DNA of 64,000 bases, from positions 1,984,001-2,048,000 of the forward strand of contig CAVSGO010000007.1 of NCBI GenBank assembly GCA_963727525.1, given 5' to 3'. The position numbers were made by a program, and so were the translations under genes. This DNA comes from an uncultured bacterium (GTDB taxonomy: Bacteria; Krumholzibacteriota; Krumholzibacteriia; LZORAL124-64-63). Shown one piece after another: positions 1-64,000 of this stretch. A model generated the notes under the pieces. That model searched no databases and was not told where the DNA came from. It was given only the letters and a program-made list of their open reading frames with translations. Numbering within the stretch: position 1 is the first letter of the stretch; every line of letters begins with the position of its first letter.

Positions 1-375
1 GCTCGCGGGCAGCGGGTTCTCATCGAGCAGGTCGATCACGTCGGCGTCATCGCCCAGCTCGCTGCGCAGCTCGGCCAGAGCCTGGTCCTTGGTGATGAAG
101 TGGGCCGACTGCACGCCCGGGATCGATACCAGGTTCGGCTGCAGGGCTGCCAGGCGCGCGTCGTCGAGGCTGTCCACCAGGAACACGCGCAGGTCGATGC
201 CCCCGCGCGCGCGCTCGAGCAGGCCGCCCAGGTTCAGCGTCACCAGCACGAAGAGGGCGAGCACGAGCAGGGACGAGCCCATGATCAGGATCGTGACACC
301 GGTGGTTAATTTGCGCCGGTGGAAGCCGGCCACCGACTCCCGGGCGAGGTACTGCAGTTGCGCGGCTCTAAGCAT
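1..375 (-). CDS. ftsX: Cell division permease FtsX (5' part; runs off window)
   Basis: Manual translation from ATG at 375: MLRAAQLQYLARESVAGFHRRKLTTGVTILIMGSSLLVLALFVLVTLNL...FITKDQALAEL...LLDENPLPAS, with TM1 and the FtsX 'NPLPAS' motif; overlaps ftsE stop. Confidence 0.92.
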   Translation of the reverse strand, partial: MLRAAQLQYLARESVAGFHRRKLTTGVTILIMGSSLLVLALFVLVTLNLGGLLERARGGIDLRVFLVDSLDDARLAALQPNLVSIPGVQSAHFITKDQALAELRSELGDDADVIDLLDENPLPAS

Positions 376-1189
376 GGTCGCGGATCTCCTGCGGCGCACC
401 CGTGGCGTCCGTTTCGGGCCGGTACATGCGCTGGTCCAGGCGCCGGGCCTCATTGCGGTCGGGCACGCGGCGCTCGATGTCCGACACCACCTTGCCGTCC
501 TGTACCACCATCACGCGCTGGCCGAAGGTCTTGACGATGGCGTGGTCGTGGGTGCTGAAGAGCACGCACGTACCGCCCTCGTTGATGCGGAAGAGCAGGT
601 CGATGATCTCCTGCGCCACCACGGGATCGAGATTGCCGGTGGGCTCGTCGGCCAGCAGGATCTTGGGGCTGTTCACCATGGCCCGCGCGATCGCCACGCG
701 CTGCTGCTCGCCGCCGCTGAGCTGGCGCGGCAGACGCCGCCGTTTATCCCACAGGCCAACCTGCGTGAGCACCCGCATCACGTTCTTCTTGATGTCGCGG
801 CCGGGCACGCCCACGCATAGCTGGGCGAAGGCCACATTGTCGTACACGTCGCGATCTTCCAGGAGCCGGAAATCCTGGAACACGTACCCGATCTCGCGCC
901 GCAGCAACGGGATGCGCTTGCGCTGCATCTTGGTGGAGACCATGCCGCGCACGATGACCTGACCCTGGGTGGGGAACAGGTCCATGGTGATCAGCCGCAG
1001 GATGCTGCTCTTGCCGGCCCCGCTGGGCCCGGTGAGGCACACGAACTCGCCGTTGCTGATCGAGATATTGACGTCGTCCAGCGCCGTCTGATCGCGATAG
1101 CGCAGGGACACGTGGTAGAATCCGATGACCGTGCGGGGATCGAGCGGACCCTTATAGATCTTGCTGTCGACCTTCACTGGCGCCTCCAT
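368..1189 (-). CDS. ftsE: Cell division ATP-binding protein FtsE
   Basis: Walker A GPSGAGKS, VFQDFRLL, LSGGEQQRVAIARA, LLADEPTGNLD; directly upstream of ftsX. Confidence 0.95.
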   Translation of the reverse strand: MEAPVKVDSKIYKGPLDPRTVIGFYHVSLRYRDQTALDDVNISISNGEFVCLTGPSGAGKSSILRLITMDLFPTQGQVIVRGMVSTKMQRKRIPLLRREIGYVFQDFRLLEDRDVYDNVAFAQLCVGVPGRDIKKNVMRVLTQVGLWDKRRRLPRQLSGGEQQRVAIARAMVNSPKILLADEPTGNLDPVVAQEIIDLLFRINEGGTCVLFSTHDHAIVKTFGQRVMVVQDGKVVSDIERRVPDRNEARRLDQRMYRPETDATGAPQEIRDHA

Positions 1190-1289
1190 GGCGGCATCGG
1201 GCGAGCGTCCTTGCCGCCACGACCTGCATTATGAGCACATTCCATGCCTCGGCGCCAGTCCCGGCACGCGGCGTGCATCTCCCGCGGCC

Positions 1290-2843
1290 ATGAACGCCAA
1301 ACTCTCCCTCTGCCTCATCGTTCGCGACGAGGCGGCAATGCTGCCCGATTTTCTGGCGGCCGTCGCCGGCCTCTGGGACGAACTCTGCGTGGCCGACACC
1401 GGCTCCACCGACGACTCGGTGCCCCTGCTCGAGGCCGCCGGCGCCCGCGTGGAGTCCTTCCCCTGGTGCGACGACTTCGCCGCTGCCCGCAACGCCAGCC
1501 TGGCCATGGCCACGGGCGACTGGGTGCTCTTCCTCGACGCCGACGAGCGACCGACGCCCGAGCTGCGGTCCGACATCCGCGCCCTGCTCGGCGACCCCGG
1601 CGCCGGCGCTGCCACGGTGGTCATGTGCAACGCACTGCCCCACGGCCACGTGCGCGAGTCGCGCCTGCTGCGGCTGTTCCGGCGTGACCCGGCGATCCGC
1701 TTCACGCACCGCATCCACGAGGAGGTGTCGACCGCGGTGGGCGCCATGCTCACACACACCGGCCGCCGGCTCGTGCACCTCGACGGACGCGTGCAACACC
1801 TGGGCTACGTGCGCCAGGTCGCCACCTCGCGGTCGAAGAAGGAACGAGACAGCACCCTGCTGCAAGCTTGCGTCCAGGAGGACCCGCGCGACTGGTATAG
1901 CTGGTACAAGCTGCTCGAACTCGCCCGCTTCTGGCAGGACGATGCGATGGCCTTCGAGACCGCCGCCGCCGTGGCCCCGCGCCTGCCCGTCGCCGACCTC
2001 CACGGCCAGCCCTGGGGCGGCGAGTTCCTCACGCTGGTGGCGCAGGGTCTCGGCGGTGACGCAGCCGCGCAACTGAAGCGCCTCGACGCCTGGTGCAAGC
2101 TGGCCGACCCCTCCCCCTCCTGGCACCTGCGGCGCGGCATGCTGTGGGAGGCCCGCGGCGACCTGGCCCGCGCCAGCCGCGAGTTCGCCTCGTGCCTCGG
2201 CCTGCCGCCGGCCGCCGACCCCTCGCTCACCACCGTGCGCCCCCACCTCGGACTGTGCCGCGTGGTCGCCGCCTCGGGCAACATCGCGGCCGCCATCCAG
2301 CACATCGACCAGGCGCTGAGCTTCAATCCTCGCGATCCGGAGGCCCTGCACGCCGGTGTGGCGTTCGCCTGGCTGTCCGGCAAGGAGACCGCGCTCGCGA
2401 AGTTTCTCAAGAAACACCCCGCGAGCGATGAGCTCTCCCTCGCCACCGGCGAGCAGTTCCTGCGTGCCGGCCTATGGGACGAGGCCTGCCGCTATCTCGC
2501 CCGCGCCGCGGGCTCGCCCCCGCAGGGACATCCCGCGCTCCTTCTCGCCAGGGCCGAGCTCGGCCGTGGCGACGCCGCCCGCGCCCTTGCCATCTGCCAG
2601 CGGATCGCCCACGACACGCCCGCCGCCACCCTCGGCGCAGTGACCTGCGCCCTCGCCCTCGGCGCCACCATCGAGCTGACGGTGAACCTCGAAGCCGCCG
2701 CCGCCGAGAAAGCCTTTCGCGAGTGGATCGACGTGCTCATCCGCGGGCGCAGCGAGTCGCTCATGCACGCGTTCGGCATCCACTGCGTTGCCGTGCTCGA
2801 CGTGTTCCCGTGGCTGGAGGAGTTCGCGGTGGTCACGACCTAG
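1290..2843 (+). CDS. GT2 glycosyltransferase with C-terminal TPR-like repeats
   Basis: LSLCLIVRDE, DTGSTD, WCDDFAAARN, FLDADE, RIHE, HLGY motifs followed by helical repeats; start placed at MNAKLS. Confidence 0.88.
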   Translation: MNAKLSLCLIVRDEAAMLPDFLAAVAGLWDELCVADTGSTDDSVPLLEAAGARVESFPWCDDFAAARNASLAMATGDWVLFLDADERPTPELRSDIRALLGDPGAGAATVVMCNALPHGHVRESRLLRLFRRDPAIRFTHRIHEEVSTAVGAMLTHTGRRLVHLDGRVQHLGYVRQVATSRSKKERDSTLLQACVQEDPRDWYSWYKLLELARFWQDDAMAFETAAAVAPRLPVADLHGQPWGGEFLTLVAQGLGGDAAAQLKRLDAWCKLADPSPSWHLRRGMLWEARGDLARASREFASCLGLPPAADPSLTTVRPHLGLCRVVAASGNIAAAIQHIDQALSFNPRDPEALHAGVAFAWLSGKETALAKFLKKHPASDELSLATGEQFLRAGLWDEACRYLARAAGSPPQGHPALLLARAELGRGDAARALAICQRIAHDTPAATLGAVTCALALGATIELTVNLEAAAAEKAFREWIDVLIRGRSESLMHAFGIHCVAVLDVFPWLEEFAVVTT

Positions 2844-2876
2844 CCCGTGGTGTCGGCACCACGCGGACCTGCCCAC

Positions 2877-2901
2877 GGAACCTGGCGCGATCGCCGCTGT
2901 T
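2877..2901 (+). promoter_or_regulatory. Possible ECF-sigma promoter GGAAC-N17-GTT
   Basis: GGAACC at 2877-2882 and GTT at 2899-2901, about 60 nt upstream of the Reg_prop gene. Confidence 0.3.
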
Positions 2902-2958
2902 AGGCAGCGCGCTCACGGCGAACGCCCAACCGATCCCCGGATTCAGAAGGTCGAGCCC

Positions 2959-4050
2959 ATGCCGCACGCCTCCTCGCGCCGTTCGAGACGCTTCCTGGCG
3001 TTCGCGCTCATCCTCGCTTCTACCAGCGCGGCTCGAGCCGATCACGGCTTTTCCACGCCCGTGCCGCGGCCCGCCTGTCCGGATACCACGACCCAGGTCG
3101 GCGGCTACCTGCGCGAGATCTTCCAGGACACGCACGGCGACCTCTGGTTCGGCACCCTCCAGATGGGCGTGGCCCGTTTCGACGGCAAGGCACTCGCCTA
3201 CTTCACGAAGCGGGACAGCCTGGCCGGCAATCAGATCAACGGCATTGCGCAGGACGCCGAAGGCGACCTCTGGTTCGCCACCACGGAGGGCGTCTCCCGT
3301 TACGACGGCCGGACCTTCACCACATTCACCACGAGCGACGGCCTCGCGTCCAATAGCGCGTGGAGCATCCTGGCCGACAGCGCAGGACATGTGTGGGTGG
3401 GCACGATGGGCGGCGTCAGCCGCTTTGACGGCACGTCGTTCACGAGCTTTTCGCTTCCCGAACCCGACGGTGAAACACGCTACACCCGGTTCTCCACCGA
3501 CCTGGTCTGGTGCATGATCGAGGACCACCACGGTGACATCTGGTTCGCAACGGACGGCCTCGGCGCCTATCGCTGGGACGGCGAAGCGTTCGCGCACTAC
3601 ACGCGGAACGACGGCCTCGCCAGCGATGACGTGACGGCTCTCATCGAGGACACCCACGGGAACATCTGGTTCGGTTGCTGGGAAACCCGCGCACCGGAGC
3701 GCCCAGGATCTTACAAGTTCGTCGACACGCGCGACGGTGGTCTCAGCCGTTTCGATGGAAGTACGATCACGACCTTCGCGGACACCGACGGCATCGCCGG
3801 CGAGAACATCGGCCCCCTCTACCAGGATCGTGCCGGCGCCATCTGGATCGCGTCCATGCACGCCGGCCTATTTCGCTACGACGGCCAGACGTTCACGAAC
3901 GTGACGGAACAGCAGGGGTATACAAACAACTGCATCCAGAGCATCCTCGAAGCAAGGGATGGCACGATGTGGGTCGGCTTCTCGGGCGGGCTGTTCCGCC
4001 TCGACGGCCCGGCGTTGGTGAATGTGACGCGCGAAGCGCTGACCGAATGA
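2959..4050 (+). CDS. Secreted beta-propeller protein (two-component regulator propeller / Reg_prop repeats), stand-alone
   Basis: Signal peptide, then repeated 'I.ED..G.(L/I)W(F/V)(A/G)T..G(V/L).R(F/Y)DG..F..(F/Y)T..DGL' units; no kinase domain. Confidence 0.88.
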   Translation: MPHASSRRSRRFLAFALILASTSAARADHGFSTPVPRPACPDTTTQVGGYLREIFQDTHGDLWFGTLQMGVARFDGKALAYFTKRDSLAGNQINGIAQDAEGDLWFATTEGVSRYDGRTFTTFTTSDGLASNSAWSILADSAGHVWVGTMGGVSRFDGTSFTSFSLPEPDGETRYTRFSTDLVWCMIEDHHGDIWFATDGLGAYRWDGEAFAHYTRNDGLASDDVTALIEDTHGNIWFGCWETRAPERPGSYKFVDTRDGGLSRFDGSTITTFADTDGIAGENIGPLYQDRAGAIWIASMHAGLFRYDGQTFTNVTEQQGYTNNCIQSILEARDGTMWVGFSGGLFRLDGPALVNVTREALTE

Positions 4051-4363
4051 CTTGCCAACGCGTCCCGCCACCGCGGAATCCCGGCCACCGATCGCTGCCC
4101 ATGATGGCGACGGCACCAGCTCGCCAGGACGCTGCAAAGACATGTTTTGGACGGTTTCTCACCCACACGGTATCTCTCACGAACTTCGCCATCTCGCCAC
4201 ACATTCGAGACGCGATTAGGATATGAATTCGATGGTCCTACTTCCGGCACGCTCACGAGGTCGCGCCACACGGCCGGCCGGCCGTTGCTCTGGCGTCTGG
4301 TCCGGGAGCTTCCCGAGGACCTGTTCTTGCGCGGCCGCACGGCCGAGGAAGGATGACTGCATC

Positions 4364-6673
4364 GTGATACCCGCCCCCTGCCACCGCGCGCTCCGCCTCG
4401 GGGCCTGCCTGGTCCTGCTCCTCGTGGTTGCGTCACTGGGCGCGTGTGGCGACCACGGCGGACGGGTGTCCCGCCACACGCAGAGCACCGGCGGGCTAGC
4501 CGAACACGGCTCGCTGGCCGGCGCCAACGTCCTGCTCATCACCCTCGACACGACGCGACGGGATCACCTCGCCTGTTACGGGTACGAGTCGATCGCCACG
4601 CCGACGCTCGACCGCCTGGCGCGCGACGGCGTGCTGTTCTCCCGTGCGACCGCCGTCGCACCGATCACCTTGCCGGCACACACGTCGATCCTCACCGGAC
4701 TCTACCCGCGTCACCATGGCGTACGCAGCAATGGTTTCTACACCCTCGACGGGAAGCATGTGACCCTGGCTGAGACCCTGCACGACGCCGGCTACGCGAC
4801 CGGCGCCATCCTGGCAGCCTTCCCGCTGAGCGCACAGTTCGGCCTCGACCAGGGCTTCGACTTCTATGACGACGCCTTCGAGGGCGGCGACGAGGATCCC
4901 CTGCTCTTCGCTGAGCGGCGGGCCACCCAGGTGACCGATCACGCGCTGGCCTGGCTCGGCGACCGGACCGACCAGCCCTTCTTCCTCTGGGTCCACTATT
5001 TCGATCCACACTCGCCGTATCGAGCGCCCGATCCTTACCGGCTTCAGCACCGCGACGAGCCGTACGATGCCGAGATCGCCTACATGGACGCCGAACTCGG
5101 TCGCCTGCTCGACGGCCTGGCCCGACTCGGCCACGACGACGACACGATCATCGTGGCCGTCGGCGACCATGGCGAGGCACTCGGCGAGCACGGCGAGCCG
5201 ACCCATGCCTTCCTGCTCTACGAGGGCACGATGCACGTACCGCTGATCATGCGCTGCGGCCAGCGCCTGGGCGGCGGGATCGAACGCACCGACCGCGTCT
5301 CCCAGGTCGACGTGGTGCCCACACTCCTCGGGCTGCTGGGCCTGGATCCGCCGGCCGACCTCGACGGAGTCGACCTGCAGGAGGTCGGACCGCAGCCGCG
5401 GCCCATCTTCGGCGAGACCTACCAGGGCAAGATGGAGCACGGATGGGCGGCGCTTTACTCCGTGTACGAGAACGATCTCAAGTACATCGACGGCCCCACG
5501 CCGGAGTTGCACGACCTGGCCGACGACTCGCACGAGGACAAGGATCTCGTCGCCGATCGTCCCGAGGTCGCCTCCCGGCTGCGCGCTCTGCTTTCCGAGC
5601 ACTTCGGCGAGGAACTTGGGGCCAGCGGCGCGCCGTTGCCGTCGCGCGAGCTCAGCGACGAGGAGATCACCCGACTGCGTTCCCTCGGCTATGCGTTCAC
5701 GAATCCGAAAGGTCAACCGCTGCAAGGTCGCGGCGCCGATCCCCGCCGCATGGTCAAGGTGTTGCAGGAGGTCGACCACGTCGTCTTCTCGAAGCCGCCC
5801 GGCCAGCGCGGGCCGGAGGTCGTCGCCGAGCTCGAGTCCATCCTCCAGAAGTATCCGGACTTCGAGCCAGGCTATCGGTACCTGGGCATCGTACGGCGCG
5901 AGAACAGAGACCTCGCGGGCGCGGCCGAGGCGTTCTCGCGTGCGGTCAAGCTGAACCCCGAGTCGCCGGAGCTACGCCTCATGCTGGCCGACACGCGAGC
6001 GCGGCTGGGAAAGACCGCTCAGGCGATCGGCGACCTGCGCGGCATGCTCGCCGAGTTCCCACGCGACGCGAAGGGCCACCAGATCCTCGGCCGGTTGCTC
6101 CTGTCGAGTGGACGGCCGGATTCGGCCATGACGCACCTGTGGGTCGCCGCTGAGCTGGACCCCGAACTCGACGGCGTGGCGGAGGACCTCGAGCGCGCCG
6201 CCGCTGCAGCCGGCCGTTCCACCGAGTTGTTGCCATTCCTGAATACCCAGCTCGCCACGCATGCGCGATCGATCCCTATGCGCAAAGCCAAGGCCACCCT
6301 GCTCTATCGTCTGGGCCGCCAGGACGAGGGCGATGCGGTGCTGCGCGAGGGCTACCGGCTCTCGCCGGACGATCCGCAGGCCGTCAACGATCTGGCGAGA
6401 TTCCTGATCGCCCGGCCCGACAACGAGGGACGCCGCGTCGCAAGGGCGGCCGAACTGATGGCCACCCTGCCCGAGGACGTGGTGCGATCGGACGCCGAGC
6501 TGATACTGACCCGGAGCCAGATCCTCGGCGCGCAGGGGCGCCTCGACGAGGCCCAGACCATGGCCCGCGACGCCCTCGAGCTCGCGACCCGCAACCACCG
6601 CAACGCGGTCGCTCGCCGGGTCCAGCAGTACCTCGAGCAGATCGACGAGGCACGGCCACGGAGCGGAGGATAG
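4364..6673 (+). CDS. Sulfatase-like hydrolase (alkaline phosphatase superfamily) lipoprotein with C-terminal TPRs
   Basis: Lipobox SLGAC; LITLDTTRRDHL, ITLPAHTSILTG, HYFDPH, GDHGE motifs; TPR region; GTG start chosen after GAGGAAGG. Confidence 0.85.
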   Translation: MIPAPCHRALRLGACLVLLLVVASLGACGDHGGRVSRHTQSTGGLAEHGSLAGANVLLITLDTTRRDHLACYGYESIATPTLDRLARDGVLFSRATAVAPITLPAHTSILTGLYPRHHGVRSNGFYTLDGKHVTLAETLHDAGYATGAILAAFPLSAQFGLDQGFDFYDDAFEGGDEDPLLFAERRATQVTDHALAWLGDRTDQPFFLWVHYFDPHSPYRAPDPYRLQHRDEPYDAEIAYMDAELGRLLDGLARLGHDDDTIIVAVGDHGEALGEHGEPTHAFLLYEGTMHVPLIMRCGQRLGGGIERTDRVSQVDVVPTLLGLLGLDPPADLDGVDLQEVGPQPRPIFGETYQGKMEHGWAALYSVYENDLKYIDGPTPELHDLADDSHEDKDLVADRPEVASRLRALLSEHFGEELGASGAPLPSRELSDEEITRLRSLGYAFTNPKGQPLQGRGADPRRMVKVLQEVDHVVFSKPPGQRGPEVVAELESILQKYPDFEPGYRYLGIVRRENRDLAGAAEAFSRAVKLNPESPELRLMLADTRARLGKTAQAIGDLRGMLAEFPRDAKGHQILGRLLLSSGRPDSAMTHLWVAAELDPELDGVAEDLERAAAAAGRSTELLPFLNTQLATHARSIPMRKAKATLLYRLGRQDEGDAVLREGYRLSPDDPQAVNDLARFLIARPDNEGRRVARAAELMATLPEDVVRSDAELILTRSQILGAQGRLDEAQTMARDALELATRNHRNAVARRVQQYLEQIDEARPRSGG

Positions 6674-6696
6674 ATCGACGCGGATCCACCAGGCGA

Positions 6697-6948
6697 TCAG
6701 CGCGCCAGCACGATCTGTCGCGGCTGCGGCTCGCCGGCCACCGTGTCCTTCACGGTCCAGGCGAACACGGGCGCGTCCGTCGTGGTCAGGTCGCACGCCA
6801 CGCGACTCCCGAGGCCCGACACCTCGTAGTCGTCGAGAATCTGGCCGTGCTCTGTCCACCCGGACCCGTCGTGTACCCAGTACTCGAGCGTGGATCCGTG
6901 GGGCGTGAGATCCCCGGCAGAACCACGCTGCATCCAGAACGCGTGGGT
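6697..6948 (-). pseudogene. C-terminal fragment of a secreted protein gene interrupted by the IS
   Basis: Open frame THAFWMQRGSAG...RQIVLAR* begins exactly at the IS left IR and has no start or RBS of its own. Confidence 0.6.
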
Positions 6949-7013
6949 TGTGCCAAGAAGAATGTTGTTGGCGCCTTGAGCCCCGGTACTCCCGGCCGCG
7001 CCCGACAGACCCG

Positions 7014-8123
7014 CTACGCGGCGTACGTCAGCTTGTGCCTCCGGTTCACCTTCAATGGCCGCGTCTCGACCCGTCGCCAGTAGTAGTCATCCCACAACGG
7101 CGGCAACTCGATATGCGACACGAACAGCCGCCGCGACAACACCTCCTCCTCGGTCAGGGGCTTCGTGGCGATCCCGATCTGCATCGCCGGCGTGCTCCAG
7201 CACCGCTTCTCCCGACGCAACTTGATCGTGTTGCGCCACACCAGGAAGATCGCCAGCCGGTAGATCGAATGCTGCCGTCGCTTCCCGAACGCGATCGTCT
7301 CCCGCGTGTGGTCTTTCAGACAATGCCGCAGCAACATGTCCAGCAAGTTGACCTCGAACAACGGGTTGCGACTCGTCCGCGGCTGACGGGAGTCGATCGT
7401 CTCGTGGATCACCTTGCAATACCGTAGCTTCGCGATCGCGTAGGGATAGGTCTTGTGCTTGTCGCTCCAGATGTGGGCCTCGGTGGCGCCGTCGAGCGAG
7501 ACCGAGAGCACCTCGAGCAGCGCCCGCATCAACGACCTGGGGTCCGGCCGGCCATAGTTTTGTTCAAAGAGGGACCGTTTCCATTTCTGCTCGTCGGTCA
7601 TCGCCCCGCTGCGTCGTCGCTCGGCCTCGGCGAAGTGGATGATGAAGCTGGAGGGGCGATCGACGGCCGCGACGATCTCGTAGGGGAAATACTGGGAGTG
7701 CTCGAAGGTGACGAGCCCGTCGATGGCGATGTCCACGAAGGGTGACGCCTGGGACACCAGGTGTCGATGGAAGAGGATGCAGTGTCGGCCGAGGCGGGCG
7801 AGGAGGTTGTCGACGGTCGTCGGCGAGGTGTCGAGGAGCCTGGCGATCTGGCGATTGGCGGCACCTGAGACGGCGTGCTTATGGACCTTGGGCAGGAGAT
7901 CGGCGCGTTTGAGCCAGTATGTGGTACGGAAGGTCTGGTCTGAGCAGGTTCTGCCGCAGGCCAGGCAGAGGTAGCGTTGGACGGTGTAGGGTGGGGATTT
8001 TCGGGAGAAGGTGCCGAAGAGCGCGAAGGGCCAGGGTTGCGGCTGAGGCTTGTGGTATTTGCAGTTAGGGTTGGGGCAGTGGGGAGGAAGCGTAGGGCAT
8101 GAAGTGAGGGTTTTGGTGTTCAT
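7014..8123 (-). CDS. Single-ORF IS1-family-like transposase (Zn ribbon, HTH, DD[E/N] domain)
   Basis: CPNPNC...CLAC Zn ribbon; RQIARLLDTSPTTV HTH; IAIDG, IWSDK, EVNLLD...RETIAFGKR and C-terminal TPAM. Confidence 0.82.
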   Translation of the reverse strand: MNTKTLTSCPTLPPHCPNPNCKYHKPQPQPWPFALFGTFSRKSPPYTVQRYLCLACGRTCSDQTFRTTYWLKRADLLPKVHKHAVSGAANRQIARLLDTSPTTVDNLLARLGRHCILFHRHLVSQASPFVDIAIDGLVTFEHSQYFPYEIVAAVDRPSSFIIHFAEAERRRSGAMTDEQKWKRSLFEQNYGRPDPRSLMRALLEVLSVSLDGATEAHIWSDKHKTYPYAIAKLRYCKVIHETIDSRQPRTSRNPLFEVNLLDMLLRHCLKDHTRETIAFGKRRQHSIYRLAIFLVWRNTIKLRREKRCWSTPAMQIGIATKPLTEEEVLSRRLFVSHIELPPLWDDYYWRRVETRPLKVNRRHKLTYAA

Positions 8124-8126
8124 GAG

Positions 8127-8155
8127 GACGGGCCCAGGCAAGCGCTGGACCCGTC
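8127..8155 (-). promoter_or_regulatory. 11-bp hairpin between the IS terminal IR and the transposase ATG
   Basis: On the minus strand GACGGGTCCAG-cgcttgc-CTGGGCCCGTC (one G-U pair), ending 3 nt before the ATG at 8123. Confidence 0.6.
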
Positions 8156-8173
8156 AACATTCTTCGTGGCACA

Positions 8174-8442
8174 TTACATGGGCTGTGACCATCGCCGTTG
8201 TGGAAGGGGACGAGATACTCGCGGTCCCCGCCGGGGGTAGGGGGTGCGGGAAGGAAGACCGTCCAGATCTCATGGTTGGCGTCTTCCCACGCGACGAGCG
8301 TCGTCATCTGGGGAGATTGCGCGATGGCCGGGTGGTCGCAGTCCACGACGCCATCGCTGACGGTCATCACCTCGAGCGACGCCGCCGTGGAGCCGCACAG
8401 CGCACACGCGAACAGCCAGGGAAGGATGCGGAAGGCGATCAT
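8174..8442 (-). pseudogene. N-terminal fragment (signal peptide plus about 89 codons in total) of the IS-interrupted secreted protein
   Basis: AAGGAGG RBS 5 nt before ATG; MIAFRILPWLFACALCGSTAAS signal peptide; frame runs into the IS right IR; extended -10 TGGTATGAT near 8489-8497. Confidence 0.7.
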
Positions 8443-8570
8443 GGCAGCCTCCTTGAGGGAGCATCAGGGAGGGTGAAAGTCTCCGTTCATCATACCACAT
8501 CATCACCCGGCGAATATCGGATTCGCCCCCATCGAGTCCGACCGTTTCGCTGGACCATGGCCGCGAATCG

Positions 8571-8951
8571 TCACCGGTGCATGCCGAGAACCATGCCGCC
8601 AAGATACGGAATCAGCCAGACGCACCACACGACCTGACTGTAGCGGTGAAATTCGTGGCGGGTCCGTGGGCTGCCATGCAGAGCTACGCGCGTCGCCCAG
8701 ATCGCATGAACGAACATGAGCCACAACGCGATCTGTCCGGTCAGCGTGTGCGGGTCGCGAAGGTTGAACGGGCCCCTCGCCAGATGATGCATCGCGACGG
8801 TACCGCTCACGTCGAAGGACAGTCCGACCCAGAACGCGATCACGTGGCGTCGCGTGAGGTCGTGGGCGAGTCGCTCGCCCCAGACCCCCCACGTGTAGAA
8901 GACCAGCGCGAGCGAGATCAGGGTGAACGAGGCGATCACCGCTGGTGGCAT
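8571..8951 (-). CDS. HsmA / TIGR03987-like small membrane protein (4 TM, His-containing)
   Basis: ISLALVFYTWGVWGE...FWVGLSFDVSGT..M...HTLTG..A..LM..HA.WA...F.RYS..VW..WLIPY..GM pattern; GGAGG 6 nt before ATG 8951. Confidence 0.75.
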   Translation of the reverse strand: MPPAVIASFTLISLALVFYTWGVWGERLAHDLTRRHVIAFWVGLSFDVSGTVAMHHLARGPFNLRDPHTLTGQIALWLMFVHAIWATRVALHGSPRTRHEFHRYSQVVWCVWLIPYLGGMVLGMHR

Positions 8952-9107
8952 CGGCATCCTCCGTGAGGCGTCACCGGTCGACAGCCCGGACGTCAGGGAC
9001 GGGAACAGGGATCGTACCACCGTTCCATCGTTCTGGCCGACCTCGGTTTGCCGGCGTGAGGCGAGACGGACACCTTCATCGTCGACGGCCACGCTGGCGC
9101 CACAACC

Positions 9108-9136
9108 ATAATAGACTGCGATGTAGTAACTTACAA
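9108..9136 (-). promoter_or_regulatory. Putative sigma70 promoter TTGTAA-N17-TATTAT
   Basis: AT-rich island with a 17-nt spacer, about 155 nt upstream of the HsmA-like gene. Confidence 0.5.
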
Positions 9137-9152
9137 AGCGACTACCCGAACA

Positions 9153-9181
9153 GCGGCCCCCGACTCACCGCCGGGGGCCGC
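9153..9181 (-). terminator. GC-rich hairpin, likely terminator after surA-like gene
   Basis: GCGGCCCCCG/CGGGGGCCGC 10-bp perfect stem about 24 nt after the stop; weak U tract (TGTT). Confidence 0.6.
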
Positions 9182-9204
9182 GCGTATTCGCCCGCGCTGA
9201 TCCG

Positions 9205-10533
9205 CTAGCTCTTGATGTCGACGTAGAACCTGTCCTTCAGGCTGTCCACGTACTTCGTGAGTTCCTTTTCGATCTTCTGGTTCTCGACGAAGTGGCGCAG
9301 ATCGTCCTTCAGCTCGTCGTAGGTGTACTGGTGGCCATGGGTGCGGTCGGCGACGAGGAAGAGGTACCAGCCGGCGGGCGTGAGGAGGGGTTCGGTGATC
9401 TGGCCGGCTTCGGTGTCCTTGAGGACGGACTGGAACTGCTCGCTCAGGTCGCTGAGCTGGAAGGTGCCCAGGAGGCCGCCCTTCTTGGCGGAGGTGGGGT
9501 CCTCGCTCAGTTCCTCGGCGACGAGGCTGAAGGGAGTGCCGCTCTCCACTCGCTCGCGGGCTGCGGCGATGCGCTGCTTGGCGGCGTCGACGTCGGCCTG
9601 GGTGGGCTGCAGGGGGAAAAAGACCTGACTCAGGGTGCGGCCACCGTCGGGGTCGATGGCGTCGACCTTCACGACGTGGACGCCACGGCTGGAGATGATC
9701 GGGTCGCTCACCTTGCCGATCGGCAGGGCGAAGACGCTTTGTTCCAGGCTGCGGTCGAAGAGGTCGCCCGGCTTGACAACACCGATGCGGCCTCCGCGCT
9801 GGGCGTTGGGCCCCTCACTGTACTGCATGGCAACACTGGCGAAGTCCTGGCCGCGGCGCAGGGCGTCCTGGGCCTCGGCCACCTTGCGCTGCACGGCGCG
9901 GCGGGCCTCCTCCGAGGGCTGTACGCGCACGAGGATGTCGGAGATGGTGAGGCTGTCGGGCTCGGCCGGCATCTCGGCAATGTGGTCGAGGTAATATTGC
10001 TGTACCTCGTTCTCCATCACCTCCACGTGCGGGCGGATGAACTTGCCCACCACGAGGCGCAGGTACTGCTGGTCGCGGAGCTGGTTGGCGTAGCGGGTGC
10101 GGAAGTCGTCGATGGACATGCCGGCGCGGTTCATCTCGCGCACGAGGGCGTCGCGAGATCCGTATTGCTTCTCCAGGTCGTCGATGCGCGCCTTCACCTG
10201 CTTGTCGATGTCTTCCTCCTCGACACGCAAGTCGGCCTGCTTGGCGGCGGCGATGATCAGCTTGCTCTCGATGAGCGAGTCGAGGACCTGCTTGCGTAGC
10301 TCGGGTGTGACTGGCTCCGGCTGCTGGCCCTGGTACTGGCGGTCGAGCTGGGAGAGTTCGACGGCCCTCTCGAGATCGCTGGCGAGGATGGCCTCCTCGT
10401 CGACGATGGCCACGATGCGATCCACCAGGATCGGTTCGTCGGCTGCGCGCGCCAAAGCGGGCACGAAAGCCGGCAGCCCGGCCGTCACGAGGACGAGCCA
10501 AGCTGCCAGCAACAAGATGCGGATGCGGGGCAT
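9205..10533 (-). CDS. surA: SurA-like periplasmic chaperone / parvulin PPIase
   Basis: Signal peptide, VDRIVAIVDEEAILASDL SurA N-domain, two parvulin domains (FASVAMQYSEGP..GGRIG; FSLVAEELSEDP..GGLLG). Confidence 0.85.
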   Translation of the reverse strand: MPRIRILLLAAWLVLVTAGLPAFVPALARAADEPILVDRIVAIVDEEAILASDLERAVELSQLDRQYQGQQPEPVTPELRKQVLDSLIESKLIIAAAKQADLRVEEEDIDKQVKARIDDLEKQYGSRDALVREMNRAGMSIDDFRTRYANQLRDQQYLRLVVGKFIRPHVEVMENEVQQYYLDHIAEMPAEPDSLTISDILVRVQPSEEARRAVQRKVAEAQDALRRGQDFASVAMQYSEGPNAQRGGRIGVVKPGDLFDRSLEQSVFALPIGKVSDPIISSRGVHVVKVDAIDPDGGRTLSQVFFPLQPTQADVDAAKQRIAAARERVESGTPFSLVAEELSEDPTSAKKGGLLGTFQLSDLSEQFQSVLKDTEAGQITEPLLTPAGWYLFLVADRTHGHQYTYDELKDDLRHFVENQKIEKELTKYVDSLKDRFYVDIKS

Positions 10534-10547
10534 CAACTCTCCCTACG

Positions 10548-12377
10548 TCAGCTGGCCTGCGCGGGCTGCGGGTTCGCCGCAGCGAGCGTCTGGTACGACG
10601 GCAATTCGGCGAGCGCCTTCTCGTCGACGGTCACGGGGAACTCCTGCCGCCACTTGGCCAGACTCTCCACCAGCGACTGATCCTGACGTTCGGCCTGGAT
10701 ACGCTTGACGACGAGATCCTTGCGATCCTCGAGCTTGGGTTGGAAGGCGTCTTCGACCTTCTCGCAGATCCCGACGGCCCAGCCGCCGTCGATCTCGGTG
10801 GGCTGGCTCAACTCGTTCAGGGGCAGCGTGAAGAGGAACTTGGCGCCCACGTGGTCATCGTCCTCGTGGATCGCGTGCAGACGGCCGAACTCATCGAGAA
10901 GCTTGGCGTCGTTGCCGAAGAGCTTGTTGACGTCGCGCCAGCTCTGTCCGTCGAGCACTGCCTGCCGCGCCTTGGCCGCCGCGGCCTCGTCGGCGCAGCG
11001 CACCATGCGACCGAAACGGGTCTCGGTGACGAAATAGTCTTCCTTGTGCTCGTCCCAGAAGCTCTGGATCTGTTCCGGGGACACGTACTGCTCGAACGGT
11101 ACCTGCTCGTTGTGGACCTTCTCCACGAACATCTGCTCGATCCGCTCCGTTGCCCGAGCGACGGTGCGCGGATCGTCGAGGTAGCCGCTCGTGACCGCCA
11201 CGTCGTGCAAGATGGCCTTGTCGGCGTCGATTTGCAGCTTGCGCTCCATGTTGCCGATCAGCTCGCCTCGCTTGGGCCGGTCGAAGACGTTCATCTGGTC
11301 GAACATGTCCTTGTAGTCGCCCACGGTCACGAGCACGGGCCCTGTGGAGAGCTTGTAGCTGACGAGGGGTAAGTCGAAGTCCTTGGGATCGACATTCAAC
11401 GGCTTGAGGTCGTCGTGTTTGGTCGGCTTCTTCGTATCGGGATCGATGATGTCTTCCTTCAGGGGTAGCCCTGCGAAGCATACGGCCAGCGCGTCGGGAT
11501 CGATCACGAGATCGTGAGCCTGCCGCAACTCCGCGCGCTTCGCTTCCTGGGCCAGGGTGCGGTTGCGGCTGCCGAGCTGCTGGGCGACCCGATCGTGGAT
11601 CGAGGCCAGGTCGGGCTTGGCGTCGGCCATGATGCTGTCCACACGCACCACCCAGTATCCGTACTGCGACGGGATGGGATGCGTGACGCCGCCCACGTCC
11701 TCGCCGAAGACCGCAGCCTCGAAATCGGGCGAGTACTGGCCCCAGGCCACCGTGAGATTGGTGGGTCGCGTGGCGTCGGCGTCCTTGGCGTGGTAGCGGG
11801 CCTTGATGGTGTCCCAGGGCACGCCGGCAAGTGCATCGGCGCGGGCCTTCTCGGCATCGGCCTCGTAGTCGGCGATGATGAAATCGATGTTGCGCTTCTC
11901 GCCGAGGCGCGAGAAGTAATGCTGGACATCGGCCTCGGGCGCAATGGCGGGAACATCCTTGAGCTGGTCTTCCCAGTACACGTTCTGCGCCTGGTAGTCC
12001 TTGAGGGTCGCGAAATTGCTCGCCACCTGCGGATCGTTCATGTAGCCCAGCTGATAACCCTTGAGGACCATCAACTCCTTGTTCACGAGGACGTCGAGGA
12101 ACGCTTTCTTGCCCGCGAGGGTGGACGTGTCCACCGGCTGCCCCGCGTCGTCGCGCGGAAGCTGGTCCAGCTGCAGCTTGGCGAGCTTCTCCTTGTAGTA
12201 CCCGGCAGTGACATCCCGGTCGCCGACCGTGGCGATCACCGTATCGTCGGTGAGTGGCTTCTTGGCACAGCCGGCCACCAGCAGGGGCAGCACGACGAGG
12301 GTCGCGACGATGAGGGCGGCAGTACCAGACGCGATGCCGCCATGGGACTCGCGAATTCGTGGGGAGCTGAAATGCAT
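10548..12377 (-). CDS. PrsA/PpiD-like foldase lipoprotein with degenerate parvulin domains
   Basis: Lipobox LVAGC; VIATVGDRDVT; FEAAVF..VGGVTHPIPSQYGYWVVRV; second parvulin-like repeat; mfd-foldase-surA synteny. Confidence 0.75.
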   Translation of the reverse strand: MHFSSPRIRESHGGIASGTAALIVATLVVLPLLVAGCAKKPLTDDTVIATVGDRDVTAGYYKEKLAKLQLDQLPRDDAGQPVDTSTLAGKKAFLDVLVNKELMVLKGYQLGYMNDPQVASNFATLKDYQAQNVYWEDQLKDVPAIAPEADVQHYFSRLGEKRNIDFIIADYEADAEKARADALAGVPWDTIKARYHAKDADATRPTNLTVAWGQYSPDFEAAVFGEDVGGVTHPIPSQYGYWVVRVDSIMADAKPDLASIHDRVAQQLGSRNRTLAQEAKRAELRQAHDLVIDPDALAVCFAGLPLKEDIIDPDTKKPTKHDDLKPLNVDPKDFDLPLVSYKLSTGPVLVTVGDYKDMFDQMNVFDRPKRGELIGNMERKLQIDADKAILHDVAVTSGYLDDPRTVARATERIEQMFVEKVHNEQVPFEQYVSPEQIQSFWDEHKEDYFVTETRFGRMVRCADEAAAAKARQAVLDGQSWRDVNKLFGNDAKLLDEFGRLHAIHEDDDHVGAKFLFTLPLNELSQPTEIDGGWAVGICEKVEDAFQPKLEDRKDLVVKRIQAERQDQSLVESLAKWRQEFPVTVDEKALAELPSYQTLAAANPQPAQAS

Positions 12378-12386
12378 GACGTCTCC

Positions 12387-15905
<3,519 letters not shown>

Positions 15906-15949
15906 CGTTCCGGACTGTTGAGCGTCGACGACCTCATGGTCGCGAATAC

Positions 15950-17668
15950 CTAGTCTCCGATGACGCCGTGGTCGTCGGCTCGCAGGACGATCAGGTCCCA
16001 CGCCGTGCCCGTGTTCGACTGGGCACCGACCGCCGTGATACCGCCCTGGCCGTCGCCGACGACACCCCAGCCCATGGCCTGCCGGCCCATCGCGCGGGTC
16101 ACGCGCCAGCGCCACCGGCCGCCATCGGTCAGCTCTCCCACGGTGAAGCGCGTGGAACCGTCATCCTCGCGCCAGTAGCCGGTGACGCCCCAGCGTCCCC
16201 CCACCGAGGGCGCGATGGCGGAGGCCTGGGTCCAGTCGCCGATCGTGGTCAACCAGCGCAGATAGCCGGCCGCCGCGTCGAAGGTGGCGACGAAACCCCG
16301 GCGCCTGGCCAAATCGCTGGTGAAGGACTGGCCCGCCAGGGCCACGCGGCCGTCCCGCAATGCACCGCCGCGCAGGAAGTACGCGTCGGACGTGCCCAGG
16401 CGCGTGTTCCAGACCTCGCTGCCGTCGCTCGCGAGCCCCCGTAGCCACACACCGGCGGGAGAGCCGCCGGAGTTCGTGATGTCGCCGACCACGACGAACA
16501 TGCCGGACGCGAGTTCCCAGACCTGACGCACGGTGCGGTCGGCCTCGAGGGCGAAGGCGATGCGATCCTGCTCGGTGCCGCCGGCGTCGAGACGAATCAC
16601 GGCGCCGTCGCCGGCGGTGGTGCGGCCGGCGGTGAGCCAGCCGCCGGCACCATCGCCGCTCAGGGCGCCCAGGGTCACGTCGGTGAGCGCCGTCTGCCAC
16701 TGCACGCTGCCGTCGGCGAGGGCGAAGCGGACCACCGTGCCGTCGCCGGCGGCGACCACGAGTCCCGCATCGTCGGCTACCGACGCCACCGGCGGCTGCG
16801 CGGCCGCAAGGATCGACTGCTGCCACGACAGGCCGGCCGTCGGTGTCAGACCCAGGAGTTGCGGCGCCACGTCGGGCACGTCGCTGAACCGCGGCACGGC
16901 CTGGCTCAGCACCACCAGACCGTCGGCATCCGCAAGCACCACCGGGAGCGCGCCGAGCTGGTTGCCCGTCACCGCAACGGTGGTGACGAAGCGGGGCAGA
17001 TTCACGTAGCGATGCGGCACGCTCCACTGCGAGGTCTCGCTGAGCGTGTTGGCGCGCGCACGTACGTAGTAGACGCCGGTGGCGGGCAGGGTGGTGGTGA
17101 CGGTGGTGTCCTGGGTGGTACCGGTGAGCACGATGTCGGTGAACAGACTGTCCCGGGCCACGGCATAGGCGTAGTCGAGCGCGAGGGGGAACACCAACCA
17201 CTGCGCGCGCAGCAACGACGTGCCGCCGCTGTCGTCGGCATCCACGCTCGTGATCTGCGGGATCGTCTGCAGGGAGGGGTCGACGGTGATCGAGATCGGA
17301 TCGGCGCTGGCGCTCACCCCGGCGTCGTCGCGCACGTCGGCCGTCACCTCCACGGGCTGGCCGCTGGCCCAGCGCCCCACGGCCGCGGTGGCTTCCCACG
17401 GCGCCGCGGTCACGGTGGCCACCAGCTCGCCACCGATAGAGAAGCGGACGCGGCTCACACCGCTGTCATCGCGCGCATCGGCGCCCAGGACGACGGTGCT
17501 GTCGGTGATCGCGGCGCCATCGGCCGGCAGCACGATCGCAATGGTCGGTGGTGCGTTGTTCGAGTCGCTGCTGCAGCCGGCGATGGTCCCGAGCGCGACG
17601 AGGCCAACACCGACCAAGCAGGCGCCGATCGTGCGGGCGCCGATCATCCAATGTGCCGATCGCATCAT
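15950..17668 (-). CDS. Lipoprotein with bacterial Ig-like domain, FN3-like segment and C-terminal beta-propeller
   Basis: Lipobox IAGC; PPTIAIVLPADGA...DARDDSGVSRVRF Ig pattern; repeated 'G...W' blades; GAGG RBS. Confidence 0.7.
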   Translation of the reverse strand: MMRSAHWMIGARTIGACLVGVGLVALGTIAGCSSDSNNAPPTIAIVLPADGAAITDSTVVLGADARDDSGVSRVRFSIGGELVATVTAAPWEATAAVGRWASGQPVEVTADVRDDAGVSASADPISITVDPSLQTIPQITSVDADDSGGTSLLRAQWLVFPLALDYAYAVARDSLFTDIVLTGTTQDTTVTTTLPATGVYYVRARANTLSETSQWSVPHRYVNLPRFVTTVAVTGNQLGALPVVLADADGLVVLSQAVPRFSDVPDVAPQLLGLTPTAGLSWQQSILAAAQPPVASVADDAGLVVAAGDGTVVRFALADGSVQWQTALTDVTLGALSGDGAGGWLTAGRTTAGDGAVIRLDAGGTEQDRIAFALEADRTVRQVWELASGMFVVVGDITNSGGSPAGVWLRGLASDGSEVWNTRLGTSDAYFLRGGALRDGRVALAGQSFTSDLARRRGFVATFDAAAGYLRWLTTIGDWTQASAIAPSVGGRWGVTGYWREDDGSTRFTVGELTDGGRWRWRVTRAMGRQAMGWGVVGDGQGGITAVGAQSNTGTAWDLIVLRADDHGVIGD

Positions 17669-17699
17669 GGTCGTCCTCGCAGCCTGGGCCACCGGCCCG

Positions 17700-18926
17700 T
17701 CAGAAGGTGGATCGCTCGCGATTGAACGGCGTGATCTCGCGTAAGCGGGCGACGATGCGCGGCATCACCGCGACCACGTAGTCGATCTCCGCCGCCGTCG
17801 TGTAGCGCGACAGCGAGAAGCGGATGGACCCGTGGGCCGTGATGAACGGCACGCCCATCGCCTTGAGCACGTGCGACGGTTCCAGCGAGCCGCTCGTACA
17901 CGCCGAGCCCGACGACGCGGCGATGCCGGCCCGGTCGAGCAGCAGCAGGATGCCCTCGCCCTCGATGTAGTCGAAGGAGAGGTTCGCGGTGTTCGGCAGG
18001 CGCGGCGCGGCACCGTTGCGTCGGCTGTCGGGGATGGCCTCCAGCAGCATGGCTTCGAGTCGGTCGCGCAGGGCGGCCTCGCGCGCGTTCTCCTCCTCGC
18101 GGTGAACCGCCGCCAGCTCGCAGGCCGCGCCCAGGGCCACGCAGGAGGCCACGTTCTCGGTGCCCGCGCGCCGCCCGCGCTCCTGGTGGCCGCCCACGAT
18201 GAGCGGCCGCAGCCGGGTGCCCTTGCGCACGTAGAGCGCGCCCACACCCTTGGGGGCGTGCAGCTTGTGGCCGCTGAGCGAGAGCATGTCGACGCTGGTG
18301 AGCGTCTGCATGTCGAGTGGCAGCTTGCCCGCCGCCTGCACCGCATCGACGTGGAAGACTGCGCCCGCCTCCTCGACGATGGCGCCGACCGCCGCGGAGT
18401 CGAAGATCACGCCGGTCTCGTTGTTGGCCATCATGATGGAGACCACGGCCGTGTCGGGGCGCACCTTCGCGCGCAGCTCGTCGAGATCGAGGCGCCCGTC
18501 GCCGTCGACGCGGATGAAGTCCACCTCGTAGCCCCGGCGCTTCTCGAGATCCCGGCACAGCCCCAGCACCGCGGGGTGCTCCACGGCCGAGGTCACCACG
18601 TGCCGCTTGTCGGGATACGCCCGCAGCGTGCCCTCGATGGCGAGATTGTCGCTCTCACTACCGCCCGCGGTGAAGATGATCTCGCTGGCCGACTTCGCGT
18701 GCACCAGCGACGCCACGCGCTCGCGGGCCTCGGCCAGGCCGCGGCCGGCCTCGGCGCCGAAGCGGTGCATGCTCGAGGGATTGCCGTAGTGCGTACTCAG
18801 GTACGGCATCATCGCCTCGATCACCTCGGGAGCCGTCCGGGTGGTGGCGTTGTTGTCGAGATACACGCCGCCGTCGGGCATCGCGGGCGCGCCGGCCAGA
18901 AGGTCGAATCCGCTGCTACCGGCCAT
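17700..18926 (-). CDS. nifS: Cysteine desulfurase NifS/IscS
   Basis: YLDNNATT, YGNPSSMH, DAVQ, SGHKLH (PLP Lys), SSGSACTS catalytic Cys; coupled to nifU. Confidence 0.95.
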   Translation of the reverse strand: MAGSSGFDLLAGAPAMPDGGVYLDNNATTRTAPEVIEAMMPYLSTHYGNPSSMHRFGAEAGRGLAEARERVASLVHAKSASEIIFTAGGSESDNLAIEGTLRAYPDKRHVVTSAVEHPAVLGLCRDLEKRRGYEVDFIRVDGDGRLDLDELRAKVRPDTAVVSIMMANNETGVIFDSAAVGAIVEEAGAVFHVDAVQAAGKLPLDMQTLTSVDMLSLSGHKLHAPKGVGALYVRKGTRLRPLIVGGHQERGRRAGTENVASCVALGAACELAAVHREEENAREAALRDRLEAMLLEAIPDSRRNGAAPRLPNTANLSFDYIEGEGILLLLDRAGIAASSGSACTSGSLEPSHVLKAMGVPFITAHGSIRFSLSRYTTAAEIDYVVAVMPRIVARLREITPFNRERSTF

Positions 18927-19816
18927 CAGGACGTCACCTCGATCACCTGCAGGTCGTCGCGCACGTGACGGCGCAGCTCGGCCTCGACATAGTCCTTCAG
19001 CGTGACCTCCGCGACGCGGCAGGCGGCGCAGTTGCCGATGAGGCGCACGAAGACCTTGCCGTCGCGATAGCGCACGAGCTGGATGTCACCGCCGTCGTTG
19101 CGCAGGGCCACGGCGATATCGTTGTGCAGCAGATCCTCGATCTTGTGCACCAGCTCGCGATCGGCGTCGGACTCGGCACCCTTCTTCTCCTCGAGCTGTA
19201 CGAGATCCTTGCGCCGCGCGGGTGCGGCACCCGCCTCGAGCTTTTCCCAGCACTCGTCGAGGATGTGCTGGATGTCGTGGTGACAGTCCATGCAGCCGCC
19301 GCCGGCCTTGGTATAGTTGGTCACATCCTCGATGGACTCCAGGCGGTTCTGCATGATGGCGTCGCGGATGGTGTCGCGCGTGACCTGGTAGCAATGGCAG
19401 ATCATCACGCCCTGGCTCAGCAGATGGCATGGCACGCCGCGGCCCTGGCGCTTGAAGTGGTCGATCATCGCGGCCTCGAGCGCCTCGCGCCCCATGACTG
19501 AGCAATGCATCTTCTCGCGCGGCAAGCCGCCGAGCTTGCGCGCAATGTCCTCGTTGGTGATCTGCGCCGCTTCATCGAGGGTCTTACCGATGAGCATCTC
19601 GGTGAGGATGCTGCTGGAAGCGATGGCACTGCCGCAGCCGAAGGTACGGAACTTGGCCTGGGCGATGCGGCCCTCGGCGTCGAGCTTGAAGGTGAGGCGC
19701 AGAGCATCGCCGCACGCCATCGAGCCCACCTCCCCCACACCGTCGGCGTCGGGCACCTCGCCCACATTGCGCGGATTGAGGAAGTGGTCCATGACCTCTT
19801 CGGAGTAATTCCACAT
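18926..19816 (-). CDS. nifU: Three-domain Fe-S scaffold NifU (IscU + BFD-like [2Fe-2S] + Nfu)
   Basis: MWNYSEEVMDHFLNPRNVG..CGD..FGCGSA..KMHCS; CHC...GGGCMDC; DGGDI...GNCAAC; GAGGAG RBS. Confidence 0.93.
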   Translation of the reverse strand: MWNYSEEVMDHFLNPRNVGEVPDADGVGEVGSMACGDALRLTFKLDAEGRIAQAKFRTFGCGSAIASSSILTEMLIGKTLDEAAQITNEDIARKLGGLPREKMHCSVMGREALEAAMIDHFKRQGRGVPCHLLSQGVMICHCYQVTRDTIRDAIMQNRLESIEDVTNYTKAGGGCMDCHHDIQHILDECWEKLEAGAAPARRKDLVQLEEKKGAESDADRELVHKIEDLLHNDIAVALRNDGGDIQLVRYRDGKVFVRLIGNCAACRVAEVTLKDYVEAELRRHVRDDLQVIEVTS

Positions 19817-19935
19817 GGTGGGATCGTCTCCTCGGTGAGCGGCCGTCGCGCCGCAGCGGCAGGGAAATTCGGTCGCGGGCGAAACTCGCAGTAAATCTAA
19901 GCCAAGATGGTACGAATTCAAGCGGATGCCCGGCT

Positions 19936-22062
19936 TCAAACGTGACGCCCCACCGCCAGTTCCGCGAGCAGGAGCACCACGGCCGCCAGGATGAGCGCCG
20001 GGGCGAGGTCGGTGCCGGCGAGCGCATGTTGCAGGCTGTCGGCACCACCGGCGTCGAGTTCCCAGGTGCGGTTCCAGCCTGCGTCGCGCAGACGCCGGCG
20101 CAGATCGTCCGGCGAGATCGTGTGCGGATCCGACTCGCCCGCCGGCACGGCCATGGCCACGAGACCGAGCGTATCGGCCCCGGCGCGGAACGTGACGATT
20201 CCGGCCCGGGTCGGCGCCTCCGCGCTCACCAGCGGCACCGGCCCCTGCCAGACGAGCTGGGCCGGTCGGGGTTTGCCGCCGGGTTCGGTCACCGTGAGAT
20301 CGGCTGCATCGCCGCCGCGGTCGTGCTGCAGGCGCGAGGGCGCCACGCGCAGGCGCGGGGCGTCGCCCACGGCGAGCGCGCCGCTGCCGCCGCCGGCTGC
20401 CTGCCAGGCCAGGGTCGCGGCCAGGCGCTGCACGAGGGGCAGAAACACGGGATTGAGTTGCAGATCGGTGGCCTCGGCGCGCAGGTCGAAAGGCAGGAGC
20501 GCGAAACGACCGCTGCCCACCTCGCCGACGATCAGCAGCGGCGAGCCGCCGGCGCTGGTGAGGAGAACCCGCGCACCGCCCTCGCCGAGGGCGAAGTACC
20601 GTTGCCACGAGGCCCTGGCCAGCGTCGTGAGCGCCGTGGCGCCGAGATCCGCGAGGATGGGATCGCCCGCATCGACGACGGTGGCGTGCTCGGTCGCATC
20701 ATCGCCGTGCGCCACGAAGCGCGCATCCGCCGGCAGGCCGAGCACCGGCAGGAGGCTCTCCTGCAGCGCGCCGAGCTGGGTGGGATCGCCGGCCACCGCG
20801 AGCACGGCGCCACCGCCCGTGAGCCACGACCGTACGGCGTCCTGCAGATGCCGGCCGAGGGTGCCCGCATCGACGAGCGCGAGCAGCTCGGCTCCGGCGA
20901 GGTCCCCATCGGTGAGCTGCGAGGCGGTGATCGCGCGCACGCGGAAGAGGCCGGACGCGTCGGCCGACGTCGGATCTCCGCCGGGGGCGAGCGCGCCTTG
21001 CAGATATCGCCAGCCTCCGCGCCCGATCTCGTCGCGGTCGTCCCCGTGCACGAGGACCACGTCGAGCTGGGCCGGCACGTCGAGTACGAAAGGGCGCACG
21101 TCATCGGCAGGGAACCGATCGCTCTCCTTGCCCACGGCACCCGCGTACGCCCCCGGCACCGGCACGGCCACCGAGAACGTGAGCGCGACGGTGCCGCCGC
21201 CGGCCGGCGGGGCCGGCGCCGTGGTCTCGCCCACGCGGCGGCCGCCGAGTTCCAGCCAGAACGGTTGTCCGGCGCGTTCGGGACGGACCACCGCCGTGAG
21301 CGTGGCCGTCTCGCCCGGCCGCAGGGCCCGCCCCGGGAGCTGCACCGCCACCACGCCGCCGCCCGGCACACCCTTGCCCACGGCGTGCACCAGCAGGCGG
21401 GCGTCGCCCACACGGGCCAGCTCGCCCACCGCCTCGTCGAGATCCGGCCAGGCCGCGGTCTGCAGGTCGCTCAGCAGCACGACCTCCACCGGTGTCGTCG
21501 GCGCGATGGCCACCTGCTGCGCCGCCGTGCGCAGGCCGGCGGCGAGGTCGCAGGGGCCGTCGGTGGCCTGGGCGCCCTGGAGCGCCCGACGCGCGCCCGC
21601 GCCCGCGGGCAACCAGGCGGCGAAGAGAGGCCGGGCCGCGGCCCCCACCGTGATCACCTGCACCGAAGCCGCGGGTGGCAGGGCGCCGATCATGGCGTCG
21701 GCAAGGTCGCGCGCCTCGGCGAAGCGCGTGCCGCCGTCGTCGGTCTGGGTCTGCATACTGGCACTCGCGTCCAGCAGGAAGAGCACCGCGCGTCCATCGC
21801 CCTCGCCGGTGCCGAGGCCGCCCCAGTGCGGCCGGGCCATGGCCAGCGCCACGCACAGCAGGGCGAGCACGCGCAGCAGGAGCAACAACCAGCGCCGCAG
21901 GCCGCGCCGCCGCGACTGCTGCGTTTCCTCGGCCTGGAGAAAGCGCAGGTCGCTGAAGGCCACGCGCCGCGCGCGCCGTCGGTTGAGCAGATGGATGATC
22001 ACCGGTACCGCGGCCGCGAAGGCTCCGAAGAGCAGCGCCGGGTTGCCGAAGACGAGGGGCAT
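19936..22062 (-). CDS. BatA N-terminal / vWA domain membrane protein
   Basis: FGNPALL...PVIIHLLNRRR..V.FS.L.FL BatA motif; LLDASASM MIDAS; LLSDLQ; C-terminal TM. Confidence 0.88.
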   Translation of the reverse strand: MPLVFGNPALLFGAFAAAVPVIIHLLNRRRARRVAFSDLRFLQAEETQQSRRRGLRRWLLLLLRVLALLCVALAMARPHWGGLGTGEGDGRAVLFLLDASASMQTQTDDGGTRFAEARDLADAMIGALPPAASVQVITVGAAARPLFAAWLPAGAGARRALQGAQATDGPCDLAAGLRTAAQQVAIAPTTPVEVVLLSDLQTAAWPDLDEAVGELARVGDARLLVHAVGKGVPGGGVVAVQLPGRALRPGETATLTAVVRPERAGQPFWLELGGRRVGETTAPAPPAGGGTVALTFSVAVPVPGAYAGAVGKESDRFPADDVRPFVLDVPAQLDVVLVHGDDRDEIGRGGWRYLQGALAPGGDPTSADASGLFRVRAITASQLTDGDLAGAELLALVDAGTLGRHLQDAVRSWLTGGGAVLAVAGDPTQLGALQESLLPVLGLPADARFVAHGDDATEHATVVDAGDPILADLGATALTTLARASWQRYFALGEGGARVLLTSAGGSPLLIVGEVGSGRFALLPFDLRAEATDLQLNPVFLPLVQRLAATLAWQAAGGGSGALAVGDAPRLRVAPSRLQHDRGGDAADLTVTEPGGKPRPAQLVWQGPVPLVSAEAPTRAGIVTFRAGADTLGLVAMAVPAGESDPHTISPDDLRRRLRDAGWNRTWELDAGGADSLQHALAGTDLAPALILAAVVLLLAELAVGRHV

Positions 22063-22963
22063 CAGTGGAGCCTTCCGCGCTTCATCAGGTAGGCGCCGAG
22101 CGCCTGGGCCACGGGCTGGTCGGTGGTCAGCTCCACGAGATCGACGAGATGGCGGCGGCACTCGCGGCGCAGGCGCGTGCGCCATGCTTCGAGGCGTTCC
22201 CGGTAGCCCTGGCGCACGTGGGCCGGCTCGGTACGCACGGAGTGACCTGGCGCCTCGAGGTCGGTGAACTCGATGTCACCGGCGTAGTCGAGGTCGACCT
22301 CGCGCGGGTCGAGCACGTGGAGCACGAGCACCTCGTGGCCCCGGTGCCGGAAGTGCTTGAGGCCCGAGAGGACGGTGTCGGCGTCGTCGAGCAGGTCGCT
22401 CACCAGCACCACCAGGCCGCGGCGCGGGATGCGTTCGGCCACCTCGTGCAGCACGGGTCCGAGCTGCGTGCCCTTGCCCTCGGGCATGTCGCGCAGCACG
22501 CGCAGCACCTGGAAGAGCTGGCGTCGCAGGGAGCGAGCGGGCACGCGGGCGAGCGGCGCGTCGTCGAAGACCACGAGACCGACGGCGTCGTTCTGATGGA
22601 GCAGCAGGTACGCAAGCGACGCCGCGAGCACGCGGCCGTAGGCGAGCTTGGACGGCAGGCGTTTTTCGTCGCTCGTGAAGCGCATGCTGGCCGAGCAATC
22701 CATCAGCAGGGTGCAGCGCAGATTGGTCTCCTCGGCGTAGACCTTCTGGTAGTGGCGGTCGGTCTTGGCGTACACGCGCCAGTCGATGTGCGTGGTGGGC
22801 TCGCCCGGCTGGTACTGGCGGTACTCCGCGAACTCGGCGGAGAAGCCATGATACGGACTCTTGTGCAGCCCCGTGAGGAAACCCTCCACGAGGAGACGCG
22901 CCAGCAGGTCGAGGCGGTCGAGCTGGCTGGCGAGTTCCGGGGTCAGAAGCAGCGGGCCATCGC

Positions 22964-22967
<4 letters not shown>
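22062..22967 (-). CDS. DUF58 (vWA-like) protein
   Basis: GLHKSPYHGFSAEFAEYRQYQPGE..IDWRVYAKTD; DCSASM; VSDLLD. Confidence 0.92.
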
Positions 22968-23947
<980 letters not shown>

Positions 23948-24037
23948 CGCTGTCTCCCCTGAAAAAGCCGGCCCCTGGTGGGTCGGCTGCCGCGCGGGCG
24001 CGCGCCACGTGCACGCGTCTCGCTGCAAGTGCCAGTC

Positions 24038-24077
24038 ATCGACCAGTGTACGCAATCGATGAGTGTACGCAATCGAC
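24038..24077. repeat. 17-bp-period tandem direct repeat (AGTGTACGCAATCGA x2)
   Basis: Exact 15-mer at 24045-24059 and 24062-24076, with an extra ATCGA at 24038-24042. Confidence 0.9.
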
Positions 24078-24185
24078 ACCGGGCGACAGCGCGAGCCCCG
24101 TCTCACCGATTCTTCACTGGCTCGTCGACGCCCACGCATCTATCGTTGGCGCCGACGCCGGGCAGGACCGGCGCCGGGAGGCATC

Positions 24186-25499
24186 GTGCAGAAGAAATTC
24201 TACCGCACCATCGAGGATCTACTGCGGCGCATCGACACGTCGGCGGGCGACGAGGCGATGCTGCGATCGGTGCTGCGCCAGCTCGTCGAGGGCGAGGATA
24301 CAGCGTACTACGGCATCGAGAGCGGACGCCTGTACCGTGAGCGCAGCCAGGACTTCGTGCTCATTGCGAGCCACGGCGAATATGGTGACGCCATCGAGGG
24401 CAAGTCGGTGAGCAAGGACTACGCGGTGGTCCAGCACCTGCTCGAGCATCGGCTGTGGACCACCTCGCCCACGTCGCCCGGCTACGACGCCGCCCTCGAG
24501 GCCCAGTTCACCCATCTCAATAGCGCCGCCATCGTCGTGGGCCAGAATCCCGCCTACATCCTCAGCCTCAGCCTGCGCCGGGAGGGCACGAGCCAGGAGG
24601 AGATCCTGGTGATGCTCGAGTCGATCCGTGCAGCCATCGGGCTGAAGCTGCGCCAGAGCGCCCTGGAGGATCAGCTCCGGCAGGCGCAGTCGATCCAGAT
24701 GTCGCTGCTGCCGTCGCGCCTGCCGGTGCTCACCGGGTTCGAGTTCGCCGCCGCCTCGCTCCCCGCCGAGGAGGTGGGCGGCGACGTCTACGACATGCAG
24801 GTCATTGGCGAGGGCATGCTCGGCGTGATGATCGCCGACGCCAGCGGCCACGGTCTGCCCGCCGCCCTGCAGGCGCGCGACGTGGTGGTAGGCCTGCGCA
24901 TGGGCCAGGCGCACAACGAGAAGATCACATCGCTGATCCAGCGCCTGAATCACGTCATCCACAACACGCTGCTGGCCAGCCGCTTCATTTCGCTGTTCTA
25001 CGCCGAGCTGGAGGACACCGGCAATCTCACCTACGTGAACGCCGGTCACTGCCCACCACTGCTGTTCACGCCGGTGGGCGGGGTCTTCGAGCTGCAGGGC
25101 AGCGGTCCGGTGCTCGGCCCCCTGCCCGACGCCACCTACCGCCGCCGCTCCTGCACGTTGCGGCCGGGCGAGGTGCTCGTGCTGTTCACCGATGGCGTGA
25201 TCGAGCGGCACGCGCCCGGGCAGGATGTGAACGAGGACGAGCCGCAGGAGTTCGGGCAGGAGAAGCTGATCAGTATCGGGCTCGCATACCGCGACCGGCC
25301 GGCCGGCGAGATCCTCGCACGCATCACCGAGGCGCTGCGCGACTTCGGCGACAACGCCCCCTGGAGCGATGACGTCACGGTGATGGTCGTCAAGCGGCAG
25401 AACAGCTCCACGCGGCCGCAGGAGGCGCTCAACGAGCTGAAGACGGTCCCCCCGGCGGAACCCGGAATTCAGGGCGAGGACACCGGCGAGAGACGGTAG
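24186..25499 (+). CDS. PP2C / SpoIIE-family Ser/Thr phosphatase with N-terminal GAF-like region
   Basis: AQSIQMSLLP, EVGGDVYD, IADASGHGLPAAL, NAGH.PP, LFTDGV.E, DDVT. Confidence 0.9.
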   Translation: MQKKFYRTIEDLLRRIDTSAGDEAMLRSVLRQLVEGEDTAYYGIESGRLYRERSQDFVLIASHGEYGDAIEGKSVSKDYAVVQHLLEHRLWTTSPTSPGYDAALEAQFTHLNSAAIVVGQNPAYILSLSLRREGTSQEEILVMLESIRAAIGLKLRQSALEDQLRQAQSIQMSLLPSRLPVLTGFEFAAASLPAEEVGGDVYDMQVIGEGMLGVMIADASGHGLPAALQARDVVVGLRMGQAHNEKITSLIQRLNHVIHNTLLASRFISLFYAELEDTGNLTYVNAGHCPPLLFTPVGGVFELQGSGPVLGPLPDATYRRRSCTLRPGEVLVLFTDGVIERHAPGQDVNEDEPQEFGQEKLISIGLAYRDRPAGEILARITEALRDFGDNAPWSDDVTVMVVKRQNSSTRPQEALNELKTVPPAEPGIQGEDTGERR

Positions 25500-27124
25500 A
25501 GCGCGACGGTCCAGTCTTGCCGCTCCGTCAGCCCCACGCCGTGGATCACGCAGGTGTCGACCAGGGCGAAGTGCACGCCGCGCACCACTTTGCCGTCCCA
25601 GCGCGGCGGGCCATCGGTGCGGTCGACGAACCAGTCGGGCCGCTGGCCCCGATCGGACTCGGGCCGCAGCCACGCCCCCGACCTGACCATGGACTCGAAT
25701 CCCATCTGCCGGCCCAGGCTCATGATCTGGGGGCTGACCAGGCCCATCAGGTCGAGCACCGGGCGATCGCTGCCGTGGGCGAGGGCGCCGATGTCCAGGG
25801 CCGCCACCACGTCGCCCGGCGCGCTGTTCTCGCCGATCCACTGTCCCATCGCCAGATAGCACCCGCGCATGCCGGCCGAGAAGTCGCGCGCGTGCGGCCG
25901 CACAAGGCCCACGAGGAGGATCACGTTGGCAGCGATGGTGAGTGTCATGGCCGAACGCCAGCCCCAGCGACGCAGCATTGCCTGCCCGCGGAAGGGCTCG
26001 GCCGCACGCAGGAGCCAGAAGTCGGCCGCCGCCAGGACGAGCAGCAAGGGCATGGACAGCGGCGCAAGGTAGCGCGAGATCACCCACACGCGCGTGAGCG
26101 CGTAGCCACCGATGACAACGGCCGCCCAGGTCACGGGAATGCCGACGAGGGCGACGGATTGCCACAGCGTCCACGTGGGCGGGGTCGCCGCCTCGACCTC
26201 CGCCGTCATGTCGGGTCGGCGTCGTCCCACGAGCACCATCACGGCCACGAGCACCAGGAAGAGCCACAGGATTCCCTGCGTGAGGCCGATCTGCTCCAGC
26301 GAGCGCAGCGCGTAGCCGGCGAACTCCAGCGGGTGGAAGCTCAGCGCGTTGCTCTTGGCGGAGGCGGTGCCCGGTGTGATGCGGCCGAACGTGACGCGGG
26401 CGTAGACGAGCCACGGCCCCGCGGTGGCGAGCCAGCCGAGCAGGGCTGCCGGCAGGAGGTGCTGGGGACGGGCCTGGGTGCGGCCGGCCCGGCCTGCGAA
26501 CTGATCAGCGCGCTGGTACTCGGTCCACAGGAGCCACGGCAACGCCAGCGGGGCCAGCAGGAGATACTCCGGCCGCACCAGGGCGGAGAGCCCGGCCGCG
26601 GCACCCCAGGCCAGGTAACGTCGCCACAGAACCGGCGACGGACCGCTGCCCGCTGGCTCCGGCTGGAACGGAAGCACGACGGGCCACATCAGGATCAGCA
26701 GGGCTGCCGATGCCAGCGGCGTCTCCATGCCCGACATGGTCCAGCGCAGGAACCATGCGTCGACCACGCCGACGACGAGCAGCCACCAGCGCCAACCCTC
26801 AGGCAAGGGCAGGCGCCGCAGCAGGCCCGCCCACAGCCCCACGGTCAGCGTGCCGGCGAGCAGGCCCAACGTCCACGCCGCCACCTCCGGTGCCAGGTGC
26901 AGCTTCAGCAGGAGCACCAGGCCGAAGATCCACAGCGGACTCGTGGCACCGTACGTGGCTTCGCCCGGATTGAAGGCGAACTCGCCGCGGGTGGCCACGT
27001 TCTCGGCATAGCGCAGATGGATGTAGGTGTCGTCGGTGACATAGCCCGCCAGCAGCAGATGCGCGCCCAGGAGGATCAGGAGACCGACCAATAGGCGCGC
27101 CCGGTGGTGGGCCGCCGCGCTCAC
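25469..27124 (-). CDS. Polytopic membrane protein, putative GT-C fold glycosyltransferase
   Basis: DDTYIHLRYAEN..G.F.FNPGE..GATSPLW loop after TM1, SGMETPL, RPE, and C-terminal 'DIGAL....LDLMGL'; GTGA overlap with pfk. Confidence 0.7.
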   Translation of the reverse strand: MSAAAHHRARLLVGLLILLGAHLLLAGYVTDDTYIHLRYAENVATRGEFAFNPGEATYGATSPLWIFGLVLLLKLHLAPEVAAWTLGLLAGTLTVGLWAGLLRRLPLPEGWRWWLLVVGVVDAWFLRWTMSGMETPLASAALLILMWPVVLPFQPEPAGSGPSPVLWRRYLAWGAAAGLSALVRPEYLLLAPLALPWLLWTEYQRADQFAGRAGRTQARPQHLLPAALLGWLATAGPWLVYARVTFGRITPGTASAKSNALSFHPLEFAGYALRSLEQIGLTQGILWLFLVLVAVMVLVGRRRPDMTAEVEAATPPTWTLWQSVALVGIPVTWAAVVIGGYALTRVWVISRYLAPLSMPLLLVLAAADFWLLRAAEPFRGQAMLRRWGWRSAMTLTIAANVILLVGLVRPHARDFSAGMRGCYLAMGQWIGENSAPGDVVAALDIGALAHGSDRPVLDLMGLVSPQIMSLGRQMGFESMVRSGAWLRPESDRGQRPDWFVDRTDGPPRWDGKVVRGVHFALVDTCVIHGVGLTERQDWTVALYRLSPVSSP

Positions 27125-28287
27125 CGCAGGAACATCGGCAGGTTGCCGACGCGCGCGATGGCGGGCTTGTACTCCTTCACGTCGTAGAACCGCGCCACCT
27201 CGACGCGCTTCTCCCCCGCGATCACCGAATTCAGGCCCACCGTGGTGTACTTGCCCTCCTGCAGCGCCACCATCAGGCCGCTCGCGCCGTCGAGCAGCAT
27301 GTCCATCGCCAGGTTGCCGTAATTCATGGCGACCATGCGGTCGAGGGCATCGGGCGCACCGCAGCGCATCATGTAGCCCAGCTCCTGAAACGTCACCTTG
27401 TGGCCGCTGATGGCCTGGATCTTCTCCGCCGTGATCTGGCCGATGCCGCCCAGCTTCTGGTGGCCATAGGCGTCGGCCTCGCCGCGCTGAACGATCTCGC
27501 CCTCGATCTCCTGAGCGCCCTCACTGATGCAGACGATGGAGTAGCGGCTCGGGTTGGCCAGCTTGTCCTCCACCAGGAAGTTGGCGAGGCGGTGCACGTC
27601 GAAGGGCACCTCGCTGATGATGGCGCGGTCGGTGCCGGCGAGGTAGGCCGAGATGAGGCCCGTCTCGCCGCTGTGCCGGCCGAAGACCTCGACCACGCCG
27701 ATCCGCTCGTGACTGCCGATGGGCGTGCGGAGCTGGGTGATGGCGTCCACGGTGCGCGTGATGGCCGTGGAGAACCCGATGCAGTAGTCGGTGCCGTAGA
27801 CGTCGTTGTCCATCGTCTTGGGGATGGCGATCTGCGGGAAGCTCTCCTGGTTCAAGCGCGCGGCGTAGCTCAGGGTATCGTCGCCCCCGATGGGGATGAG
27901 GGCGTCGATCTTCAGGTCCTCGAGATTGGCCACGATGGTGTCGGTGATGTCCGTCGGGAACGGTCCCGCACCGTACTGCTCGCGAAGATGTTCCGGCAGA
28001 TCGTGCTCGCGCATGCGGGCAGGATTGGTGCGCGACGTGTGCAGGAACGTGCCGCCCGAGCGGTCGATGGTCCGCACCTGGTTCCAGTCGAGCTCGCGCA
28101 CGAACTCGCGATTGTGCTCGGGCTCGCCAACGCGATAGTTGACGAGGCCGGCCCAGCCACGCCGGAACCCCACCACCTGGATCCCGGCCTTCTGGGCCCG
28201 GTACACCACCTGCTTCATCGCCGAGTTCAAGCCGGGGACGTCACCGCCGCCGGTGAGAATTCCGATGCGTCGGATCTTGGCCTTCAT
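27121..28287 (-). CDS. pfkA: 6-phosphofructokinase, PPi-dependent signature
   Basis: ILTGGGDVPGLN, GGT.L.TSR, GGDDT, PKTMDND, EVFGR, LGY..R. Confidence 0.92.
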   Translation of the reverse strand: MKAKIRRIGILTGGGDVPGLNSAMKQVVYRAQKAGIQVVGFRRGWAGLVNYRVGEPEHNREFVRELDWNQVRTIDRSGGTFLHTSRTNPARMREHDLPEHLREQYGAGPFPTDITDTIVANLEDLKIDALIPIGGDDTLSYAARLNQESFPQIAIPKTMDNDVYGTDYCIGFSTAITRTVDAITQLRTPIGSHERIGVVEVFGRHSGETGLISAYLAGTDRAIISEVPFDVHRLANFLVEDKLANPSRYSIVCISEGAQEIEGEIVQRGEADAYGHQKLGGIGQITAEKIQAISGHKVTFQELGYMMRCGAPDALDRMVAMNYGNLAMDMLLDGASGLMVALQEGKYTTVGLNSVIAGEKRVEVARFYDVKEYKPAIARVGNLPMFLR

Positions 28288-28421
28288 GCTCTGCCTCCCT
28301 CAGTGGCGGGTCGGCGCGCGACACGCGCCGGGTACTCTAGCCGACGGTCCTGGCGATCGGCAAGGAGACGCCGCGCCGCACGGTCATTTTCGTCGACCTC
28401 GTTGGCCGGCAGCGACGTCAT
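28284..28421 (-). CDS. Putative 45-aa small ORF bridging add and pfk
   Basis: ATGA overlap with the add stop and ATGA overlap with the pfk start; MTSLPANEVDENDRAARRLLADRQDRRLEYPARVARRPATEGGRA. Confidence 0.35.
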   Translation of the reverse strand: MTSLPANEVDENDRAARRLLADRQDRRLEYPARVARRPATEGGRA

Positions 28422-29452
28422 GGCGCCAGCACGGCCGGCAGCGGTGCCGGCTGGGCGAGGAACGTGCCCTCCCACGACATGCGCGCGATCTTGCGCATGT
28501 CTTCCTCGCTGAAACCGAAGGTCTCCATCGCGATCTCGTACTCGCGGCTCAGCGACGTGCTGGACACGGTCGGATTGTCCGTGCACAGGGCTACCCTGAT
28601 GCCCGCCTCGAGGAAACGCGGCAGCGGGTGATCGGCGTACTCGGCGATGGCGCCCGTGTGGATGTTGCTGGTCAGGCAACACTCCACCAGGATGCCGTCG
28701 GCGGCGAGGCGGCGCATCAGCACCGGATCGCGTCCGGCGCTGGTGCCGTGACCGATGCGCTGCGGGTGCAGGTTGTCGATGGCCTCCCACACCCGGTCAG
28801 GACCGGTGGCCTCGCCAGCATGAACGGTGCGTCCCAGGTTCATCTTCGCCGCCAGTTCGTACGCCTTGGTGAACAGAACGGGCGGGAATGCGGGCTCGGG
28901 GCCGGCGATGTCGAAGCCGATCACGCCCGGACCGTTGTGGTAGGCTTCCTGCTCGCCGACGATCTCGCGCAGCAGGATGCGCGCCATGTTGCCGCCGTGG
29001 TTGCGCATGGCGATGATCACGATGCCGGCGCGAAAGTCCGGATGCGCTTCGCCGAACTTGGCGAAGGCCTTGCGGGTGGCATGCACGACCTGACGAGTCG
29101 AGAGACCTGCGCGGCGATGGATGAACGGATTGGTGCGGATCTCCAGCAGGCGCACGCCATCGGCGTAGGCGTCCTCGGCGATCTCGTAGGCGATGCGGTT
29201 GATGTTCTCGTAGAACTGTGTGTACTGCAACGGCAGGTGGAACTTGTCGAGGTAGTCGAGCAAGGTGCGGTCCTGGACGTCATCCCACTGCAAGTAGTGG
29301 CGAAAGCCATCAAAGTCGAGCCCCGGCACGGCCCGGTAGTACTTCTCCGAGTACTCCCAGAGCGTCGCCGGGCGGCAGGCGCCATCGAAATGGCGGTGCA
29401 ATTCCGCCTTGGGCAGGCTTTTACAGAACTCGCGGCGGTCGTCGGCTGTCAT
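28418..29452 (-). CDS. add: Adenosine deaminase family protein
   Basis: LPKAELHRHFDG, GFDIAGPE, TVHAGE, RIGHG, C.TSN, TDNP; AGGA RBS. Confidence 0.9.
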   Translation of the reverse strand: MTADDRREFCKSLPKAELHRHFDGACRPATLWEYSEKYYRAVPGLDFDGFRHYLQWDDVQDRTLLDYLDKFHLPLQYTQFYENINRIAYEIAEDAYADGVRLLEIRTNPFIHRRAGLSTRQVVHATRKAFAKFGEAHPDFRAGIVIIAMRNHGGNMARILLREIVGEQEAYHNGPGVIGFDIAGPEPAFPPVLFTKAYELAAKMNLGRTVHAGEATGPDRVWEAIDNLHPQRIGHGTSAGRDPVLMRRLAADGILVECCLTSNIHTGAIAEYADHPLPRFLEAGIRVALCTDNPTVSSTSLSREYEIAMETFGFSEEDMRKIARMSWEGTFLAQPAPLPAVLAP

Positions 29453-29608
29453 CTCCCGGCTCCTTTTGGGCGCACAGGATAGTCGCCGTGTGCCGGCGTG
29501 TCCAACGCCTCCTCGCGACGCCCTGACCAGTGGTCATCCGGGCGCGGCGGTGTTAGTCTGGCCCGAGCCCTAGACAACCACCGCCAAGCCTGACGGGGAG
29601 CCATCCGG

Positions 29609-30613
29609 ATGAGTCCCAGCTCGACCTTTCATCGCGACGTGCTGACCATCGACCTCGAGAATGAAGCCGACGAGATCGGCACGCGCCTGCGCGAGATCGT
29701 GACCAAGACGCTGCTGCGCCGGGGACTCGTGGTCGGCGTGAGCGGCGGGATCGACAGCAGCACGACCGCGGCCCTCGCCGTCCGTGCCCTGGGCCCGAAG
29801 CGGGTGTTCGCCGTGCTCATGCCCGAACGCGACAGTAGCACCGCCAGCGTACAACTCGGCAAGCAGCTCTGCGCACACCTCGGCATCGAGCACGTGATCG
29901 AGGACATTCAGCCCACTCTGGCGGCCATCGGTTGCTACCGGCGATACGACGACGCCGTGCGCCAGGTCTTCCCCGAGTTCGGCGAGGGCTGGAAGTCGAA
30001 GATCGTGCTGCCGCAGGACCTGCTCGAGAGCGACCGCATGAACGTGTTCCGGGTCGTCGTGGAGGATCCCTCCGGCGAGCAGCGCACGGAGCGGCTGCCC
30101 GTGGGCCCCTACCTGGAGATCGTCGCGGCCACGAACTTCAAGCAGCGCATCCGCAAGACCCTGGAGTACTACCATGCCGACCGGCTCAACTATGCCGTAT
30201 CCGGCACGCCCAATCGCCTGGAGTACGACCAGGGATTCTTCGTGAAGAACGGTGATGGCTCCGCCGACGTGAAACCGATCGCACATCTCTACAAGAGTCA
30301 GGTGTACGCCATGGCGCGGCATCTCGGCCTGCCCGACCCCATATGTTCCTCCTCCCCGACCACCGACACCTACAGCCTCGAACAAGGCCAGGACGAGTTC
30401 TACTTCGTGCTGCCCTACGCCGAGATGGACCTGCTGCTGTGGGCGCTCAACCACGGCATCCCCGCGGCGGAGGCCGCAGCCGTGCTGGACCTGACGCCGG
30501 AGCAGGTGACGCGGGTCTATCGGGACATCCAGCGCAAGCGTAACACCACGCTTCCCTTACATTTGCCTCCCCAGCTCGTGAAACCGGTCGCCGAGATCAG
30601 AAATAAATCCTAG
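29609..30613 (+). CDS. nadE: NH3-dependent NAD+ synthetase
   Basis: GVSGGIDSS PP-loop, NFKQRIR, GT.NRLE..QGFFVKNGDG, LYKSQVY; no glutaminase domain. Confidence 0.88.
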   Translation: MSPSSTFHRDVLTIDLENEADEIGTRLREIVTKTLLRRGLVVGVSGGIDSSTTAALAVRALGPKRVFAVLMPERDSSTASVQLGKQLCAHLGIEHVIEDIQPTLAAIGCYRRYDDAVRQVFPEFGEGWKSKIVLPQDLLESDRMNVFRVVVEDPSGEQRTERLPVGPYLEIVAATNFKQRIRKTLEYYHADRLNYAVSGTPNRLEYDQGFFVKNGDGSADVKPIAHLYKSQVYAMARHLGLPDPICSSSPTTDTYSLEQGQDEFYFVLPYAEMDLLLWALNHGIPAAEAAAVLDLTPEQVTRVYRDIQRKRNTTLPLHLPPQLVKPVAEIRNKS

Positions 30614-30708
30614 ATGCTCGCTTGATTTGAATACGCAGGAAGATTAATGATTTAACAACCGGTCGGACCCCGCAGAGCCCCCGGTCTGCAAATCGTCTGG
30701 GAGGCGCC

Positions 30709-31155
30709 ATGAAAGTCAATACTCGCGTCCGCTACGGACTCCGTGCGATCCTGCGTATCGCCGACGCGCACGAGATCGGACCCGTCTCGATCCACGTGAT
30801 CAGCGAGACCGAAGGCATCAGCGGCAAGTACCTCGAACAGGTCATCAGTCCACTGCGCCGAGCCGGGCTGGTCACCAGCTACAAGGGCGTCAAGGGCGGC
30901 TATACGCTGTCGCGGGCGCCGCAGGACGTCACGCTCTGGGATGTGATCTGCGCGCTCGACACGCACCCGGACCTCGTGGAGTGCGTACGGGAACCTGAGA
31001 TCTGCGACCGCTCGCCGGAATGCGTCACCCACCGCGTGTGGTGCCTCCTGAACGAGCGGATGCAGGCCTTCTGGCGTAGCTTCACCCTGGCGGATCTGCT
31101 GGCGGAGTTTCGCCTGCAGGGCACGGTCACGCCCGAGTCTTTCATACGCGACTGA
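30709..31155 (+). CDS. Rrf2-family transcriptional regulator (IscR/CymR-like) with three Fe-S-type Cys
   Basis: RYGLRA, ISGKYLEQV...L..AGLV.S.KG..GGY.L; C-x6-C-x5-C followed by H; GGAGG RBS. Confidence 0.92.
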   Translation: MKVNTRVRYGLRAILRIADAHEIGPVSIHVISETEGISGKYLEQVISPLRRAGLVTSYKGVKGGYTLSRAPQDVTLWDVICALDTHPDLVECVREPEICDRSPECVTHRVWCLLNERMQAFWRSFTLADLLAEFRLQGTVTPESFIRD

Positions 31156-31347
31156 GGCCGCCGGCGCGCGTGCGCGTCGGGACGGCGACATGGCGCGGCA
31201 CGACGGCGAAATCTCGTACTGACAGGGATTTGACTTCCCTTGCCTCCCCTTCCTAATTAGGCCTGCCAGTCGCTTAACAACCTGTCGCGCGCCATGCGGC
31301 ACGCCCCTCACGGGCCATGCCTCGGGACATCGCCGAAAGGAACGGTC

Positions 31348-32343
31348 ATGGACTTCACGAGTTCGCTCCGCCGGAAGGCCGCAGCGCTGCACCGGACGAT
31401 CGTCCTTCCCGAAGCGTGGGATGAGCGCATGCTCCGCGCCGCCGCCCAGGTGCGCGACGAGGGGTTCGCCGGCATCGTCCTGCTGGGCCGGCCGGACACG
31501 ATCACGAGCGCCCTGCGGGACCTGGGTCTGGACGCCGAAGGCATCACCATCGTCGAGCACCGCCACGATATCCACTTCGCCGACTACGCATCGCGTTATT
31601 ACGACAAGCGCAAGCACAAAGGCATGACGACCGAGGCGGCCGCCGAGACGATGGCCGATCCGCTCTACTTCGGCGCCATGATGGTGGCCGAGGGCCGCGC
31701 CGACGGCATGGTGGCCGGGGCGGTGAGCGCCACGGCCGACGTGCTGAAGGCCAGCTTCCAGATCATCGGCCCCGCCCCTGGTACGAGCCTGGTCTCGAGT
31801 TGCTTCCTGATGGTGCATCCCGGCTGGACCTACGGCGATGGCGGTATCCTCGTCTTCGCCGACTGCGCCGTGAACCCCCAGCCCGATGCGGGGCAGCTCG
31901 CCGACATCGCGATCGCCTCCGCGCGCACGGCCCGAGCCCTGTGCGGCGTGGAGCCGCGCGTCGCCATGCTGAGCTACTCCACGCGCGGCAGCGGCACCGG
32001 GCCCGACGTCGAGAAGGTCGAGGCCGCCCTCGCCATCGTGAGCGACAAGGCTCCCACCCTGCTGGTCGACGGGCCGTTGCAGGCCGACGCCGCCCTGGTG
32101 CCGGCCATCGGCGACCGCAAGGCTCAGGGCAGCGCGGTCGCGGGTCACGCCAACGTGCTCGTGTTCCCCGACCTGGATGCCGGCAATATCGGGTACAAGC
32201 TCGTGCAGCGACTGGCCGGCGCCGAGGCCGTGGGCCCGGTCATGCAGGGTTTGGCCCGGGCCGTCAACGATCTGAGCCGCGGTTGCAGCGTCGACGATAT
32301 CGTGAACGTCGTGGCGATCACAGCCTTGCAGAGCGCCGGTTAA
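31348..32343 (+). CDS. pta: Phosphate acetyltransferase (short form)
   Basis: [46 protein letters not shown]. Confidence 0.95.
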
Positions 32344-32359
32344 GCGAGAGGCGACGACG

Positions 32360-33559
32360 ATGCTGAACATCCTGGTCATCAACTGCGGCAGCAGTTCGCT
32401 GAAGTACCAGCTCCTGGAGATGGAGAACGAGACGCTCCTGGCCAAGGGCCTGGTGGAGCGCATCGGCCTGGACCGGGGCACCCACATCTACCAGCGACCC
32501 GGGCACGACAAGCTCACCCGCGAGCTGCCCATCGCCGACCACTCATGCGCGATCGCGCTGGTGATGAAAGCCCTCACCGACACTGCGTACGGCGTGGTGG
32601 CGAGCATGGACGAGATCGCGGCCGTCGGGCATCGCGTGGTCCATGCCGGCGAGCGCTATGCGTCGTCGGTGATCATCGACGACGATGTGATCGCCGCGCT
32701 CGAGGCGTGCATCCCGCTCGCACCACTGCACAATCCGCCGAACATCATGGGCATCAAGGCCGCCCAGCAGGTGATGCCCAGCACGCCGATGGTGGGGGTA
32801 TTCGACACGGCGTTCCACCAGACGATGGCCGACTGGGCATACATCTACCCGCTGCCGTACGATTTCTACACCGATCTGAAAGTACGCCGCTATGGCTTCC
32901 ACGGCACCAGCCACCGCTTCGTGACCCAGCGCGCAGCCGAACTGCTCGGCCGCCCGGCGACGGCGCTCAACCTCATCACCTGCCACCTCGGCAACGGCGC
33001 GTCGGTGTGCGCGGTGAAGCACGGCAAGTCCATCGATACCAGCATGGGCTTCACGCCCCTCGAGGGCCTCGTGATGGGCACGCGCAGCGGCGACATCGAC
33101 CCGGCGATCGTGGGCTTCATCGCCAAGGCCCGCGGGCTCACGCTGGAGCAGGTCGACCGCATCCTCAACAAGGAGAGCGGCATCCTCGGCATCTCGGGAG
33201 TCTCCAGCGACCTGCGCGACGTCGAGCGCGCCTACGCCGCCGGCAATGACCGTGCCCGCCTGAGCATCGACGTCTACAGCTACCACATCCAGAAGTATAT
33301 CGGCGCCTATGCGGTGGCCCTTGGCCACGTAGACGCCATCGTCTTCACCGCCGGCGTGGGCGAACACGGATCGCTGGTGCGGGAGTGGGCTTGCCGCGGA
33401 CTCGAGGTGCTCGGCGCAGAGCTGGACCTGTTCGAGAACGGCGTGCGTCACGACGAGGCGTTCATCAGCAAACCCGGCTCGCGCGTGAAGATCATGGTGA
33501 TCCCCACGAACGAGGAGCTGATGATCGCGCGTGACACGCGCGATCTTCTGCGTCGCTGA
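32360..33559 (+). CDS. ackA: Acetate kinase
   Basis: LVINCGSSSLKYQL, GHRVVH, APLHNP, RYGFHGTSH, HLGNG, MGTRSGD, IPTNEE. Confidence 0.97.
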   Translation: MLNILVINCGSSSLKYQLLEMENETLLAKGLVERIGLDRGTHIYQRPGHDKLTRELPIADHSCAIALVMKALTDTAYGVVASMDEIAAVGHRVVHAGERYASSVIIDDDVIAALEACIPLAPLHNPPNIMGIKAAQQVMPSTPMVGVFDTAFHQTMADWAYIYPLPYDFYTDLKVRRYGFHGTSHRFVTQRAAELLGRPATALNLITCHLGNGASVCAVKHGKSIDTSMGFTPLEGLVMGTRSGDIDPAIVGFIAKARGLTLEQVDRILNKESGILGISGVSSDLRDVERAYAAGNDRARLSIDVYSYHIQKYIGAYAVALGHVDAIVFTAGVGEHGSLVREWACRGLEVLGAELDLFENGVRHDEAFISKPGSRVKIMVIPTNEELMIARDTRDLLRR

Positions 33560-33568
33560 TCGGTCGCG

Positions 33569-34501
33569 CTAGCCCGCCGCCGCGCGCGCGGCGCGGTCGA
33601 ACTGGAGCGATCCCCGCATCACCACTGCACCCGTGGCCGCGATCTCCACGCGCTGGATATGCTCACCGAGCATGCCGACATGTACGGTGGCGCGGTTCGG
33701 ACGTCCCAGCACATGGCCCTGTGCCGTCTCGATGCGCACGTGGTCGGCCGATGGGACCAGTCCCGACGCCACGAGGTAGGCGCCCATGGCACCGAGTCCG
33801 TTCCCGCTGGCCACGTCCTCGCAGGCGCGGTCGCCCGGATGGAAGAACCGGCACTGGAAGTCGGCGTCGGCGGCCGCCAGCTCGCGGCACACGAGCACCA
33901 CGCCGGCCACGCCACGCTCGTCGGTGAACGCCTGCATGCGGGCCATGTCGCGAAAACTGCCGCGCATGACGTTGCGATCGGACACCGGCACAATGATGTG
34001 ATCGAAGCCGCACGAGACACGTTGGGGCCCGTGTCCGTCGAGCTTGAGCAGCTCGGCCGGCACGCCCAGCACCGCCGCCACCTCTGCGGCGGGCACAGGC
34101 TCGCCGAAGCGCGGATTCGGCAGCTCGAAGGTGACGAGTGTGCGCGCGTCGGGAACCGTGGTGAGCGTGACACCGAGCACGCCGGCCAGGGTCTCCACGT
34201 GGACGACGCGACCCTCGGGAGTCGGGCGGAAGATGCCGCGATCGGCCAGGCTGGTGAACGCCGCGATCAGCACGTGCCCGCTCAGCGAGTCCTCGCGGCT
34301 CAACGTGAAGAACCGCAGCTTCACGTCGGCCTCGCGCGCGGCGGGTGGCAAGACGAACCCCACCTCCATGCCAAGTTCCTCGGCGATCTGGATCATCTCC
34401 GCGTCGGTGAGGCTGGCGGCATTGGGAATGATGGCGGCGGGATTTCCCGTGAAAGGTCGATCGGCGAAAGCGTCGACCAGATGCAGGGGGATGACGGCCA
34501 T
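33569..34501 (-). CDS. PhzF / diaminopimelate-epimerase-like family protein
   Basis: VDAFADRPFTGNPA, LRFFT...E...SGH, ETLAG, R.F.P...ED..SG, QG..LGRP; AAGGAG RBS. Confidence 0.85.
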   Translation of the reverse strand: MAVIPLHLVDAFADRPFTGNPAAIIPNAASLTDAEMIQIAEELGMEVGFVLPPAAREADVKLRFFTLSREDSLSGHVLIAAFTSLADRGIFRPTPEGRVVHVETLAGVLGVTLTTVPDARTLVTFELPNPRFGEPVPAAEVAAVLGVPAELLKLDGHGPQRVSCGFDHIIVPVSDRNVMRGSFRDMARMQAFTDERGVAGVVLVCRELAAADADFQCRFFHPGDRACEDVASGNGLGAMGAYLVASGLVPSADHVRIETAQGHVLGRPNRATVHVGMLGEHIQRVEIAATGAVVMRGSLQFDRAARAAAG

Positions 34502-34558
34502 GGCATGTCTCCTTCCCGTCCCTGGCACCATACGCCATCGGTGGGTACGCAGCCAGCG

Positions 34559-36241
34559 CTATCGCGCCGGGCTCGATCGGTACCGTACGCGCCCGTCGAC
34601 GACCGTGGCAACCACATGGGTGTCAAACAGTTGCGACGGATCATCGCCGGTGGGATCGTGATCGAGCACGGTGATGTCGGCCAGGTAGCCCGGTGCGAGG
34701 ACACCGACCTCCCTTTCCAGCCAGGCCGCGTAGGCCGCTGCGGAGGTGGACAGCCGCAGCGCCGTGCGTCCGTCGACGCATTCCTGCGGGTGCCAGCCGC
34801 CGGGCGGCGTGCCGTCAGGATGCTGGCGTGTGCGCGCGGCGAAGAGCGTGGCCAGCGGATCCACGGCCTCGACCGGGAAGTCGGTGCCGAAGCAGAGCAC
34901 GGCGCCGCTGTCCAGAAGCGAGCGCCAGGCGTAGGCGCCGGCGAGGCGATTGGGCCCGAGGCGCTGCGCGACCCAGTCCATGTCGCTGGTGCAGTGGGTG
35001 GGCTGCATCGACGCGATCACGCCGAGCTGACCGAAGCGCGGCACATCGGCGGGCGCGAGGATCTGGGCGTGCTCCACACGCCAGCGCGCATCGCGCAGTC
35101 GTGGTCCCATGACCTCATCGTAGAGGTCGAGGACGAGCCGGTTGGCGGCGTCGCCGATGGCGTGGGTACACACCTGGAAGCCGGCCGCGGCCGCCCGCCG
35201 GCACACCTCGCGCAGATGTTCGGTGGGAGTGACCTGGAGGCCGCGGTTGCCCGGTTCGTCGCTGTAGTCGGCGAGAAGGAGCGCCCCGCGGCTGCCGAGG
35301 GCGCCGTCGGCATAGAGCTTCACCGCACGCACCGTCACCATGAAACGCGGGCCGCTCGTCGGGCCGGCGGCCAGGCCGGCGTCGAGGGTGGCCGGTTCAT
35401 CGGCGAGCATACACACGAGCCGCAGGCCCAGCTCGTCCCGGGTTGCGAGGTCGCGATAGAGCTGGATGCGTGACCAGGGCGTACCGGCTTCGTGCACGGC
35501 GGTGAGGCCGTGGCGCAGGCAATCGTCGATCGCCAGGTGCACCCGCCGCGTCACCTCAGCCGGCGACGGCTCGGGGACGTGGGCGAGCACGAGGTCGACG
35601 GCGTTGTCCACCAGCACGCCCGTGGGCTCACCGCCGGGCCCGCGGATGATCGTACCGCCATCGGGATCGGCCGTGTCGCGCGTGATACCGGCGAGGCGCA
35701 GCGCCTCGCTGCTCACCCAGGCGGCGTGACCGTCGATGCGACGCAGCACCACGGGGCGTTGCGGCGCCGCCGTGTCGAGGAGCGCGCGATCGGGCCAGTG
35801 GGCGTCGGTCCAGTCGTTCTGGTCCCAGCCGCGCCCTTCCAGCCAGCCTGCGGGCTGGGCCGCGGCTGCCGCGCGCACGCGGGCCGCGCAGGCAGCGGCG
35901 TCGGGCGTGCCCACGAGGTCGATCTGCGCGAGGGCCGTGCCGAGCCCAAAGAGATGGCAGTGGGCGTCGACCAGCCCCGGCACGGCGACGGCGCCCTGCA
36001 GGTCGATCACCGTCGTCTCGGTCCCGCGCAGGGCCAGGACAGCCTCGTCGTTCCCCACGCGGAGGATACGGCCGTCGCGCGCCGCCAGCGCCGTGGGCGC
36101 CGGCGAGGGCTCGGGCTCGAGGAGCGTCAGCACGCGTCCCCCGTGGAGAATGAGATCGGCCGGCCCCGCCCCGACAGGGTGGGCCGCGGTGGATGGCGAC
36201 GGCACGGTGAGCGCCGCACAGAGCGCGAGGACGACGGACAT
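34559..36241 (-). CDS. Amidohydrolase-3 (YtcJ-like) metal-dependent hydrolase, probably exported
   Basis: PGLVDAHCH, GRGWDQ, KLYADGALGSRGA, HAIGD, RVEHAQ, QPTH, GTDFPVE; hydrophobic N-terminus. Confidence 0.9.
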   Translation of the reverse strand: MSVVLALCAALTVPSPSTAAHPVGAGPADLILHGGRVLTLLEPEPSPAPTALAARDGRILRVGNDEAVLALRGTETTVIDLQGAVAVPGLVDAHCHLFGLGTALAQIDLVGTPDAAACAARVRAAAAAQPAGWLEGRGWDQNDWTDAHWPDRALLDTAAPQRPVVLRRIDGHAAWVSSEALRLAGITRDTADPDGGTIIRGPGGEPTGVLVDNAVDLVLAHVPEPSPAEVTRRVHLAIDDCLRHGLTAVHEAGTPWSRIQLYRDLATRDELGLRLVCMLADEPATLDAGLAAGPTSGPRFMVTVRAVKLYADGALGSRGALLLADYSDEPGNRGLQVTPTEHLREVCRRAAAAGFQVCTHAIGDAANRLVLDLYDEVMGPRLRDARWRVEHAQILAPADVPRFGQLGVIASMQPTHCTSDMDWVAQRLGPNRLAGAYAWRSLLDSGAVLCFGTDFPVEAVDPLATLFAARTRQHPDGTPPGGWHPQECVDGRTALRLSTSAAAYAAWLEREVGVLAPGYLADITVLDHDPTGDDPSQLFDTHVVATVVDGRVRYRSSPAR

Positions 36242-36437
36242 CGTTGCCTCCGGGATGGGGAGTGGCATCGCTCCGGATGTCGGGTTGACTTCTCGGTACG
36301 CGATCATTCCTTACCATGATATCGCTCCACCGTACACGCGAGGCGCGTTGGCCACCAACCCGGCCGGGTAACGCAACACCGGGGAACCCGGGCGAGCGGG
36401 CGGGGTCTCACGGTCGATCCCCGAGGAGAGGACCACG

Positions 36438-38606
36438 TTGATTCGATCGCTGCGCACCATCCTTCGCCCCCTCGCCATCCTCGCGCTGGCCGCCGTGCTC
36501 GCCACCGCCGCGGCAGCCGCTGCCGGACCCGATCCGCACGCCCGGAATCTCCTCGGTGCGTTGAGGCGCCAGCTCGCCACGTCACGTCTCGATTCGGCGC
36601 TCACCACGGCCCGCGCGTACGTCGCGATCGACCCCACCAGCCCCGACATGTTCTACAACCTCGCGGGCCTCGAGGAACACGCCGGCCATCGTGACGCGGC
36701 CGCGGCCGCGCTGAAGGTGGCGGTGGATCTGGGGTTCGATGATTTCCGCCTGGCCGACGCGGACAGCGATCTCGGCGACCTGCGCACCGATCCTCGCTAC
36801 GGCGCCCTGCGCGAGCAGTGGCAGCGGAACCTGCGCGAGCGCTGCGCCGGACGAAGCGTCGCCCTGACGGCAGGCGCGTTCGGCGACCCCATCGAGCTGA
36901 GCGACCGGGGAGGCGGCCTGACGCCGCCCCTGGTCACGGTGCGGTTGCGTTACGACGGCGGCGGCTTCGAGGTGGAAGCCACCGTCCAGGATCTCGGGGC
37001 CAGCGAGCGCCTGCCGGCCTGGCGCGGGGGCAGCGGCCTGGCGGTCACGTTCCTGGTACCCTCCGCGGACGCCGCGTGCGAGGGCACCATGTTCCGAGAG
37101 GTGGGGGCCGGGCTCGCCAAGGGCCTCCCGGAAGGGGTTCTGCTCCTGCCGCGACCGTCGCTCCGCTGGCAGCCCGTGGCCGAGCTGACGCCGAAACTCC
37201 ACTATGCGCCGGCAAGCAAGGCCCTCGTCCTCGATCTACGCATTCCGTGGCAAGCCATCGCACCGCTCGATCCGCTGGCCTATCCCGAGCTGGCGATCAA
37301 CGTCTCCTGGATCAGCCGCGACGCCGAGGGGCACCGTACCCACGCCGCCCTGCTGGACGATCCGGCGACGTTCGTCGCGACCGACACGTGGCGCCGCGGC
37401 CTGCCCCTGCGCGTCGCGTGGTCGCCGACGACCGAGCCCCGCGCGGCCCTGCACGTGTCCGACCACGTGGTGACCGGGTCTACCGTGGCGGGGACCATCG
37501 GTCTGGTGGCGCCGGTAGCGGGGAGGGCCAGCCTCACAGCCTCCCTGGAGAACGCCGACGGGCAGCCCATCGCGGGCGCCATTATGGACGGCGAGCGTGC
37601 GGTGGTGGCCGGCTGGCAGCAGCTTCCACTGCGCCTCGCGGCCACGGCCTTGCCGCTGGGGCCCGTGACGATGACGGGTTCGGTAACCCTGCCGGGAGGA
37701 CAGGACGCCTCGTTTCGCGCCGACCTTCTCGCGCTGCCCACCGACTGGCTCGCGCAGGCGCGTCGCACGGTGCCGAAACTCCCCGAATCCGAGCGTGCGT
37801 CGGTGGCCTTGCGCCTCGACGCGATCACCGGCGAGCTGGCCGCGCGACAGCCCGGCGATCCGGCCGGCGCACTCGCCACGACGGTGCGCGAGACCGAGAG
37901 CCTCCTCCAGCACTGGCGCGAGACGGGGACCACCATCCCGGACAGCGGCGCCTACCTGGCCATCCTGCCCGCGGCCGCCGGCGTGGATGCGCGGCCGTGC
38001 AGCGTGAATCTGCCGCCGGATTACCGCAATCACGACGGATTGCGCGTGCTGGTGGTCATCGTCCGTGCCTTCGGTCAGGAAGACCGGTTCGCCCAGATGG
38101 CCCAGGCCGTGCTCGCCGAGCGAGGACCGGGCCTCGGCCTCGATCCCCACGGCATGGTCGTGGTCGTACCCCACGTGTCGGCGACCGACGGAGCGACCAT
38201 CGAGGCGGGCATCGCGCAGGCCGCCGACTGGGTCACCCACACGTTTCCCGGCCGGCCGTTGCTCGTGGCCGGCGTCGACGACCTGGCGGCGCCGACGCTG
38301 CGCGCGAGCCTGGCGGGGACGTTCACGGCGTCGGGCGTGCTGCTCATGGTCGGCGAGGATTTCATGCCCTGGCCCGGAGCCGATGCCGGCCGCCTGCGCA
38401 CCGAGATCGGACCGGGATCGCTGCGCACGCCGTATGCCTGGATCCGCTTTCCAGCCGATGCCTGCCCCGGGGACCAGTGCCAGGCGGTCATCGCGGCGAT
38501 GAAGGCCGCCGGATTCGGAACCAGCGCGGTCCAGGACGTCCCCGGCAGTCTGAGCTTGAGCCAGGCGTGGGGACGCGCCATGCTCTGGGCCGCGGGTTCG
38601 CGCTGA
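36438..38606 (+). CDS. Secreted multidomain protein: TPR, CBM9/DOMON-like beta-sandwich, degenerate alpha/beta-hydrolase C-terminus
   Basis: GAGGAG RBS and TTG start; signal peptide; YNLA...A...L..AV..GF.D......DSDL..LR.DPRY TPR cap; 'LDLRIPWQAI'; 'SVNLPPDY....LRVLVV'. Confidence 0.6.
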   Translation: MIRSLRTILRPLAILALAAVLATAAAAAAGPDPHARNLLGALRRQLATSRLDSALTTARAYVAIDPTSPDMFYNLAGLEEHAGHRDAAAAALKVAVDLGFDDFRLADADSDLGDLRTDPRYGALREQWQRNLRERCAGRSVALTAGAFGDPIELSDRGGGLTPPLVTVRLRYDGGGFEVEATVQDLGASERLPAWRGGSGLAVTFLVPSADAACEGTMFREVGAGLAKGLPEGVLLLPRPSLRWQPVAELTPKLHYAPASKALVLDLRIPWQAIAPLDPLAYPELAINVSWISRDAEGHRTHAALLDDPATFVATDTWRRGLPLRVAWSPTTEPRAALHVSDHVVTGSTVAGTIGLVAPVAGRASLTASLENADGQPIAGAIMDGERAVVAGWQQLPLRLAATALPLGPVTMTGSVTLPGGQDASFRADLLALPTDWLAQARRTVPKLPESERASVALRLDAITGELAARQPGDPAGALATTVRETESLLQHWRETGTTIPDSGAYLAILPAAAGVDARPCSVNLPPDYRNHDGLRVLVVIVRAFGQEDRFAQMAQAVLAERGPGLGLDPHGMVVVVPHVSATDGATIEAGIAQAADWVTHTFPGRPLLVAGVDDLAAPTLRASLAGTFTASGVLLMVGEDFMPWPGADAGRLRTEIGPGSLRTPYAWIRFPADACPGDQCQAVIAAMKAAGFGTSAVQDVPGSLSLSQAWGRAMLWAAGSR

Positions 38607-38614
38607 ATTGTCAC

Positions 38615-38641
38615 GTAACCCTGGCCGCCAATGTGCGTAGA
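38615..38641 (+). promoter_or_regulatory. Putative ECF-sigma promoter GTAACC-N15-CGTAGA (AAC-N16-CGT)
   Basis: Matches the generic ECF AAC/CGT pattern, about 150 nt upstream of the propeller-RND operon. Confidence 0.4.
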
Positions 38642-38791
38642 CACAGCCGTCAAGAAACGTCCCCCGGCGTTTCCCCCGGTAGCTCGAAAATCCATGTCTC
38701 GGAGAATAGCCGGTCGCCGGGACGGGTACTGCGCGCGACAGACCGGCCGATCGCCGTGCTCAATCACGATCCCAAGAACGAGGAGTCTGCC

Positions 38792-40108
38792 ATGGTGAAA
38801 GTCACGCGTACCCCGACCACGTGCACTTCTGCCGCCTGCCCCGACCGCGTCCGGCACCGTCACCTCCCGGGTACCGGGTTCGTGCTCGCCCTCGCCACCC
38901 TGCTGCTGTCCATCGCCTTCGGCGCGCGGGCTGTGGAGACGGTGATGGTCGACGGCGTGCCCCATGTCAAGAATGGAGCCACGCCGACCCAGGGCGTCGA
39001 GAAGCTCCCCATGAAGGAGATCTGGCGCCACGGCGGCGACGACGACGAGGACGTCCTCTTCGGCATGATCACCGACTGCGCGGTGGGCCCGGACGGCAAT
39101 ATCTACCTCCTGGACGCCCAGCTCATGCAGGTGCTGGTGTTCTCGCCCACCGGCGAGGTGCTGCCCAGCCTCGGTCGCCAGGGCCAGGGGCCGGGCGAGT
39201 TCCAGAATGCCCGGCAGATGGTGTTCCTGCCCGACGGCACGCTCGGTGTGGCCCAGCTCTTTCCCGGCAAGCTGATCGGGTTGAACCTCGACGGCACGCC
39301 CGCGAAGGACCTGGAGCCCGGAAAGAACGACCCCACGGCCGGGGGCTTCATGGCGCTGATCAATGCGGAATCGGGCGGCGAGAACCTCATCCTGAGCGGG
39401 ATCGAGATCACCTTCGACCAGGCCAACGCCACGCAGAAGCGGCATTACTTCGTGCGCAGCTATGGCATGGATGCGAAGCCCATCGTCGATTTCCTGACCG
39501 ACGATCGCGAGTGGCATTTCGACGACAACTTCGTCTTCGAGGAGAAGGACAACGACTTCGTGTGGCAGCGGCTCGCGGTCGGTCACGACGGACACGTGGT
39601 GGTGGCGATCCCGCGCAACGAGTACGTTCTCAGCGTGTTCGCGTCCGACGGCACGCTCGAGCGGGTGATCGAACGCCCGTACGAGACCTGGACCCGCGAC
39701 GAGCGCGTGCGCAAGCGCTTCGACAGCCTCATGGCGGGCCAGGCCCGGCAGTTTCCCGCCGGCACGGAGCACACGATCGCCGACACCGAGGCCGACATCG
39801 AGGGCATCCGCTACGGAGAGGACGGCACCATCTGGGTCGTGACCAGCCGCACCATCTACACGCCCAAGCCCGACGTGCTGACCGCCTGGGACGTGTTCTC
39901 ACCGCAGGGCGAGTTCATCAAGCAGGTCGAGGCCCATGCGCCGGGTGACCCCGCGAGCGACCTGCTCTTCCTCACGGACAAGGGCTACGCGGTGCAGATC
40001 GTCGGATTCTGGGACGCGGCCCTGTCCGCGATGGGTGGCGGCGGCGACGACAGCGACGACAACGGCGACGCGGCGCCGATGCAGGTGATCTGCTACAAGA
40101 CCGACTAG
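38792..40108 (+). CDS. Secreted 6-bladed beta-propeller protein (paralog 1)
   Basis: GAGGAG RBS; signal region; EIWRHGGDDDEDVLFGMI..GPDGNIYLLD, GRQGQGPGEF, DVFSPQGEFI. Confidence 0.8.
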   Translation: MVKVTRTPTTCTSAACPDRVRHRHLPGTGFVLALATLLLSIAFGARAVETVMVDGVPHVKNGATPTQGVEKLPMKEIWRHGGDDDEDVLFGMITDCAVGPDGNIYLLDAQLMQVLVFSPTGEVLPSLGRQGQGPGEFQNARQMVFLPDGTLGVAQLFPGKLIGLNLDGTPAKDLEPGKNDPTAGGFMALINAESGGENLILSGIEITFDQANATQKRHYFVRSYGMDAKPIVDFLTDDREWHFDDNFVFEEKDNDFVWQRLAVGHDGHVVVAIPRNEYVLSVFASDGTLERVIERPYETWTRDERVRKRFDSLMAGQARQFPAGTEHTIADTEADIEGIRYGEDGTIWVVTSRTIYTPKPDVLTAWDVFSPQGEFIKQVEAHAPGDPASDLLFLTDKGYAVQIVGFWDAALSAMGGGGDDSDDNGDAAPMQVICYKTD

Positions 40109-40156
40109 GACCCCGGGGATCGCGCCATGATCCCGCCAGCATACGAAGGAGAGCCC

Positions 40157-41377
40157 ATGCGATCGATCTACTCGCCTCATCGTCGCCCGGTCCTGCTGGG
40201 CCTGGTATTCCTGCTGGCCGCCGGCGCCTCGGGAGCGCCGGTGGTGGACAACCCCGCGCAGCCGGCTGAAGGCCAGCGCGACGTGACGCTCCGCGAGCTG
40301 TGGCGGGCCGGCGGCGAGGACGACGACGTGTTCTTCGGGACCATCGGCAGCGTGCGGCGCGGCCCCGACGGCAATATCTATCTACTCGACAGCCAGCTCT
40401 CGCACGTCGAGGTGTTCGGTGACGACGGTACGCACCTGGCCACGCTCGGGCGAGAGGGTGAAGGCCCCGGCGAGGTGACCGGACCCGCCGGCATGTTCTT
40501 GCACGACGACGGCCGCGTGAGCCTGCTGAAGTCGTTTCCCGGCAAGGTCGTCACGATCAACGCGGACGGGACCCCCGCCGGCGAGTTGAAGTATCAGCTC
40601 CCCGACGCCAGTGGCGCCGGCTTCAACGTGCTGAACTCCGGCGAGAATCTGAGCGGCGGCGACATCCTGCTACTGGGCATACGCATGTCGATGGGCGGCG
40701 GACCGCTGAGCGATCAGACGTACTTCATCTCGCGCTGCGGTCCGGACGGCGTGGAGAAGACCAGCTATCTCACGAAGGACTACCAGATCAACTACGCCGA
40801 CTTCCGCCTCGACGAGGGCAAGATGGACTTCGTGTGGAACCGTTACGCCGTCGATGCCGACGGGAACGTCTACACGGCGCCGGATCGCGACCGCTACCTC
40901 GTACGCGTCCAGGCCCCCGATGGCACCGTGATCCGCGAAATCACCCGCGCCTACACGCCTCCCGCGCGCAACGATGCCGATCGGCAGCGAGCGACGAAGA
41001 TCATCGAGGCCGTGGGCAAGTACTACCCCGTGCCGCTGAAGGGCACGTCGATCGAGGATCACGATCAGGTCATCACGGGCATGTTCATCGATGACGGCGG
41101 CCAGCTCGTCGTCTCCTGCACCAACCGCGATGCGCGCCCGGACGGCGCCTTCGCCGTGCTCGACGTCTTCGATACCCAGGGACGCTTCGTACGGCAGCGC
41201 GTCATCCACTGTGCCGGCAACGCGGATCAGGACGGCTTGACGTTCCTCGGCGGCCACCGCGCGATCCGGATCGTGGGCAGCCTCGATGCGTGGCTGAACC
41301 AGCAGGGCGTGGGCGCGACCGGAGCGGCGGGCGATGAGGCGCCCGTGCTCGAGGTGGTATGCTACGCCGTGCCCTGA
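40157..41377 (+). CDS. Secreted 6-bladed beta-propeller protein (paralog 2)
   Basis: AAGGAG RBS; ELWRAGGEDDDVFFGTI..GPDGNIYLLD, GREGEGPGEV, DVFDTQGRFV. Confidence 0.8.
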   Translation: MRSIYSPHRRPVLLGLVFLLAAGASGAPVVDNPAQPAEGQRDVTLRELWRAGGEDDDVFFGTIGSVRRGPDGNIYLLDSQLSHVEVFGDDGTHLATLGREGEGPGEVTGPAGMFLHDDGRVSLLKSFPGKVVTINADGTPAGELKYQLPDASGAGFNVLNSGENLSGGDILLLGIRMSMGGGPLSDQTYFISRCGPDGVEKTSYLTKDYQINYADFRLDEGKMDFVWNRYAVDADGNVYTAPDRDRYLVRVQAPDGTVIREITRAYTPPARNDADRQRATKIIEAVGKYYPVPLKGTSIEDHDQVITGMFIDDGGQLVVSCTNRDARPDGAFAVLDVFDTQGRFVRQRVIHCAGNADQDGLTFLGGHRAIRIVGSLDAWLNQQGVGATGAAGDEAPVLEVVCYAVP

Positions 41378-41430
41378 TAGACTTTACGCTGCCCGTTCGC
41401 GCGCTGGTCACCCGATGCCGAGGTAGGACG

Positions 41431-42777
41431 ATGCTCACACCGCCCCCTTCACTACGCCGCCCCGCTCCCGTGGCGGTCGCCACGCTCCTGTTCGCCGTGA
41501 TCGCGGTCGGCGCGACCGGCTGCAAGGTCGGCGGTTCCGCGGGGAACGCCGCCGACAGTACGGGGGCCACGCAAGACACCACGGCGCAGGCCGCCGATGA
41601 GCCCTCCGGCAACGAGAGCAGCGACGACAAGGCCACCGAGGAGAAGGCGATCAAGGTGAACCTGGGCGAGGTGCGGCGCGGCGACCTGGTCACCTCCATC
41701 TACGCCGACGGCGTCATCCGGACGCCGCGCTCGCTCGAGGTGCGCACCAAGGTGGCTGGCCAGCTCGTCGAGGTGCGCGTGCGCGACGGCGACCACGTCA
41801 AGACGGGGCAACTTCTCGCCCGGATCGACCCGCGCAGCTATCGCATCGAGCTGGAAGCTGCGCGGTACGCCCACCTCAAGGCCCTCTCGCTGGTGGCGGC
41901 CGAGGAGGACACGTTCGCGGTGGACACGACGGCGCTGCGCGAGTTCACGGCCGGTCGCGACGAGCTCGATCGCCAGGTCCAGCGCAAGGCGATCACCGAA
42001 GAGGAATACCGCGCGCGGCTGCTGAACCTCGAGTTGACGGCGCTCGGGCAGGGCGCATTCCGGCAGGACGTGTTCCAGCAGCGCACCGGACTGGCCGATG
42101 CGCGGCTCGCCGAGGAACGCGCCGAGCTGAACCTGGACTACACCGAGATCCGCGCGCCCTTCGCTGGCGTGATCCAGGGCCTGAAGGCGGTGGTGGGCGC
42201 CAATGCGTCGGTGGGACAGACGGTGTGCATGCTCTATGACAACGAGTCGCTCGAGGCGGTGGTGAACGTGCTCGAGGCCGACCTCGGTGACCTGCGCGAG
42301 GGCCGCCCGACCCGCCTGGCCGTGCCGGCGGTGAACGACACGCTCTACGCCTATGTCGACGTCATCTCCCCCGCGCTCGATGCCCAGAGCCGCACCTGCG
42401 AGTGCATCATCCGCTTCCCCAATGCCGACGCCAGGTTCCGGCCCGGCATGTTCGTGCGCGCGGAGATCGCGGGCTTCGTGCACCACGACAAGCTCATGGT
42501 GCCCAAGGCCGCGGTGCTGATCCGCGACGATCGTCCCCTGGTGTTCAAGGCCGTCGACGATCGTGCGAAGTGGCTGTACGTGACCACGGGACTCGAGAAC
42601 GACCACTGGGTGGAGATCCAGGCCGTCCACAGCGGCGGTAGCCTTGCGCCGGGCGACAGGGTCGTGGTGAGCGATCACCTCACCCTGGCGAACGAGGCGA
42701 AGATCGCCGTCCGCAAGACGGTGCCGCCGGAGGATCGCTGGGCGTTTGCCGCCGCCGCGCTGCAGGAGTCGCGCTGA
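41431..42777 (+). CDS. RND efflux periplasmic adaptor (MFP) lipoprotein
   Basis: Lipobox ATGC; V.TKVAG....V.V.DGD.VK.GQLLARID; IRAPFAGVI; RPGMFV. Confidence 0.92.
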   Translation: MLTPPPSLRRPAPVAVATLLFAVIAVGATGCKVGGSAGNAADSTGATQDTTAQAADEPSGNESSDDKATEEKAIKVNLGEVRRGDLVTSIYADGVIRTPRSLEVRTKVAGQLVEVRVRDGDHVKTGQLLARIDPRSYRIELEAARYAHLKALSLVAAEEDTFAVDTTALREFTAGRDELDRQVQRKAITEEEYRARLLNLELTALGQGAFRQDVFQQRTGLADARLAEERAELNLDYTEIRAPFAGVIQGLKAVVGANASVGQTVCMLYDNESLEAVVNVLEADLGDLREGRPTRLAVPAVNDTLYAYVDVISPALDAQSRTCECIIRFPNADARFRPGMFVRAEIAGFVHHDKLMVPKAAVLIRDDRPLVFKAVDDRAKWLYVTTGLENDHWVEIQAVHSGGSLAPGDRVVVSDHLTLANEAKIAVRKTVPPEDRWAFAAAALQESR

Positions 42778-45700
42778 TGCTCATCCGCAAGGCCGTCGGG
42801 CGCCCGGTGGCCGTGATCATGGCCTTCACGGGCCTCGTGTTGCTGGGCTGGCAGGGCAAGAACCGGCTCTCCCTCGACCTGTTGCCGACGATCAACTACC
42901 CCAATCTCACGCTCATCACCAACTACGCCGACACGCCCGCCGACGATCTCGTACGCCTGGTCACGCAGCCCCTCGAGGAGCGGATCACCGGGCTCGAAGG
43001 CGTGAGGCGCGTGGTGAGCAAGACCCGCGAGGGCACGTCCACGATCACCGTGCAGTACGACTGGGGCACGGACATGGACTTCGCCAGCCTGCACCTGCGC
43101 GAGGCCGCGGACCAGGTATCCTACAGCGAGGATTTCCCGGCCGACTCCGACCGCCCGCTGATCCTGCGCTGGGACCCCTCGGCCCGTCCGATCGCCATCC
43201 TCGTGCTGGAGGGCGACGATCCCCTGCGCGAGATGACCGACTTCGCCCGTGAGGTCGTCAAACCCGCCCTCGAGCAGATCGACGGGATCAGCCAGGCGGA
43301 AGTCATCGGCGGCGCCGAGCGCGAGATCCTGGTGGAGCCCGACTTCGCGAAGCTGCGCCTGTACGGCCTGACGATCGACGACCTGGCCACGTCGCTGCGC
43401 ATCGCCAACGTGAGCTTTCCTGGCGGCCGCATCCGCAAGGGGCCACTGCATCTGCCGCTGCGCATCCTGGGCGAGTTCGAGAATCTCGACGAGATCCGCG
43501 CCACCGAGATCGCCGCCGCCGGACCCGGCATCACGATCGCCGACATCGCCAATGTCACAGACACCGTCAAGGAGCCCGAGGGCGCCACATTCCTGGGCGA
43601 TCGCGAGGTGGTGGCGCTGCATCTGTACAAGGAGGTCGGCAAGAACACGATCGAGACCACGCGCCACGTGGACGACGTGCTCGCCGTACTCCACGACCAG
43701 TACCCGGATCTGGATACGCGTTTCGTCTATCGCGACGCCGACTTCGTCGAGCAGTCGGTGACGGGTCTTCAGCAATCGCTGGTCTACGGCGGGTTGCTGG
43801 CCTTCCTGGTATTGCTGCTCGCGCTCGGCGACTGGCGCAGCCCCGTGGTGGTGGGCCTGGCGATCCCGGTGTCGATCATGACGACCTTTGCCTTCCTCGA
43901 CTTCGCGCACGTCAATCTGAACCTGATGTCCCTGGGCGGCCTCTCACTGGCGGCCGGCATGCTCGTGGACAACTCGATCGTCGTGCTCGAGAACATCAAC
44001 CGCCACCTGCGCCGGCTCGGCCGCGGCGCCAGCGCGGCGATCGTGGCCGACACCTGTGCGACCGGCGCGCAGGAGGTTGCGTCGCCGGTCATCGCCGCCA
44101 CGCTCACCACCGTGGCCGTGTTCTTCCCCGTGATCTACGTCCCGGGCATCGCCGGCGAGTTCTTCCGCGACCAGGCACTGACGGTGACGTTCTCGCTGCT
44201 CGTGTCCATCCTGGCCGCATTGATCCTGCAACCGATGCTCTCGGCGTACCTGCTTCGCCCCCGTGAGCATCCGAACCGCGTGCTGGCGCCGGCGATCGCG
44301 GTTCAGGACCGCATCTTCGAGGCCTACCACCGACGGCTGCACACCGTACTCGATCACAAGACCGTGTTCCTAGTCGTGCTCGGAATCGCTCTCGCCGCCA
44401 GCGCATTGCTCGTCCGCGACATGCGGCGCACCTTCTTGCCCGACCGCAATCGCGGCGATTTCTCCGTGCACCTCGAGCTGCCGGCCGGCACGCCCCTGGA
44501 GACCACCGATCGCGTGACGCGCGACCTCTCCGGCTGGCTGCAGACCCGCACCCACGTGGCGACAGTGTACGCACAGGTGGGCCAGACGGAGAAGACGCTC
44601 GCGAGCCTGAAGGAGTACACGGCGCCCAACGTGGCGCGGATCCGCGTGATCCTGCACCCCTCCCGTCATGGCCAGCGCGACATGGCCGGCGTGAAGGCCG
44701 CGTTGCAGCAGCGCCTCGGTGCGCTGGCCGGTGCCGTGGCGGTCTTCAACGACGAGGGCCTCGGCCTGCGGGAGATCCTGGCAAGCGGCGAGTCGCCATT
44801 CACGCTGGGCGTGGTGGCGGAGAAGCCCGAGGACGCGTTGCACGCCGTGCAGGACCTGCTCCCGAAGCTGAAGAACGTGCCGGGTCTCGTGGATCTGGAA
44901 ATGGACCGCGTGCTCGGCAACCCCACCCTCGAGGCGACGATCGACCGCGAGCTGGCGCTACGCTACGGCCTGGAGCCCGAATTCCTCGCGAATGAGCTGC
45001 GCAATCGTATTCGCGGCAACGTGGCCACCACGTACAACGAGATCGACCAGCGCATCGATATCGCCGTGCGCCTGCCGCGCGACGAGCGCTACGACCTGGA
45101 TGGCGTGCTCAACTCGCCGCTCAATCTTCCCGGCGGCAAGACGGTGACGCTGGGCACATTCATCACGCGCACGCTCGACCGCCCCGTGCGCGAGATCGTG
45201 CGCCGCGATCAGCGCCGTCAGATCACGATCTCGGGCGATGTCCAGGGGCGCGGCGTCGACGAGGTCTGGCGCGACGTCATGCCGATCCTGGACAGCGAAC
45301 CCCGCACCGCCGGCCTCTCGTTCGTCACCGGCGGCGAGCAGGAGGAGATCAACCGCAGCTTCGGCGATCTGGGCTGGGCCCTGCTGCTCTCCGCGCTGCT
45401 GGTGTACATGATCCTGGCCGCGCAGTTCGAGAGCTTCATCGACCCGCTCATCATCGCGGCCGTGCTACCCGTGGGCGTGGCGGGCGGCCTGATGACGCTG
45501 CTCGTGACGGGCAACACGCTGAACATCATCTCGCTGATCGGTTTGATCGCCTTGCTGGGAATCGCCGTGAACGACGCCATCGTGAAGGTGGCCACGATCC
45601 GGCGCCTGCGTGAGGACGAAGGCCTCGCGGTGCGCGCGGCCATTCTCGAGGCCAGCCGCTTGCGATTCCGACCCATCATGATGACCACGCTGACGACGGT

Positions 45701-45878
45701 GCTGGCCATGGTGCCGATGGCGATCGGCCTGGGCACGGGCGAGCAGATCCAGCGTCCCCTCGCGGTCACCATCATCGGCGGCTTGAGTCTCGCCACCGTG
45801 CTGACGCTGTACCTCACGCCGGTGGTGTACGAGCTGGTCCATCGCGACCGGCCCGCGCCGGAAGGAACGCAGTCGTGA
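42777..45878 (+). CDS. RND permease subunit 1 (AcrB/MdtB-like)
   Basis: RPVAV..LSLDLLP, GMLVDNSIVVLEN, AQFES, GIAVNDAI, RFRPIMMTT; TGATG coupling to MFP. Confidence 0.95.
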   Translation: MLIRKAVGRPVAVIMAFTGLVLLGWQGKNRLSLDLLPTINYPNLTLITNYADTPADDLVRLVTQPLEERITGLEGVRRVVSKTREGTSTITVQYDWGTDMDFASLHLREAADQVSYSEDFPADSDRPLILRWDPSARPIAILVLEGDDPLREMTDFAREVVKPALEQIDGISQAEVIGGAEREILVEPDFAKLRLYGLTIDDLATSLRIANVSFPGGRIRKGPLHLPLRILGEFENLDEIRATEIAAAGPGITIADIANVTDTVKEPEGATFLGDREVVALHLYKEVGKNTIETTRHVDDVLAVLHDQYPDLDTRFVYRDADFVEQSVTGLQQSLVYGGLLAFLVLLLALGDWRSPVVVGLAIPVSIMTTFAFLDFAHVNLNLMSLGGLSLAAGMLVDNSIVVLENINRHLRRLGRGASAAIVADTCATGAQEVASPVIAATLTTVAVFFPVIYVPGIAGEFFRDQALTVTFSLLVSILAALILQPMLSAYLLRPREHPNRVLAPAIAVQDRIFEAYHRRLHTVLDHKTVFLVVLGIALAASALLVRDMRRTFLPDRNRGDFSVHLELPAGTPLETTDRVTRDLSGWLQTRTHVATVYAQVGQTEKTLASLKEYTAPNVARIRVILHPSRHGQRDMAGVKAALQQRLGALAGAVAVFNDEGLGLREILASGESPFTLGVVAEKPEDALHAVQDLLPKLKNVPGLVDLEMDRVLGNPTLEATIDRELALRYGLEPEFLANELRNRIRGNVATTYNEIDQRIDIAVRLPRDERYDLDGVLNSPLNLPGGKTVTLGTFITRTLDRPVREIVRRDQRRQITISGDVQGRGVDEVWRDVMPILDSEPRTAGLSFVTGGEQEEINRSFGDLGWALLLSALLVYMILAAQFESFIDPLIIAAVLPVGVAGGLMTLLVTGNTLNIISLIGLIALLGIAVNDAIVKVATIRRLREDEGLAVRAAILEASRLRFRPIMMTTLTTVLAMVPMAIGLGTGEQIQRPLAVTIIGGLSLATVLTLYLTPVVYELVHRDRPAPEGTQS

Positions 45879-48800
45879 TCCGCTTCTGGGTCGACCATCC
45901 GGTGGCCACGTGGATGCTCTTCGCCTCGCTGCTGGTCTGCGGACTCTACGCGCTGCCGCGGCTCACGATCGAGGCCATGCCCGAGAGCGACCTGCCCAAG
46001 CTCACCATCTACACCACCTGGCCGGGCGCCTCGCCCAGCGCCATCCAGCGTTCGCTCACGCTGCCCATCGAGGAGGCCGCGGCCCAGTGCCACGGCATCC
46101 AGAAGATCGAGTCCACGTCGCGGCACGGCGAGTCGAGCGTGGAGGTCAGCTACCAGCGCGACGTCGACCTCGAGTTCGCGCGGCTGGAACTGAGCGAGCA
46201 GCTCGGCGCGGTGCGGCGCACACTGCCCGCGCGGGCGGGTCAGCCGCAGATCCGGCCCGATGTGCCCGAGCAGATCCGCGTGGACGAGTTCTTCTCCGTC
46301 AGCCTCATCTCGCCCTTGCCGCTGAACGAGCTGCGCGAGCAGGCCGATGACTGGCTGGTGCCCCGGTTCCTCGCCATTCCCGGCGTGGCCGACGCGGTGC
46401 TGCGCGGGGGCGCCCTGCCGGAGCTGAAGGTGGCGCTCGATCTCGAACTGTTGGAGCGCTACGGCCTCACGGCCGACACCGTCGCGCGTCGTCTCGATGC
46501 CCTCGATGCCGTCGTACCGGCCGGCGTGGTCCACCACGGGGGCCAGGACCTCACCGTCACGGTGCACGACTCCGTCACCGTCGCCATGCTCGAGCACACG
46601 GTGCTGACGACGGTGGGTGGACAGGCAGTCACGCTTGGCCACGTCGCCCGGGTGGAGCGTGGCTACGAGGATGTCGTCTATTTCCGGCGCATCGACGGTG
46701 ACAACGTGATCTCGCTGATCGTGACCAAGCGCAGCGGCGAGAACTCGGTAGCCGTGAGCCGGCGGCTGCGCGACGCTCTACCGACGATCGCGAAATCGGT
46801 GCCGTTCGCGGTGACCTTCGACGTGGAGCAGGACGAGGGTCAAGATCTCGAGGACAAGCTGCGCGAGCTGGTCTACCGTTCGCTGGCGATCCTCGTCCTG
46901 CTCTTCCTGCTGCTTGCCGCGGCGCTGCGTCGGGTCGTGCTCGTGGGCATCGTCATCGCGTCGATCCTCTTCGCCATCGTCGTCTGCCTGAGCCTCTTCT
47001 ACTTCTTCGGCATCTCGGTGAACTTCATCACGATCAGCGGGCTCACCATCTGCTTCGGCATGCTCCTGGACAACAGCATCCTCGTGCTTGATTCCATCCA
47101 CCGACGTCTCACGACGCGACGCCTCGGTTCGGCCCACGACGCCCTGGTCGACGGGACGCGCGAGGTGAGCTTTCCGATCATGGCCACGACACTGACCACC
47201 GTGGTCGCATTCCTTTCTTTCATCTACATGACCGGTCGCCTGGCTCTCTTCTACGTGCCGCTGGCCACGAGCGTGGGATTTGCCATGGCCGCGTCGATCT
47301 TCGTGGCTTTCTGCTGGATGCCGGTGGCCCTGCGCGGGACGGCGGAGCGGGAACGCCGCAAGCCCGCGTCGGAAGGTCTGGCGGACGAGCGCTCGGGCTG
47401 GGCGCTATTCTGGCGCTGGAGCCTGGGGACGCTGGTGCTGGCGGGACTGGCCGTGCTCGGCGCCCGTTTCGCGCCAGGGGCGTCTCGCCTGCGCGTCCTC
47501 CTGCCGTGGATCGGCGTCGCTGCCGGCATCCTCGTGGCGGTGGGCGCGTTTCTCAGCTACGTGGCCCCCCTCACCCGCCTGAACATCCGCCTCTGGCCGT
47601 TGGCAATGCTGCTCATGCTGGGCCTGTTCACTGGCGGCTGGTGGGCCTTCCAGCACAAGGTGCACAAGGGCGGCTTCTGGCAGCCGGCGAGCGAGGAGAA
47701 CCTGCGCCTGTACCTCCGGCGCCCGGTGGGCACGGACGTGGTGCTCACGAGCGAGACGATGAAGCTCTTCGAGAACGAACTGATGCCGCTGCCCGACGGC
47801 GTCCGCATGCGCGTGACGGCTTTCGAGAACTGGGCCTACATGCAGGTGGAGTTCAAGACCGACGCCGTGCGCTACTCGGCTTATCCCGTGATGTACCGCA
47901 ACAAGCTCATCGTCCTCGCCGAGGAGATGGGCGGCATGTTCATCTTCATCGGCGGCTACGGCGACCCCTATCTCAAGGGCGGGAGCGGCGGCATGATGAA
48001 CAACTCCACCATCATGCTCTCGGGCTACAACAGCAAGGAGCTGAAAGCGCTCAGCGACGGCATCGTGGAGCGGTTGAACCGCAACCGTCGCGCACGCAAC
48101 GTGCGGCTGAGCAGCGGCGCACAGTTCGAGAGCGAGGGCACAGACGAGACGGTTGTGCAGATCGATCGCGACATCCTCGCCCGGCACCGCCTCTCGGTGG
48201 CCGAGGTGAGCGGCTACCTGCAACGGTTGCTGGGCATCGACACGCCGTGGCACATGATCGTCGACGGCGAGGATACCCAGGTGCAGCTCAGCTTCGAGGG
48301 TGCCGACGACATGCAGTACGGCACCGTCCTCGGCAAGACCATGACCACCCGCCGCGGCCAGAAGGTCCGACTCGGCGATCTCGTCCGGCTGGAGACCCGT
48401 CCCGAACTCACCGCCATCACGCGCAAGGACCAGCGCTACAGCCAGCGCATCAACTGGGAGTACATCGGCACCGATCGCATGCGGCAGGCCTTCATCGCGG
48501 ACATCCTGGCCGGCCTGCAGCTCCCCTATGGCTACACGGCCGAGGACGTCTCGGGCGAGCAGATTACGCAGGAAGAGAAGGAGCAGCTCACCCGCACGCT
48601 GTGGCTCACGCTGGTCTTCATCACGATGACGCTGGCCGCCCTCATCGAGAGCTTCGCGCTGCCCCTGATGATCCTGCTCGCGGTGCCCATGGCGATGGTG
48701 GGCGTGGTGGGCATCTTCTGGGCCGCCGGCTCCACCTTCGACAGCTCGGCCCAGATCGGCCTCATCCTCATGTTCGGCATCGTGGTGAACAACGCCATCC

Positions 48801-49267
48801 TGCTCGTGAACCGTTACCGCCTGATGGTGCGCGAGGCCGTGGCCGATCACGGCCTGAGCGAAGGCGCCGAAGCCCGCGTGCCCGCGAAGGCCCGTCTCGG
48901 CGGCTTCGACCTGTGGCGTCTCGAGCCCGACGAACGACGCGGCATCCTGCGCCACGCCATCGTCGAAGGCACCCGCATCCAGATGCGCTCCATCCTCCTG
49001 ACCAGCGGCACCACGATCTTCGGCCTCCTCCCTCTCCTCTACCAGGTGGAGAAGCAGGCCGGCCAGACCAAGGATATCTGGGAGAACCTGGCCCTGGCCA
49101 GCATCGGCGGGCTCACGAGCTCCACCGTGCTCCTGCTCTCGGCCGTACCCGCGATGTACTGGGCTTTCACACGCTGGGGCTGGGGACTGGCGCGGCTGTT
49201 CCGGGGCCGCCGCGAACACGGCGGCGGACCCGTCGTCACGGAACCGGCGCCGTCGGATCTGGGCTGA
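45875..49267 (+). CDS. RND permease subunit 2, divergent with insertions
   Basis: HPVATW, GMLLDNSILVLD, LIESF..P, GIVVNNAILLV, RSILLTS; GTGA overlap with permease 1. Confidence 0.9.
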   Translation: MIRFWVDHPVATWMLFASLLVCGLYALPRLTIEAMPESDLPKLTIYTTWPGASPSAIQRSLTLPIEEAAAQCHGIQKIESTSRHGESSVEVSYQRDVDLEFARLELSEQLGAVRRTLPARAGQPQIRPDVPEQIRVDEFFSVSLISPLPLNELREQADDWLVPRFLAIPGVADAVLRGGALPELKVALDLELLERYGLTADTVARRLDALDAVVPAGVVHHGGQDLTVTVHDSVTVAMLEHTVLTTVGGQAVTLGHVARVERGYEDVVYFRRIDGDNVISLIVTKRSGENSVAVSRRLRDALPTIAKSVPFAVTFDVEQDEGQDLEDKLRELVYRSLAILVLLFLLLAAALRRVVLVGIVIASILFAIVVCLSLFYFFGISVNFITISGLTICFGMLLDNSILVLDSIHRRLTTRRLGSAHDALVDGTREVSFPIMATTLTTVVAFLSFIYMTGRLALFYVPLATSVGFAMAASIFVAFCWMPVALRGTAERERRKPASEGLADERSGWALFWRWSLGTLVLAGLAVLGARFAPGASRLRVLLPWIGVAAGILVAVGAFLSYVAPLTRLNIRLWPLAMLLMLGLFTGGWWAFQHKVHKGGFWQPASEENLRLYLRRPVGTDVVLTSETMKLFENELMPLPDGVRMRVTAFENWAYMQVEFKTDAVRYSAYPVMYRNKLIVLAEEMGGMFIFIGGYGDPYLKGGSGGMMNNSTIMLSGYNSKELKALSDGIVERLNRNRRARNVRLSSGAQFESEGTDETVVQIDRDILARHRLSVAEVSGYLQRLLGIDTPWHMIVDGEDTQVQLSFEGADDMQYGTVLGKTMTTRRGQKVRLGDLVRLETRPELTAITRKDQRYSQRINWEYIGTDRMRQAFIADILAGLQLPYGYTAEDVSGEQITQEEKEQLTRTLWLTLVFITMTLAALIESFALPLMILLAVPMAMVGVVGIFWAAGSTFDSSAQIGLILMFGIVVNNAILLVNRYRLMVREAVADHGLSEGAEARVPAKARLGGFDLWRLEPDERRGILRHAIVEGTRIQMRSILLTSGTTIFGLLPLLYQVEKQAGQTKDIWENLALASIGGLTSSTVLLLSAVPAMYWAFTRWGWGLARLFRGRREHGGGPVVTEPAPSDLG

Positions 49268-49285
49268 GCCAGAAGATCCGCACTG

Positions 49286-49735
49286 TCATCCCTTGCGGAT
49301 CCCGTTCACCATCTCGTCGAGTTTCTGCAGGAAGAGCGAGCGGTCGCGCTTCGCGAATGGTGGCGGGCCGCTCATCATCTGGCCCTGGTCACGAAGCTGC
49401 GAGAGCAGATGACGCGTGGCCAGCGAGTCGCCCACGTTTTCGGGCGTGAATGGTCGTCCCTTGTGGCCGAGCACGCGCGCACCCCGGTCGAGGCACCGGG
49501 CCGCGAGGGGGATGTCGCCGGTGACGACGATATCATCGGTTTCCACCGTGGCGACGATCCAGTCGTCGGCCGCGTCGGGTCCCTGGTCCACGACCACCAG
49601 CGTCACCCACTCGCCGCCAGGCACTCGCATATAACTATTCGCCACGAGGATGACACGCAGACGATACCGCTGCGCCACGCGGTAGATCTCGTCCTTCACG
49701 GGACAGGCATCAGCGTCGACGTAGATATCGAGCAT
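49286..49735 (-). CDS. yaiI: YaiI/YqxD (UPF0178) family protein
   Basis: IYVDADACPVK, DAADDWI, D.VVT.DIPLA, GPPPF..RDR. Confidence 0.9.
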   Translation of the reverse strand: MLDIYVDADACPVKDEIYRVAQRYRLRVILVANSYMRVPGGEWVTLVVVDQGPDAADDWIVATVETDDIVVTGDIPLAARCLDRGARVLGHKGRPFTPENVGDSLATRHLLSQLRDQGQMMSGPPPFAKRDRSLFLQKLDEMVNGIRKG

Positions 49736-49961
49736 GGTGGGTCTCCGCGGGTGAGCGAGAAGCCGATGACGATCCGGCTCCGCGACTGCCATGGCCTCGC
49801 GCCAGGATCGTCACCTCATGGTTCGCCCCGTCGTCACCGGTCGAGGGACCACACGGAACGATGCGTGGCGCTGGCACCCCGCCATGGTATCATCGCGGCC
49901 GGGAGTATTCCAGGCGGACGATCCGCCCTGCCACGCACCTCTACAGAAATCGTTGCGGGTC

Positions 49962-51110
49962 ATGTCACAGGAACGGCTCGTCGCACTGCGCCACGCGTGC
50001 CACGCCCAGCCCGAACTCTCCGGCCACGAGGCCGAGACGGCGGCGCGGGTGCGGGCCTTTCTCGCTGCATATGCACCGGCGGAGATCCTCGACGGCCTGG
50101 GCGGGGGCCACGGCCTGGCCGCGGTCTTCGCGGGCGACGATCCGGCCGGCGGCCCCACGATCGTGCTGCGCGCGGAGCTGGATGCGTTGCCGATCCAGGA
50201 GATCGGTCGTACGGCGTACCGGTCCAATCGAACCGGCGTGGCACATCTCTGCGGGCACGACGGCCACCTCGCCATCCTCTGCGGCGTGGCACCGTGGCTG
50301 CGCGCCCATGAGTTGCGGCGCGGACGGGTGGTATTGCTCGCCCAGCCGGCAGAGGAGACGGGCGAGGGGGCACGCGCCGTGGCTGCTGATCCGCGCTTCC
50401 AGGCCCTGGACGCCGACTGGGCCTTCGCCCTGCACAACCTGCCCGGCTATCCGCTGGGGACGGTGCTGGTGCGCGACGGCGCGTTCACGGCCGGCAGCGT
50501 GGGCGTTGCCATCCGGCTCATGGGTCGCACGGCGCACGCGGCCTATCCCGAGCAGGGAACAAGCCCGGCGCGCGCCATGACCGACCTTGTCACTGGCCTG
50601 GTGACGTTGCCCATCGCCCGGGAAGCGCGCGGCGAACTGGCGCTGGTCACGGTGGTACACGCGCGCCTCGGTGAGGTGACCTTCGGCACCAGTCCGGGCG
50701 AGGCCGAGGTCATGGCCACGTTACGGGCCGATCACGAGCCGGTGCTGGCCGGTCTGCGCGACGAGGCCGCCGCCCTCGCTCACCGCATCGCCGCACGGGA
50801 TGGTCTCGCGGTCGCTGTCGAGTGGGTGGAAGAGTTTCCGGTGACGGTGAACGACGCGCGGGCGACAGCGCACATCGTGGCCGCGGCCGGCGCTGCCGGC
50901 CTCTCCCTGGGCTCACCGAAAGAAAGCCCGTTCCGCTGGTCCGAGGATTTCGGCTGGTTCACCCGCACCATTCCCGGCGCGATGATCGGCCTCGGCGCCG
51001 GCGTGGATCATCCGCCGCTTCACGCGCCGGATTTCGACTTTCCTGACGCGCTCATCGCGCAGGGCGTGCGGCTGTGGGGGGCGCTGATCGCGCAGGTGTG
51101 TTGCTCGTGA
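49962..51110 (+). CDS. M20-family amidohydrolase
   Basis: H..PELSG.E..T, LRAELDALP, HLCGHDGH, QPAEETG, SEDF, LH.PDFDF. Confidence 0.92.
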   Translation: MSQERLVALRHACHAQPELSGHEAETAARVRAFLAAYAPAEILDGLGGGHGLAAVFAGDDPAGGPTIVLRAELDALPIQEIGRTAYRSNRTGVAHLCGHDGHLAILCGVAPWLRAHELRRGRVVLLAQPAEETGEGARAVAADPRFQALDADWAFALHNLPGYPLGTVLVRDGAFTAGSVGVAIRLMGRTAHAAYPEQGTSPARAMTDLVTGLVTLPIAREARGELALVTVVHARLGEVTFGTSPGEAEVMATLRADHEPVLAGLRDEAAALAHRIAARDGLAVAVEWVEEFPVTVNDARATAHIVAAAGAAGLSLGSPKESPFRWSEDFGWFTRTIPGAMIGLGAGVDHPPLHAPDFDFPDALIAQGVRLWGALIAQVCCS

Positions 51111-51117
51111 TGGCGGG

Positions 51118-51744
51118 CTAGCGCCAGGCGCGCACCAGAGAGACCACGCCGCCGAGGGAGAGCAGAATGCCCAGGACGTGCAGAACGCGGTCGAGCAACC
51201 GCGCGCTGACCTTCGTACGAAACATGATGAGCAGCTTCAGCGCCAGGGCGTACCAGGCAACGATACCGAGGGCGACCCCCAGCGCGAACGCCGGTGGCGA
51301 GACGTGGGGATCGAGTCCGAACGTCATGGCCACCGTCAGCAACGCGAGCCAGTTCACCGGGATGGCGAGGTTGACCGCCACGAGCGTGGCTCCCACCCGG
51401 AACTCGTCGCGCAGACGGCGCGCCGGGGCGGTCGCCGCGGTTTCGCCGCCCAGCAAGGTGGTGTGGCGCGTCAGGAAGTACAGTCCCAGCGCCACGAGGA
51501 GCACGCCGCCCAGCGTCCGCGCGACGATGGCGACGGTGGGCCAGCGCATGAGGACACGCGCCGCCCCCTCGATCACGACCAGGCACCACGCCCCCTCGGC
51601 CACGGCTGCGCCGACGGCAAGGGCCAGACCGTTGCCATACCGACCCGCCAGCCCGCGCTGGCATACGAACACCGACACCGCGCCGGCGATGGGCATCGAC
51701 CCCAGCCAGCCCAGCATGACACCGGTCAGCAGGGTCGTCAGCAT
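51118..51744 (-). CDS. LysE/RhtB-family translocator
   Basis: Six hydrophobic segments; G..LG....P.AG.V...V....L..GY..GL....G; F..G......N; overlaps the upstream nucleotidyltransferase by 7 nt. Confidence 0.8.
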   Translation of the reverse strand: MLTTLLTGVMLGWLGSMPIAGAVSVFVCQRGLAGRYGNGLALAVGAAVAEGAWCLVVIEGAARVLMRWPTVAIVARTLGGVLLVALGLYFLTRHTTLLGGETAATAPARRLRDEFRVGATLVAVNLAIPVNWLALLTVAMTFGLDPHVSPPAFALGVALGIVAWYALALKLLIMFRTKVSARLLDRVLHVLGILLSLGGVVSLVRAWR

Positions 51745-52466
51745 GGTGTGGTGAACTCGCGGCGCGCGGCCTCGAGATCTGCGGCCGTGTCGACCTCGCG
51801 ACAGGCCAGCCCCGCCAGGTCGATGGGCGTCACGCCGTGGCCGGACCGGATCAGTTCAACGAAGGCCGCCTCGTAGTACTCGTTCACGCGCTGTTCCTCC
51901 TGCAGACGCCGGCGCAGCACCGGGAACAGATCCGCCACGAAGGCGGGGCCGAAGACCTCGATTCCCACCGACTCCCCCGCGGCGACGACCGGGTCCATCG
52001 CCTTCGAGAGGTCGGCCACCCGACCGTCCGGGCCGAGCCGCACCTTCATCTCCTCCGCCCCGACGGCCCCCTCCGTGCGCAACCCGAGGCGGTTCGCGGC
52101 GGGGTGTGCCAGGAGTCGGTCGATGACGCCCGCGTCGAACACGATGTCGCCGTCGAGGAGCATCATCCCCTCATCCGGCGCGCCGTCGGCGAGCATGAGC
52201 GACCAGGCGTTGTTCGTGGAGGCGAACACGGCATTGCGTGCAAAGGTGACGGCGAGGCGTGGGAAAGCGGCGGCCACGGCATCACGGATCATCGCGCCGC
52301 GATAACCGTCGACGATGGTGAACCGCGTCAGCCCGCGCGAGACGAGGATGCGCAGCGCCCGCAGCAGGATCGCCTCGCCACCGACGTCGAGAAGGCACTT
52401 GGGCCGGTCGTCAGTCAGAGGACGCAGGCGTGTCGCCTGCCCGGCGGCCAGCAGCACGACTCGCAT
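51738..52466 (-). CDS. LicC-like phosphocholine/phospho-amino-alcohol cytidylyltransferase (NTP_transferase)
   Basis: LLAAGQATRLRPLTDDRPKCLL, GY, N..F..TNN..SL, DGD, EEMKV, GES.GI, YYE, EVDT..DL. Confidence 0.85.
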   Translation of the reverse strand: MRVVLLAAGQATRLRPLTDDRPKCLLDVGGEAILLRALRILVSRGLTRFTIVDGYRGAMIRDAVAAAFPRLAVTFARNAVFASTNNAWSLMLADGAPDEGMMLLDGDIVFDAGVIDRLLAHPAANRLGLRTEGAVGAEEMKVRLGPDGRVADLSKAMDPVVAAGESVGIEVFGPAFVADLFPVLRRRLQEEQRVNEYYEAAFVELIRSGHGVTPIDLAGLACREVDTAADLEAARREFTTPC

Positions 52467-53382
52467 GCAGCAATCCCTTCATGAGATCGAGCGGGGCGCG
52501 TTGGTCGGTGGCCTGGTGATCGCTGACAACGCGTAGTCCGAGCGCGACGATCCCCCAGCTCGTCCCAAAGACGAGGGCGACCCAGACATACCACGCCGGC
52601 TTGGCGAGCACGCCGGCGAGCATGATGAGCGACAGGTGCATGGTCGGCCCCATGAGCACAGCCATGCGCAGCGCGGGCAGACGGCGCCGCTTCCAGGCCG
52701 CGAGCGACTCGTCCTGCGGCAAGGCGTTCAGGGCGCAAGGTCCCGAATACCAGAGTCCGATATATGTCGCGTAGAGATGCACCAGCGCGCGCTCGGCGTG
52801 ATGGGTTCCCTCCACGCGCCAGACCTCGGCCTGCGCTCGCAATCCCAGCAGTTCCTCGCGCGGATCGCGCCGGCGCCCGTAGACGCGTTCGAGCCATTCG
52901 TTGCGGAAACGGTCGACCCGCGCGCTCCACCAGGCGAAGCTGATGCCGGCGGGTACGCCGAAGAGCCAGGCGAAACGCACGTCGCCCGTCTGCGTGGCGA
53001 TCCCGTGCAGAAGGCAGATCACGAGCGTGGCCTGGATCGTGTAGTCGGCCAGTCCATCGAGGATATACCCCACGAGCGAGCCGGACCCGCGCACGCGCGC
53101 GAGCATGCCGTCGACACAGTCGAGCACATTGGTGAGAAAGAGCAGGATGGCACCCGCCATGAGCATCGTGGGCGTGCCTTGCCAGAAACACCACGCCGAG
53201 GCGAGGCCGGGAAGGAGGCCCGCAAGGGTCACCTGATTCGGCGTGATGGCGGTGGGCGCCAGGATCTTGACCAGGACGAACGCCAGCGGACGGTACACGA
53301 CCAGGTCCAGCGGCTCCTCGAGCTCGGGCGCCTTGAGCATGGCCTCGTACTCGGCGACCCAGCGACGCCAGAACGACATCAC
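52411..53382 (-). CDS. CDP-alcohol phosphotransferase
   Basis: Complete signature D-x2-DG-x2-AR-x8-G-x3-D-x3-D (DCVDGMLARVRGSGSLVGYILDGLAD), TPNQVT, multiple TMs. Confidence 0.92.
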   Translation of the reverse strand: MMSFWRRWVAEYEAMLKAPELEEPLDLVVYRPLAFVLVKILAPTAITPNQVTLAGLLPGLASAWCFWQGTPTMLMAGAILLFLTNVLDCVDGMLARVRGSGSLVGYILDGLADYTIQATLVICLLHGIATQTGDVRFAWLFGVPAGISFAWWSARVDRFRNEWLERVYGRRRDPREELLGLRAQAEVWRVEGTHHAERALVHLYATYIGLWYSGPCALNALPQDESLAAWKRRRLPALRMAVLMGPTMHLSLIMLAGVLAKPAWYVWVALVFGTSWGIVALGLRVVSDHQATDQRAPLDLMKGLLHASRAAGRRAGDTPASSD

Positions 53383-54455
53383 GCGGCGCCTCCGGCCACG
53401 GCGTGGCGCACGGCAGGCATGGCCATGGCCTCCCCGATCGCAGTGAGCAGCCTCTCGTTCTCCGTCTCGGTGCCGAGACTGATACGCGCGTGGTTCAGAA
53501 ACGCCGGCTCGGTGAAGAACTTCACGATGAGGCCCTGCGCGTCGAGTTCACGCTTGAGCAGCGGCATCACCGCGGCCGGAAACTTCACGAGCACGAAATT
53601 CGCCTCGCTCTGGTAAATCTCGCACCCCGGACACGACCGGAACAGTTCGTAGAATCGCCGCCGGTCGCTCGCCATGCGGTGGGCGATGTCCTCGTAGTAG
53701 AGCGGGCTATCGAGCGCCGCGAGGGCGAGACGCTCGGAGAGGCGATTGTAACCGAGGTTGCGCGCGCAGAACTTCTGGAATGTCCCCAGACCACGGCCGG
53801 CGATGCCATAACCGATGCGCACACCCGCCAGCGCGTACAGCTTGCTGAAGGTGCGCATGATCAGCAGGTTGTCATAGCGATCGGTGAGGTCGCCGAAGTC
53901 GTCCAACTCGCCCGGCCTGAGGCCGAAGTATGCCTGGTCGAGCACGAACGGCACGTCGCGATAGACGTCGAGGAGTCGCAGCAGATCGGCGCGGCTCAGG
54001 ACGTTGCCGGTGGGATTGTTCGGCGATGCGACGAGGACGAGAGCGGGATTCGCCGCTTCGCGCAGCCTCATGAGCGCATCGATGTCGTACTCGTAGTGAG
54101 CCGCGGTCGCGCACAGCGGATACTCGACGGTCACGCCCCCCACCTCGTCGGCCACGGCCCGGTAGTACCACCAGGACGCGGACGGAATGAGGATAGACTG
54201 TCCGGCCGCGACGAAGTGGTGCACCGCTTCCTTGAGCAGGTCCTCGCATCCGTAGCCGAGGATGATCCTCGGCTCGTCGACGCCATGGTCCCGAGCGAGG
54301 CGCGTCGATAGTTCACTGTACACGCCCTGCTTGAAAGCGCGGGTGTAATTGAACAGCAGTTCCGGCTCGGCGCCTTGCAGCACGTCGAAGCAAGCCGGTG
54401 CAGGGCCGTAACGGTTCTCGTTGCGATCGAAAAGAACGACGGTCGACGCTGGCAT
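53379..54455 (-). CDS. PLP-dependent class I/II (HisC/CobD-fold) aminotransferase or decarboxylase
   Basis: NEN..G, SPNNPTG, DQAY, RTFSKLYALAGVRIGY (PLP Lys), S.ANF, RISLG; GAGGT RBS. Confidence 0.88.
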   Translation of the reverse strand: MPASTVVLFDRNENRYGPAPACFDVLQGAEPELLFNYTRAFKQGVYSELSTRLARDHGVDEPRIILGYGCEDLLKEAVHHFVAAGQSILIPSASWWYYRAVADEVGGVTVEYPLCATAAHYEYDIDALMRLREAANPALVLVASPNNPTGNVLSRADLLRLLDVYRDVPFVLDQAYFGLRPGELDDFGDLTDRYDNLLIMRTFSKLYALAGVRIGYGIAGRGLGTFQKFCARNLGYNRLSERLALAALDSPLYYEDIAHRMASDRRRFYELFRSCPGCEIYQSEANFVLVKFPAAVMPLLKRELDAQGLIVKFFTEPAFLNHARISLGTETENERLLTAIGEAMAMPAVRHAVAGGAA

Positions 54456-54610
54456 GATTGACCTCATCGCCGCGAGGGCGGATGTTTGGCCACGGCACGA
54501 GACCCGCGCACGAAGTTCACCATCGCGGGTCCGAAGTCGCTTCCGAGGCCGGGTCCAACACCTGAACCGCCATGAAGTTGCAAGGGCGCGCCGGAAATTT
54601 CATCAAAAAA

Positions 54611-54639
54611 AAATTACTGGCTGCCAATCGCACGGGCAA
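54611..54639 (-). promoter_or_regulatory. Putative sigma70 promoter TTGCCC-N17-TAATTT with adjacent T9 tract
   Basis: 17-nt spacer; AT-rich patch about 155 nt upstream of the PLP-enzyme operon; A9 on the + strand at 54605-54613. Confidence 0.4.
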
Positions 54640-54788
54640 TCTCTTCCGATCCTTGCAAGTTCCGCGCCCACCTGGTCGCAATGACGCACCGGCGCACGTC
54701 GGCAAGCGGCACGCCGCCGAAGCACGTAAATCCCATTAGTAAAATCTGTTATGGATAGCGACGGCGGGCGCAGACCCCGAAACGGCGG

Positions 54789-54819
54789 CGAGCCGGCCGG
54801 TCCGCCGCCGGCCGGTTCG
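54789..54819 (-). terminator. 12-bp hairpin downstream of the DUF2239 gene
   Basis: CGAGCCGGCCGG/CCGGCCGGTTCG with one mismatch; no clear U tract. Confidence 0.4.
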
Positions 54820-54880
54820 ACGGATGATCCGGTCGCCAGGCACGACGCGCGCGAGGCCGCTGCGCCGCTGCGGCGCGCGC

Positions 54881-55480
54881 TCAACCCTGGCGCGGGGCCG
54901 CGCCGGCCCCCTCCTCGCCGACGATCGCCAGTACCTGGGCCCGGATATCGGGCGGCCAGGCGTCGATCCGAGCGGCCACGCCCGGGAGATCCCAGGCATA
55001 GAGCGCACGGATCGCCTCCTCGTACCCCTCGCGATCGCCGGCCAGGGCGAGCATGGTGCGGTACGCGACGTCCTGGCGTCGGCGCACATCGGCACTGGCC
55101 TGATTCTGCTTGCGCGCCGCCTCCACGAGTTTGCGCAGCGTGACCGATGCACCTCCTGGCTGTGCACTCACCCAGTCCCAGTGGCGCGGCAGCAGCGTCA
55201 CCTCGCGCGCGACCACGCCCAGGCGCGGTCGACCGCGATTGCTACGCTCGGCGGCGGCTCGCTCGGCCTCCTGGCGGAGGCGCACGCGGTCGGCGACCTC
55301 GTCGGGGGTTCCGCGCAGGTCGAGGTCGACAGCGCGTCCATTCGCGCCATCGAGTACGAGGACGGCTTCCGATTCACCGGCGTCGAGACACTCGCGCACG
55401 GTGCGGGCGACATCGGCGAGGTCGCCGGCGGCGATGCGACGCGCCCCGGCAAAGGCGACGTAGGCGGGATTTGCGGGCAT
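54881..55480 (-). CDS. DUF2239-family protein
   Basis: AF.G.RRIA.G.L..V, G..VDLDLRG, RGRPRLGVVAREVTLLPRHWDW...QPGGASVTLRKLVE, AGDR.GYEEA.RALYA. Confidence 0.88.
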   Translation of the reverse strand: MPANPAYVAFAGARRIAAGDLADVARTVRECLDAGESEAVLVLDGANGRAVDLDLRGTPDEVADRVRLRQEAERAAAERSNRGRPRLGVVAREVTLLPRHWDWVSAQPGGASVTLRKLVEAARKQNQASADVRRRQDVAYRTMLALAGDREGYEEAIRALYAWDLPGVAARIDAWPPDIRAQVLAIVGEEGAGAAPRQG

Positions 55481-55525
55481 GGCGTGTCCAATCTGGCTCG
55501 AGTTCTGGTTGCGTCCATACCCCAA

Positions 55526-55571
55526 TTTATACCCGGACATTATTGCAATGTCAATAATGCCCGGGTAAAAA
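55526..55571 (-). promoter_or_regulatory. Near-consensus sigma70 promoter TTGACA-N17-TATAAA overlapped by a 16-bp-arm palindrome
   Basis: -35 at 55549-55554, -10 at 55526-55531; TACCCGGACATTATTG-caatgt-CAATAATGCCCGGGTA (15/16 symmetric). Confidence 0.85.
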
Positions 55572-55588
55572 CCGAAGATCTGCCTTCG

Positions 55589-56197
55589 TCATTCCTCGTC
55601 GGGATAGAGAAACCCCAGGCAGACCGGACACAACCCGTGGCTGATCTGGAGACCGTGGTCGTTCAGCCAGGACGGGATCCAGTCCCAGCGCTGCGGCTGC
55701 GTGCGGTTGAGGAAGCGCCGGCAGGTGGCGCACTGGCAGACCACGCCGTCACGATCCTGGTAGACGTCGGGCGCGGGTGCGCAGGGGCGGTGGGTGACGG
55801 GATCGTGCGTGTGCTCGACGCGCAGGGAGTTCACGACAAGCAGTCCTTCGCGCTCGCCCAGGGGATACGCGGTCTGGCGAAACAGTCGGTAGGTCCGGTC
55901 GCTGGAGCACTCGTAGTCGTGGGACCAGGGGTCATCGCCACGCAGGCAGTTGTGGTAGGCGTCGCGATAAAATGTCAACAGCGGCTCCGGCAACGCGTCG
56001 GCGATGCTCCGGCCGAGGGCCCAGCGGTGCGTGATCGCCGGCTCGCCGCCGTTCTCGCGGGCAAAGCGGTACCACGCGGGATTCACCCAGGCGAGCGTGA
56101 GATCGGGCCATAGTCCATAGGCGACGCCGTCTTGCTTCTCGAGGTCTCCCAGGTCGAAACCGCGTAGCAGGACCTGGAAATCGCGTCCCGTCATCAT
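55589..56197 (-). CDS. Hypothetical protein: PAS-like N-terminus and C-terminal CxxC...SHGxCxxC metal-binding motif
   Basis: Y.L..DLTLAWVNPAW..FA..NG...LGRSI; YECSS; CATCRR...W.W...ISHGLCPVC. Confidence 0.7.
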   Translation of the reverse strand: MMTGRDFQVLLRGFDLGDLEKQDGVAYGLWPDLTLAWVNPAWYRFARENGGEPAITHRWALGRSIADALPEPLLTFYRDAYHNCLRGDDPWSHDYECSSDRTYRLFRQTAYPLGEREGLLVVNSLRVEHTHDPVTHRPCAPAPDVYQDRDGVVCQCATCRRFLNRTQPQRWDWIPSWLNDHGLQISHGLCPVCLGFLYPDEE

Positions 56198-56225
56198 TCG
56201 CCTCGCTCGCCAGGTTCGGTGGCGT

Positions 56226-57581
56226 TCAGCTCTCGATCAGCGTCAGGAGCGCCTTCGTCTGCTCGCGCATGAGATCGACGTCGCCCCGGCTCTCAACGTT
56301 GAGCCGCAGCAGCGGCTCGGTGTTGCTCATGCGGAGGTTGAAGCGCCACTGCGCGAATTCGCACGACAGGCCGTCCGTGTGGTCGACGGCGCTGGCCTGC
56401 GGTCCGTAGGTTGCCTCGATGTGCGCGATCACACGAGCCGGATCGGCGACCTCGCGGTTGATCTCGCCGCTCGCCGGGTACGCGCGCTGCATCGCGCCCA
56501 CCAGGGCCGAGAGCGGATCGCCGGTGCGGCTCATCTCCTGCAAGACGAGCAGCCAAGGCAGCATGCCGCTGTCGCAGTAGGTGAAGCGGCGGAAGTAGTG
56601 GTGGGCGCTCATCTCGCCTCCGTACACCGCATCTTCGCGCCGCATGCGCTCCTTCATGAACGCATGTCCGGTCTTGTTCATCACCGGTACGCCGCCGGCC
56701 GCCCGCACGACGTCGATGGTGTTCCACGTCAGGCGCGGGTCGTGCACGATGGCCGACCCGGGCGCCTCACGCAGTGCGGCACGCGCGAGCAATCCCACGA
56801 GGTAATAACCCTCGATGAACGCGCCGTGTTCGTCGAAGAAGAAGCAGCGGTCGAAGTCGCCATCCCACGCAAGCCCGACGTCGGCGTCGTGTTCCCGCAC
56901 CGCGGCAGCCGTGGCGCTGCGGTTCCCGGGCAGCAACGGGTTGGGGATACCGTGGGGAAACCTGCCGTCGGGCTCGTCGCGTACATGGACGCATGCCAGC
57001 GGCAGGTGGGCGGCGAGCGCCCGCATCACCGGCCCCGCGCAGCCGTTGCCGCCGTCGGCGACCACGCGCAGGGGGCGCAACCGGTCGACGTCCACGGCCT
57101 CGAGCAGCGAGGCCACGTAGTCGGCCAGGACGTCCGCCTCCTCGTACCGGCCACGCGTCCCGGCCGGTGCCGGTGCGGACTCCAGGACCAGAGCCCCGAT
57201 CTCGTCGAGGCCGGTGTCGCCGCTGATCGGCCGCGCCTCGGCGCGCACCAGCTTCATGCCGTTGTAATCCATCGGATTGTGGCTCGCAGTGACCATGATG
57301 CCGCCGTCGAGGTGGTGGGCGGCCGTGGTCCAGTACACCATCTCGGTGCCGCAGAGGCCGATGTCCACGACATCCGCGCCGGCGGCGCGCATGCCGTCGA
57401 TGACGGCCGCCGCGAGCGCGCCGCTACTGAGCCGGCAATCGCGGCCCACGCAGAGCCGGCGGGCGGCGAGGAAGCGGGCGGTGGCATGCCCGATACGTCG
57501 CGCGAGATCGGCGTCGAGCTGGTCGGGTACGCGGCCGCGGATGTCGTAGGCCTTGAAGCAGGCGGGTTTGCCGGGCGGCAT
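56226..57581 (-). CDS. manB: Phosphomannomutase/phosphoglucomutase (ManB/CpsG type)
   Basis: FKAYDIRG, TASHNP, DGDFDR, GGEMSAH, RMSNTEP. Confidence 0.93.
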   Translation of the reverse strand: MPPGKPACFKAYDIRGRVPDQLDADLARRIGHATARFLAARRLCVGRDCRLSSGALAAAVIDGMRAAGADVVDIGLCGTEMVYWTTAAHHLDGGIMVTASHNPMDYNGMKLVRAEARPISGDTGLDEIGALVLESAPAPAGTRGRYEEADVLADYVASLLEAVDVDRLRPLRVVADGGNGCAGPVMRALAAHLPLACVHVRDEPDGRFPHGIPNPLLPGNRSATAAAVREHDADVGLAWDGDFDRCFFFDEHGAFIEGYYLVGLLARAALREAPGSAIVHDPRLTWNTIDVVRAAGGVPVMNKTGHAFMKERMRREDAVYGGEMSAHHYFRRFTYCDSGMLPWLLVLQEMSRTGDPLSALVGAMQRAYPASGEINREVADPARVIAHIEATYGPQASAVDHTDGLSCEFAQWRFNLRMSNTEPLLRLNVESRGDVDLMREQTKALLTLIES

Positions 57582-57727
57582 CGGAGCGCTCCTGGGGCTG
57601 GGGCGGTCGGCAGGTCGCGGGACTCGCAGATAATAGTGGCACAGGAGTGCGCCATCGGCCACCATGGAGCGATTCGACGAACGGGGCCGGCAGCGCCGGC
57701 CTGTCCCAGGTCTCGAGGAGGACGACC

Positions 57728-58474
57728 ATGCGCATCGTGAGTTCCGCCATCCTGATCGCCGGCCTGCTAGCCGTAGCCGGATGCGTGCAGATGCACTCCA
57801 GCATCACCATCAACGCCGACGGCTCGGGTGTGTGCTCCATGACCTACAGCATGAGCAAGGACGTGGCCGACGCGCTCAAGGATATGGGCAGCATGGGCGG
57901 CCAGGACAAGGAAGCCCCCACGCTGGACGATTTCGACAAGGCCAAGATGGAGAAGGCCGCGGCCGCCAACGGCGTCAAGGTCAAGAAGTTCGACCGCAAG
58001 ACCGCGGATGGGCGCGATACTCTCGCCATGGAGCTGGAGTTCAAGGACATCACCGGCCTGTCGCGCGTGCTGAACACGGGCGACGAGGAAGACAAGGTCA
58101 TGAAGATCTTCAAGACGCCGGAGGGCAACTACGTGCTCAAGTCCGTGCCCGACGACAACCCGCCGGCCCGGGACAAGGCCGAGGAGCCGGAATCGGACTC
58201 CGAGGACGCCAAGGAGGCGTCGCCGGAGGACGTGCAGAAGTCGATGGCAGTGATGGGCAAGCTCATGCAGTCGATGAGCGAGCTGGATGTGCGGATGGAA
58301 GTGGCCGTGCCCGGCGACATCGTCAGCAGCAACGCTCCCGAGACTGACGGTCGGACCTCGATCTGGGCCATCAACTCGGCTAACATGATGCAGGCCCAGA
58401 ACATGGAGATGGAGCCGGAGATCGTCTTCTCGGGCAAGGGCGTGAAGATCGACGCCCCCGCTCTGCCGCAATAA
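57728..58474 (+). CDS. Lipoprotein, LppM/DUF3153-like
   Basis: GAGGAGG RBS; lipobox VAGC followed by 'V.M...ITINADGSG'; C-terminal 'V.VPG.IVSSNA...DG....W'. Confidence 0.7.
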   Translation: MRIVSSAILIAGLLAVAGCVQMHSSITINADGSGVCSMTYSMSKDVADALKDMGSMGGQDKEAPTLDDFDKAKMEKAAAANGVKVKKFDRKTADGRDTLAMELEFKDITGLSRVLNTGDEEDKVMKIFKTPEGNYVLKSVPDDNPPARDKAEEPESDSEDAKEASPEDVQKSMAVMGKLMQSMSELDVRMEVAVPGDIVSSNAPETDGRTSIWAINSANMMQAQNMEMEPEIVFSGKGVKIDAPALPQ

Positions 58475-58491
58475 CTCTCCGCAATAACTCT
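58466..58491. repeat. 13-bp tandem duplication CCGCAATAACTCT x2 spanning the lipoprotein stop codon
   Basis: Exact copies at 58466-58478 and 58479-58491, plus a partial third (CGCAA). Confidence 0.85.
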
Positions 58492-58503
58492 CGCAAAGCG
58501 ATC

Positions 58504-58539
58504 GCAGGGGGCAGCGCACGCGTAGGCGCTGCCCCCTGC
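58504..58539. terminator. 14-bp perfect hairpin between convergent genes (probable bidirectional terminator)
   Basis: GCAGGGGGCAGCGC-acgcgtag-GCGCTGCCCCCTGC. Confidence 0.75.
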
Positions 58540-58575
58540 TCGTGAAGCGGACCGCAAGCAAACCTGTGGTCGTGA

Positions 58576-59094
58576 CTACGTGGCCGACGGGTTCGGCGCG
58601 GAGGCCGCGACCCGACCGCCCAGCTCGCGGTCGATCATGAACAGCCCGGCGCCCTGCTCGCCCACGAGCTGCACCTTGGCGACGATGGCCTCGACCGTCG
58701 CCTCCTCCTCCACCTGCTCCCCGACGAACCACTCCAGCATCGCGTGCGTGGCATGGTCTTTCAGCTCGACGGCGAGGGTGGCCAGGTCGTTGATCCGCTG
58801 CGAGACCATGCGCTCGTGATCACGCGCGGCCTCGAAGACGGCGAGCGTCGAGTCCCAGTTCTGGGTCGGCTTGGCGATGGTGTCCAGCGCCACGTTGCCC
58901 CCGCGATCCACGATGTAGCGGTAGAACTTGAGCGCGTGTTGCTGCTCCTCCTGGTACTGGACGAGCATCCAGTTCGCCATGCCTGCGAGGCCGCGATTCT
59001 CGAAATAAGCCGCCATCGCGAGATAGAGATAGGCCGAGTAGGCCTCGGCGTTGATCTGTTCGTTCAGAGCCTTCTGCATGCGATCGCTCAGCAA
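58576..59094 (-). CDS. ftnA: Non-heme ferritin
   Basis: LNEQINAEAYSAYLYLAM, Q..EE..HA, HE..V, LEWFV.EQVEEE ferroxidase residues; GAGGAGG RBS with TTG start. Confidence 0.93.
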   Translation of the reverse strand: MLSDRMQKALNEQINAEAYSAYLYLAMAAYFENRGLAGMANWMLVQYQEEQQHALKFYRYIVDRGGNVALDTIAKPTQNWDSTLAVFEAARDHERMVSQRINDLATLAVELKDHATHAMLEWFVGEQVEEEATVEAIVAKVQLVGEQGAGLFMIDRELGGRVAASAPNPSAT

Positions 59095-59130
59095 GGTGAT
59101 CCTCCTCGAATGGGGTCGGCGTCTCGTCGC

Positions 59131-59568
59131 TCAGGCCGTGGCATCCTGGTTACCGGCCAGTTCGACCATCTTGTTCAGCAGAAACTCGTGCTTCTCCTCC
59201 TCGAGACGCAGGTAAGTGAGCAGGAGCTCCTGGATCTCCAGACCATGCCCCTCCAGCGCAACCAGGCTGGTGCGCGCGAGCCGGACGGTTTCCTTCTCCA
59301 TGGCCGCGTGCGACTGGAGCTTCGCCCAGACCTCTCCGAGGTCGGCGGCGTCGAGATTGAGCACGCGCGACTGGAGACTGTCGATGAGCATCTGCTCGAC
59401 GCGGTGGTGCATCTGGCTGTCGCGCTGGATGATCTCCATGAGAATACAGAGCAGCGGGTGGTTCGTCGACTCGATCACGCTGCCCGTGAGGGTGATGGTC
59501 GCGTTCTCGATCTTCTGCCACTGCCGGAGATTCTCGACGAGTTGCTGCTGCAGTTCCCGTGTCGACAT
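59131..59568 (-). CDS. Ferritin-like four-helix-bundle protein of unknown function
   Basis: E...D-x3-H (DSQMH) and E...EE-x-H (EEEKH) repeated di-iron-type pattern; GGAGGT RBS. Confidence 0.7.
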   Translation of the reverse strand: MSTRELQQQLVENLRQWQKIENATITLTGSVIESTNHPLLCILMEIIQRDSQMHHRVEQMLIDSLQSRVLNLDAADLGEVWAKLQSHAAMEKETVRLARTSLVALEGHGLEIQELLLTYLRLEEEKHEFLLNKMVELAGNQDATA

Positions 59569-59787
59569 GCCGCACCTCCCGCCCGGCGGGTCGGCGACGT
59601 TGCCACCCGCATCGTGAGAATGGTAGTCCAGCGCGGCAGCACGGCAAACCTCGAAGTCGGGGCGAGCGAGCGTTTGCCGGGAAAACCACAATTGCGCCGC
59701 GTTTTCATTTCCCTATCATGTGGCGCAATGCCCACTCGGCGCCCTCTGCGGCGCCGTCGCCCCCCTGTGACCCGAAAGGACCTTCTG

Positions 59788-60882
59788 ATGCCGAGGAAGA
59801 TCATCGCGGACTTCGCGATCGAGCACCTGGAGATCCTCGACGTGGACGGCCGCGTCGACAAGGCACTCGAGCCCGATCTCCCCACGGACGACCTGCTGCG
59901 CCTCTATCGCGGCATGGTGCTGGCCCGGGAGATGGACGAGCGCATGTTCAAGCTGCAGCGCCAGGGCCGCCTCGGCACGTTCCCGCCCTGCATCGGTCAG
60001 GAAGCCGTGAGTACGGCCGCCGCCCTCGCCATGCAACCCGACGACTGGTTCGTGGGCGCGTTCCGCGAGCTCGGCGGGCGGCTGCTGCGCGGCGAGCCGC
60101 TCACGTCCACGCTCTACTACTACAACGGCTGGGAAGAGGGCAACGTCCTGCCGCCACAGGTCGCCCGGCGCATGCTGCCCATCGCCGTGGTCGTGGCCAG
60201 CCAGATCCCTCAGGCCGCCGGCATCGGCTACGCCGTCAAGCTGCGCGGGGCGCCCGAGGCCGTGGTGTGTTTCATGGGTGACGGCGCCACCAGCGAGGGC
60301 GACTTCTACGAGGGTCTCAACTTCGCCGCCGTGTGGCAGGCGCCGGTCGTGTTCATCAGCCAGAACAACCAGTGGGCGATCTCCGTCCCCCGCGAAAAGC
60401 AGACGCGCTCGGCAACGCTCGCGCAGAAGGGCATTGCCGCGGGCATGCCATGTCTGCAGGTGGACGGCAACGATCCGTTGGCCTGCTACGTCGCGGTGAA
60501 GGACGCGCTCGACCACGCCCGCGCCGGCCACGGCCCCACGTTCATCGAGGCCGTCACCTATCGTCTCACCGTGCACACCACTGCAGACGACCCGCGCAAG
60601 TACCGCAGCGAGGCCGAGGAGCAGGAATGGTGGCGGCGCGAGCCCCTGAGCCGCATGCAGAAGTACCTGGAAGCGAGGAAACTCTGGGACGACGAGCGCG
60701 AGGCGACCTTGCGCGCGGAAATCCGGTCCGAGATCGACGTGGCCGTCAAGACCTTCGAGGCGGAGACGAACTTCGCCACCGACCTGCCCTTCAGCCACAT
60801 CTATGCCGAAACCCCGCCGGCGATCGAGCGGCAGCGCCAGGAGTTTCTTTCCAGCCTCACGGAGGTGACCGGCGATGCCTAA
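59788..60882 (+). CDS. pdhA: 2-oxoacid (pyruvate or branched-chain) dehydrogenase E1 alpha
   Basis: LQRQGR, GQEA, GDGATSEGDF...QNNQWAIS TPP motif, HTTADDP. Confidence 0.9.
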   Translation: MPRKIIADFAIEHLEILDVDGRVDKALEPDLPTDDLLRLYRGMVLAREMDERMFKLQRQGRLGTFPPCIGQEAVSTAAALAMQPDDWFVGAFRELGGRLLRGEPLTSTLYYYNGWEEGNVLPPQVARRMLPIAVVVASQIPQAAGIGYAVKLRGAPEAVVCFMGDGATSEGDFYEGLNFAAVWQAPVVFISQNNQWAISVPREKQTRSATLAQKGIAAGMPCLQVDGNDPLACYVAVKDALDHARAGHGPTFIEAVTYRLTVHTTADDPRKYRSEAEEQEWWRREPLSRMQKYLEARKLWDDEREATLRAEIRSEIDVAVKTFEAETNFATDLPFSHIYAETPPAIERQRQEFLSSLTEVTGDA

Positions 60883-61855
60883 GCTCACGATGGTGCAGGC
60901 CATCAACCTCGCGCTGAAGCAGGAGATGGCACGCGATGAGAACGTGATCGTGCTCGGCGAGGATGTCGGTCGCGACGGCGGCGTATTCCGCGTCACCGAG
61001 GGTCTGCTGGACGAGTTCGGCGAGGCGCGCGTGATGGACACGCCCCTGGCCGAGTCGGGCATCCTCGGCACGTCGCTCGGCATGGCGATGGCGGGTCTGC
61101 GCCCGGTCGCGGAGATGCAGTTCAGCGGCTTCAGCTACCTGATGTTCCACCAGTGGGAAGGCAACGTCACCCGCATGCGCAGTCGCACGCAGGGCCACTT
61201 CACGGCACCCCTCGTGGTGCGCATGCCCTACGGTGGCGGGGTGCGCGCCCTCGAGCATCACAGCGAGAGCCGGGAAGCGACGTATGCCCACATCCCCGGC
61301 GGCAAGGTGGTGATCCCCAGCGGGCCGCGCAACGCGCGCGCCCTCCTGGTGGCCGCGATCCGTGATCCGGACCCGGTGGTGTTCATGGAACCCAAGCACA
61401 GCTACCGGTCGTTCCGCGAGGATGTGCCCGAGGCGGAGGAGGTGATGCCCCTCGGTCAGGCGCAGGTCGTACAGCCGGGCGATCAGCTCACGGTGGTGTC
61501 CTGGGGCGCGATGATGCGTCCCACCCTCAAGGCCGTGGCCGAGGTCGGCGAAAAGCGCGGCGCGAGCATCGAGGTCATCGACATGCTCTCGATCGCTCCG
61601 CTCGACGGCGCCGCGGTCGTCGCGTCGGTGAAGAAGACGGGACGCTGCGTCGTGGTGCAGGAAGCGCCGCGCAGTTTCGGCGTGGCCTCCGAGATTATCG
61701 CTTGCCTCAACGACGACGCCTTGCTCTATCTCGAAGCCCCGGTAAAACGTCTCACGGGATTCGACGTGGTGATGCCGTACTTCGGTCGCGAGAAGAACTA
61801 CATCCCGACGGTGCCCCGGATCGTCGCCGCGATCCACGAGACCCTCGACTTCTAG
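60875..61855 (+). CDS. pdhB: 2-oxoacid dehydrogenase E1 beta
   Basis: GEDVG..GGVFR.T, DTPLAESGI, EMQF, HHSES, DPV.F.EPK. Confidence 0.92.
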   Translation: MPKLTMVQAINLALKQEMARDENVIVLGEDVGRDGGVFRVTEGLLDEFGEARVMDTPLAESGILGTSLGMAMAGLRPVAEMQFSGFSYLMFHQWEGNVTRMRSRTQGHFTAPLVVRMPYGGGVRALEHHSESREATYAHIPGGKVVIPSGPRNARALLVAAIRDPDPVVFMEPKHSYRSFREDVPEAEEVMPLGQAQVVQPGDQLTVVSWGAMMRPTLKAVAEVGEKRGASIEVIDMLSIAPLDGAAVVASVKKTGRCVVVQEAPRSFGVASEIIACLNDDALLYLEAPVKRLTGFDVVMPYFGREKNYIPTVPRIVAAIHETLDF

Positions 61856-61864
61856 GAGGCCGAC

Positions 61865-63199
61865 GTGTTCGAGTTCAAGCTCCCCGATCTCGGCGAGGGC
61901 ATCCACGAGGGCGAGATCCTCAAGTGGCACGTGGCGGTGGGCGGCGCGATCGTCGAGGACGCACCCCTCGTCGACGTGGAAACCGACAAGGCGGCCGTCA
62001 CCATCCCCTCGCCGCGCGGCGGCAAGGTGGTCCGCCTGAACGGCAACGTGGGCGACACGGTGAACGTGGGCGACGTCATCATCAGCATCGACGACGGCAA
62101 GGACGCCGCGACGGCGGTGGCTTCATCGGCCGTGGCCGCGGCCGCGCCGGCGGCGGCCACGGTGCCCGCCACGCCGACGCCGGCCATCGCGCCCGGCCGC
62201 CGGCGGCCGGTGCCCGCCGCGCCGGCCACGCGCCGCCTCGCCCGGGAACTGGGTGTGGCCATCGACACGGTGCCACCGAGCGGCCCGGCCGGTCGGGTGA
62301 CGGCCGACGACGTGCGCCGCGTCGCCGCCGGCGGTGTCCCCATTGCCGCGAAGACCGCGGAGGTGCTGCCGGACGGTCATGTGACCGCGCACGATGTGCG
62401 GGACGACCGCGCGTTTGCCGAGTTCGCCGCCCACGCCGCGGCCACCATCCCCTTCCTCGAGCTGGAGCCCCTGCCCGATTTCCGCCACGAGGGCCCGGTC
62501 GAGATCGAACCCCTGCGCTCGATCCGCCGCAAGGTCGCGCGCAAGATGGTCACGAGCATGGCCCTGGTGCCGCATGTGGCCCACATGGACGAGGCCGACG
62601 TCTCCGCGCTCGAACGCTTCCGTCGCCAGCAGAAGGAGAAGAATCCCGACGATCCGGGGCTCGGCTCGCTCACGTTGCTGGCCTTCGTGATCAAGGCCGT
62701 CACGGCGGGGCTGCGCGCGGCGCCGTCGTTCAACGCCAGTCTCGATCCGTTCAAGGAAGAGATCATCTACAAGAAGTACTACAACATCGGCTTCGCGACG
62801 GACACGGGGCGCGGACTGCTGGTACCGGTGATCCGCGATACCGACCGCAAGAGCCTGCGCGAGATCTCGGCCGAGGTGGCGCACAAGGCGGCGGCCGCGC
62901 GCGAGGGCAAGCTGCCGGTGGAGGACATGCGCGCCGGCACGTTCACGATCACCAACGTCGGCCCGCTCGGCGGCACGGCGCTGCTGGCCACGATCAACTA
63001 CCCCGAGGTGGCGATCCTCGCCATGGGCCGCGCACAGAAGAAGCCGGTGGTGCGCGACGGCGAGATCGTGGTGCGCACGATGCTGCCGCTCACGCTGGCC
63101 TTCGATCACCGCATCGCCGACGGCGCCGATGCGGCGCGCTTCGTCAGCGAGCTGATCCGCCACCTCTCGGACCCGAACCTGCTCTTGCTCGAGACGTGA
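61865..63199 (+). CDS. pdhC: Dihydrolipoamide acyltransferase E2 (single lipoyl domain)
   Basis: LPDLGEGI.E, VETDKA lipoyl Lys, A.PATRRLARELG, DHRIADG. Confidence 0.93.
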   Translation: MFEFKLPDLGEGIHEGEILKWHVAVGGAIVEDAPLVDVETDKAAVTIPSPRGGKVVRLNGNVGDTVNVGDVIISIDDGKDAATAVASSAVAAAAPAAATVPATPTPAIAPGRRRPVPAAPATRRLARELGVAIDTVPPSGPAGRVTADDVRRVAAGGVPIAAKTAEVLPDGHVTAHDVRDDRAFAEFAAHAAATIPFLELEPLPDFRHEGPVEIEPLRSIRRKVARKMVTSMALVPHVAHMDEADVSALERFRRQQKEKNPDDPGLGSLTLLAFVIKAVTAGLRAAPSFNASLDPFKEEIIYKKYYNIGFATDTGRGLLVPVIRDTDRKSLREISAEVAHKAAAAREGKLPVEDMRAGTFTITNVGPLGGTALLATINYPEVAILAMGRAQKKPVVRDGEIVVRTMLPLTLAFDHRIADGADAARFVSELIRHLSDPNLLLLET

Positions 63200-63233
63200 T
63201 GACCTCACCCGTTCGCGGCGCAAGGAGAGCCTC

Positions 63234-64000
63234 ATGGTGATGGGAAGTCTGCGCGAGGAGACCCAGGTCGCCGTCATCGGCAGCGGCCCGGGCGGATACG
63301 TGGCTGCGCTGCGCCTGGCCGACCTCGGCCTCGAGGTGCTGCTCATCGAGGAGCGCGAACGTGACGGCGGCACCTGTCTGCTCGAGGGTTGCATCCCCTC
63401 GAAGGCGCTGATCAACGCCGTCGAGGTGAAGGACGCCGCCGTGGCCGGCACGCAGTTCGGACTCGACGTCGGCTCGTGGCAGATCGACCTGCCGAAGCTG
63501 CGCACCTGGACGGAAGGGATCGTGGCGGGCCTCTCCACCGGCGTCGCCGGATTGCTCAAGCGCCGCGGGGTGCAGGTGCTGCGCGGGCGCGCCCGCTTCA
63601 GCTCGAGCACGAGCCTGGAGCTCGCGGGCGGCGAGGTGAGCGGCGTCGATTTCCAGCACGCCATCATCGCCACCGGATCGAGCCTGGCGCGCCTACCCGA
63701 GGGCATGACGCGCGCCGTATGGTCGAGCGCCGACGCGCTCAAGCTTCCGCGCATACCCGGGTCGCTTCTCGTGGTGGGCGGCGGCTACATCGGCCTGGAA
63801 CTGGGACTCGTCTACCAGGGCCTGGGCAGCCAGGTCTCGGTGGTGGAGTTCTTCCCCCGCCTGCTCATGGGTGCCGATCAGGACCTCGTGGACATCATGG
63901 TGAAGCACGTGAGCGGCCGGCTCGAACACGTCATGGTCGAGAGCAGGGTGGAACGCATCGTCGAGGCGGAGGGCGGCGGGTTCACCGTCACGATCGCGCA
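63234..64000 (+). CDS. lpdA: Dihydrolipoamide dehydrogenase E3 (partial; runs off window)
   Basis: Manual translation MVMGSLREETQVAVIGSGPGGYVAA...GGTCLLEGCIPSKAL...ATGS...GGGYIGLE; AAGGAG RBS. Confidence 0.95.
   Translation, partial: MVMGSLREETQVAVIGSGPGGYVAALRLADLGLEVLLIEERERDGGTCLLEGCIPSKALINAVEVKDAAVAGTQFGLDVGSWQIDLPKLRTWTEGIVAGLSTGVAGLLKRRGVQVLRGRARFSSSTSLELAGGEVSGVDFQHAIIATGSSLARLPEGMTRAVWSSADALKLPRIPGSLLVVGGGYIGLELGLVYQGLGSQVSVVEFFPRLLMGADQDLVDIMVKHVSGRLEHVMVESRVERIVEAEGGGFTVTIA

Follow-up and report, generated by a model that had tools for sequence, protein, structure and literature searches.

In the eukaryotic Kennedy pathway, in the LicCA/CPT route to phosphatidylcholine of Treponema, and in Drosophila, where ceramide phosphoethanolamine synthase is a CDP-alcohol phosphotransferase, a PF01066 enzyme transfers a CDP-amino alcohol to diacylglycerol or ceramide. 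The gene cassette described here appears to follow the same scheme. It differs in having no ethanolamine or choline kinase, in using a cytidylyltransferase of the LicC type (PF12804/PF00483) rather than PF01467, and in the probable origin of its amino-alcohol phosphate, which a pyridoxal phosphate (PLP) enzyme would synthesize de novo.

Other known systems share parts of this arrangement. The IPCT/DIPPS and AF2299 proteins of hyperthermophiles also use a nucleotidyltransferase (NT) and then a phosphotransferase (PT) in series, sometimes fused. However, their product is a soluble inositol phosphodiester, their fusions run NT-PT whereas cassette-type fusions run PT-NT, and they lack an insert of ~80 amino acids that characterizes the cassette PT family. 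The Bacteroides vulgatus-type cluster, whose function is putative, is likewise a Kennedy-like NT and PT pair in Bacteroidota with a tie to sphingolipid headgroups. There the headgroup supplier is MIPS rather than a HisC-like PLP enzyme, the PT groups in a separate clade, and the companions are LPG_synthase_TM and HAD proteins, not LysE.

Phosphonolipid (Pnt) clusters, as excerpts of two reports describe them, encode PEP mutase, phosphonopyruvate decarboxylase, 2-aminoethylphosphonate (AEP) transaminase, PntC, and a CDP-OH transferase (PMC6697681, PMC8942020). In these clusters, as proposed for the cassette, a small amino-alkyl phosph(on)ate is made, activated with CMP by a LicC-like NT, and transferred by a CDP-alcohol-type PT. 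The likeness extends to individual proteins, in that the best solved relative of the cassette NT is PntC, and one phosphonate cluster (L060) holds a sister PT, a LysE protein and an epimerase. Nevertheless, both the cassette locus and its genome lack PEP mutase and phosphonopyruvate decarboxylase, and a single HisC-fold class I/II PLP enzyme replaces three Pnt enzymes, whereas the transaminase of Tde1415 belongs to class V. Moreover, the cassette product would be a phosphate ester and not a C-P compound. [quoted passage not shown] By these described reactions, PLP enzymes make both of the amino-alcohol phosphates considered below in a kinase-free manner, although the products, according to the same excerpts, amidate capsular glucuronic acid without CDP activation.

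A compact four-gene cassette is conserved in several phyla

The window, a stretch of 64,000 nucleotides, contains four open reading frames on the minus strand that encode a PLP enzyme, a PT, an NT and a LysE-type membrane protein (Table 1). What the analysis shows directly is how the genes are ordered and conserved, which motifs they encode, where they fall among known families and with which genes they co-occur. We favor, with moderate confidence, the view that this cassette is a self-contained membrane-lipid headgroup unit with Kennedy-like logic that operates via a CDP-amino alcohol.

Table 1. Position of the cassette genes and their upstream region in the window
Feature	Position	Strand	Details
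HisC/CobD-fold PLP enzyme, distinct family	53379..54467	-	362 aa; PF00155 133 bits
CDP-alcohol phosphotransferase (PT)	52411..53382	-	323 aa; PF01066 43.2 bits (cut-off 22)
LicC/PntC-like NT	51738..52466	-	242 aa; PF12804 36 bits and PF00483 29 bits
LysE-superfamily membrane protein	51118..51744	-	208 aa; PF01810 38.8 bits (cut-off 25.6)
Upstream intergenic region/leader	54468..54880	-	413 nt; GC dip and T9 run

All four proteins pass the cut-offs set by Pfam. The first-pass annotation, made from the letters of the sequence, had reported overlaps of 4, 56 and 7 nt between the genes and intact catalytic motifs. The coordinates of the reading frames give the same overlaps, and alignments reveal complete PT, PLP-binding and NT motif sets. 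The closest relatives, L009 and L011, share the 56-nt overlap between PT and NT. Downstream, the cassette is delimited by a convergently oriented M20 peptidase gene whose end lies at 51110; upstream, it is delimited by the intergenic region, for which an AT-rich promoter had been suggested. Here the drop in GC content is evident (0.59 at 54450-54749 versus 0.63-0.77 in the surroundings) and a T9 run occupies 54605-54613, but a sigma-70 scan of the minus strand returned no promoter site. Comparison of the upstream regions of nine relatives yielded no obvious common motif, and an Rfam search of the region gave nothing at or near the gathering score.

Among 80 loci retrieved with a PT profile, 39 carry PLP, PT and NT genes in the same order on one strand. 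Partial cassettes with PLP and PT (4 loci) or PT and NT (6 loci) were also found, and contig ends truncate several of these. The metagenome-assembled genomes (MAGs) that carry the cassette are labeled Krumholzibacteriota, Eisenbacteria, Acidobacteriota, Aminicenantes, Ignavibacteriota and Bacteroidota, and there is one label each of Chromatiales and Eubacteriales. All six PT-positive genomes checked from the window's phylum keep the gene order, and five of them include LysE, while the flanks differ; none of the five genes flanking the cassette in the window recurs in the 80 loci. The original proposal of a functional unit thus withstands a comparison of 80 loci, 39 of which, from several phyla, hold the complete set. 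The cassette is widespread but unstudied, and we found no description of it in the literature searched.

The PLP enzyme belongs to a family distinct from HisC and CobD

Public names for the PLP enzyme are generic only, and annotation pipelines label it as histidinol-phosphate aminotransferase; in the public gene call, the start lies four codons further downstream, for a protein of 358 aa. On one rival reading, the protein is a HisC, CobD or AEP transaminase with a routine role in histidine, cobamide or phosphonate metabolism and lies next to the other genes by chance. Its best curated models are indeed hisC and CobD. However, it falls below the cut-offs of both (200.4 bits versus 276.55 for TIGR01141 hisC, and 129.1 bits versus 290.55 for TIGR01140 CobD), and a true hisC (347.6 bits, TIGR01141) resides elsewhere in the genome. 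Likewise, three complete Bacteroidales chromosomes with the cassette PLP gene carry neither hisD nor a hisC that exceeds the cut-off. PEP mutase (TIGR02320) has no match in the window's genome, which is an estimated 96.7% complete, and a profile search of the neighboring genes confirmed that his, cob and lic genes are missing from the immediate neighborhood, as noted at first pass. In a tree, all 44 cassette-linked PLP enzymes form a single clade (SH-aLRT 100, stem 0.96) that branches outside the clade of HisC and CobD-like proteins, in which the CobD-like references are seven Bacteroidales proteins that score 246-276 bits, just below the TIGR01140 cut-off. Given the separate clade and the second, true hisC, the enzyme is not a true HisC, and its gene is not the genome's sole hisC homologue. 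By sequence, it is a paralogue that stands apart from both HisC and CobD, and we regard a fortuitously placed HisC, CobD or AEP transaminase as extremely improbable.

Residue comparisons suggest a conserved cofactor site and an altered substrate site. The PLP-binding set (Y41, N151, D177, Y180, S208, K209, R217 and R328) is present, and K209, D177, N151, Y180, Y41, R217 and R328 align with K214, D184, N157, Y187, Y55, R222 and R335, respectively, of E. coli HisC. In the E. coli enzyme, we take the Tyr20 arm, Asp85, Tyr110, Tyr243 and Arg322 to be substrate-site residues. In the cassette family, Glu, Trp, Leu and Lys, respectively, take the place of the four side chains beyond the arm; across the 44 members every one of these replacements reaches 98% or more, the Lys is invariant, and the Trp is part of an invariant WWYY. 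The family also has two conserved arginines of its own, R236 and R242. The N-terminal arm itself is absent, as the match to the hisC profile begins at model position 21. Five core residues (E. coli positions 210, 211, 213, 219 and 339) agree with HisC and not with the CobD-like set, and in a distant Polyangiaceae system an NT is fused to a HisC-like domain that scores 307 bits, over the hisC cut-off. Together, these last two observations favor transamination, which would give serinol phosphate, over phosphoserine decarboxylation.

The nucleotidyltransferase most resembles PntC and LicC

The best solved matches of the NT are the Treponema PntC-AEPT protein (6pd1, 1.6e-10) and LicC (1jyk, 9.8e-07). 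It retains the motifs LAAG..RLRP, NN.WSL, DxD and E.DT. In 40 cassette NTs, conservation extends to the nucleotide-binding loop LAAGQATRLRP near the N terminus, the DxD metal site (D105-x-D107), the YE motif at residues 198-199 and E.DT. Glu104 of Tde-PntC, which contacts the amine, is matched in the alignment by D105. Both amine-contacting acidic positions of PntC are conserved as acidic residues in the NT, the second being placed by spacing rather than by structure. In agreement with the role first assigned to it, the NT lies nearest to cytidylyltransferases for small amino-alkyl phosph(on)ates, and we propose that it is a CTP:amino-alcohol-phosphate cytidylyltransferase.

A different reading holds that the NT is an inositol-1-phosphate cytidylyltransferase, that the PT yields an inositol lipid of the Bacteroides vulgatus type, and that the PLP gene is a passenger. 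MIPS is encoded in the window's genome, so CDP-inositol is possible on supply grounds; the NT matches the IPCT/DIPPS model weakly (43 bits), and the best curated matches of the PT are inositol-phosphate-type synthases. Yet MIPS is located 1.17 Mb from the cassette, and the NT matches IPCT (2xme, 8.5e-04) less well than it does PntC and LicC. The supposed passenger stays beside PT and NT in all 39 loci despite their spread over several phyla, with overlapping reading frames. Furthermore, in two loci (L024 and L063) the cassette is followed directly by a second, distinct cluster, the NT/PT/HAD set of the vulgatus type, whose PT falls in another clade, and the window's genome has a separate PIPS-like PT. 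An inositol headgroup is therefore, in our judgment, very improbable.

The phosphotransferase has an invariant motif and a family-specific insert

The PT carries the motif D87xxD90G91xxA94R95x8G104xxxD108xxxD112, which is invariant in all 17 aligned homologues. Hydropathy predicts ~6 transmembrane segments, and the family-specific hydrophilic insert spans residues 156-238. At E<=1e-30 the family comprises 456 representatives, and two PT-NT fusion proteins (P0245 and P0351) were found. AF2299 (4o6m, 4.2e-16) is the best solved relative, and the solved relatives include the diacylglycerol-using CHPT1/CEPT1. Equivalog identity with PgsA, PssA or PIPS was rejected, since all scores fall below the curated cut-offs (pgsA 25.5 versus 109, pssA 21.6 versus 107, PIPS 37.3 versus 170, and AIPS 51.1 versus 180).

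Members of the LysE family are known to export small molecules. This property, the kinship of the PT with AF2299 and the DIPPS/AIPS/PIPS group, and the IPCT/DIPPS-like pairing and fusion of NT and PT (in the opposite domain order) might suggest a soluble phosphodiester akin to di-myo-inositol phosphate, formed by the PT from a CDP-amino alcohol and either a small polyol or another amino-alcohol phosphate and then exported by LysE. We find this quite improbable. The neighbors are lipid genes (Spt, GNAT, CerR-like epimerase and PAP2), a sister PT occurs in a phosphonolipid-type cluster, LysE follows the PT through three headgroup modules, and MAG labels indicate that the carriers come from ordinary mesophilic habitats.

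A probable link between the cassette and sphingolipid synthesis

In four Bacteroidota lineages the cassette is located in or beside ceramide-synthesis genes. The order is Spt-GNAT-GNAT-epimerase-PLP-PT-NT-LysE in L044 and L047 (Spt 699 bits, over the cut-off), Spt-GNAT-GNAT-PLP-PT-NT-LysE in L024 and L063, and epimerase-LysE-PLP-PT-NT in L058, whereas L020 and L034 have epimerase, GNAT, Spt and PAP2_C genes divergently beside the cassette. Such adjacency occurs in 7 of the 39 complete loci, and the other 32 have no ceramide gene within the locus. The window's genome carries a contiguous Spt-like-GNAT-epimerase (reductase)-PAP2_3/PAP2_C array on another contig (C5), in which the Spt-like gene scores 577 bits against a cut-off of 640.

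Among 121 genomes of the window's phylum, 15 have the PT and 50 have an Spt-like gene. The PT is present in 15 of the 50 Spt-positive genomes and in none of the 71 Spt-negative ones, although these are kin and not independent, and both genes occur in only two families. Of 45 other genomes with complete or partial cassettes, 42 have an Spt-like match of at least 465 bits; such matches may include sulfonolipid enzymes, and the background in the phylum of one Ignavibacteria-labeled carrier (G004) is 75 of 101 genomes. We consider a sphingolipid to be the likely end product. Diacylglycerol, ceramide or a polyol had been listed as acceptors from the sequence alone; ceramide stands as one option, whereas sphingolipid synthesis, the strongest signal from context, had not been recognized as such.

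It is also conceivable, although unlikely, that the cassette makes only glycerolipids, namely phosphatidylethanolamine or another diacylglycerol aminophospholipid formed without PssA or Psd, and has no tie to sphingolipids, the account put first in the first-pass annotation. A profile search found no Psd in the window's genome, which encodes only two PF01066 proteins, and Psd occurs in 3 of the 121 genomes of the phylum and in none of the 15 that are PT-positive. The CHPT1/CEPT1 relationship and the 32 loci that contain no ceramide gene fit this account as well. Weighing against it are the Spt/GNAT/epimerase arrays and the confinement of the PT to Spt-positive genomes of the phylum. In addition, Psd is already encoded in each of the five carrier genomes from Bacteroidales and Ignavibacteria that were tested, such that a second ethanolamine-lipid route is not obviously needed there.

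A sister locus carries a different headgroup module

The sister Flavobacteriaceae locus L060 keeps reductase, LysE and PT genes, and in place of PLP and NT has a PEP-mutase module for 2-aminoethylphosphonate. Its PT is sister to that of L058 (59% identity, SH-aLRT 93), and the epimerase (56%) and LysE (49%) match correspondingly. The module includes PEP mutase (415 bits) and phosphonopyruvate decarboxylase (495 bits), both over cut-off, and its third headgroup protein is a cytidylyltransferase-AEP transaminase fusion. This exchange suggests that the cassette headgroup is probably a close analogue of 2-aminoethylphosphonate. A third type of partner appears in L065, whose PT is nested in the PT clade and is accompanied by a TagD-like cytidylyltransferase (121 bits, under the cut-off of 165). 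Amine specificity is thus not strict throughout the PT clade.

A proposed pathway to an aminophospholipid headgroup

The Kennedy-like logic of the first-pass annotation gains support from the conserved unit, the family placement of the PLP enzyme and NT, and a genome that lacks Psd and PEP mutase and encodes only two PF01066 proteins, which leaves it no other route. We infer the chemistry of every step from sequence. First, the PLP enzyme would convert a central phosphorylated metabolite to an amino-alcohol phosphate. Because the precursor would already be phosphorylated, no kinase is needed, which accounts for the absence of a LicA-type kinase in the way initially suggested. Phosphoethanolamine, formed from phosphoserine by decarboxylation, is our leading but tentative candidate for this amino-alcohol phosphate. 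Serinol phosphate, formed from DHAP by transamination, ranks second as a distinct possibility, and another small amino-alkyl phosphate is less probable than either.

In the second step, the LicC/PntC-like NT would couple the amino-alcohol phosphate to CMP to form a CDP-amino alcohol. The membrane PT would then move the phospho-amino alcohol onto a lipid alcohol and release CMP. The headgroup could be placed directly on ceramide. However, CerR is periplasmic in Caulobacter according to excerpts of PMC11087976, and this location complicates direct transfer from a cytoplasmic CDP donor to finished ceramide. Alternatively, the headgroup could be placed on diacylglycerol and subsequently passed to ceramide by the sphingomyelin-synthase-like PAP2_3/PAP2_C enzyme of the Spt operon.

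In a fourth step, the LysE-type protein would assist the PT or act on what the PT makes, perhaps as a lipid translocator or a PT partner. It has six predicted hydrophobic or transmembrane segments and matches none of the curated subfamily models. The earlier suggestion that it exports surplus amino alcohol does not hold up well, as LysE is found with the PT even in loci that have no PLP enzyme, alongside the phosphonate module of L060 and the TagD-like cytidylyltransferase of L065. A role as amino-alcohol exporter is unlikely, and the persistence of LysE across three different headgroup modules ties its function to the PT step or to the lipid product. LysE stands beside 19 of the 39 complete PLP-PT-NT loci.

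Organization and conservation of the cassette

The cassette comprises genes for a HisC/CobD-fold PLP enzyme, a CDP-alcohol phosphotransferase (PT), a LicC/PntC-like nucleotidyltransferase (NT) and a LysE-family protein. The first-pass annotation had described four minus-strand genes that overlap by 4, 56 and 7 nt, and the ORF coordinates agree with this description. A convergent M20 peptidase gene borders the unit downstream, and upstream lies a 413-nt intergenic region in which GC content falls to 0.59 and which carries a T9 run at 54605-54613. The further claim of a dedicated AT-rich promoter holds for the GC dip but not for a recognizable promoter element, as a sigma-70 and terminator scan of the coding strand upstream of the cassette gave no site. 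Nevertheless, an own promoter is plausible.

Features of the cassette and of the Spt-like gene set in the same genome
Feature	Location	Strand	Family assignment or content
PLP gene	53379-54467	minus	Pfam Aminotran_1_2, over Pfam cut-off
PT gene	52411-53382	minus	Pfam CDP-OH_P_transf, over Pfam cut-off
NT gene	51738-52466	minus	Pfam NTP_transf_3/NTP_transferase, over Pfam cut-off
LysE gene	51118-51744	minus	Pfam LysE, over Pfam cut-off
Own-genome Spt-like set	C5:517184-521575 (L112, L115)	plus	Spt-like, GNAT (391 aa), NAD-epimerase-family (383 aa), PAP2_3/PAP2_C (345 aa)

The Rfam search of the leader returned a single sub-threshold sRNA match (24.7 bits versus a gathering score of 70), and a comparison of the upstream regions of nine relatives revealed no obvious common motif. 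A search of sequencing runs returned no RNA data set and two DNA entries of small share. Three loci from the window's phylum (L116, L120 and L121) carry a GC-rich hairpin and then a T-run some 45 nt ahead of the PLP start, and the window's leader has only a weak stem before its T9 run. The hairpin with its T-run could serve as an attenuator or terminate transcription of the preceding gene. Within the unit, the C-terminal tail of PT (window 52411-52466; columns 301-328 of A1, an alignment of 17 PT homologues) is conserved in several relatives, which its overlap with the start of the NT gene may explain.

A PT profile built from the 17 sequences of A1 recovered 80 loci from one-genome-per-species contigs, and partner genes were counted by iterated searches across every ORF of these loci. 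In 39 of the 80, PLP, PT and NT genes share a strand, so the cluster proposed in the first-pass annotation proves to be conserved. Four loci hold only PLP and PT and six only PT and NT, several being cut by contig ends, and PT is found with neither partner in 31. A LysE-family gene adjoins 19 of the 39 complete cassettes. In loci of Krumholzibacteriota, Bacteroidales and Saprospiraceae it follows NT, and in L046, L048, L049 and L058 it precedes the PLP gene. The MAG labels of the loci include Krumholzibacteriota, Eisenbacteria, Acidobacteriota, Aminicenantes, Ignavibacteriota and Bacteroidota, with single representatives of Chromatiales and Eubacteriales.

Within the window's phylum the distribution of PT is patchy (15 of 121 sampled genomes). 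The PLP-PT-NT order is kept in all six PT-positive genomes fetched from this phylum and LysE in five of them, while the flanks differ. None of the window's neighboring genes (DUF2239, a 202-aa ORF without family, phosphomannomutase, M20 amidohydrolase and YaiI) recurs beside the cassette in other loci. Moreover, among 1.84 billion representative proteins searched, 456 PT-family members were found at E≤1e-30, and two of them are PT-NT fusions. Given this conserved order amid differing flanks, and the fusions, the cassette is a real unit that is able to move between genomic contexts.

Two local arrangements were also observed. Six Ignavibacteria-type loci (L023, L025, L026, L031, L035 and L061) carry DUF192 and polyphosphate kinase 1 genes between PLP and PT-NT. 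Neighbors were annotated for L023 and L031, and in both a rhomboid-family gene follows NT in place of LysE. In the window, the 202-aa ORF (55589-56197, minus), which lies between the phosphomannomutase and DUF2239 genes, is rich in Cys and Trp and has no Pfam or NCBIfam match.

The PLP enzyme is distinct from HisC

The PLP enzyme scores 200 bits on the hisC equivalog model (cut-off 276.55) and 129 bits on that for CobD (cut-off 290.55). A true hisC is present elsewhere in the genome (347.6 bits), and neither hisD nor a hisC over cut-off is present in three complete Bacteroidales chromosomes with the cassette. For phylogenetic analysis, over-long N-termini were trimmed and duplicate loci removed, giving 62 rows: the window's enzyme and 43 other cassette PLPs, three HisC over cut-off, eight Bacteroidales CobD-like proteins just below cut-off (212-276 bits), one fused Polyangiaceae protein and, as outgroup, six other aminotransferases of the window's genome. 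Against these HisC and CobD-like references, all 44 cassette PLPs form one clade (SH-aLRT 100, stem 0.96) outside the HisC and CobD-like group, itself weakly supported (89). Its sub-threshold score, the separate hisC and the distinct clade together set the cassette enzyme apart from true HisC.

In the alignment to E. coli HisC, the residues that bind PLP are retained. Four positions at which the E. coli enzyme binds histidinol phosphate differ in nearly all members: Glu replaces Asp85, Trp replaces Tyr110 (within an invariant WWYY motif), Leu replaces Tyr243 and Lys replaces Arg322. Residues R236, R242, E245 and Y257/Y258 are new in the cassette enzymes and are invariant or nearly so, and the N-terminal arm is missing. 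At five core positions that separate HisC from the CobD-like set, the cassette enzymes agree with HisC. The same sequence would fit either decarboxylation or transamination. PMC12409886 gives the functions of the Campylobacter enzymes Cj1436 (serine phosphate to ethanolamine phosphate) and Cj1437 (DHAP to serinol phosphate). We propose that the cassette enzymes constitute a third functional lineage within the HisC/CobD group. Public names for the family are generic, public pipelines currently misname the enzyme as a histidinol-phosphate aminotransferase, and NCBIfam release 20 has no model for it or for PT.

Relatives of NT and PT

The best solved relatives of NT are the Treponema PntC-AEP transaminase (6pd1, 1.6e-10), in which AEP denotes 2-aminoethylphosphonate, and LicC (1jyk, 9.8e-07), followed by IPCT (2xme, 8.5e-04). 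According to PMC6697681, Glu104 and Glu196 of PntC contact the AEP amine. NT residue D105 aligns with Glu104, a YE motif at 198-199 matches Glu196 by spacing, and both are conserved across 40 cassette NTs. PT has a complete CDP-alcohol motif, about six hydrophobic segments and a hydrophilic insert of about 80 residues that is conserved in the PT family. AF2299 is the best match to PT among solved proteins, ahead of mycobacterial PIP synthase and CHPT1/CEPT1, and PT reached none of the curated NCBIfam equivalogs.

Association with ceramide genes

In two related complete Bacteroidales chromosomes (L044 and L047), a single strand carries Spt (699 bits, above the curated cut-off), two GNAT-containing genes, a NAD-dependent epimerase-family gene, PLP, PT, NT and LysE. 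GNAT is presumably the family of bCerS, an acyltransferase of ceramide synthesis. The order Spt-GNAT-GNAT-PLP-PT-NT-LysE is found in L024 and L063 (uncultured Bacteroidales); in Saprospiraceae (L020 and L034), genes for an epimerase, GNAT, Spt and a PAP2_C protein diverge from the adjoining cassette, and a Flavobacteriaceae locus (L058) has the order epimerase-LysE-PLP-PT-NT. The three bacterial ceramide enzymes, as named in PMC11087976, are Spt, bCerS and an NDUFA9-like reductase (CerR). Adjacency to ceramide genes is seen in only seven of the 39 complete cassette loci.

The window's genome carries its Spt-like set contiguously on another contig (C5). The Spt-like gene scores 577 bits on NF047600, below the cut-off of 640, and the set is likely a ceramide operon with a sphingomyelin/IPC-synthase-like headgroup transferase. 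At a threshold of E≤1e-130, Spt-like genes are present in 50 of 121 genomes of the phylum; these include all 15 PT-positive genomes and PT occurs in none of the other 71. The counts contain related genomes that are not independent of one another, and both traits together are confined to two families. An Spt-like match of at least 465 bits is found in 42 of 45 further genomes with a complete or partial cassette, where sub-cut-off matches in Bacteroidota may represent sulfonolipid enzymes. The Spt-like background is 75 of 101 in the phylum to which the Ignavibacteria-labelled carrier G004 belongs, too high to make a second test of association informative.

Lipid background of the genome and phylum

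The window's genome (96.7% complete) encodes MIPS, SerC and only two PF01066 proteins, and has neither Psd nor PEP mutase. The second of these (C5:487969-488430; L114:1841-2512, minus) is PIPS/AIPS-like at 136-142 bits, under the cut-offs, and scores merely 27.7 bits for pgsA. Within the PF01066 family, which is distinct from that of E. coli-type (PLD-family) PssA, no PgsA or PssA equivalog was seen. Because Psd is mostly absent from the phylum (present in three of 121 genomes), its membrane lipids are likely unusual. Mutual exclusion of Psd and the cassette was considered and is uninformative, given this near-absence and the presence of Psd in all five other carriers tested.

Exchangeable modules, headgroup and the role of LysE

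A Flavobacteriaceae locus (L060) has the order GNAT, epimerase, LysE, cytidylyltransferase-PEP mutase fusion, phosphonopyruvate decarboxylase, cytidylyltransferase-AEP transaminase fusion and PT, with PEP mutase (415 bits) and phosphonopyruvate decarboxylase (495 bits) both over cut-off. In a tree of 85 PTs, its PT is sister to that of the L058 cassette (SH-aLRT 93), and the two loci share 56% identity in the epimerase, 49% in LysE and 59% in PT. A PT/LysE/epimerase chassis takes either a phosphonate module or PLP and NT, which argues that the cassette headgroup resembles AEP. This exchange favors phosphoethanolamine as the headgroup, as do the universal supply of phosphoserine and the abundance of ceramide phosphoethanolamine, a major Bacteroidota lipid according to PMC12132519 and PMC9246714. 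SerC is present in the window's genome and clearly in four of five other carriers, with a weak match in the fifth, so that phosphoserine supply does not discriminate.

Serinol phosphate is an alternative headgroup, and is favored by the HisC-like core of the PLP enzyme and by a Polyangiaceae MAG (L077:7001-10976) in which a distant PT and an NT precede a 638-aa fusion protein. This protein joins an IPCT-like NT domain and a HisC-like domain, the latter over the hisC cut-off (307 bits). This fusion is a separate NT-aminotransferase system with parallel logic.

In locus L065, which is nested in the cassette clade, the cytidylyltransferase that accompanies PT and LysE is TagD-like (121 bits, under cut-off). 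Because of this pairing, the cassette PT clade appears, from its gene content, not to be strictly amine-specific. LysE-family proteins are associated with amino-acid export, and the first-pass annotation had cast this one as an exporter of surplus amino alcohol. LysE accompanies PT in all three module types, which counts against that role and speaks for a function at the step that PT catalyzes or with the resulting lipid.

A proposed kinase-free pathway

A Kennedy-like pathway that needs no kinase has the best support among the readings, and its chemistry is inferred throughout. The PLP enzyme would produce an amino-alcohol phosphate, NT would convert it to a CDP-amino alcohol, and PT would generate a phospho-amino-alcohol lipid. 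PT could act directly on ceramide. Alternatively, it could use diacylglycerol as acceptor, and the PAP2_3/PAP2_C enzyme, whose Pfam family makes it similar to sphingomyelin and IPC synthases, would then pass the headgroup on to ceramide. CerR is reported to be periplasmic in Caulobacter (PMC11087976), and therefore a two-step route, or action on unreduced ceramide, is worth considering.

We tentatively entertain, with more doubt than confidence, the broader possibility that the cassette defines an undescribed bacterial amino-phospho-sphingolipid route, supplied de novo by a new PLP family, with LysE as lipid translocator or PT partner and a PT/LysE chassis into which headgroup modules can be swapped. 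The product might then be ceramide phosphoethanolamine or a new ceramide phosphoserinol, and the modules might deliver a phosphate ester, a phosphonate or glycerol phosphate. The cassette follows the scheme of established CDP-alcohol pathways, including Pnt phosphonolipid clusters, IPCT/DIPPS, LicC/CPT and the eukaryotic Kennedy pathway. It differs from them in its HisC-fold supplier, its LysE partner and its placement within ceramide operons, which are new. A literature search, whose coverage lacked most subscription journals and supplements, found no description of this gene combination.

Genes for the attachment of phospho-amino alcohols to bacterial sphingolipids are largely unassigned, and the cassette is a concrete, testable candidate, being small, independent of a kinase and suited to heterologous expression. 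A lipid-related function of a LysE-family protein is also suggested, and the cassette could serve as a marker to predict membrane composition in uncultured members of Krumholzibacteriota, Acidobacteriota, Ignavibacteriota and Bacteroidota.

Related gene arrays

In L044 (9434-11370), LysE is followed by transaldolase and glutaminase genes of the same orientation. This pairing was considered as a hint of DHAP and glutamate chemistry and was set aside, as it occurs in one lineage only (L044 and L047); although both genes relate to the supply of DHA units and glutamate, the pairing is probably coincidental.

A separate PT clade unites Tannerellaceae loci, which carry a small cytidylyltransferase, SDR and acyltransferase, with a second PT of L024 and L063 whose neighbors are NT, LPG_synthase_TM and HAD. 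Immediately downstream of the cassette in these two loci (L024:9450-14324) lie NT, TetR, an ATP-grasp-like gene, the second PT, LPG_synthase_TM and a HAD hydrolase, a set that resembles the alternative, unconfirmed inositol-lipid cluster of PMC9246714.

In Parabacteroides and other Tannerellaceae (L088:138-5119; also L075, L079, L081 and L083-L086), a conserved array consists of PgpA, PdxA, a TagD-like cytidylyltransferase, SDR, PT and an OlsF/GlsA-like acyltransferase. This arrangement is a candidate for the synthesis of phosphoglycerol dihydroceramide, a lipid of these organisms.
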